This document shows positions 1-40,994 of a DNA stretch of 40,994 nucleotides, one piece after another (position 1 is the stretch's first letter; the number at the start of each line of letters is the position of its first letter). The stretch covers positions 1 through 40,994 of the forward strand of contig JBGTGT010000024.1 in NCBI GenBank assembly GCA_041746575.1. The letters run 5' to 3'. A model generated the notes under the pieces. That model had not been told where the DNA came from, ran no database searches, and worked only from the letters and a program-made list of their open reading frames with translations. A program made the translations under genes and the position numbers. This DNA is from Microcystaceae cyanobacterium. GTDB lineage: Bacteria; Cyanobacteriota; Cyanobacteriia; Cyanobacteriales; Microcystaceae.

Positions 1-176
1 GTGTGAGGTGATTTATTTTTATATTGAGCGATCGCTGCTACAGACCATCCATAATAATTCAGTCGAACTATTTCAGCTCTTTCTCTGACTCTTGAGGGTA
101 TTCCCTCAATTTTCTGGAATTCGAGCAGTTCTCTATCTTCAGTTTCACTCAAATGCACTTTTAAGGGGGCTGGCAA
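1..176 (-). CDS. IS630-family transposase, N-terminal HTH region (partial)
   Basis: Manual translation from TTG at 176: MPAPLKVHLSETEDRELLEFQKIEGIPSRVRERAEIVRLNYYGWSVAAIAQYKNKSPH. This fits the MPAPL...R-RA-I-RL---GW-V--IA pattern of cyanobacterial IS630 transposases. Not in the ORF track. Confidence 0.85.
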   Translation of the reverse strand, partial: MPAPLKVHLSETEDRELLEFQKIEGIPSRVRERAEIVRLNYYGWSVAAIAQYKNKSPH

Positions 177-238
177 AATCTAAATCTTCCTCCTTATACT
201 CCACTGCGCTATTTTACAACTATTTTTGCCCACCTACT
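1..238 (-). mobile_element. IS630-family insertion sequence, left end (runs off the window start)
   Basis: Minus strand reads TA|AGTAGGTGGGCAAAAATAG..., an end of the type seen on cyanobacterial IS630 elements, at a TA dinucleotide (239-240). An AAGGAGG RBS and the transposase start follow. Confidence 0.8.
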
Positions 239-696
239 TAACTTAGGGCAATCGTTAGTAATAATTGTCCTCGAATCAGTTTATTCTCAACCGAATTCGC
301 CATTTCTATGGTTAAGGCTAAAATAGCTTTTGCTTGATTTAATTCATTAATTTCTGCGTAGTTCTTAGCAATATCTGTTAATAAATCAATTTTTGTACTT
401 TGATCGCTCAGTTGGTTACTGATGGTGACTGCTTGTTCTAAAAGGAATTTTGCTGGCTCTTTTTGCTCGAATTTGATGTATTCCGAAGCAATATCATTTA
501 GTAACATCACTTTTGTGGGGGAATCTTCTATTTCATTCACCGTTTCTAGAGCTTGTAACAGTTGAGATTGAGGCTCGGCGGCTATCCATAACGCCCCTTG
601 AACAGTCTCTATAACCGTGTTTGCCCATACTTGATGCTTTCCTTTCTCGAAGACTATCACACTTAAAAAAAAACAGAGAAAGGATTTCAAAATCAT
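238..696 (-). pseudogene. TPR-like helical-repeat exported protein, truncated by the IS630 insertion
   Basis: Hydrophobic N-terminus and repeated L--IA--Y---...A--LL--A helices. The stop TAA (238-240) is formed exactly at the IS junction, in mid-repeat (LLLTIALS). Confidence 0.7.
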
Positions 697-815
697 GTAG
701 AATTTTTCCTCAAGAATAAAAATACCTGTGAGGATTGTAAACAGATTTTAGGATATGTCAAGGTGAATCCTGATATGATGTCATCAACCGATGCGTTCTC
801 TTTGGTTAACCGCCT

Positions 816-1691
816 GTGAAACCTCCCAAACTGTTGCCGCTTAAATCCCTAAGCCAATCTAGGCTATCACAAATTCTCTAAAAAATTGGGCTAGGAATCA
901 CCCTTTTATTCCTTTTAATTGCCCCATTCGCACCACTCTTATAAAGATGGGAAATCCTCAAAGATCCCAGCGATCTTTTAAGTTATTATCCCTTACTCAG
1001 TCCGAATGAAAATCACTGGTTTGGCACAAATATTCGCGGCTATGATGTATTTTCTCGTACCCTTTTCGGTTGTCAGGCGACTCTATTAGTGGTTCTGCTG
1101 GCGACAACTCTATCTTTAATTATTGGCGTGCTTTTAGGATTAATAAGCGGTTATTTGAGAGGAAAAGGCGATAAATGCCGACTATTTGTCATGGATACTC
1201 TCTACAGCCTTCTGGGGTTATTATTATCGATCACTTTAGCTTTAATTTTGGGTCGGGGCATACTCAATGTGGCGATCGCCGTCAGTATCGCATACATCCC
1301 TCAATACTATCGAATTGTTCGCAACCACACCCTCAGCGTCAAAACCGAATTATTTATAGAAGCGGCGCAAGTCTTGGGGGCAACCCCTCGACGTATTTTA
1401 TTCCGTTATCTCTTTCTTAACGTTATTCAAAGTATTCCCGTGGTTTTTACTCTAAATGCCGCAGATGCGATTCTCGGGTTAGGGGGATTGGGTTTTTTAG
1501 GACTCGGTTTACCCAAAGAAGTGCCAGAGTGGGGACACGACTTAAAGGAAGCTTTACCGGATTTATCCACTGGCATCTGGTGGACGACACTATTTCCGGG
1601 GTTAATGATGACAACTTTAGTCACCGGATTATCGTTAGTGGGAGAGGGGATTAGGGAAGTAATTAATCCTCGATGGCGCAAAATCCCTTAA
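816..1691 (+). pseudogene. DppC/OppC-like ABC peptide/nickel transporter permease with two in-frame stops
   Basis: The frame of ORF 1089-1691 extends back to GTG 816 through TAA 879-881 and TAA 942-944. The upstream part encodes the conserved HWFGTNIRGYDVFSRTLFG motif. The EAA motif (FIEAAQVLGA) and PEWG are present. Confidence 0.8.
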
Positions 1692-1835
1692 TTGTTCTTA
1701 AATTCCTTTCCCAATATGAAATTTGGGTTTGTCATGCCACCCAAACCTCTCTCCAAGCATCAAAAGCAGAGGGCGATCGCATTATCGGTATGGAACAATA
1801 GGAAATAAGCTTAATGGGTTTGATTTTTTGGCAAC

Positions 1836-1921
1836 AAAAAACCCTAGAACACTTACTTGGTAGAAATCCTAGAGTTTCGCAAAATGCAATCGGAGGGTGA
1901 TTTTTTTTGACTTTCTGTCAT
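1836..1921 (-). ncRNA. nsiR4: NsiR4-like nitrogen-stress-induced sRNA
   Basis: Minus strand AUGACAGAAAGUCAAAAAAAAUCACCCUCCGAUUGC resembles the NsiR4 5' core as I recall it (GACA-AAAGUCAA...AUCACCCUCCGAUUGC). It is followed by hairpin AAACUCUAGGA/UUCUAGGGUUU plus a U-tract and preceded by an NtcA-type promoter. Confidence 0.7.
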
Positions 1922-1928
1922 ACTTTCT

Positions 1929-1971
1929 AGCTTAGACCGAAAACGAACTGACTGTATGTAGCCAATGTAAC
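1929..1971 (-). promoter_or_regulatory. NtcA-activated class II promoter (NtcA box plus -10)
   Basis: GTTACATTGGCTAC (GT-N10-AC, 1958-1971), a 23-nt spacer, then TAAGCT (TAN3T, 1929-1934), ending 7 nt before the inferred TSS at 1921. Confidence 0.7.
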
Positions 1972-2048
1972 CGTTTTTGAGATTAGGAGATAGGGTGGTT
2001 GAAAAAGCGATTTAATTTTTGATGTTACTATTTTAGGATAAATGAGAT

Positions 2049-3266
2049 ATGAACTGCTTTATGACCATCGCCCCTTTAAATTGGACAGAACTGGAAGCCC
2101 TAGCATCCTATCAAATTGACTCCATCAACGGCGTAACTAATTCTCAGGCGTGGTTGCGTCTTTTTGGTCAAAATGTAGAAGACGTCCATGTCACTCTCTA
2201 TCGTGATTACCATGCTTGGTGTCCCTATTGTCAGAAAATCTGGTTATGGTTAGAAGAGAAACGTATTCCCTATCGTATTCGAAAAGTGACTATGTTTTGT
2301 TATGGTAAAAAAGAAGATTGGTATAAAAAATTAGTTCCCTCTGGGATGCTTCCTGCCGTTGAACTTGAAGGACAATTAATCACCGAAAGTGACGAGATTT
2401 TAGGGGCATTAGAACGGGAATTTAAACCCTTAACTTACAGTATAAACGATCCTAAAGTTATTCCCCTTAGACAATTAGAACGGTTATTATTCAGGGCATG
2501 GTGCGCTTGGCTTTGCTATCCGGCTCGTTCACCGCAACAGGAACACTATCAACGGGAACAATTTATATCCGTTATGACAAAAGTGGAAGACGTTTTCAAA
2601 GCCAGTCTGAGTCCCTATTTTTTATCAGAATTTAGTGTTGTTGATGTGATTTTTATGCCCTATGTCGAACGGATGAATGCGAGTCTTTACTATTATAAAG
2701 GGTACTCATTAAGGAAGGAAAATCCCTATTTAGGGGCATGGTTTGATGCGATGGAGAGCCGTTTAACCTATCGAGGCACACAAAGCGATTTTCATACCCA
2801 CGTTCATGATTTACCCCCGCAAATGGGAGGATGTTACAGTAATAAAGATCCTCAAACCTTAATCAATCAACAGCGCGTCGACCAAGGGGATGGATGGGGA
2901 TTACCCGATGCAACTTACCCTGAACCCCAAAATACCCGCCAAGAGGCATTATATCGGGTTTTAAAGCATCGTCAAAACTTAATACGTGTCAATCCTGCCG
3001 AGAATGCTGTATTTGAGGAAGCCTTACGTTGTGCCTTAACTTACATGATGACGGGAGAGATCTGTACTCCACCCCCGAATTCGGAGGTGGCATTACGCTA
3101 TTTACGCGATCGGATCTGTGTTCCTCGTGATATGTCTATTTATGCCGCTAAACACCTCAGAAAAGCCTTAGAGATCACTGCTTCACAGGTGGGAGAGCAA
3201 CACAGTTTTCCCATTCCCTTTAATCATCGTCGCGATCAAGATCCGGCTAATTTTGCGACGGTGTAA
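2049..3266 (+). CDS. Glutathione S-transferase family protein
   Basis: WCPYCQK thioredoxin-like motif, SGMLP, ITESDEI and a GST C-terminal helical domain. The start may be ATG 2064. Confidence 0.85.
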
Positions 3267-3298
3267 ATACTTAAGAAAGTTAGCGGTTTCGATTCTTT

Positions 3299-4699
3299 TT
3301 ACAATTCCCGTACATCGGACACTTTCCCGTTAATTGCCGCCGCGACTACCATCGCCGGACTCATTAAAAGGGTTCTCCCCGTTGCTGAACCCTGACGACC
3401 TTTAAAGTTACGATTAGATGAGGATGCGCTCATTTGATCTCCTTGTAGTTTATCGGGATTCATCGCTAAACACATTGAACATCCCGCCTCACGCCATTCA
3501 AACCCTGCCGCTTCAAAAATTTCCGCTAATCCCTCCGCTTCTGCTTCTTTTTTGACCTGTTCTGACCCCGGTACGACAAAGGCTTTCACTCCCTCTGCTA
3601 CCCGACGACCTTTGGCAAATTTTGCCGCTTCTCTAAGATCACTGAGACGGCCGTTGGTGCAACTGCCAATAAAACAGACATCGATAGGTGTCCCCTTAAT
3701 CGCTGTGCCGGGGGTTAACTTCATATAAGCATAAGCTTCTTGGGCAATATTGCGATCGCCTTCTGCTAAACTGTCAGGCGTTGGAAGCGTTTCACTGATA
3801 CCAATACCTTGGCCGGGGGTAATTCCCCATGTTACAGTTGGCTCAATTTCACGGGCGTTGAAGGTAACAATATCGTCATATTCAGCATCCTTGTCACTGC
3901 GTAAACTGCGCCACCAATCCACCGCTTTTTCCCAATTTTCTCCTTGTGGCGCAAATTCCCGTCCTTTGAGGTAATTAAAGGTGGTTTGATCAGGGTTAAT
4001 GTAACCGCATCTTGCTCCCCCCTCAATCGCCATATTACACACTGTCATTCTTTCTTCCATTGACATGGCTTCAAAGGTACTGCCGGCATATTCATAGGCA
4101 TACCCCACACCCCCTTTAACGCCTAATTTGCGAATCATATGCAGAATCACGTCTTTGGCATAAACCCCTTCGGGTAAAGTGCCGTTAACTTCAATTTTTC
4201 TGACTTTTAATTTCGATAAAGCGAGGGTTTGCGATGCTAGGACATCCCGAACTTGAGACGTGCCAATGCCAAATGCGATCGCCCCAAATGCTCCGTGGGT
4301 GGAGGTGTGAGAGTCGCCGCAAGCAATGGTCATACCGGGTTGAGTCAACCCTTTTTCGGGGGCAATGACGTGAACAATGCCTTGATTGCCCGACCCAATG
4401 TTATAAAATCGAATCTGATGCTCTTTTACATTATTTTCGATAGACTGCATCATTTCTTCGGCTAAATCATCCCGAAAAGGACGCATTTGATTATCAGTAG
4501 GAACAATATGGTCAGCCGTAGCGACCGTTCGTTCAGGGTAAAGAACCTTCAGATTTCGTTCCCGTAGCATGGCAAAAGCTTGTGGACTGGTCACTTCGTG
4601 GACAAGATGAAGGCCGATGAAGAGTTGGATTTGTCCGGAGGGTAAAACGGTGACGGTGTGTGCGTCCCAAACTTTGTCGAATAAAGTACCGTTGCTCAT
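3299..4699 (-). CDS. leuC: 3-isopropylmalate dehydratase large subunit
   Basis: [37 protein letters not shown] and [10 protein letters not shown] motifs. Confidence 0.97.
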
Positions 4700-4789
4700 A
4701 GATAATAGAAGAAGATGGGGTGTATGCGAGTAATAATAGACTTTTTGTTGAATTGGGGGATTTTTGAAGAGGGCAAGCGGTCTATTCGT

Positions 4790-5107
4790 TTACGAAGATT
4801 TAAATTGACGAGAATAAACGGTATCTTCTTTTTCTGTCTCTAATTTAAGGTCAGATCGAGGATAAGCCACACATAGTAAAGCATAGCCTTCTGCTTGCAA
4901 GTCCGGTGATAACCCCATACCGTTTTCTTGACTGACGACTCCTTCTAATAATTGGGCGGCACAAGTGGTACAAACGCCGGACTCACAAGACTTTGGCAGT
5001 TTTAGTCCGGCCTCATCGGCCGCCTGTAAGATGGTTTGATCTTCGGGAACAGTAATTGTGTGAGTTTGACCTTGATGACGAATTTCAACGGTGTAGCGAT
5101 TAGACAT
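4790..5107 (-). CDS. Plant-type 2Fe-2S ferredoxin, Fed3/FdC1-like with C-terminal extension
   Basis: CESGVCTTC...LLC ligand pattern and TEKEDTVYSRQF tail. Likely start is ATG 5107 (MSNRYTVEI). Confidence 0.9.
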   Translation of the reverse strand: MSNRYTVEIRHQGQTHTITVPEDQTILQAADEAGLKLPKSCESGVCTTCAAQLLEGVVSQENGMGLSPDLQAEGYALLCVAYPRSDLKLETEKEDTVYSRQFKSS

Positions 5108-5209
5108 AATGGACAATAATAACGATGGCACAATATTTTATTATGCCGTTATCCGTGACCCGTTATCAATAGCGATCACTTTGGAGGTTAATGGCGGCAG
5201 TAAACCCGT

Positions 5210-6652
5210 TCACCAAGAACAGTTTTCCAGTTCCAATCCTTCCTCATCTGTACCTTCATGGGTGGTTTTGACCCATTTTAGGCGTTTTTGACGAACGGAC
5301 ATTCGAGCCGTGATACTGGGAATAATTAGAAACCAGTGCATCATATACATCGTTCCTTGGATGCTTTGTCCCAAAATCTGCCAATATTCCTTAAAATTTA
5401 GATTTGACATGAGCCGACTCCGTTTCAAGCCTTTAAACATCCCAACAAACGAGAAAAAGATTAAAATGCCACTGAGAGAACCAAAGAGGGGTAAACGGTG
5501 ACGACTGAGGGAAATCACCACATCAGGAATAGAGGCAGTCGGTAAAAGATATTGAATCAGGAGAAAATAGGCTAAATCCAGCTTTTTACGAATTCCTATG
5601 CGACGAGACAGGAGAAATCGCCAATAGTCAAGATAACGCTGATATCCGCCTTCTGCCCATCGGTTACGCTGATGCCACAGAGCGATCGCTGCGGTTACAC
5701 CTTCTTCTTCGACGGCAGGATGGGGTAATAAGCCAATTTCCCAGCCATCCAGATGCAAACGGATAGTTAAGTCTAAATCATCGGTAATGGTTTCTTCATT
5801 CCAGCCCCCACAGCTTAAAAGGGCCGTTCGCCGCACAAATTGACCGTTTCCTCGTAATTCTCCCATTCCGCCAGAAGCAATGCGTTGTTGCTGAAAATAG
5901 CTATCTACCGCCATCTCCGTTCGTTGGCCTTTTGTCCAAAAGTTAGTATCGGCATTGGCAATCGCTTTGCGTACCTGTATCGCCCCTGTTGACGTTTTCT
6001 CAAAGTAGGGGACAACAGACCTAAGCAAGTTCTTGGGAACAGTAGCATCTGCGTCAAAAACACCGATAATATCTCCTTTTGTCTGGGGGAGAACTTGATT
6101 TAAGGCCCCAGATTTCCCGCCTTCTGCATTGGCAGAGCGATGAATAACGTGTAATTGAGGATATTTTTCGGCTAATTGGTCAAGAATAAGCGGTGTTTTA
6201 TCAGTGCTGTTATCATCAATCAACCAGACTTCATATTGATCGATAGGATAATCTAAACCACATAAACGGTTCACCAGTTTAGCAATAACGGTTTCTTCAT
6301 TTTTAGCGGCTACCATCAAGGAAACAAAAGGAACTTGATCAAGTTGCTCTGAGGTCAAGGAATGAGGCGTTTCTTCAGGTTTTGCTGAAATTAACCGTAA
6401 TCCTTGTAAAGTAACTAAGATTGTAAACGCTAGAACTAACCAGCCACCCCACGCCACTAAATGTAAAAATAAGGTAACGCCCCAAATTGCCATTAAAACG
6501 AAGGCTGATTTCCGTCTTCGTCCGCCTAATCCTTGAAAAAACTCACTGCGAAATTCTTCTTCTTCTACTTCGGGATCAGTCCATTCGTCTAAAAAACGCA
6601 AGGGATCAAAGTCTTCTGCTGGGTTTTGCGGTGACCAAGGATTATTTGACAT
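5210..6652 (-). CDS. mgdA: Monoglucosyldiacylglycerol synthase (GT2)
   Basis: GT2 motifs DDNSTD, FDAD, TDDLD and QRNRW. The acidic N-terminus (EWTDPEVEEEEFRSEFF) and KWVKT-H C-terminus match recalled Sll1377/MgdA. Confidence 0.88.
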   Translation of the reverse strand: MSNNPWSPQNPAEDFDPLRFLDEWTDPEVEEEEFRSEFFQGLGGRRRKSAFVLMAIWGVTLFLHLVAWGGWLVLAFTILVTLQGLRLISAKPEETPHSLTSEQLDQVPFVSLMVAAKNEETVIAKLVNRLCGLDYPIDQYEVWLIDDNSTDKTPLILDQLAEKYPQLHVIHRSANAEGGKSGALNQVLPQTKGDIIGVFDADATVPKNLLRSVVPYFEKTSTGAIQVRKAIANADTNFWTKGQRTEMAVDSYFQQQRIASGGMGELRGNGQFVRRTALLSCGGWNEETITDDLDLTIRLHLDGWEIGLLPHPAVEEEGVTAAIALWHQRNRWAEGGYQRYLDYWRFLLSRRIGIRKKLDLAYFLLIQYLLPTASIPDVVISLSRHRLPLFGSLSGILIFFSFVGMFKGLKRSRLMSNLNFKEYWQILGQSIQGTMYMMHWFLIIPSITARMSVRQKRLKWVKTTHEGTDEEGLELENCSW

Positions 6653-6840
6653 AATGAGTGGGGATTTTAAGTGATTTTGTCGTGGATAATCCCCCTAAGG
6701 GGAGACGATCTTTCAGTTATGAACTATTCTAACGAATGAGTGAAAGGTAATTTAAAAGATTACGTTATTACTTCGCTTTGTCGTTTTCATCTTTTGTCAG
6801 ATAATAATAGACATGGAGGCGTAATTTTACTTTGTTTTCC

Positions 6841-7884
6841 TCAAGATTGCCACGGATTTAGAATATCCTTAACCAAGATTTCTCTGAGGCAAATTTGACT
6901 AATAATCGAAAGAGGAAGGGCTAAAATAAGACCTAACACTCCAAAAGTTAGGGTAAAAAGGATTTCTGCTAAAATCGTAATTCCCGGCAAGAGGGAGACC
7001 TGTTGGGTACGGATGCGTCGGGTTAGAATATGGGTTTCAATTTGCTGAATAGCCAAATATAAAACTAAAACTGCCCCAATTTTCCAAAGAGAATCCTGTA
7101 AAGCAAGAATAGTCGCAATCGGAAGGATAACACTTAAAACAAGTCCTAAATGAGGAATAAAAGCAAATAAACCTGCAATAATCGCTTGAGAGAGGGCAAG
7201 GGGAATTTTAAGAATCAGTAAGCCTATTCCGGTAAAAATAGCAACAATAGCCATATTAACAGCGATTCCTTTTAACCAGTTTTCTAATGCTTGTTCACAG
7301 CGTTGCAGAATATAATTTACCCTTAGGCGATAAAAAGCCGGAAAGAGACGAATAAACCCTAGACGATAGGCAGAGGGATTAGCCAGTAACATTAGAGATA
7401 AAGCTAAAAGTAAGAGTAAACTTAGAATAATGCCTAGAGAACTGTAAAAAATATTTAATCCTCCCCCTAAAGCCTCTTGTAAAAGCGGTCGTAACTGTTG
7501 CAACAGTTCATTCAAGTCTGAAGAGTTGAAATTAGGAAGGAATTCAATGAAACTGGGATTTAGGCTATTTTTCTGGCTTCTCAACCACAGAATGAAGGTT
7601 TCAATCCCTTGAGGTACTAATTTAACTAATTCTTGAAATTGGCTAATAAAGGGGGGGACAATCAGCCAAATCACCACAAAAAGAAATAATAATAAAGCGA
7701 TAACTGCTAATAAGATGCCTAATCCTCGCCTAATTTGTCGTTGTTGAAACCCCTTAACTAATAAGTTTAAACCCAGAGAAAGAACGATTGCAGTCAGCAG
7801 CAAAAGCATCAGTTGACGCATCTGCCAAAGTGTGTAAAAAATTAATATAAGAGCCGAAAAACCGACCCATTTCCCAAAGTTCAC
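6841..7884 (-). CDS. AI-2E family transporter (PerM-like permease)
   Basis: Multi-TM protein with FIPHLG, QQIE-HILT and LGLILALPL motifs. Likely start is GTG 7884 (MNFGKWVG). Confidence 0.85.
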   Translation of the reverse strand: MNFGKWVGFSALILIFYTLWQMRQLMLLLLTAIVLSLGLNLLVKGFQQRQIRRGLGILLAVIALLLFLFVVIWLIVPPFISQFQELVKLVPQGIETFILWLRSQKNSLNPSFIEFLPNFNSSDLNELLQQLRPLLQEALGGGLNIFYSSLGIILSLLLLLALSLMLLANPSAYRLGFIRLFPAFYRLRVNYILQRCEQALENWLKGIAVNMAIVAIFTGIGLLILKIPLALSQAIIAGLFAFIPHLGLVLSVILPIATILALQDSLWKIGAVLVLYLAIQQIETHILTRRIRTQQVSLLPGITILAEILFTLTFGVLGLILALPLSIISQICLREILVKDILNPWQS

Positions 7885-8071
7885 GATTTTAGACGCCAGA
7901 AAAATAGTCCTGCCATCAGAAAAGACGGCAAGAATACCGCCATGATAACATTGAAGTGAGACGGTGAAAGCGAGACCCATGGACCCCCATACTTAATAGA
8001 AAAAGCGACAAGGGTTGAAAGGCAGAGAATTTTCACAATAACAGACAAATTTTCTGGCATATTTTCTGATT

Positions 8072-9217
8072 TTATGAATTGTCTAGAGAGTCATTAGCGG
8101 ATTGATAGTCGGACACCAGTTGCTGAAGTTTTTGAATTAAGTGAATTGAATCATTTTCTTGGATAATTTTTGATAATGCTTGCAACTGGGGTTCTAAAAT
8201 CGAAAAGGGAAATTTTTCTTTTTGTTTACAATAAATTTTAGGATGTTTTGTCGGTCGAATATGATTTCCCCTAATCAGTAATTCTTCGTGAATTTTTTCC
8301 CCTGGGCGTAATCCTGTCACTTGAATGGGAATATCTATTTCAGGTTCAAGTCCACTCAAATAAATCATTTGCAAAGCTAAATCATAAATACGAATGGGTT
8401 TGCCCATATCTAAGAGAAATATCTCACCTCCTTGTGCCATTGCGCCCGCTTGCATCACTAAACCCACTGCTTCCGTAATTGACATAAAGTAACGAGTGGT
8501 GTCAGGATGGGTCAAGGTAATCGGTTTTCTAGCGGCAATTTGTTGGCGAAAACGAGGAATAACAGAACCACTGCTGTCCAAAATATTACCAAAGCGCACG
8601 ATCGCAAAACAGGTCTTAATATGGGGTAAATCTGCCAATCCTTGGATAATAAGTTCGGCAACCCGTTTACTTGCACCCATAACATTAGTGGGTTTAACCG
8701 CTTTGTCCGTTGAAATTAAAACGAAATAGGGAACGTTTGTAGCAATAGCACACTTAGCCACTGTCCAAGTTCCGATCACATTATTATGCACCCCTTGACA
8801 AGGATTATTTTCCACCAAAGGAACGTGTTTGTAAGCGGCGGCATGATAAATCGTTTCAACGGAATGTTGTTGAATAATGAATTGTAAGTATTTTTCCTCT
8901 AAAATATTGCCTAGATAAGCAAAACGAGAGAGGTGGGGGTAGATTTCTTCGAGTTCGAGATCAATAGTATATAAGGCATATTCGCTTATTTCGTACAAAA
9001 TCAAGCATTTTGGTAATAATTCAGCAATCTGACGACACAATTCTGTGCCAATTGAACCCCCTGCTCCTGTAACCAATATAGAACGACCTATTATGTGGGA
9101 GCGTATCAGATCAAAATCGGTACTGACTTCTTCTCGTCCCAGTAAATGGGTCATATCTAAAGTATAACTGGAATTACGGGCAATTTTTTCCAACAATAAA
9201 GAGTCAAGTGGTCGCAC
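8072..9217 (-). CDS. UDP-GlcNAc 4,6-dehydratase (PglF/CapD/WbgZ family), catalytic domain only
   Basis: GAGGSIG, HAAAYKHVP, STDKAV-PTNVMGASKR, VRFGN and GLRPGEK-HEEL. No N-terminal membrane domain. Confidence 0.88.
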   Translation of the reverse strand: MRPLDSLLLEKIARNSSYTLDMTHLLGREEVSTDFDLIRSHIIGRSILVTGAGGSIGTELCRQIAELLPKCLILYEISEYALYTIDLELEEIYPHLSRFAYLGNILEEKYLQFIIQQHSVETIYHAAAYKHVPLVENNPCQGVHNNVIGTWTVAKCAIATNVPYFVLISTDKAVKPTNVMGASKRVAELIIQGLADLPHIKTCFAIVRFGNILDSSGSVIPRFRQQIAARKPITLTHPDTTRYFMSITEAVGLVMQAGAMAQGGEIFLLDMGKPIRIYDLALQMIYLSGLEPEIDIPIQVTGLRPGEKIHEELLIRGNHIRPTKHPKIYCKQKEKFPFSILEPQLQALSKIIQENDSIHLIQKLQQLVSDYQSANDSLDNS

Positions 9218-9329
9218 GAGTTTATCAATTCGGTTAGGGACTACGCTCTTGGCCGGACAGACGCTAAGATAACGTTGAGTTTAGCATAATCTTTTTCTAA
9301 ATGATGAACGATAAATCATAAATGATAAA

Positions 9330-10334
9330 TTACGAATGATCAATAAGCAATTGAATAAGCCGTTTTTTGAGCTTTTGAAATAATTGAGGAAATCTAATTT
9401 CTAGCTGGAACATCATTTGATAATGCCATTGATCCAAATTTTTGGGATGATGAACTAAGATCTGATTAACTGTTTCTAGTTTAAGGGAAATAATGCGTTT
9501 GTGATATTGCAAAAGCTGAGAAGATTGGGGAATATAATGAGCCGTCAAAGAACAACGGGATAAGCTTAAGTCATCCGTTTTTAAACTGCCATGAATCGTC
9601 CGAGAATTCCAAAAAAGAACGTCTCCTTGCTGTAAAGAAGGCGCATAGCAAGATAACTGTGTTGTTTTAATAATTTCTAAAATTTTTTGTTTATAGGCGG
9701 CGTGATTAAAAGCGATCGCGAATTCTTCTGACTGTTTAATCATATTTAAGTGATGACTTTGCGGATAGACAAAAAAGCGACCTGATGGAGCAGAAATATC
9801 TTCTAAAGCGACCCAAATTCCGACCATTTTTCCGACTTCGCTAGCGTCCAAGTAATAAGTGTCCTGATGAGGCCATGTTTCTGAATTTCCTTCAAAAAAC
9901 ATACTTTGTACTAAAATTCCTTGCTCTCCTAAAAGATGACAAATCATTTCGATAAGCTTAGCATCGGTTAAAATCGCCAATCCTGCCTGTTTAAAAGCGG
10001 CAAAGCGACAACTATTTAAATCTTGGATATTAAGTAATCCATTTAAAACATAACCGTAAAGATTGAAATGATGTTGTTCAGGTTGAGCAGTAACTTGACG
10101 ATAAAAATAGTCAGAAATGGGTTTAATCGTTTGTTGAAAAGCTCTTTTTACTTGTTCGCATAACATCGGAGAAATGAGATTTCGGCAGATGACATATCCT
10201 TGCGTTTGATAATAGGAAAGATAATGTTCCTTGGTGTTAAATTGCGAGTAAATATCAGTGGCAATATCTAAAGCAGTCGGTAGCAAAATCTTTTGTCCGT
10301 CTGGTGTAATAGCAAGATAAATATTAGTGTTCAT
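9330..10334 (-). CDS. PhyH-family Fe(II)/2-oxoglutarate dioxygenase
   Basis: HQD...H iron triad (WPHQDTYY; IHGS), W-ALED, GDVLFW and the 2OG-binding R-S motif (SRCSLT). Confidence 0.85.
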   Translation of the reverse strand: MNTNIYLAITPDGQKILLPTALDIATDIYSQFNTKEHYLSYYQTQGYVICRNLISPMLCEQVKRAFQQTIKPISDYFYRQVTAQPEQHHFNLYGYVLNGLLNIQDLNSCRFAAFKQAGLAILTDAKLIEMICHLLGEQGILVQSMFFEGNSETWPHQDTYYLDASEVGKMVGIWVALEDISAPSGRFFVYPQSHHLNMIKQSEEFAIAFNHAAYKQKILEIIKTTQLSCYAPSLQQGDVLFWNSRTIHGSLKTDDLSLSRCSLTAHYIPQSSQLLQYHKRIISLKLETVNQILVHHPKNLDQWHYQMMFQLEIRFPQLFQKLKKRLIQLLIDHS

Positions 10335-11565
10335 GATCTATTTGTGTTGGATTACTTAACTGAGATAAGAGTTTTTGGTAGTTATCTATGACGGTAGCAA
10401 ATGAATATTTTTCTTGAGCAATCTTAACCGCTTGATACCCTTTTTGAAGACATTTTTTAGGATGTGCCTCAACCCATTTAATTCGATACAATAATTCCGT
10501 AATATTAGCAGGAGACACCACCCATCCTACTGAGTCCTCTCGAATAATTTGCGCAATTTCTGTCGAAGATTCAGCAATAGCAAGAATCGGCTTTCCTGAG
10601 GCTAAATGATTATAAATTCGACTAGGAACAGATACCCCCGTCATGCCTCTAATTAAGCCAACAATGGCAATATCACAGGCGTTGAGTAAAATGTTCAATT
10701 GAGAACGAGGATAGGGATTCAACAGCGTAACATTAGTGAGTTGGTGATGCAAAATCTGTTGTTCAACAAAAGATCTTTTATGTCCTTTTCCAGCAATAAT
10801 AAAGTGAATACTGGGATCATTATTAAGTTTTTTAGCAACGTCAATAATATCTTCGAGTGGATGGGTTCTACCCATATTTCCTGAATAAAGAATAATAAAT
10901 TTATCTGATAATTTGAGAGACTCTAATAATAAATTACTCTCTTTAAATTGAGGTGAAATTAAGTCCAAATCAGCCCAATGGGGAATTATGGCAATTTTTT
11001 CTTTATGTTGATATTCCAAGTAATGATAGATTCGTTGAGCCATATCTCTGCCAATGGTAATAATTTGTGTTGCATTTTTAAAAAGTAACTGATTCATCCT
11101 TTGACCTAATTTTGTGATAGGAGAATGAGGAGTAAGTAAATCAGTAGCGACTAAAACTTCGGGATAAAGGTCATGAATTAAAACAACTAACTTGATTTTT
11201 TTAAGTCTCTTTAATAATAAAGCAAAAAAAGGTAAAACAGGAGGATTAGTTATCACAATGACAAGATCATCTTTTTGGCATAATTGACAAGCTTTTAAAA
11301 AGATAAAAAATGACCGACTTAGCTCATTAATTGCTCTGCCCCAAAAATAGTTTTTGTTAAACTTTGTTCCCCAACATCGCCAGATTTTGACGCTATTTCT
11401 CTGTTCATAACTAGGATAATTTGGCATTGGGATAAAATCAATCGTCGCTGGTGCAGTGACCACCTTTACCGTTTGATTTTGACTCAGAAATTCAGTAATT
11501 TTTGTTAAATAGTATCCTGTTGATGTGTCTTCAGGATAATATAATTCCGTTAAAATAAATACCAT
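10324..11565 (-). CDS. Glycosyltransferase family 4 (WbuB/CapL-like)
   Basis: ELYYPE, TNPP, HDLYPE, YSGNMG and VPSRIYNHLASGKP motifs. Confidence 0.88.
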   Translation of the reverse strand: MVFILTELYYPEDTSTGYYLTKITEFLSQNQTVKVVTAPATIDFIPMPNYPSYEQRNSVKIWRCWGTKFNKNYFWGRAINELSRSFFIFLKACQLCQKDDLVIVITNPPVLPFFALLLKRLKKIKLVVLIHDLYPEVLVATDLLTPHSPITKLGQRMNQLLFKNATQIITIGRDMAQRIYHYLEYQHKEKIAIIPHWADLDLISPQFKESNLLLESLKLSDKFIILYSGNMGRTHPLEDIIDVAKKLNNDPSIHFIIAGKGHKRSFVEQQILHHQLTNVTLLNPYPRSQLNILLNACDIAIVGLIRGMTGVSVPSRIYNHLASGKPILAIAESSTEIAQIIREDSVGWVVSPANITELLYRIKWVEAHPKKCLQKGYQAVKIAQEKYSFATVIDNYQKLLSQLSNPTQIDHEH

Positions 11566-11698
11566 TTCACAAAAGAATCACAAAACAGATAAATCGTAGT
11601 CCGAAGGCAACATTAACGATTAAGAAAAACACAAAAGAATCTTCACTTTTTCTCGTTTTAATTTAGCTAAAAAAACGAATATCCAGTGACTTGATATT

Positions 11699-12334
11699 CT
11701 AAATTATAGATTCATCTCCTCCTATCTTATCATCCCAAACAATACATTTCAAAGTCATTAAAATTAACTTTAAATCTGTCCCTAAATTTGCTTGGTCAAT
11801 ATACATCAAGTTCAAAGAAAGTTTTTCGGGCAAAATTGTTTCAATATAATGCGTTTCTGCGTCGGCAACCTTAGCCAATAATTCAGATTCGTGGCGGAAG
11901 CGAATTGAAGCAAAATCAGTAATTCCGGGTTTAACTTGTAAGACTCGACTCTGTTGATTATTATACAATGCAACGTATTTAGGCAATTCAGGACGAGGGC
12001 CAACCAAACTCATTTCTCCTGTTAAAACATTCCATAATTGGGGTAATTCATCCAATTTATACTGTCGTAAAAAACGACCACTCACGGTTAAACGGGGGTC
12101 ATTTCCAACTGTTAAAGAACGCCCTATTTGTTCTGCATGATGCACCATCGTCCGAAATTTAATCATCTTAAAGGGTTGACCATATTGACCAATTCTGACT
12201 TGACGAAAAAAAATGGTTCCCGAAGAATCAAATTTTACCCCAATAGCAATTAATAGAAAAAGCGGAAATAAAACTATCAATCCCAACAATGAAACGAGTA
12301 TATCAAATAATCGTTTAAAGTGCATAAATTCCAT
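11699..12334 (-). CDS. Small monotopic phosphoglycosyl transferase (PglC/WbgY/WcfS family)
   Basis: KRLFD, KFRTM, LRQYKLDELPQL, MSLVGPRPE and KPGITD motifs. Confidence 0.92.
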   Translation of the reverse strand: MEFMHFKRLFDILVSLLGLIVLFPLFLLIAIGVKFDSSGTIFFRQVRIGQYGQPFKMIKFRTMVHHAEQIGRSLTVGNDPRLTVSGRFLRQYKLDELPQLWNVLTGEMSLVGPRPELPKYVALYNNQQSRVLQVKPGITDFASIRFRHESELLAKVADAETHYIETILPEKLSLNLMYIDQANLGTDLKLILMTLKCIVWDDKIGGDESII

Positions 12335-12443
12335 CCCTAGTGTTCTTGAGAGAGATCATCAGTTTGTAAATTTAAGAGATTGAGTTAAAGAAATAAACTC
12401 TTTAGAGTTTACCGCCAACTAATATATGTTATTCTTGACATTA

Positions 12444-13613
12444 TTAACTCAAAATATCCTGAATTGCTTTTATCACTCTACCTTGATCATCCTTTGTCAT
12501 TTTAGTATAAATCGGCAAACTCACTGCCCCCCGATACACCTCAGAAGCAACGGGAAAATCTTCAGGTCTTAAATGATACCTTTCTCGCCAATAAGGATGA
12601 AAATGCAAAGGAATATAGTGAACACTGCAACCAATTCTCCGTTTTGTCATTGCTTCAATAAAATCCTCTCGCTGAATCCTTGCCGTTTCCTTTAAGCGAA
12701 TTGCGTATAAGTGCCAAGCATGGACATCCCCTTGAGGCGCATGAGCCGGTAAAATAAGGGGTAAATCTGCTAAATAAGTATCATAAAACTGAGCAATGGC
12801 TTCTCTTTTTTGCTGAAACAACCACACTTTTCTGAGCTGATGAATGCCAATCGCTGACGCCAAATCCGTCATATTGTATTTAAAACCGGGGGCAATTACT
12901 TCGTAGTACCATTTCGGTTGGGTTGAGGTATAACGGTCAAAAGCATCCCGATTGATGCCATGCAAGCGCATAATCCGGCATCGTTGAGCAATTTCTGGAT
13001 GTCTCGTCACCAGCATCCCTCCTTCCCCTGTGGCAATCGGTTTTGTGGCATAAAAACTAAAGACCGTTGCATCCGTTTCTAAACCGCCGATTAATTGCCC
13101 TCGATGGGTACATGGGATGGCATGGGCGGCATCTTCAATGATTTTTAAGCTGTATTTTCGAGCAATCTCGGTAATTGACCGCATTTCGCAGGACAAGCCC
13201 CCATAATGGACGGGAATAATCGCTTTAGTTCGAGGGGTAATCGCCGCTTCAATCTGTTGAGGATTTAAATTAAAGGTCTGAGGGTCAATATCAACAAAAA
13301 TGGGATCTGCCCCTAAATAACGGCAAACTTCAGCAGTAGCGGTGAAAGTATAGGGTGTTGTAATTACTTCGTCCCCTTCGCTCACGCCTATTGCCTCTAA
13401 CGCTAAATGCAACCCAGATGTAGCCGAATTAACAGCGATCGCTTCTACCTGATTTCCGATAAATTGGGCAAATTCCTGCTCAAATCGTTGTGTTTTGAGT
13501 CCTGTGGTCAGCCATCCTGATTTTAGGGTCTCTACGACCGATTGAATCTCTTCATCGCCGATATCAGGTAAGGCAAAAGGTAGGAAATTGTCAGGCATGG
13601 AGATTTTAGTCAT
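12444..13613 (-). CDS. DegT/DnrJ/EryC1/StrS sugar aminotransferase (WbgX/WcfR-like)
   Basis: [30 protein letters not shown] (PLP lysine) and the [11 protein letters not shown]...[11 protein letters not shown] signature. Confidence 0.92.
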
Positions 13614-13626
13614 TTCTCTTGCCTTC

Positions 13627-13866
13627 TCATGATTTCACAAAAAGCACAAAAAATCCTGTCTTCTCTTCGATTTTTTCGATGTAATAGCCATTCATCCGGA
13701 GACTATCGGGAACTTGTTCAATTGGTTCACCCTCATCCAACCAAACCGCTAATAACTGACCAGACGGCATTTGGTCTAACTTTAGCTTGGTTTTGACAAA
13801 ATTAAGGGGACAAGGAGTTCCCCTCAAATCCAATACGGGAGTGTCAGCAGTGGTGTCAGAGTTCAT
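13627..13866 (-). CDS. TusA/SirA-like sulfur-carrier protein
   Basis: [17 protein letters not shown] motif. Abuts the dnaJ stop. Confidence 0.9.
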
Positions 13867-14985
13867 TTACTTAAACAATCCTCCCAAAAAACCCTCTAAT
13901 CCTCCTTTTCCATAGGTTTCTCCGTGAATTTTAGCCAATTTTTCTAATAAATCCCGTTCTTCTGCACTAATTTTACTGGGAATCTTGATATTAATCGTAA
14001 TTAAATGATCCCCCCGTAAGGTCGCATTGCCCAGTTTAGGAACACCGAGGCTTTCTAAGGTCAATACTGTATTCGGTTGCGTCCCCGCCGGAATTTCTAA
14101 TTCCTGTTGACCATCCACCGTATTGACGGGTAAACGGCACCCTAAAATAGCTTGAAGATAGCTAATAGAAAGCTGGGAACGAATATTCATCCCTTCTCTC
14201 GTAAATTCTTTATCGAGTTCAACCGTCAAGTAAACATATAAATCTCCCGCCGGTCCCCCTTTCTCGCCAGCATCCCCTTCACCGGACACTCTTAAACGCG
14301 TGCCATTATCTACACCGGGGGGAATGGTGATTTTCAGCTTTTTCGTTTCTTGTTTACGACCAGCCCCGCCACAGAATTCACATTTCTCCTCAATCACTTG
14401 ACCTGCGCCATTACAAGTAGGACAGGTAGACATTTGAGTAAAACTGCCAAAGGGGGTTCGGGCCGACCGTCTGACTTGACCTACCCCATTACATGTTCCG
14501 CAGGTTTTAGCAGAAGTCCCCGGTTTTGCACCACTTCCTTGGCAAATTTGACACGCTTCTAAGTGAGGAATCCGAATTTCTTTTTCTCCCCCAAAAACAG
14601 CCTCACGAAAACCCAATCTAAGGTCAAGACGAAGGTCATCCCCGCGCGCTGGCCCACTGCGTCGTCTGCCTCCCGTACCAGACCCCATTCCGCCAAAACC
14701 GCCGAAAATAGTCTCAAAAATATCGGCAAATCCGCCCATATCTGGGTCAAACCCCCCTGCGCCACTACTTACACCTGCTTCACCAAAACGGTCATAGCGA
14801 TCTCGGGTATCGGGTTCTGAGAGAACTTCATAAGCGCGATTGATTTCTTTAAATCTCTCTTCTGCACCGGATTCTTTGTTAACATCGGGATGATATTTGC
14901 GAGCGAGGCGGCGATAGGCACGTTTAATTTCTTCTTTTGAGGCATTACGGGAAATACCGAGGATTTCGTAGTAGTCACCGGGCAT
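13867..14985 (-). CDS. dnaJ: Molecular chaperone DnaJ (type I)
   Basis: J-domain with HPD, G/F region, four CxxCxGxG repeats and C-terminal domain. Confidence 0.97.
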
Positions 14986-15130
14986 AAGGCTGTTTCTAAT
15001 GGAAGATTGTCGACAATAGCAATAGGCTAGGTCTCACTGTGAGCAGTGAATAAGGTTGGCCTAATCTTAACTGTAACAAATTATTGCTTAAGATGGGGAT
15101 TCTCTGACGAGGGAATTCAAGGGTAAAAAG

Positions 15131-15451
15131 TCAAAGTAACCACAAGATCCCATTTAATCCCAGTAAAACCACCAATAAAATCAAATTCAGCATTAAATCC
15201 CGACGGTGATTTTTCGCTTGTTTTAAGAGAATATCACTGCCTTGGTTTTTGAGATATTTTTGTAAAAAAGCAGGCAACTTATCATAATATTGCTTGTATT
15301 GCAGAATTTGGCGAATGACACTGATTCCATCATATAAAGTCACCACCAGTAACAGCAGTCGAAATAGCCAATAAACATTAAATTCTTGGGGAACTTGTTG
15401 GGAAATAACCCCAAAAAAATGCGTATAAACACGGAAATGGTGGGAAAACAT
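15131..15451 (-). CDS. Hypothetical small membrane protein (2 TM)
   Basis: 106-aa ORF with two hydrophobic stretches filling the dnaJ-ebsA gap. No recognised family. Confidence 0.55.
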   Translation of the reverse strand: MFSHHFRVYTHFFGVISQQVPQEFNVYWLFRLLLLVVTLYDGISVIRQILQYKQYYDKLPAFLQKYLKNQGSDILLKQAKNHRRDLMLNLILLVVLLGLNGILWLL

Positions 15452-15531
15452 AGGAAAAATTTCAGCGATCAGACCGCTCTATCTTAAGCTAAACTAGGAA
15501 TAATAACCCAGCGTTGATGATTTTTTATATT

Positions 15532-15918
15532 ATGGCTAGTATTGAAACTCTTGTCGAGGCGCAAAAAGCGGATGTAATGGTCTATCAACCCTATTATTCC
15601 AAAGACAAGCTCTCAGTTCTACCCTACGCAATCACGCTCTACGAATCGGGAAGTTTAGAAGGTAAACGCTTAATTGAAGGCGGTGACGGCATTGCGTTTG
15701 TGGCGAGTTGGTATGTCTCCAAACTCCCTTCAGAACTGACTCGCTGTCGCATTCAATTCGATGGACAAGCGGACTTAAACTACGAACTGACTATTCTTAA
15801 TGCCGAATTTATTGATTATTTGATTGAAGCCATTAAGATATATAAAGAGGCTGGCGTGGCGGATTTTCCTCAAGGACTCTATCGCAAATTACTCAAGTTT
15901 GATGAAACGCCCTCCTAA
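15532..15918 (+). CDS. ebsA: Type IV pilus/secretion factor EbsA
   Basis: VYQPYY, LEG-R-IEGG--I-FVASW-VSKLPSELTRCRIQFDG-ADL-YE and DF---LYRKLL match cyanobacterial EbsA. Likely start is ATG 15532. Confidence 0.85.
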   Translation: MASIETLVEAQKADVMVYQPYYSKDKLSVLPYAITLYESGSLEGKRLIEGGDGIAFVASWYVSKLPSELTRCRIQFDGQADLNYELTILNAEFIDYLIEAIKIYKEAGVADFPQGLYRKLLKFDETPS

Positions 15919-15950
15919 TCCATGATTTTGTTGCAAAAAGGAGTATCCGT

Positions 15951-17030
15951 GTGGCAAAACCCACTCAATACCTATTAATTGGTTCAATTGAATTTTATAG
16001 TGGCAAATCTGGTACAATTTTAGGCATTGCTCATCAATTGAGCCAAAAAGGGCTTGCTGTGGCTTATGCTAAGTTGATGGGAACTTGTTTGACGGAACAA
16101 GACGATACCCCTCAAGATCAGGATGTGCAGTGTTTGCAAGAGGCATTGCAACTCTCGGATGATCAAGTCCGATCGCCCTTAGTATTATTGGATGATAAAA
16201 CCCTTGAAAAACGATTCAGAGGGGAAGATACGACAGATTATACTCAATTGTTAACCCGCTATTTAGAGGGGTTGACGGCGGAAGTAGTATTAATTGAAGG
16301 GCCGAGTACCCTCGCTGAAGGCAGTCTTTTTGGGCTGTCGATGCAACAGCTTTCTAAGGGATTAGGCACTTCCGTCGTAGTGGTTGCTCGTTATAGCTCA
16401 TTTGCGATTATTGACAGTCTTTTAAAAGCAAGAATGGTGTTAGGGGACGCTTTATTGGGGATTGTTCTCAATGATGTGCCGGAAGATCACTTAGAAACTC
16501 TAACCGATACCGTTAAACCCTTTTTAGAAAACCAGGGCATTGCCGTCCTCGGTATTTTACCCCAAAGTCGTTTGCTACGCAGTGTCAGCGTGCGGGAAAT
16601 TGCCCGTCAGTTGAAGGCTGAGGTGTTGTGTCGTCCTGATCGCTTGGATTTGATGGTGGAAACGCTAAGTATTGGGGCAATGAATGTCAATTCTGCCTTA
16701 GAATACTTCCGAAAAGGGGAAAATAAGGCAGTAGTAACCGGAGGCGATCGCACCGATTTACAATTAGCGGCCTTAGAAACGTCCACCAGTTGTCTCATTT
16801 TAACAGGACAGATGCCCCCTCAATCTTTAATTATTAGTCGGGCGGAAGATTTAGAAATTCCTATTTTATCCGTCGACTACGATACCTTAAAAACGGTGGA
16901 AATTGTCGATCAATCCTTTGGCAAAGTACGATTACATGAGCAGATTAAAGTGGATTGTATTCAGGATTTGATGGAAAAATATTTTGATGTTGACCGTTTA
17001 TTAGAGAAGTTAAACAAGTCATCAAATTAA
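15951..17030 (+). CDS. Phosphotransacetylase-family protein (BioD-like P-loop plus DRTGG domain, no PTA catalytic domain)
   Basis: YSGKS P-loop, LIEG and VTGGDRTD. Lies directly downstream of ebsA. Confidence 0.88.
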   Translation: MAKPTQYLLIGSIEFYSGKSGTILGIAHQLSQKGLAVAYAKLMGTCLTEQDDTPQDQDVQCLQEALQLSDDQVRSPLVLLDDKTLEKRFRGEDTTDYTQLLTRYLEGLTAEVVLIEGPSTLAEGSLFGLSMQQLSKGLGTSVVVVARYSSFAIIDSLLKARMVLGDALLGIVLNDVPEDHLETLTDTVKPFLENQGIAVLGILPQSRLLRSVSVREIARQLKAEVLCRPDRLDLMVETLSIGAMNVNSALEYFRKGENKAVVTGGDRTDLQLAALETSTSCLILTGQMPPQSLIISRAEDLEIPILSVDYDTLKTVEIVDQSFGKVRLHEQIKVDCIQDLMEKYFDVDRLLEKLNKSSN

Positions 17031-17067
17031 GGGTTGTAGTACTCTCAACAAGGGGGAATGACCCCCC

Positions 17068-20055
17068 TTAATCAACCCCCTCGATGGGGGCGAAACCCTG
17101 TCGCTGAATATTTTCCGTAATGTGACGGGGTTCAAGGAATTGCAACAAGTAATCAGGCCCACCGGCCTTGGAACCCACCCCCGATAACTTAAACCCACCA
17201 AAGGGTTGACGCGCCACAATAGCTCCTGTAATACTACGATTAATATAAAGGTTGCCTACCTCAAATTCCTGCGCCGCTTGCTCGATATGATCAGGAGTTC
17301 GGGAATATAATCCTCCTGTTAAGGCATAATCCGTTCCATTAGCGACGCTTAACGCTTCATCAAAGGTTTTTACCCGAATGACGGCTACAACCGGACCAAA
17401 AATCTCTTCCTGGGCAATAATGGCATTTGAGGCAATTTCACCGATAATGGTCGGCGAAACAAAATATCCTCCCTCTGGAACCGGCATTTCTAAGGTTAAC
17501 TTTCCTTCTTGTTTCCCCTTTTCGATGTATTCCTTAATACGTCCTTGTGCCGTAGCATCGATGACAGGGCCGATTTGAGTCGAAGGATCATCTGCTTGAC
17601 CAATATTTAGCGATCGCGTGGCTTCGACAAAGCGTTCCATAAACTGGTCATAAACAGAATCCAGTACGATTACCCGCGAACAGGCGGAACATTTTTGCCC
17701 CGTGTAGCCAAAGGCAGAAAAGACCGTTCCGGCCACGGCTTGATCTAAATCCGCACTTTCGTCGACAATAATCGCATTTTTTCCGCCCATTTCTGCAATA
17801 ACACGCTTCAGATGTTTTTGCCCTGGTTGAACGACTGAGGCATCGGTGTAGATACGACAACCCACTTCCCGTGAGCCGGTAAAGGCGATTAACTGAATAT
17901 CAGGATGCTTCACTAAATACGCCCCCACGACTGAGCCTTTACCGGGGATAAATTGGAAAACTCCTCGAGGAATTCCTGCTTCTACTAGAATTTCTGCGAT
18001 TTTAGCGGCAATGACCGTTGATGTTTCCGCCGGTTTCAGCAAAGTACAATTGCCCGTTGCTAAGGCGGCCACTGTCATCCCCGTAGCGATCGCAAAGGGA
18101 AAATTCCAAGGAGAGATGATGAGGGCAATTCCTCTCGGTTGATAATGATAACGGTTGGTTTCTCCGGCAATATCGTAGTTTACCCCTTGATCTAACCGTT
18201 CCATTTCCGAAGCATAAAAACGACAAAAATCAATTGCCTCTGATACCTCCGCATCCGCCTGTTGCAAGACTTTCCCGACTTCTAGACAAATCCAAGCAGA
18301 CAGTTCGGGGCGACGACGTTCCATAATATCTGCCGCTTTCCGCAAAATATCAGCCCTTGCACTCACAGCCGTTTTTTTCCAAGCAGGAAAGGCTTTTTTC
18401 GCCGCTTTCATGGCCGCTTCTGCTTGTTCAATCGAAATTAAGCCGACATGACCGACAATTTCGGCAAACTGAGAAGGATTCACCGACTCAATCGTTGTCT
18501 CTGTTTGGATATATTCTCCATTAATCAAGGGTAAATACGTTTTATCTAGACTGTTTTTGACTTTTTCTAACGCTTGCTTAGCTTCATAGCGTAATTTCTC
18601 CTTTGCATAGTCTGTGTCGGCGGCATTAACAAACGGCAAAGGGGTATGACTAGCGTAACCCCTTGTTTCGATCTTATCTTCCACCATCGGCGGCGCGATT
18701 AGTTCTTCTATGGGTTTTTCTGCTAAGTTTTGTCGTAAAAAGGAGCTATTAGCTGTATTTTCCAGCAAACGCCGAATTAAATAGGCCATACCGGGCAGTA
18801 ATTGGCCATAGGGGGAATAGACACGTACCCGATAACCTCTCTTTACTAAGGCTTTGGCTAAATTGTCCCCCATACCATATAAAACTTGCATTTCAAGGTG
18901 GCGACGGGGGATATTAAGGGTTTCCGCTATGGCACAGGCTACCGCTTGAGATCTGACGTTATGAGAGCCAATGGCAGCATACAGATATTCATGATTTTCT
19001 AAAAGTAACCGAGTCATCCGTTCGTAATTCGCATCGGTTTTAGCTTTTTCCGTATAAACCGGATTATCCCAGTGATTTTGTAGGGATTTAATCGTTTCTT
19101 GATCCCAATAAGCCCCTTTAACTAAACGCACCGTCACGGGATGCCCTCTGTCTTTCGCCCAGAGAATTAACTCTTTCAGATCAGGGTAGGAATCTTTTAA
19201 ATAAGCTTGTAAGGTAATGCCAATATCCGTCCGATTGCGAAATTCTGCTTCTAAGAGTAATTCTTTGAGAATTGCTAAGGTTAAATCTTTATATTCATAT
19301 TGTTCCATATCAAAATGAACCGCCACCCCCAATTCTTGCGCCCGACGCAGTAAAATGCGGATGCGATCGCAGACTTTCTTTTTGCTTCCTTCAGGATCAA
19401 TGGGGTCAAATTGGGAATAAAAAGCGGTTAATTTAACGGAAACTTGAACTTTAGAGAGATTTTCGCCATCTGCTTCGTCAATTTGAGGAACGTTTGTCCA
19501 TTGTTGCGCTTGATTGGATAACTGTTCCATTAAGTCCAAATATCGTTCTAAATAAGCTTGCGCTTCCGTTTCCGTAATGACGGCTTCACCCAATAAGTCA
19601 ATGGTAAAAGCCATTTTCTCTTTTCGCAGTTTTTCTACCGTTTTAATAATTTGAGGAACGGTTTCTCCTGCAATATATTTAAAAGCAAGGGTTTCCACTG
19701 CCTTGGAAATGGTAGCCCCCGCTAACTGGGCTGGAGGGCTATTCGGATCGGTAAAATTGAGAATTCCTTTTAAGGTATTGGGCAATTCTACTGCTTCATC
19801 CGATAGGTATTGTTGTAGGTGGTTAGCAATTTCCGCTTTACTTTGCAAGGCCGGAAGACTATCAATAAAACGGAATAACTGTACTCTTAAACCGGGGTTT
19901 TCCATTGCCCAAGCAAGTAATTTGTCATCCAATCGCATTTGATCGCCAATTTTTGCAAAAATAGACCGCTTTTCACGAGTTTGAGCGATTAATTCCCTAG
20001 CGATGTCTTGGGTTTTGCTTTCGTATTCTTGCATCGGATTCATTGATACAACCAC
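17068..20055 (-). CDS. putA: Bifunctional proline dehydrogenase / P5C dehydrogenase
   Basis: PRODH motifs (DME, RLVKGAYWD, YLIRRLLEN) and ALDH motifs (SPWNFP, EMGGKN, GQKCSAC, EEIFGP). Confidence 0.95.
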   Translation of the reverse strand: MVVSMNPMQEYESKTQDIARELIAQTREKRSIFAKIGDQMRLDDKLLAWAMENPGLRVQLFRFIDSLPALQSKAEIANHLQQYLSDEAVELPNTLKGILNFTDPNSPPAQLAGATISKAVETLAFKYIAGETVPQIIKTVEKLRKEKMAFTIDLLGEAVITETEAQAYLERYLDLMEQLSNQAQQWTNVPQIDEADGENLSKVQVSVKLTAFYSQFDPIDPEGSKKKVCDRIRILLRRAQELGVAVHFDMEQYEYKDLTLAILKELLLEAEFRNRTDIGITLQAYLKDSYPDLKELILWAKDRGHPVTVRLVKGAYWDQETIKSLQNHWDNPVYTEKAKTDANYERMTRLLLENHEYLYAAIGSHNVRSQAVACAIAETLNIPRRHLEMQVLYGMGDNLAKALVKRGYRVRVYSPYGQLLPGMAYLIRRLLENTANSSFLRQNLAEKPIEELIAPPMVEDKIETRGYASHTPLPFVNAADTDYAKEKLRYEAKQALEKVKNSLDKTYLPLINGEYIQTETTIESVNPSQFAEIVGHVGLISIEQAEAAMKAAKKAFPAWKKTAVSARADILRKAADIMERRRPELSAWICLEVGKVLQQADAEVSEAIDFCRFYASEMERLDQGVNYDIAGETNRYHYQPRGIALIISPWNFPFAIATGMTVAALATGNCTLLKPAETSTVIAAKIAEILVEAGIPRGVFQFIPGKGSVVGAYLVKHPDIQLIAFTGSREVGCRIYTDASVVQPGQKHLKRVIAEMGGKNAIIVDESADLDQAVAGTVFSAFGYTGQKCSACSRVIVLDSVYDQFMERFVEATRSLNIGQADDPSTQIGPVIDATAQGRIKEYIEKGKQEGKLTLEMPVPEGGYFVSPTIIGEIASNAIIAQEEIFGPVVAVIRVKTFDEALSVANGTDYALTGGLYSRTPDHIEQAAQEFEVGNLYINRSITGAIVARQPFGGFKLSGVGSKAGGPDYLLQFLEPRHITENIQRQGFAPIEGVD

Positions 20056-20223
20056 CGTTTATCCCTCCTAAAATTGCCTGCAGTGAGTCGTGTTTTGGTG
20101 ATGACGTGGGATTTCAAGGTTTTCAACGCTTGATACATTGCACCCAAATAAACTATTATAACTGCTTCGGTCGGTTGGCAAGGAACTCGCATCAATAAAC
20201 TTAAGGGATATTCATAATATGAC

Positions 20224-20266
20224 AAAAGAGAGAAGACCTTACCGACATCGATAAAGTCTTCTCTCT
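20224..20266 (-). terminator. Rho-independent terminator of the porin gene
   Basis: Inverted repeat AGAGAGAAGAC/GTCTTCTCTCT ending in a U-run on the minus strand, ~20 nt after the porin stop. Confidence 0.8.
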
Positions 20267-20285
20267 ACGCTACGAATGATTCAAC

Positions 20286-22250
20286 TTAGAAGTTGAAAGT
20301 ACCGCGGAGTGTACCAATCCACTCGTCGTCGGAGTTAAAGAATTGGTCAGGGTTGGAAATCCAGATCACACCGGGGGTTAAAGAGATATTGTCGGTGACT
20401 TGGTATTTGTAGAACAATTCAACGTGAATCGGAATCGAACGGCTTAAGGGTTGATCAGAGCCTAAGGCGCCGGCAAGGTTATAACCACCAAAATAGGGTT
20501 GCGCACCACCAAAGAGCCCTAAGGTGCTTCCTTCTTTGAGGAAGTCAGGGATGGCAATACCACCACCATAAGTCCAGATGTCACCGTCACCTGTATTTAA
20601 CAGAATAACATCGGTATAGGTTACATAACCGCTGATGCTGGCAAAATCGAAGAGGTTAAAGGCAACTTCTGCGCCATAGCTATTGGTAACCTTCCCATTA
20701 AAGTTATTAATGAAGTTAGAGGTGGGTTGAGCGTTAAATGCGTCTGAAGCAGGAAATTCAATCGTTTCTCCCGGTACATCCGTGTTTACAACAAACGATC
20801 CTTGGTTGAAGGCATTCGAGAAACCGGTTGTGGACAAGTTCGCTGCCGTTGTTCCCACTAAACCCGTGCTATTGGTTGCACCCGAACCGAAAATCGCACT
20901 GTCTGCACTGTGGTAAGCATGAACGTAAGTGAAGCCAATGTTAACGATATCAAAGAGGTTAGTATTCAATTGACCTAACGCACCATAGTTACCATTAAAT
21001 AAACCAGCTCCTTGAGAGGGATCAGCCGCCGTACCCGATAAGTAACCAGCTGTGAAGGAGGAAGGTCCTAAAATGTTTTCAAGGAATCCTAATTGTAAGC
21101 TGAAGCCAGCCCCAGCACCACCGCCAATACGGTAGATGGGGTTACGTTGAGCGAAGGTACTTAACGAACCATTACCGCCGTCGTAGTCTTCAAAGTAGGG
21201 GTTGAGGGTGGGGGTGAAGTCATCCCACAAACCGCCGAAACCGGCGACATAGGTCTGAAGCTTCAACCATTCGGTGAATTCGATGGGAGTGTAGTAGGCT
21301 AACCAGTCAATGATGACGTCATTACCCGTTTGGGTATTCTGCCACGTTTGCAAGGTCAGTGGGAGAGTAGAGGAACCGGGAACAAACCAGCCATTAGTGC
21401 CAATCGATTGTCCCTCTTCATTTTCAGTGAAGAAGGTCGCTGGGACTTCTTCAGGTCCTGTGGTGAAGGGAACAGCATTGCCGGCCGCTAAACGAGTAAC
21501 TAAACGGTCAGAGCCAGTGAAACTGGTATTAAAGTTTAAACGAACCCGATCTTGGAATACGAACTGGTTATTATTGCCCCCAAAAGAGCCGGTCGCTCCA
21601 AAGATTACTTCCCCAGCTAGTTTAGTGGTGGTGGAAAATGTATGATCTTCTAAGAAAGCCACGCGACCTTCAAGGTTATCAACCCGTGCGCCTAAAGCGG
21701 CGAGTTCGGCTTGATATTCTTCCATTAAGCGTTTCAGTTTATCAATATCTTCTTGAAGTACCGCTACGTTTTCTTGGATTAAACGCTCCATCACGTTCAT
21801 ACAAGCGTTTAAACCGGCGGCAAATTCCCAACGGGTTAAGGCGCGGTTGCCACGGAAGGTTCGATCCGGATAACCGACGATACAGCCGTAACGTTCAACC
21901 AAACTGCGTAAGGCTTCATACGCCCAAGCGGTAGGTTCAACGTCGCGAAGTTCGTTGACGCTGGTGACTTGCTCAATGCTCGCATCTTGTCCTTCGCTAC
22001 CATAGGAGTCGATTTGATTGAGAATATCAGCGTCTTCAGTGGTCTGAAGTTGAGCAATTTCTGGGTTGCTTGCGTCGAATGCAAAGTCTTCAGTGGTCTG
22101 AAGTTGAGCAATTTCTGGGTTGCTTGCGTCGAATGCAAAGTTTTCTGCCTGTGCGGTTACCTCAACGGCACGAGCAGCAGGAGCGATCGCCAAGGCGATT
22201 CCTAACAAGGCTGGACTGACTAATAAGGACTTACAAAGTAAGTTTTTCAT
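20286..22250 (-). CDS. SomA/B-type SLH-domain outer-membrane porin (OprB/iron-uptake porin family)
   Basis: Signal peptide, SLH (DVEPTAWAYEALRSLVERYGCIVGYPD...TRWEFAAGL), coiled coil, FSTTTKL-GE and a beta-barrel ending in Phe. Confidence 0.93.
   Translation of the reverse strand: MKNLLCKSLLVSPALLGIALAIAPAARAVEVTAQAENFAFDASNPEIAQLQTTEDFAFDASNPEIAQLQTTEDADILNQIDSYGSEGQDASIEQVTSVNELRDVEPTAWAYEALRSLVERYGCIVGYPDRTFRGNRALTRWEFAAGLNACMNVMERLIQENVAVLQEDIDKLKRLMEEYQAELAALGARVDNLEGRVAFLEDHTFSTTTKLAGEVIFGATGSFGGNNNQFVFQDRVRLNFNTSFTGSDRLVTRLAAGNAVPFTTGPEEVPATFFTENEEGQSIGTNGWFVPGSSTLPLTLQTWQNTQTGNDVIIDWLAYYTPIEFTEWLKLQTYVAGFGGLWDDFTPTLNPYFEDYDGGNGSLSTFAQRNPIYRIGGGAGAGFSLQLGFLENILGPSSFTAGYLSGTAADPSQGAGLFNGNYGALGQLNTNLFDIVNIGFTYVHAYHSADSAIFGSGATNSTGLVGTTAANLSTTGFSNAFNQGSFVVNTDVPGETIEFPASDAFNAQPTSNFINNFNGKVTNSYGAEVAFNLFDFASISGYVTYTDVILLNTGDGDIWTYGGGIAIPDFLKEGSTLGLFGGAQPYFGGYNLAGALGSDQPLSRSIPIHVELFYKYQVTDNISLTPGVIWISNPDQFFNSDDEWIGTLRGTFNF
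22032..22139. repeat. Perfect 54-bp tandem duplication in the porin N-terminus
   Basis: 22032-22085 is identical to 22086-22139 and encodes FAFDASNPEIAQLQTTED twice. Confidence 0.97.
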
Positions 22251-22256
22251 GTTTTT

Positions 22257-22267
22257 TCCTCACACCA
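22257..22267 (-). promoter_or_regulatory. Putative Yfr1 sRNA target site overlapping the porin RBS
   Basis: The mRNA reads UGGUGUGAGGA-AAAAAC-AUG, complementary to the conserved Yfr1 motif (AC)UCCUCACAC. Confidence 0.7.
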
Positions 22268-22475
22268 TATTCATAGAGGGACTATCTTAACGATAGTTTC
22301 ATTCTTCACACCATTATACACTGGAAAATAAAATCGTGAGATATATAATTTTTTTTTAGGGATCGGGGTAAATCTGTTTAAGTTTTTCGATGATTTGAGC
22401 GAGAAAATGGATTTTGGATGGCATAAATGAAGAAGGGCTTGCCCCAATAAAAAGCTCATTTCCCGAAAAATTCCC

Positions 22476-22716
22476 TAAAAACTATCCGCTCCTGCGAACA
22501 ATGCCCTTCGAGAACATTTGTTACAGGAGCGGTCTAGACGGGTCTTCGCTAATCACAACCTGACTGCCGGAAGAAGCGCTAATTTGATGATTTTGTCCGA
22601 GACAAGTCACTTGTTTAGCGAATGGCTCCGGCACACAGCCGGCTGTTGTTGATTAGGAGACCCATGATTTTACTACTATCACTCACGGGCATCACCTCCT
22701 TATTTGCCTAAACGGT
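22476..22716 (-). ncRNA. Structured ~240-nt transcript (sRNA or microprotein mRNA) ending in a terminator hairpin
   Basis: Long-range complementarity 22645-22663 with 22540-22559, hairpin CCGGC-TGTGT-GCCGG and terminator stem 22486-22532 followed by a U-run. The ends are inferred. Confidence 0.6.
22615..22686 (-). CDS. Candidate 23-aa microprotein MSDSSKIMGLLINNSRLCAGAIR
   Basis: Perfect SD TAAGGAGGTGA (22692-22702) 5 nt before GTG 22686. Stop TAA at 22615-22617. Confidence 0.5.
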   Translation of the reverse strand: MSDSSKIMGLLINNSRLCAGAIR

Positions 22717-22745
22717 CTATCATTTTTAAAGTTTCTCCAAAAAGC

Positions 22746-24143
22746 TTAACGTAGTTTTTCGGAAAAAGCAAGACAAGCTCGATAAAATTTTTCGGCGATC
22801 GCTGAAATTCTGCCAAACTGAAGGTGTAAATAGGAAGCAAACAGGCGTTGTATTTGCCATCCATCGGCAGTCAATTGGGTTTGCGCCGAGAGTCCTTTTA
22901 ATTGAAAAACGGGGTGAGAGGGTAAATGGGTAAGAAAAGAACGATGAAATTCGTGACCCCAGAGAGATTCAGTCGCACAAATTAGCCAATTTTCTTGAAT
23001 ATTTGTCATTTTACGATAGCCCAGCGTTAATTTTTGCCCCATAATCGCCTTGGTGGGAATAATTTCTATCATAGGGTAAAAGCGATCTTGGAAATCAACA
23101 ATTCCTTGACTAAGATACATCAATCCCCCGCATTCGGCATAAGTTGGCATTCCTGCTTGAATACGTTGGCGAATTTCTTGAATAAGAAAGGTATTTGCGC
23201 TCAAATCTGCGGCGAAGACTTCAGGGAAGCCACCTCCCAAGATTAACCCCCTACTGCCTCTCGGTAACTGAGTATCTTGTAAAGGACTAAAAAAAGCTAA
23301 ATCTGCCCCTAATAATTGTAATAATTCTAAATTCTCTGGATAGTAAAAATTAAACGCTCGATCACGAGCAATGGCAATTTTAATCGGCTGAGGAGATAGG
23401 GAAACGATTGGGAAATTTTGGGGTTGAACGTTGCCCCCCCCCGATGGAGGGGATAGCAAGGGGTAAAGATCATCCCAATTAAAAGATCTTTTGGCAAAAT
23501 GTGCCAATTTATCAAGAAAATGAGACAAATGAGGGATTTCATCGGTGGGAACTAATCCTAAATGGCGATTAGCCATCACGAAGTCATCTTGACGGCGAAA
23601 TACACCTAAAATAGGCATTTGAATTTGATTCAACCCATCCGTTAATAATTCTAAATGGCGATCGCTACCTACTCGATTCAGGATCACCCCTGCTAAGTCA
23701 ATCTGAGGGTCGAAGGTGCGATAACCAGAAGCAATGGCGGCAACAGAACGGGATAAATGGCGACAATCAAGCACTAAAACCACAGGAATCTTAAGAATGC
23801 GGGCAATGTGAGCAGTACTGGCGTAATCCTTAACCCAATCTTGATCGCTCGGTTGAAAATGAACGCCATCAAATAACCCCATCACGCCTTCTATTAGGAC
23901 ATAGTCCATCCCTTGGCAATAATTAGCAAAACGCCATTTGACATCCGTTTCTGAGGTGAGAAGGGGGTCAAGATTGCGACAGGGACGACGGGTGATGACA
24001 GTATGAAACATCGGATCGATATAATCAGGGCCGACCTTAAAAGATTGAACTTTATCACTTCTTTGACTTAAAACAGAAAGGAGAGCTAAGGTAATGGTGG
24101 TTTTTCCGCTCCCGCTTCGTTCACCTGCGATAATTAAAGCCAT
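22746..24143 (-). CDS. cobB: Cobyrinate a,c-diamide synthase (CobB/CbiA)
   Basis: SGSGKTT, FKVGPDYIDP, EGVMGLFDG, RHLGL, AFNFYY, AECGGLMYL and GHEFH motifs. Confidence 0.95.
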   Translation of the reverse strand: MALIIAGERSGSGKTTITLALLSVLSQRSDKVQSFKVGPDYIDPMFHTVITRRPCRNLDPLLTSETDVKWRFANYCQGMDYVLIEGVMGLFDGVHFQPSDQDWVKDYASTAHIARILKIPVVLVLDCRHLSRSVAAIASGYRTFDPQIDLAGVILNRVGSDRHLELLTDGLNQIQMPILGVFRRQDDFVMANRHLGLVPTDEIPHLSHFLDKLAHFAKRSFNWDDLYPLLSPPSGGGNVQPQNFPIVSLSPQPIKIAIARDRAFNFYYPENLELLQLLGADLAFFSPLQDTQLPRGSRGLILGGGFPEVFAADLSANTFLIQEIRQRIQAGMPTYAECGGLMYLSQGIVDFQDRFYPMIEIIPTKAIMGQKLTLGYRKMTNIQENWLICATESLWGHEFHRSFLTHLPSHPVFQLKGLSAQTQLTADGWQIQRLFASYLHLQFGRISAIAEKFYRACLAFSEKLR

Positions 24144-24242
24144 TATTATTCACTCTATTAGCATGAGTTGACATTCATCCTTTTTGTTCACCCGTTAGCA
24201 GGAAGGGATCGGGGTAATTATTTATTTAGTATATAAAAGTAT

Positions 24243-24304
24243 AGCAAACAGGGATTTTTCAACCAAGCATTACCCCTTTTCCGTGAGTGGAGAAGGGGAT
24301 TTTT
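24243..24304 (+). ncRNA. Candidate sRNA, copy 1 (~60 nt)
   Basis: Conserved core, then stem CCCCUUUUCC/GGAGAAGGGG (24273-24298) and a U-tract. Confidence 0.55.
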
Positions 24305-24390
24305 ATCGGAACTTTTAGTCACTAAACGTTCTTATGGTTCACCCAAAAGCAGGACGCATAAGGAATCATTATTCATCTAATATAATTTCT

Positions 24391-24452
24391 AGCAAACAGG
24401 GATTTTTCAACCAAGAATACGTCCTCACTTTTTTTAAGGGGGGCGTTTTTTT
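24391..24452 (+). ncRNA. Candidate sRNA, copy 2 (~60 nt)
   Basis: TAATAT/TATAAT at 24378-24386, conserved core, stem ACGUCCUC-A-CUU/AAG-GGGGGCGU (24419-24446) and U7. Confidence 0.55.
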
Positions 24453-24582
24453 ATGTTCAACAGAAAGATAAAAATGAACTTAAAATGCGGGAAATCTCTG
24501 AGTTATAGAAGGTCAAAATACGAACTCGTTAATTCTTCACTTTAGAGTTAATGATTATCGTTTATTTATTTGATTAGCTTCC

Positions 24583-26235
24583 TTAGTGTTGAGAATAAAG
24601 GTCAATCCTTTGGTCTTGAGTTTGATGTAGTTTTCGGGTTTCTTCGAGAAGCTCTTCTACTTCTTCTTGAGAAAGTTTCTGAATATAGTTCACTTTGATT
24701 TCCTCAAGTAAAGCCATTAACAAATACTCTAATTTATCTACGCTATCCTGTGCTTTTAACTCTTTACCCACAGAGCGATTGAAACTTTCAGAGAGTTTAT
24801 TGACTAATTGATTAAAAGTCGGATCTTCTCGTGTCACATTTTCTAAAATTTTACAAAAAGTAGCATAAAGTTGGCTACTTAATTGCTCCGTGAGTTGGGT
24901 TTCTAAGGATTTAACCCCCGGTAATCGTTGTAATCCATTATAAGCAGGCGTCTGTGTCAGTGCTTTATTTAGATTGTATCGCACAAAGGTTTCTGCTTCG
25001 GGACGAATATCGGGTAACACTTTATGAACAATGAGATCAGTAATTAGTTTAATTATTTCAGTAAGTTCATGAATATTATTAAGATCGATATAAGACTTTT
25101 TTGAAGACTGACGAAAGAAGTCCTTCACAAAACCCCTTTTAATGGCTTCTTGAAGTTGGCTAATAACTCGTAAAACGACAATTTCGGTCATATCACCTGC
25201 AATGGTGGCGACGAATCCTTGACTGATTTGTCGTTCAATGGGTCTTAGACTGATTAATTCTGCTTGATTTAACCGAATAATTAAAGGAACTATTCGTAAC
25301 CAGCGAAGAAAGGGAAGAAAGAGAAAAATATCATACCAACGCCATAGCATCGCATCAAACCATTTAATATTGGTATAGCGACGACTGATCAACCAAGTTC
25401 GTCCTAAAAATTCTAAAAAGAAAAGGACACCAAAGGGAAAATCAATCGCTCCAAAATTGTCAACAGGAAGGTTATTTTCGCCAATAGGTCTAAAATAATT
25501 GGTTTGAATTAAAGGAGAAATGGTTTGATTAAAAAATTTCAGATCATTGACATAACTGATAAAGCCTTCTCTAAAGAGAAACTCTTTGCTCCAAAATCGC
25601 CTCAAGGCCTCTTTTGGGGAATGATTAGAATCTTGTTTACCAAAAATATAGGTGGTCATTTCATTTTTGATTTTTTCTAGTGTTCCTGTTTTACCAGCTA
25701 CCTGAAAAGGATTAGTATCAATTATCTCGATGCTATCAGCACGGAGTCTTGCGAGTAAACGATCAAGTTCTGTTTGTTGTTGGGCAAAAGACGGGGAAGT
25801 AGTAGGTGATTTTAAAGAGGGTTGCACAAATTCTTGATTGATTCCTTGGACTTCTTTTTCTAAACGGCTAACGAGATTAAGATATTCTTGGGTACTACGA
25901 TAGGGAGCAATGCCTTTAACCGGATCATAAGTATTGGTGATCCAGCGACTGAGTTTAGAGGGAATGATTTTAATCGGATGTTTAGGGGGAAATTGGATTT
26001 CAATTTGATCAAGTTTAAAGAAGAGGAAATTAACAGGTCGATGTAATTGCACAAAAATGAGCTGAAATTTGCCCTGTAGCCAAAAATCCCGTAGGGGAAT
26101 GTAAGTCAAGTTGAAAATCACTAAAATAACGTTAAAAAGGATAATAAAGACCATAACCCTTTCGTACCAGAGATGGAAGCCAGATTTTATAGATTTTTTG
26201 CGGGATTTAAGAGGGGCAATCGTCATAATACTCAA
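24583..26235 (-). CDS. Hypothetical membrane protein
   Basis: 550-aa ORF with TM segments near the N-terminus and mid-protein (LWRWYDIFLFLPFLRWLRIVP) and a helical C-terminus. Confidence 0.8.
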   Translation of the reverse strand: MSIMTIAPLKSRKKSIKSGFHLWYERVMVFIILFNVILVIFNLTYIPLRDFWLQGKFQLIFVQLHRPVNFLFFKLDQIEIQFPPKHPIKIIPSKLSRWITNTYDPVKGIAPYRSTQEYLNLVSRLEKEVQGINQEFVQPSLKSPTTSPSFAQQQTELDRLLARLRADSIEIIDTNPFQVAGKTGTLEKIKNEMTTYIFGKQDSNHSPKEALRRFWSKEFLFREGFISYVNDLKFFNQTISPLIQTNYFRPIGENNLPVDNFGAIDFPFGVLFFLEFLGRTWLISRRYTNIKWFDAMLWRWYDIFLFLPFLRWLRIVPLIIRLNQAELISLRPIERQISQGFVATIAGDMTEIVVLRVISQLQEAIKRGFVKDFFRQSSKKSYIDLNNIHELTEIIKLITDLIVHKVLPDIRPEAETFVRYNLNKALTQTPAYNGLQRLPGVKSLETQLTEQLSSQLYATFCKILENVTREDPTFNQLVNKLSESFNRSVGKELKAQDSVDKLEYLLMALLEEIKVNYIQKLSQEEVEELLEETRKLHQTQDQRIDLYSQH

Positions 26236-26440
26236 AGAATAAGACTCGTTTTAAGAATATCACTTAGAGACGGGAAACAGGGAATAGTGAATAGGCAATA
26301 GAATACAGAATTTGGCAAAAGTTTAATCAGACGGATCGGGTTTAAGTCCACCCTTTTTATTTTCTTATGAGTTGCCATCTGTCCCTTCAAACGGTAATCT
26401 CTAATCAGTCCGTTAAGTTTTATTGACACAAGTAACGAAT

Positions 26441-26986
26441 ATGAAACAACGTGGTGTAACGATCTGGTTAACTGGCCTTAGTGGCGCAGGAAAAACAACC
26501 ATCACTCAAGCGTTAGCGCAAAAACTCAGAGATCACAATTACAGCATCGAAATCTTAGATGGTGATATTGTTCGCACCAACCTAACGAAAGGATTAGGCT
26601 TCAGCAAAGAAGATCGCGACGAAAACATTCGCCGTATCGGGTTTGTCTCCCATTTACTGACTCGCAATGGTGTAATCGTTCTGGTGTCTGCTATTTCTCC
26701 CTATCGGGAAATTCGAGAAGAAGTCAAGCAGAAAATCGGTGATTTCGTGGAAGTGTTTGTTAATGCTCCTTTGAATGTCTGCGAGGATAGAGATGTCAAA
26801 GGATTGTACAAACGGGCAAGAGCGGGCGAAATTAAAGCATTTACGGGAATTAGCGACCCCTATGAACCTCCCCTCAATCCTGAAGTCGAATGTCGCACTG
26901 ATCTCGAAGAATTAGAGGAAAGTGTCAATAAAGTTTGGCAAAAACTTGAAGAAATGGGATATTTGGGCGCACCTGTTGCCGCTTAA
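26441..26986 (+). CDS. cysC: Adenylyl-sulfate kinase
   Basis: WLTGLSGAGKTT, LDGD, LGFSKEDRDENIRR and RDVKGLY. Likely start is ATG 26441. Confidence 0.96.
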   Translation: MKQRGVTIWLTGLSGAGKTTITQALAQKLRDHNYSIEILDGDIVRTNLTKGLGFSKEDRDENIRRIGFVSHLLTRNGVIVLVSAISPYREIREEVKQKIGDFVEVFVNAPLNVCEDRDVKGLYKRARAGEIKAFTGISDPYEPPLNPEVECRTDLEELEESVNKVWQKLEEMGYLGAPVAA

Positions 26987-27068
26987 TTCGCTGATCTTAT
27001 GTTTTTTGTTTGGGGGTGTAGGTTACAGGTACCTTATCCCTTTTATTTTGGGACAATGAATGCTGAAT

Positions 27069-29225
27069 TTAGGGGTTTATTGCTGATAATTCTGAAGGAA
27101 TCAGTAAAAAATAGAGTCCTCCGTAAGCGGCAATGAGAGCCAGCAAGAGAAACCATAAGGGATATCGTCCCCGTAGAAATTGGCCGTCTTCTGTGGTTAA
27201 ACTTTGAATATCTAGCCAAACGATTCCTCCTCGTCTTAGCCAACCTTTGACGGTGACGGTTTGATTAATCCAATCACAGGGATGTTTAACCGACGGAAAC
27301 ATTTGAGTCAACCACCCCCCCCATGCACCATAGCATAAAGGAATAAATCCTGTTGTGGTTTGTAGGATTAAATCTTGTCCTAACCAATTGCCCACCCCTC
27401 GACGGCCGAGTAATTTACCTTGTAGCGCAACGGTCTTACTTTTAGAGGGAACAGCCTCAACTATGCTTAGAAAATCGGGTAATAAGATCTCTTCTTGGAG
27501 CTTAGAGCTTTTCAATTCGGGAAAATAGGCATTAATTCGAGAAATTAAGCTAATACTGAAACTGATTAACACTAAAGTCGGTAATAAAAATTGAAGATCA
27601 ATGCCTAAATATTTAAAGCCAAAAAAGACAAAATATAAAATAATTCCCACTAAAATGGCGCAAACTATCCCACTTTGCCAAGGAGGTAGGGCTTGATAGC
27701 TTTGTAGCGGATTCTCTTGGGGAGACAGGGCAGAATCTGGGGTATTAATGTAGAATTCTGTCGGTAGTTCATAAAATTGAGCGTATTGATTTAATTTATA
27801 AATTCTCTCGCCTAATAGAGGATGAGAATTACCCAAATTTAAGGAATGACGGCAAGGGTTTGACCAATCCCAACGCCAAGCGGCTTCTAGATCGCTTTTT
27901 GGGGGCAGACTGCCAAAGGTGAGGGCTTGCAGGGGAGCAACGGGAAGAAGTAAATCAAAGCCTTCTAAAATTCTGGGATTATGTTTGTGTTTTTTCAAGT
28001 TAAAGGCGTATCCCATGGCTATTTTAAGTAAACTGCGGCTTAAACCGTTGGGATTTCCGGTCAGATTGACAGCAAAGCGATCGCTATCATATACGCGTTG
28101 GCGAGATAAACTGAGAACCGGAATACGCAATAAACGATAAACGGCATAGAGTATAGTCGCTAAGCTACTGGGGAAAATAATGAGGTAATACGGCCATTTT
28201 CGAGAAGCAACTTTGATCATCTGCCAGTAACTCTCATAAAAAAACTGTAAAAGCCCTATCATTGCCGATATGAACGGAAAAACCCACTGTTGTATCTGTC
28301 CAAGTTGAGTAGCGACAAGGGTGGCAATTTCATCCTCCTCTAGTTGTCTCAATAATCCCTGACTCATAATAATTCTAGCGTTATGGGAAAAATGACCATA
28401 GCTTAGAATTAGAGGGACATCTAGGGGTAAAAGACCCAGCCTAATTTGATTTTTGCGCTTTTTTTTCTTAAAATCCTCCAATAGGGTTGCAGATTCTCTA
28501 CTGGTAAGGGCTAATTCTTCAAGGGATAAGGGCTGTAATTCGTAGGATTGTTGGAAAATTTGATCCAGTCGTTTGGGAGAGATAACCAGAAAAATCAGCC
28601 CTATACCCATAATCAGGGCAACAGAACAAGAAGGTAGCGTTAAAATCGGCAATTGGGTCAACTTAATCGTAGCAGTGAGCCACAATATGTTAATAATGCC
28701 AACGACACTGTTAAGAGTGCCGTCAATAATCAGTAATAATGCACTAATAGAAAAGAGTAATGCCACGGCTAAACCGGAGCCTGAACGGGATTTCAGGGGC
28801 TTAAAGATTTTGGCTCGCCCAGCGTTGCGCCAATGATAATTGGGGAAAATGGGAAGTTTTAACTGTTTTGGGCATAAAGAACCTGATATTTGCGACAACT
28901 CGCCACTAGAGTCTTCTCCCAATTCTTCGTCGCTCTCTTTTCTTTGTTCTAATCGGGCTAAGGCACTTTCTAGTTTAACCAGTGCTTTTTGCGCCCAAGA
29001 TTGATAGACTGGGTGGTCTAATAAATCTTGACACAGGGCGATGGCTTGGGGAATATGTCGGATTTTTCGGTACGCTTGAATTAAAGTTTTTTGAGCCTGA
29101 ATGCGCACTAATTCATCTTCGGCGGATTGATACAGTTTTTCTAATTGGGGAATGGCGGCTTCATAATCCCCATAATTATAAGCAGCGATCGCATTTTTGA
29201 GGGCGTGAACGGTTTTATCAGCCAT
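27069..29225 (-). CDS. TPR-containing M48/HtpX-like membrane protein with degenerate zinc motif
   Basis: N-terminal TPR, SQGLL--LEEDEIA, SR-R-Y-SDRFA---TGNPNGL--SLLKI and SHPLLGER. The HExxH position reads TQLGQ. Confidence 0.8.
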   Translation of the reverse strand: MADKTVHALKNAIAAYNYGDYEAAIPQLEKLYQSAEDELVRIQAQKTLIQAYRKIRHIPQAIALCQDLLDHPVYQSWAQKALVKLESALARLEQRKESDEELGEDSSGELSQISGSLCPKQLKLPIFPNYHWRNAGRAKIFKPLKSRSGSGLAVALLFSISALLLIIDGTLNSVVGIINILWLTATIKLTQLPILTLPSCSVALIMGIGLIFLVISPKRLDQIFQQSYELQPLSLEELALTSRESATLLEDFKKKKRKNQIRLGLLPLDVPLILSYGHFSHNARIIMSQGLLRQLEEDEIATLVATQLGQIQQWVFPFISAMIGLLQFFYESYWQMIKVASRKWPYYLIIFPSSLATILYAVYRLLRIPVLSLSRQRVYDSDRFAVNLTGNPNGLSRSLLKIAMGYAFNLKKHKHNPRILEGFDLLLPVAPLQALTFGSLPPKSDLEAAWRWDWSNPCRHSLNLGNSHPLLGERIYKLNQYAQFYELPTEFYINTPDSALSPQENPLQSYQALPPWQSGIVCAILVGIILYFVFFGFKYLGIDLQFLLPTLVLISFSISLISRINAYFPELKSSKLQEEILLPDFLSIVEAVPSKSKTVALQGKLLGRRGVGNWLGQDLILQTTTGFIPLCYGAWGGWLTQMFPSVKHPCDWINQTVTVKGWLRRGGIVWLDIQSLTTEDGQFLRGRYPLWFLLLALIAAYGGLYFLLIPSELSAINP

Positions 29226-29868
29226 AGGAAAGGGAGAGAGATAGGAAAAATTAAGAGGGAACTCAGTTTTAAGCTCAATAATCCAAAAAAGAGATTTGGG
29301 TTAATCCTTAGGGATACTAGGGCTGTTTTTCGCGATTTTTTAGTAATAGCAATGATATTATGTTTTTTTGAGGGCGACGACTGAGGGTAAAGGAATGAGA
29401 AACAGATCAATACCCTAGAGCGAATGCGTCGTGCCATAGCGCATCACCCTAAAAGGTTTTCTCGATTGATATTTTTCGAGGTCGTTTTCCCTTTATCATT
29501 CAGGAAAGTTGAGTCCCTAATTTTGATTTTATCCATGTTTTCACGGATCTTTGAGGATAAATATCAAGAATATTTCTTTATATCTTTATAATATAACAAT
29601 ATTCTTAAAGCTTTTATCCCTGATGTGATTTTTCTCACTCGTGGAACGTAATCTCAATTACTGGAGTTTGGCTTGAGCATTCAGTAAATTTACGGACACT
29701 TTAACCCAGGCAAAAACAAAATTTTTTCTGAACTATTGACAAATTTTGAGTGAGAGTATCTATTATCGTAATTAGGGACTTGCTTGACTGCCAACCTCTT
29801 TGAATTTTTGATGGGGTCGAATGATAAGCGATTTCCTCGCCCAAAAAGCCTTATTGTCTTTAGATCCT

Positions 29869-32475
29869 ATGCCAACTCTTGTTATTGTTGAATCTCCCAC
29901 TAAAGCTCGCACTATCCGCAACTATCTTCCTAAAGGTTATCATGTAGAAGCCTCTATGGGTCATGTCAGGGATCTACCGGCTTCTGCCGAGGAAATTCCG
30001 GCAGACTATAAGGAGAAAGATTGGGCTAGTTTGGGCGTCAATATCGAGAATGATTTCGCCCCACTGTACATTATTCCCAAGGGGAAGAAAAAGGTTGTAC
30101 AAGGGCTAAAAACGGCTTTGAAGTCGGCGGATGAACTGATTTTGGCTACAGACGAAGATCGCGAAGGAGAAAGTATTAGCTGGCATTTATTACAGTTACT
30201 GAACCCGAAGATTCCCATCAAGCGCATGGTTTTTCATGAAATTACCCAAGAAGCCATTCAAAAAGCTCTCAAAAACTGTCGGGAGATTGATCACAATTTG
30301 GTTCATGCCCAAGAAACAAGACGAATTTTAGACCGTTTAGTGGGTTATACTGTTTCTCCTTTACTGTGGAAGAAGATTGCGCGGGGATTATCGGCCGGAC
30401 GAGTTCAATCGGTGGCAGTTCGTCTAATTGTGCAACGAGAACGGGAAAGAAGGGCGTTTAAAACGGCAGGATACTGGGATCTCAAGGCAACCCTAGAAAA
30501 GGATAAAAGTGCCTTCGAGAGTAAGTTAATCACCCTAGCGGGCAAAAAAGTTGCCAATGGGAGCGATTTTGATGATCATACCGGCCAGTTAATTCAAGGA
30601 CGGGATGTGGTTCTTCTAGATGAAGCCCAAGCAACGGCGTTAAAAGATCGCCTCGAGGGAAAAATTTGGACGGTTAGTCAAACAGAAGAGAAACCGACGA
30701 TTCGTAAGCCGTCTCCGCCTTTTACGACTTCAACCTTACAACAAGAATCTAACCGTAAATTGGGTATTTCTGCCAGAGACACGATGAGAATTGCCCAAAA
30801 ACTGTATGAAGAAGGGTATATAACCTACATGCGGACGGATTCAGTCCATTTGTCGGATCAAGCTATTGCGGCGGCGCGGTCTTGTGTGGAAGAGATGTAT
30901 GGCAAGGAATACTTAAGTCCAAAGGTGCGTCAATACACCACTAAGAGTAAAGGGGCGCAGGAAGCGCATGAAGCTATTCGTCCGGCGGGTAATCGCTTTC
31001 GTATTCCTCAAGAAACGGGTTTAGGGGGACGAGAATTAGCACTTTATGATTTAATTTGGAAGCGTACGGTGGCTTGTCAAATGGCTGATGCCCGCTTAAC
31101 GCAAATTGTGGTGAATTTAGACGTAGAAGATGCAGGATTTCGTTCTACAGGAAAACGCATCGATTTTCCGGGTTTTTTCCGCGCTTACGTTGAAGGATCA
31201 GATGATCCAGAAGCGGCATTGGAAGATCAAGAGGTAATTTTACCCCCTTTGCACAAAGGAGATCACCCGAACTGTTTGGAGCTATTGACGGTTGACCATC
31301 AAACCCAGCCCCCTGCCCGTTATACGGAGGCATCTTTGGTCAAAACGTTGGAAAAAGAAGGTATTGGCCGTCCCAGTACCTACGCCAGTATCATTAGTAC
31401 CATTATTGATCGCGGTTACGTTCAAATGCGAACTAAAGCGTTGATTCCTACCTTTACGGCTTTTGCGGTGGTGGGATTATTGGAAAATCATTTTCCTGAT
31501 TTGGTAGATACGAAGTTTACCTCGAAAATGGAAAGGACGCTCGATGAGATTGCCACGGGAGAAGCCCAATGGTTACCTTATCTCAAAAAGTTTTATTTAG
31601 GGGATAAAGGGCTAGATAATTTGGTTAAAACGGTCGAAAGCCAAATTGATGCCACAGAGGCAAAATCGGTGAATCTAGAAGACTTAGAGGTCACCGTTAA
31701 AATTGGACGATTTGGTCCTTATTTAGAGGTTAAAGAGGGAGAAGAAGTGATTACGGCTTCCATTCCGGCGGATCTTACCCCTTCGGATTTAGATGCTCAA
31801 CAGGTAGAAACCCTCTTAAAACAAAAAACGGAGGGGCCGGAAAAAGTGGGGCTTCATCCAGAGACAGGTGAACCCATTTATCGCTTAATTGGTAGTTATG
31901 GTCCTTATGTGCAGATAGGAGAGGTAACGGAGGAGAATAAGAAGCCAAAACGGTCTTCTTTGCCAAAAGGGGTTAAACCAGAGGACGTCACGTTAGAGAT
32001 GGCGGTGGGGTTACTGTCTTTGCCGCGACTATTGGGAACGCATCCTGAAACGGAGGCCAAAATCAAAGCCAGTTTGGGGCGGTTTGGACCTTATGTGGTG
32101 CATGATCAGGGAAAAGAGGGTAAAGATTATCGATCTCTGAAAGCAGAAGACGACGTACTCACAATTACGTTAGAAAGGGCTTTAGAACTCTTGGCACAGC
32201 CTAAACGCGGCCGGGGGAGTCGGGGCAGTAAAAAAGCACCGTTACGAGAATTAGGGATTCATCCTGAGGACAATGAAGCGATCAATATTTATGATGGCCC
32301 CTACGGAGCTTATATTAAATATGGCAAGCTGAATGTTAAAATGCCGGAAGGGGAAACCGCTGAAACTTTGACCTTAGAAAAAGCGTTAGGCGCAATTTCC
32401 GCTAAAAAAGGCACAACGAAAAAGACGACGACTCGTAAAACGACAACCCGTAAAAAGAAGGCAGATAGCGGCTAA
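29869..32475 (+). CDS. topA: DNA topoisomerase I
   Basis: [42 protein letters not shown], Topo C-terminal repeats and a Lys-rich tail. Likely start is ATG 29869. Confidence 0.97.
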
Positions 32476-32496
32476 AACTTTTTTTTTATTCCGTTT

Positions 32497-32540
32497 GGTA
32501 GAGTGGGCAATTAATTATTCTCTTGTTTGTCCACCCTACC
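32497..32540. repeat. GTAG-type REP-like palindrome between convergent topA and hslO
   Basis: GGTAGAGTGGGCAA...TTGTCCACCCTACC imperfect inverted repeat resembling the cyanobacterial GTAGGGTGGGCA/TGCCCACCCTAC repeat. Confidence 0.7.
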
Positions 32541-32598
32541 GTCTTAAGATTGTATTGACCAAAGATGCCTTAGAGAAAGAAATGAAAAGTTAGATTAT

Positions 32599-33501
32599 TT
32601 ATCCTTGAGATTTGGTACGTAAATCTTCGATAAGTTGAACTAGATGATCACTACTCGCGTGATAAATTTCTCCACAGAATTCACATTTTGCTTCTGCACC
32701 ATCATCTTTTTCAATCATGTCTTGTAATTCCATTTCTCCTAACATTTTCAATGCGCCTAAAACCCGCTCAAAGGAACAATGGCAGTCAAAACGCACCAAT
32801 TGGACTTCGGGTAAAATTTCTAGGTCTAAATCCCCTAGCAGTTGCTCAAAAATATCGGGTAAGGTCTTGCCTTGTTGTAAAAGGGGTGTAAATCCCTGTA
32901 AATCGGCCACCCGGCTTTCTAAGGTTGCTACTAACGCCTCATCCCTTGCCGCCTTTGGCATGACTTGCAAAAGAATACCTCCCGATGCAGTAACGCCTTG
33001 AGACGCAACAAATACTCCCACCACCAAAGCCGATGGAGTCTGTTCTGACTTTACCAGATAGTAGGCCACGTCTTCTCCCACTTCGCCAGAAATTAATTCA
33101 ACAGTACTGGAATAGGGATAACCATAACCAACATCCCGCACAACATAAAGGAACCCCTCCCTTCCGATTGCGCCGCCTACGTCTAATTTTCCTCGGTTAT
33201 TCGGCGGCAGTTCGACAGAGGGGTGGTCAACATACCCTCTTACCGTGCCATCGAGTCCTGCATCTACTAATAATCCCCCTAGGGGGCCATTGCCTTTAAT
33301 CCGAATGTTAACCCGCGAATCTTCTCGTTTCATACTGGAAACCAATAATAAGCCAGATGACATGGCTCTACCGAGAGCGGCTGAAGCAACATAAGATAAA
33401 TTGTGCCTTTGTCGTGCTTCTTCTGTTAAACGGGTTGAAATGACTCCGACTGCTCTAATGCCTCCATCTGCAGCTGTCGCCCGAATGAGTTGATCCGCCA
33501 T
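32599..33501 (-). CDS. hslO: Redox-regulated chaperone Hsp33
   Basis: MADQLIRATA start, SEQTPS and CHCS...CEFC zinc centre. Confidence 0.95.
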   Translation of the reverse strand: MADQLIRATAADGGIRAVGVISTRLTEEARQRHNLSYVASAALGRAMSSGLLLVSSMKREDSRVNIRIKGNGPLGGLLVDAGLDGTVRGYVDHPSVELPPNNRGKLDVGGAIGREGFLYVVRDVGYGYPYSSTVELISGEVGEDVAYYLVKSEQTPSALVVGVFVASQGVTASGGILLQVMPKAARDEALVATLESRVADLQGFTPLLQQGKTLPDIFEQLLGDLDLEILPEVQLVRFDCHCSFERVLGALKMLGEMELQDMIEKDDGAEAKCEFCGEIYHASSDHLVQLIEDLRTKSQG

Positions 33502-33626
33502 AATAACCTTCACACTTTGTTACATTACTGCTCATCTATCTTATCGCAGAAGTTGAAGAATAATTTTTTAGCGACTATTGCTAAACGAGCCACGCTTTTT
33601 CTGGAAGTTTACAGTTTAAAAACGGA

Positions 33627-34406
33627 TTAATTTCGTTGAATTTTGCTGGGGTTTAGCCAATAAATAATTTCCTGCTTTAAGAACATTAAATCTTTAGAAA
33701 GACTCTCTTTAATCCATTGTCCAATAGCATCGAATGGCGTAAAAAATTCACCACTGCGCCATTGAATTTCTTGACCCAACGGTGTTAAATGATGACCTGT
33801 TACTGTTCGCAAAACAATCATATCAGGAAAGCGTTTAATCAAAACAGGATTCAGTAAGGCGGTTTGATCAATTTCGTCATTGGTAAATTTAATTAAAAGA
33901 TTGCGACGCGTCGAATAACGTTCAGCAATTAGGGTATTGGTTTCCTCCGGAGAGGGGATAAATTCTAGGTTTAAGGTGTTATTAATATCTAATTGTTCAA
34001 GGAAAGGAATGGCACGACGTACCGGAAAGTTATTATACGAAATTAAGATATTTCCTTCTCTTTCGATAGCAAAAAGACTGCCAATTAAAAGATGTAATTT
34101 ACAGCCTAAACTATGACCAATGCCATAGGTCGGAAGATAACGATGACTAATTTTATTCTGGTAGTAAAGACGCTCGACAATTGTTTCATATCGGTTCAAA
34201 ACAGTACGAGCAATGGCAGTATGATCAAAGGTATTGATATAAGGAGTAGCCACAATTCCATAACCAGATTTTGCTAATTGTTCGAGTAACCAGCGATAGG
34301 TTAAGGTAGGAACAGTTCCCACAAATGCGCCGCCTAGAAAATGAATCATCGCTTGAGGGTTACGGGGAATTAAAATCCAACTTCCTGAGAGTTCTCGCCA
34401 TTCCAT
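33627..34406 (-). CDS. DUF1350 family alpha/beta-hydrolase-like protein
   Basis: HFLGGAFVG, GHSLGCKLH, EF-PSPEET and GHHLTP motifs. Confidence 0.85.
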   Translation of the reverse strand: MEWRELSGSWILIPRNPQAMIHFLGGAFVGTVPTLTYRWLLEQLAKSGYGIVATPYINTFDHTAIARTVLNRYETIVERLYYQNKISHRYLPTYGIGHSLGCKLHLLIGSLFAIEREGNILISYNNFPVRRAIPFLEQLDINNTLNLEFIPSPEETNTLIAERYSTRRNLLIKFTNDEIDQTALLNPVLIKRFPDMIVLRTVTGHHLTPLGQEIQWRSGEFFTPFDAIGQWIKESLSKDLMFLKQEIIYWLNPSKIQRN

Positions 34407-34554
34407 TTTTAATTCCCATTTCTGTTACTGAGTGAACTTTACTCAATTATAGCAAAGTGATCCATTAAAAGTATGCAGAATTAAATTTATGTTAATCGCT
34501 ATCTAAACTAGGGGCTATAAATACGAAAAAAAAGGACAATCATTTACAAGAAAA

Positions 34555-35712
34555 TTATTGAATAAATTGATAAGCTTGAAAGGTTTTTTTTGCAGTTTTT
34601 TGCCACGAGAATTGCTGTGAACGTAACTTTCCTTGTTCAATTAATTGACAACGTAATTGAGTATTATTGATAACTTGTAAAATAGCTTCTGCTAATTCTA
34701 GCATATTATTTGGGTCAATTAAAATCCCCGCATTCCCGATTACTTCAGGCAGAGAAGAAGTGTTTGAAGTAATGACGGGTGTACCTAATGTCATCGCTTC
34801 TAAGATAGGTAGACCAAATCCTTCATAATAAGAGGGATAAACAAAAACCTCTGCTTGTTGATAAAATAACGCAACTAATTGATCAGATAAGTAGTCTAAG
34901 TGATAAATTTGGTTACGATAAGGAGAGGCTTCAATTTCTTGTAAAATAGATTGATATTTCCAGCCTTTTTTACCAATTAAAACCAAATCATGTTCAATTT
35001 TTGCATTTCGTTTGAGATAATTAAATGCTCTAATTAAGGTATTGATGTTTTTCCGAGGTTCAAGAGTACTGACAAAGAGAATATAAGGAGAGTTAAATGG
35101 ATAAGAAATTTGTTGTTTTAATGCCTCAAAATTAACCCCTTTAAGATAATCTGATGAGTAACGACTTGCTTGAGGAGTGATTTTAATTTTCTCTTCAGGA
35201 AAATCTAAATATTGAGCAATATCTTTTTGGGTATTCTCTGCAAAAGTAATAATTAAATCTGTCCATTTTAAACAATTTCTAATACGAGATTCATAGTTTT
35301 TGACAATTGTAGTAGAATAATTAGGATATTTTATAAAGGTTAAATCATGAATGGTCATCACTTTTAGACTATGAAGATAGGGATAAACAAAATGATCCGT
35401 ACCTTGAATAATGTCAGGTTTGGGTAGGTTTTTTTCAAAGTAAGGTAAAAATAAAGGGGGAAATGAAGTTAATAAATTAACAAGAGTAACGGGGATCGGA
35501 AAGACCAAAGGATTCGGATAATTTGGAATCAAAGGTGAGGGGGTAAAGTCTCGTTTTAGCCAATTTTTGAAGGAAGGATGAAAAGATAAATTGAGATTAA
35601 ATTCCTCTGTTTGTTGCAGTTGCACCATTCCTTGCACTAAATTATAAACATAATAGCCAATACCGCTCATTTGCCCTCTTAAGGGAGTCACATCAATTTG
35701 AATATTTAACAT
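34555..35712 (-). CDS. Glycosyltransferase, GT4 (MtfB/WbpY-like)
   Basis: TIHDL, STLEPRKN, PSYYEGFGLPILEAM and SSLPEV motifs. Confidence 0.9.
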   Translation of the reverse strand: MLNIQIDVTPLRGQMSGIGYYVYNLVQGMVQLQQTEEFNLNLSFHPSFKNWLKRDFTPSPLIPNYPNPLVFPIPVTLVNLLTSFPPLFLPYFEKNLPKPDIIQGTDHFVYPYLHSLKVMTIHDLTFIKYPNYSTTIVKNYESRIRNCLKWTDLIITFAENTQKDIAQYLDFPEEKIKITPQASRYSSDYLKGVNFEALKQQISYPFNSPYILFVSTLEPRKNINTLIRAFNYLKRNAKIEHDLVLIGKKGWKYQSILQEIEASPYRNQIYHLDYLSDQLVALFYQQAEVFVYPSYYEGFGLPILEAMTLGTPVITSNTSSLPEVIGNAGILIDPNNMLELAEAILQVINNTQLRCQLIEQGKLRSQQFSWQKTAKKTFQAYQFIQ

Positions 35713-35765
35713 CTTTTCTGCTCCAAATTATTAAATTTATCTCAATCTTTTGTTTTAAATATTGT

Positions 35766-36932
35766 TTATTTATTGAATGTGTAGATTTTAGATAAACAAT
35801 TACCATAGTTTTTAATATTATGAAACCGCTCGTAACTATCTTTCATTATTTTTAATTTTTCTCGAATTAAAGAATCCTGAGGAAGTTGCAAAATAATGTC
35901 TAAAATAGTCATAGGGTTCTCCCAATCTAATACTAAACTCTGATCAAGGTTATATTTAGCGAGTTCATAGGCCATCCAAGTATTCGGTGTAACTAAAGGT
36001 ATCTTATTTGCAATAATTGCTTCTGTGAAGATCCCTGATGTTCGCTCATGATAAGCTTCCCTATCATAGGGTAATAAAACGATGTCACAAGAATACAACC
36101 ATTGCTCATAATCTTGACGGTCTAATTTATCTTGAATTAACTTGAGTTTAATACCTTGGTTATTGGCAATTAATGCCGAGGTTTCTGCGGCAACTAAACA
36201 GATTTTATCCCCTTGGGAAAAATCACAGTCAACTAAATTTTTAATAATTTCCCATCCTTTTTCGAGTCGAGGAGAACCTGGCCACCAACAGATTAAAGCT
36301 TCTTTATCGATGGAAAAATAAGTGATATTAACCGGAGTCAACTGAGTATGGGGAATTGGCACAACATCAATAGATTCCTTAAAATAACGAGAAAGAGAAT
36401 CTTTAAGTTTTTCACTGTCAGTCAGCAGGTGAAACTGTCCTTGGGGTAATTTTTGTTTTAGAAGATAATTTAATGATTTATAAATCCAACGAGTTTTACT
36501 GTTATGTGTATCTCGGCGATAAAGTAACCAAACATTCAACTGTTCACATTGTTGGCGAGGAAGTAACCAAATAGCAAGCGTTAAAGCAAATAATTGTAAA
36601 TGAATAAATCGTTCTAAAAAAAGAATGGTAGTTTCTGAAGAAAATTGTAAACTTTTAGTAATAGAAAGACCTAACTTAGTGGACTCTTTAATTTTAAAAC
36701 TCTGTTGAAAAAAATGACCTTTTGACTCCAAATCACAAGGATATAAACAAGGTTGCCAATGAGGGGGAAATAGATGAGGTTCAACGAGACGAGGAATTAG
36801 AACTTGATGTTCCCAGTTTAAGGGTTGAATGGCTTGCGTCACGGCTGTATGATAGGGAATAATATGACCTTCTCCTTCGACTAAATTGGGAATAATTGAG
36901 ATAAATTTAAGCTGATTAGATGCTTTTTCCAT
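35766..36932 (-). CDS. Putative GT-B glycosyltransferase
   Basis: N-terminal GH, G-PRLEKG and LLPYD---Y-ERTSGIFTEAI motifs. Confidence 0.75.
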   Translation of the reverse strand: MEKASNQLKFISIIPNLVEGEGHIIPYHTAVTQAIQPLNWEHQVLIPRLVEPHLFPPHWQPCLYPCDLESKGHFFQQSFKIKESTKLGLSITKSLQFSSETTILFLERFIHLQLFALTLAIWLLPRQQCEQLNVWLLYRRDTHNSKTRWIYKSLNYLLKQKLPQGQFHLLTDSEKLKDSLSRYFKESIDVVPIPHTQLTPVNITYFSIDKEALICWWPGSPRLEKGWEIIKNLVDCDFSQGDKICLVAAETSALIANNQGIKLKLIQDKLDRQDYEQWLYSCDIVLLPYDREAYHERTSGIFTEAIIANKIPLVTPNTWMAYELAKYNLDQSLVLDWENPMTILDIILQLPQDSLIREKLKIMKDSYERFHNIKNYGNCLSKIYTFNK

Positions 36933-37149
36933 AACGTTTTTTAAAGAAGGGTCAATTGTCTATATTATCAGATTTTTTAGCCGATTATTTCTTTGAATTT
37001 CCTTCTTGCCTGTTTATTCTCTCTGAATCTTGACTTTTTCACTGAAGAAGATTAAAGGGCGATCGCTTCAAAAATTCAATTCAGTCCAAACCTTTCAAGA
37101 ATCTATTATAATTTTAATCTATTGTTGTGCTATTCCTGCTCAAAAAACC

Positions 37150-38331
37150 ATGCAATATCGACGCTTTGGACGAACAGAATTACAAATGCCTGTCTTTACC
37201 TGTGGCGGAATGCGCTATCAATATCAGTGGCAAGATCTGGCATTATCCAAAATTCCCACCGAGAGTCAACGTAATTTAGAAACGACCATTCGTCACGCTT
37301 TAGAAGTAGGAATTAATCACATTGAAACAGCGAGGGGATATGGAACATCAGAAATGCAATTAGGGCAAATTTTACCTCAACTAGAACGGGAGAAACTGAT
37401 TATTCAAACAAAAGTTTCTCCTCAAGAAAATCCGAGAGAATTTCGTCGTCAATTTGAGCAATCTCTATCTTTTCTAAAGTTAGATTACGTTGACCTTTTA
37501 GGATTACATGGTATTAACACTGAAGAAATCTTAGATTATTGCATTCGCCCCGGAGGCTGTTTAGCAGAAGCCCAAAAATTACAGAAACAAGGGAAAGTCA
37601 GATTTATTGGCTTTTCTACCCACGGTTCTACTGATATCATCACAAAAACGATTGAAACTAATCAATTTGATTATGTTAATCTGCACTGGTATTATATCAA
37701 TCAAACCCACTGGAAGGCAATTGAAACAGCTCAAAAATATGATCTCGGTGTTTTTATTATCAGTCCTTCCGATAAAGGGGGAAAGCTGTATGAACCGCCC
37801 CAAAAATTAGTCGAACTTTGCTATCCTCTCACGCCGATGGTCTTTAATGATCTGTTTTGTTTATCCCATTCTCAAATCCATACCCTAAGCATTGGCGCAT
37901 CTAAACCAGCAGATTTTGAAGAACATTTAAAAACCTTAGCTTATTTAGAGCAATCTGAGCAAGTGTTACGGCCGATTCACCAAAAATTAGAGCAAGAAAA
38001 AATTAATACCTTTGGAGAAGCTTGGGTCAAAAATTGGCAGGTGGGTTTGCCCAATTATAAAGAAACTCCGCATAATATTAATATTTCCGTTATTCTTTGG
38101 TTGCGAATGTTGGTCTTAGCTTATGATATGATAGATTATGGTAAAATGCGGTATAATTTATTAGGAAATGGGGGTCATTGGTTTCCAGGAAATAATGCAG
38201 AAAAGGTCGAACAACTAGACTTAAAAAACTGTCTTAAACATAGTCCTTTTCGAGATCAAATTCCCTATTTACTAGCAGATACCCATCGTCTCTTAGGTGA
38301 ACAATCTATCCAACGTCTGTCCCAAAGTTAA
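37150..38331 (+). CDS. Aldo/keto reductase family oxidoreductase
   Basis: MQYRRFGRTEL start (ATG 37150), HIETARGYG-SE, QTK and IGFSTHG. Confidence 0.9.
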   Translation: MQYRRFGRTELQMPVFTCGGMRYQYQWQDLALSKIPTESQRNLETTIRHALEVGINHIETARGYGTSEMQLGQILPQLEREKLIIQTKVSPQENPREFRRQFEQSLSFLKLDYVDLLGLHGINTEEILDYCIRPGGCLAEAQKLQKQGKVRFIGFSTHGSTDIITKTIETNQFDYVNLHWYYINQTHWKAIETAQKYDLGVFIISPSDKGGKLYEPPQKLVELCYPLTPMVFNDLFCLSHSQIHTLSIGASKPADFEEHLKTLAYLEQSEQVLRPIHQKLEQEKINTFGEAWVKNWQVGLPNYKETPHNINISVILWLRMLVLAYDMIDYGKMRYNLLGNGGHWFPGNNAEKVEQLDLKNCLKHSPFRDQIPYLLADTHRLLGEQSIQRLSQS

Positions 38332-38421
38332 AAGCAGTTACCTTGTCAGGAACTAGATCATGATACACTAAGTCCCATAGATTTTCAGCCTATCTTCTAT
38401 TATTGATTTTGTTATCCGTTA

Positions 38422-39312
38422 ATGATTAATTCTCTAAAAAATCTCCTTCGCCGTTCTTTAGGGGTTCGCGCCCTAGAAGACCAAATTAACCATTTACAGC
38501 AGCAACAGGATAAAATTATCCATCTCCTTGAAAGTCAAAAACAACACCTTTTTCAAGAATTTGTCACTCAAAGTCAACCGGGGTCAATTTTAAGCTGTAA
38601 CATTAACCGCATGGACATGTTAGCCCCAGTGGAAATGCTTCATGTTTTTCCCCACTGTATGCAACCCCACCCTGAACGGAAATTGACTTATTTAGTAGAA
38701 ACTCACTGTGCAGATTGGATGGTCTCCCATCTTAACCCCGGAGACGTAGTTTTAGACATTGGGGCGGCTTTTGGCGTGATTTCTCTTCCCTTAGCTAAAG
38801 CAGTCGGTGAAAGCGGTCATGTGTACGCCTTTGAGCCGGCTAGACGCACCCAACGTTTCCTAGAACAAATTCTCTATCTCAATGAAATTGCTAATATCAC
38901 CGTGGTGAAGTCTGCCATTTCTGATCAACCCGGAATAGCTGAATTTATTGAATATACGTCTGATAATGACCTTTCATGGGCTTCAGATGCTTCCACCTTA
39001 AGCGCGCCCAGTATTAACCCCAGTCTTAACCATCAAAGCTACACGGTGGAAGTGACGACTATTGATGATTTTGTACAGAAACAGGGTATTAAGCCGCAAA
39101 CTCTCAAAATTGATATCGAAGGATTTGAATTATACGCTTTACATGGGGCAAAATCCACCTTAATGGAGAATAAACCCTATTTGTGCATTGATATTCACAA
39201 AGATGTCAAAACGGGCGAATCTGCTTTAGAAGGGGTTAAACCGTTTCTGCTCAATTTAGGCTATGATTTAGTCCTAAATGGTCATACCCTTTATGGGACA
39301 CCGCAACGGTAA
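38422..39312 (+). CDS. FkbM-family SAM-dependent methyltransferase
   Basis: VLDIGAAFG, VYAFEP and LKIDIEGFE motifs. Confidence 0.9.
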   Translation: MINSLKNLLRRSLGVRALEDQINHLQQQQDKIIHLLESQKQHLFQEFVTQSQPGSILSCNINRMDMLAPVEMLHVFPHCMQPHPERKLTYLVETHCADWMVSHLNPGDVVLDIGAAFGVISLPLAKAVGESGHVYAFEPARRTQRFLEQILYLNEIANITVVKSAISDQPGIAEFIEYTSDNDLSWASDASTLSAPSINPSLNHQSYTVEVTTIDDFVQKQGIKPQTLKIDIEGFELYALHGAKSTLMENKPYLCIDIHKDVKTGESALEGVKPFLLNLGYDLVLNGHTLYGTPQR

Positions 39313-39342
39313 GGGGTTAGGAGAAATGAAGGATGAGAGGCG

Positions 39343-40530
39343 ATGAAAATATTAGTTTTAAGCTGGGAATTTCCCCCCAGACTGGTTGGAGGAATCGCTC
39401 GTCATGTCGCTGAACTCTACCCAGAAATCGTCAAATTAGGGCATGATATTCATCTGGTAACCTTAACTGCTGAAAAAGCACTGCCTTACGAAATCGTAGA
39501 TGGTATTCATGTCCATCGCCTCTTAGTTGCTCATGGTCAAGATTTTTTTCATTGGGTGGTTAATATTAATGAGAAAATGGGACAGTATGGTGGTGAATTA
39601 ATCCAAAAAGAGGGAAATTTCGACATTATTCATGCCCATGATTGGTTGGTCGGTGACGCCGCTATTGCGCTAAAACATTACTTTAAAGTTCCTTTGATTG
39701 CCACTATCCATGCGACAGAGTACGGTCGCTATAATGGACTTTATACCCCCATCCATCACTATATTGCCTCAAAAGAAGGGGCTTTGATCTATAATGCTTG
39801 GCGAGTCATCGTCTGTAGTCATTATATGCGCTATGAATTGCAACGTGCCTTTGGTACCCCTTGGGATAAAATTGACGTGATTTATAACGGTATTCGTCCA
39901 GAGAAAAAGGAAAAAGATGAAAACTTTGACTATCAAGCCTTCCGTCGTTACTTTGCTGATGATTGCCAGAAAATTATTTATTATGTCGGCAGAATGACCT
40001 ATGAGAAGGGTGTTCAGGTTCTTTTAGATGCCACCCCTAAGATATTGGCCGAAATGCAAGGCAATCTGAAAATCATTATTATTGGAGGAGGTGATACCGG
40101 CCATTTACAACACAAGGCATGGCATTTAGGGGTCTGGAATAAATGCCAATTTACAGGATTTATGTCGGATGAAGACCTCAATAAATTCCAAATCATTGCT
40201 AATTGTGCCGTTTTTCCCAGTCTTTATGAACCGTTTGGTATTGTTGCTCTCGAAAGCTTTGCCGCTAGAGTTCCTGTGGTAGTTTCTGATACAGGAGGAT
40301 TACCTGAAGTCGTTCATCATGGTCAAACGGGGATTGTCACCCAAGCGAATAACCCCCAATCCTTAGCGTGGGGCGTTTTAGAAGTATTACGCAATCCCGA
40401 CTATGGGCAATCATTAGTGGAAAATGCTTACCAGGACTTAGAACGTCGCTTTAATTGGGCAAAATTGGCTCAAGAGACTGAAAAAGTCTATGATTTAGTC
40501 TTAAAGCAATATAGCATAGTGCAATGGTAG
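39343..40530 (+). CDS. Glycosyltransferase family 4
   Basis: SWEFPP--VGGIARHV, HAHDWL, TIHATE and PSLYEPFGIVALE motifs. Confidence 0.92.
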   Translation: MKILVLSWEFPPRLVGGIARHVAELYPEIVKLGHDIHLVTLTAEKALPYEIVDGIHVHRLLVAHGQDFFHWVVNINEKMGQYGGELIQKEGNFDIIHAHDWLVGDAAIALKHYFKVPLIATIHATEYGRYNGLYTPIHHYIASKEGALIYNAWRVIVCSHYMRYELQRAFGTPWDKIDVIYNGIRPEKKEKDENFDYQAFRRYFADDCQKIIYYVGRMTYEKGVQVLLDATPKILAEMQGNLKIIIIGGGDTGHLQHKAWHLGVWNKCQFTGFMSDEDLNKFQIIANCAVFPSLYEPFGIVALESFAARVPVVVSDTGGLPEVVHHGQTGIVTQANNPQSLAWGVLEVLRNPDYGQSLVENAYQDLERRFNWAKLAQETEKVYDLVLKQYSIVQW

Positions 40531-40561
40531 TCTTTCTGACAACTCACCTGAGTGCGGGTTG

Positions 40562-40583
40562 TTAATGAGCGATCGCTCATTAA
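40562..40583. repeat. Perfect 22-bp palindrome centred on HIP1
   Basis: TTAATGAGCGATCGCTCATTAA. Confidence 0.9.
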
Positions 40584-40935
40584 AGGAAATCACTTAACTG
40601 CTGGCCGACGTTACTGCTCATCTGTTATTTTAAGACAAGATTGAGTCACATGAAATAGCGAATACATTTTAATTAAGAGGCATCCTTCGATGATCGCAAC
40701 TAAGATAAATTTTAAACGATAGACATCAGAGGCAAAAAGAATTCTGAGAAAAGCGACCACAAAAGAAGGAAACAATAGAAAGTAACCCAAAAACCTGACT
40801 CAATCGGCGAGTATTTGTTTTATTTCATCTCTCAAAGCGGCTAAAGCAATGCACAACGTGAGTTCGACGAGGGCAATTATCTTAATCCTTTTGTCTATTC
40901 TAATTGGGATTAGGAAAGAAAAACAAATTCTTGAT

Positions 40936-40994
40936 TGGGGGACTAGCCCCCCAAACCCCCCAACGGGGGACGGAGTGCCTCCCCCGTACCCCCT
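40936..40994. repeat. G/C-run multi-hairpin dispersed repeat (partial, runs off the window)
   Basis: GGGGGACTAGCCCCCC, CCCCC-AAC-GGGGG and GGGGGA-N-TCCCCC overlapping stems in AT-rich surroundings. Confidence 0.6.

Follow-up and report, generated by a model that had tools for sequence, protein, structure and literature searches.

The window (the whole stretch of DNA that was analyzed, 40,994 nucleotides of a contig from a Microcystaceae cyanobacterium) carries on its minus strand, between cobB and the gene for a SomB-type porin, a compact unit with a putative promoter, a maximal Shine-Dalgarno (SD) sequence, a microORF, a long rod, and an intrinsic terminator (Table 1). The SD at 22700-22691, the 5-nt spacer between it and the GTG at 22686, and the 23 codons up to a TAA ending at 22615 were found as the initial annotation had read them, and the long terminator stem that it had placed at the end of the unit was likewise present (22537-22477). 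Pairing of the SD was assessed with 16S tails from genomes G019 (same family), G258 (Chloroflexota), and G014 (G000 has no assembled 16S); it reached 11 contiguous pairs with the 3' tails of G019 and G258 and was longer than 11 bases with the 16S region of G014. The SD 10-mer occurs nine times in the 4.2-Mb genome when both strands are counted. The region folds with a z score of −4.73, and none of 200 shuffled sequences was equally stable.

Table 1. Features of the unit and its neighbors in the window
Feature	Position	Strand	Basis or remark
Putative sigma-70-type promoter, TTGCTT-17 nt-TAAGCT	22743..22771	-	Sequence; similar box in homologues
Small 5' hairpin, CCG-TTT-AGG	22707..22715	-	Directly before SD; common to most Chloroflexota members
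Maximal Shine-Dalgarno	22691..22700	-	Core invariant in 52/52; 11 contiguous pairs with 16S tails
MicroORF, 23 codons, GTG start, TAA stop	22615..22686	-	SD, start, and stop conserved in homologues
Anti-RBS within codons 7 to 11	22655..22666	-	Predicted to pair with SD/spacer/start (lock) or 3' arm (rod)
Long rod, ORF codons 8 to 23 with noncoding 3' arm	22540..22663	-	Covariation and folds
Apical stem capping the rod	After microORF stop	-	Variable among members
Intrinsic terminator hairpin and U run	22477..22537	-	−29 kcal/mol; present in homologues, sequence variable
cobB, upstream neighbor	22746..24143	-	NCBIfam
SomB-type porin, downstream neighbor	20286..22250	-	Own −10 box at 22318-22313

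The 5' end of the RNA probably lies about 20 nt further up than first annotated, near 22736, to judge from the −35/−10 pair at 22771-22743. A TTG-type −35 element, similarly spaced relative to the SD, was present in 22 of 52 cyanobacterial and 11 of 20 Chloroflexota loci. The cobB stop codon falls inside the putative −10 box (22748-22743, minus strand). A promoter scan returned no plus-strand promoter inside the unit, and a candidate antisense promoter in the AGUAGUA block was discarded for lack of a correctly spaced −35 box.

Family membership and conservation

Judged by its sequence, the element is a member of the family known as ncl0160, TU475, and Sye_sRNA1, the RNA of which has reportedly been known since 2011 without an assigned function. 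The ncl0160 rows in the supplement of PMC4734099 carry the same SD, start, ORF, 3'-arm, and terminator-base blocks (a match by eye, not by alignment), and the ORF in its Arthrospira rows is identical to that of locus L102. The window also has the family's 23- to 25-codon ORF with an ATG or GTG start after an RBS and its position downstream of cobB or psbD, here cobB. PMC4734099 counts 83 homologues for ncl0160 and describes an RBS together with a probable peptide of 23 to 25 amino acids. According to PMC6091082, Sye_sRNA1 is about 200 nt long and Northern verified, ranks first in abundance among sRNAs in the control condition, has TU475 as a homologue, and usually lies downstream of psbD or cobB; section 13 of that paper handles it as an sRNA and leaves the ORF unmentioned. 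TU475 is labeled ncl0160 in PMC8682795. The family is thus described as a pan-cyanobacterial RNA of about 200 to 280 nt, among the most abundant non-rRNA transcripts, and the passages devoted to it in PMC4734099 and PMC6091082 assign it no function. Expression is established for homologues from this literature. With the SD, start context, ORF, rod, terminator base, and upstream cobB or psbD in common, we found no difference in kind between published members and the element in the window.

A possible homology to PmgR1/Ncr0700, raised in the initial annotation, had to be abandoned. PmgR1/Ncr0700 is likewise an abundant cyanobacterial sRNA of comparable length, but it is unrelated in sequence and has neither the SD-start block nor the rod motifs; every conserved motif is absent from the Ncr0700 sequence as published in PMC6596454. 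The known cyanobacterial sRNA to whose family the element does belong is ncl0160. Rfam 15 gave nothing at or above the gathering threshold in the window, and the element was unmatched by Rfam in 15 further loci, 11 of them from Chloroflexota.

By DNA search, the element was present in 38 of 41 related genomes, with a single copy in G000. The SD, start codon, 23 to 24 codons, and stop were complete in all 30 loci first returned and in the 9 fetched later, and the SD was invariant in the 52 aligned sequences. The proposal of a discrete structured RNA with a conserved SD and microORF was thus borne out among relatives, in which SD, ORF, and terminator are present and the rod covaries. A pattern scan of genome contigs gave at least 120 matches; among the matches listed, 85 were members of the cyanobacterial type, 7 were loci from Chloroflexota, and 28 had no relation to the family. 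Within the order to which the window belongs, a 16-letter core pattern matched in 101 of 106 genomes, and a subset of these matches was inspected. It matched in 2 of 14 genomes of one small-genome family (one inspected, a nonmember) and in 11 of 165 genomes from other classes of the cyanobacterial phylum (8 inspected, no members). In the deep-branching cyanobacterial loci L050, L261, and L264, the stop stands at codon 17, a length typical of the Chloroflexota form. The early Ser run has grown to four or five codons in L059, L071, and L113, with the frame intact.

Neighboring genes varied. Of the nearest downstream ORFs in 82 cyanobacterial loci (some of them redundant, with ORFs called mechanically), 24 encoded porins, 28 encoded pterin-4a dehydratases, and 30 had other or unidentified products; 17 of these ORFs lay on the opposite strand. 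The upstream neighbor in 69 cyanobacterial loci was CobB in 25 and Photo_RC in 13. Control of read-through into the porin, as the initial annotation had envisaged, found no support in these counts, and the porin had its own TATAAT-type −10 box in 13 of 17 porin-linked loci; no conserved downstream gene that relies on the promoter of the unit, as expected of an attenuator leader, was found.

The porin RBS region itself (22266-22257, minus strand) carries GGTGTGAGGA, complementary to the conserved Yfr1 motif as quoted in PMC4734099, and such a complementary 9-mer was found in 14 of the 17 porin-linked loci; this region is a likely Yfr1 target site. The segment encoding the porin N terminus contains a tandem duplication of 54 bp at 22032-22145 (2.1 copies, 98% match), by which 18 residues are repeated.

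Predicted folds of the RNA

Pairings were evaluated in an alignment (A1) of 52 of 107 extracted sequences, selected at less than 88% identity and at most 215 nt; seven loci had been omitted before alignment because their 3' ends were not located. The long-range pairing of the ORF with the 3' arm, noted in the initial annotation, was strongly upheld: 94.1% of the cells were paired, 19 of 32 pairs had changed on both sides, and none of 500 shuffled alignments did as well. Two shorter pairings from the same source fared differently. That of 5' UUUAGGC with GUCUAGA was paired in 60.5%, with 442 of 500 shuffles equally good, and was rejected, whereas the local CCGGC hairpin found weak support: it was paired in 92.7% but is palindromic, two of its five pairs had changed on both sides, and 6 of 500 shuffles did as well. 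Members replace the terminator sequence freely, and no conserved antiterminator was seen.

RNAalifold placed a hairpin in A1 that joins the spacer and start codon to codons 7 to 9. When extended into the SD, this helix, which we call the lock, was 90.5% paired with one-sided changes only; the invariant SD side accounts for the lack of two-sided covariation in cyanobacteria. The ORF bases of the lock also form the foot of the rod, and the two folds therefore exclude each other. The median cost of opening the RBS was 11.5 kcal/mol in nascent RNA (fragments ending at codon 14), compared with 5.7 kcal/mol in the longer RNA and 7.0 kcal/mol in shuffled fragments. The nascent cost exceeded that of the full-length RNA in 50 of 52 cyanobacterial and in all 20 Chloroflexota sequences, and in 23 of 26 members of a second Chloroflexota set. 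For the copy in the window, full pairing of the start codon is predicted to persist up to completion of the 3' arm. At two third-codon positions, which face G in the lock but have no partner in the rod, the base was C or U in 50 and 51 of the 52 sequences, while codon 7 encodes nine amino acids.

These computations predict that, while the RNA is still nascent, the anti-RBS in codons 7 to 11 locks the SD together with the start codon, and that the covarying 3' arm later captures the anti-RBS and opens the site; both folds and their order come from modeling. The idea of alternative folding in the initial annotation was therefore correct in principle, but the actual alternative would be this RBS-locking hairpin, which it had missed. 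With two exclusive folds and opening costs of 11.5 versus 5.7 kcal/mol, the translation-coupled structural switch that it had listed among its options appears the likeliest mode.

Selection on the microORF and the Chloroflexota form

The reading frame was kept throughout the cyanobacterial loci, in which insertions comprised whole codons. Among the 52 sequences, codons 5 (AGT) and 9 (GGT) had no synonymous change, and the stops were UAG in 34 and UAA in 18; UAG is read by RF1 alone. By parsimony, dN/dS of the microORF was 0.64 to 0.83 in these sequences, and in the same 18 genomes it was 0.80 for the microORF and 0.30 for the neighboring gene. Constraint on the RNA lowers the synonymous rate about fourfold relative to the neighbor and therefore inflates dN/dS. 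The nonsynonymous rate was also lower, at 1.38 per site compared with 2.02 for the neighboring protein, so that the microORF may after all encode a functional peptide. Cys18 was swapped for Arg, Trp, or Tyr, and codon 14 took 12 amino acids, while Ala21 had 13 synonymous and 2 nonsynonymous changes. An S-K-R-M-G run was found both in cyanobacteria and in one group of Chloroflexota, the two using different codons for Lys and Arg. Overall, these patterns point to selection on the frame, the AGU codons, and the UAG/UAA stops more than on the amino acids. Pfam had no family for any of five peptides, an exact-sequence lookup of six peptides in a protein collection found none of them, and the best 19-residue hydropathy window did not exceed 1.26, so that none of the 52 peptides reached 1.6, i.e., none has a membrane helix.

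Members were also found in Chloroflexota. In the phylum of an Anaerolineales genome, a long pattern matched in 33 of 301 genomes (0 for the reversed control), and 25 of 30 loci inspected were members; in a looser search, 81 of 251 genomes matched, and 26 of 45 loci inspected were members. Overall, at least 40 of 251 Chloroflexota genomes had a member, among which one had a shifted start and one, L182 (G201), had lost its stop codon, its ORF running on through the terminator. These members have a sigma-70-type promoter, mostly a small 5' hairpin, the same SD, 13 to 20 codons, an anti-RBS, and a terminator, together with a 3' copy of the SD-spacer segment that acts as a decoy. In the L173 group, spacer and anti-RBS have changed together. 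The short rod of this form covaries, with two-sided changes in 6 of 11 pairs in 36 of 40 picked sequences. Peptides of the Chloroflexota groups share little beyond the residues dictated by the RNA.

A further pattern, which fixed neither frame nor length, was applied to metagenomes, and no taxonomy was assigned to its matches. Among the 119 matches listed, 115 were readable and 113 had 13 to 23 codons, and the distance from AUG to the anti-RBS was 14, 17, 20, or 23 nt in 117 of the 119. In the same list, AGU made up 142 of 167 early Ser codons, compared with 318 of 3,376 (9%) in the background, and the stops of 90 matches were UAG in 62, UAA in 26, and UGA in 2, compared with 109 UGA among 227 background stops (48%); the background, long ORFs on the same contigs, is a rough one. 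In the phylum of an Oscillibacter genome, the core pattern matched in 17 of 201 genomes, and none of the 17 inspected was a member. For the phylum represented by a Kitasatospora genome, matches came from 13 of 201 genomes, and 15 of the 16 matches were inspected without yielding a member; phage and plasmid collections had none either. The unpublished genomes G691 and G203 enter solely the tallies of 13 of 201 and 81 of 251.

Possible function of the unit

Translation of the unit would be in keeping with Grad-seq data for Synechocystis. In the data set of PMC8136920, ncl0160 has one maximum in fraction 7 (26%) and another in fractions 14 to 18 (about 32%, heavy fractions pooled), and its 3' part falls in an rRNA cluster; the profile, taken from the ncl0160 rows without those of control sRNAs, is suggestive of one free and one ribosome-bound state. 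We found no ribosome footprint or peptide for any member in PMC5126843 or the preprint 10.64898/2025.12.20.695498, the supplements of which may list the locus, or by the peptide lookup.

We propose, with a probability of about 0.5, that the unit is a translation-coupled switch that serves its function by being translated, probably as a ribosome probe or buffer, assuming that it is translated in vivo. It would be a stand-alone, strongly transcribed mini-mRNA. In nascent RNA, or in RNA without its 3' arm, the anti-RBS would fold onto the SD and start codon and block loading, and it would presumably relock the RBS in the wake of a ribosome that had opened the rod. Once finished, the 3' arm would draw the anti-RBS into the rod and bare the maximal SD; only intact molecules would therefore load ribosomes, plausibly one at a time. 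The selected trait would be the act of translation, with the frame, the tandem AGU at codons 4 and 5, and the UAG/UAA stop under constraint and the amino acids largely free. Its likeliest purpose would be that of an abundant probe or buffer of ribosomes, the fold and stability of which may report initiation, AGU decoding, and RF1 termination. What the proposal builds on is established: the element is conserved, its rod covaries, its location is independent of particular neighbors, its frame and codons are biased, and homologues are expressed according to the literature. Neither an output nor a target could be assigned to the switch. More tentatively, and with odds against it, abundant mini-mRNAs that act as ribosome probes may form an old class common to Cyanobacteria and Chloroflexota, in which a self-locked maximal SD and a dummy ORF with a fixed AGU and an RF1-read stop would drive a futile translation cycle that senses or buffers the ribosome pool and yields no useful protein.

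Several other explanations were weighed. The unit may instead be the mRNA of a functional microprotein, with the lock restricting synthesis to complete transcripts, uncoupled from transcription. The frame, start, and stop kept everywhere, the nonsynonymous rate below that of a real neighboring gene, the largely synonymous changes at Ala21, and the N-terminal S-K-R-M-G shared across phyla all speak for a peptide, but radical swaps are frequent, as at Cys18 and codon 14, the length varies from 13 to 25 amino acids, the C-terminal six residues are missing in three cyanobacterial loci, and the Chloroflexota groups share little past RNA-dictated residues, with no Pfam match for the peptides; we regard this explanation as the main rival, though a less likely one than the switch. 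That the RNA is a noncoding decoy, which would engage the 16S tail of 30S subunits, free or still immature, through its SD and not be productively translated, is improbable: a maximal invariant SD, very high abundance, the heavy-fraction Grad-seq peak, and the fact that the main text of the Synechocystis Ribo-seq preprint (10.64898/2025.12.20.695498) does not name ncl0160 would suit it, but the frame steps of three and the UAG/UAA bias would be left unexplained.

Two explanations that draw on known regulatory RNAs are less probable again. A cis-acting attenuator or leader that sets read-through into the porin, with the tandem Ser codons as sensor, would accord with the porin being nearest downstream in 24 of 82 loci and with tandem AGU codons that have grown to three to five Ser in a few loci. 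Such a role is nevertheless very unlikely, given that 58 of the 82 loci have another gene downstream, that the nearest ORF is on the other strand in 17 loci, that the porin has its own −10 box, and that the terminator is freely replaced with no conserved antiterminator seen. The trans-acting attenuator leaders rnTrpL/peTrpL, as described in PMC7968998, likewise combine a short tandem-codon ORF and alternative folds with a terminator, whereas here no downstream operon is conserved and the switch would act on its own RBS rather than on the terminator. We give hardly any credence to a type I toxin mRNA with an overlooked antitoxin. ORF-embedded anti-SD hairpins active during transcription are known for the Helicobacter aapA3 toxin mRNA, in which, in the account of PMC6733600, a hairpin partly in the ORF hides the SD during transcription, as predicted here. 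In the window, however, completion of the transcript would open the site, so that the full-length RNA would be the open form; no hydrophobic toxin with a membrane helix and no antitoxin were seen; and, unlike type I toxin mRNAs, the family is very abundant and occurs as a single vertical copy that was not found in phage or plasmid collections.

The translation-coupled switch, probably a ribosome probe or buffer, remains our preferred reading. Relative to the literature searched, the self-locking RBS, the Chloroflexota form, and the codon-level selection are new, while the family itself is already published; the published accounts of ncl0160/Sye_sRNA1 that our searches found describe neither an RBS-locking fold nor a noncyanobacterial member, although the supplements of PMC12873609, PMC5126843, and the preprint 10.64898/2025.12.20.695498 may list the locus. 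The RNA is among the most abundant nonribosomal RNAs of model cyanobacteria, and its two-state fold, codon-level selection, and compact Chloroflexota form make its function testable. These findings hint at a housekeeping class of RNA, present in two phyla or more, that has been overlooked by Rfam and gene callers.

Some nonmembers were recorded as observations in their own right. In a genome from the Oscillibacter phylum, L199 (near 1500, minus strand) has a maximal SD and a 10-codon ORF in a long rod with a 3' arm, with the family motifs absent. L201 (1500-1761, plus strand) has a six-codon ORF with a maximal SD and a hairpin directly upstream of a glmS ribozyme. L198, L258, and L259 have hydrophobic ORFs of 23 to 39 codons with a maximal SD and hairpins nearby, resembling type I toxin genes.
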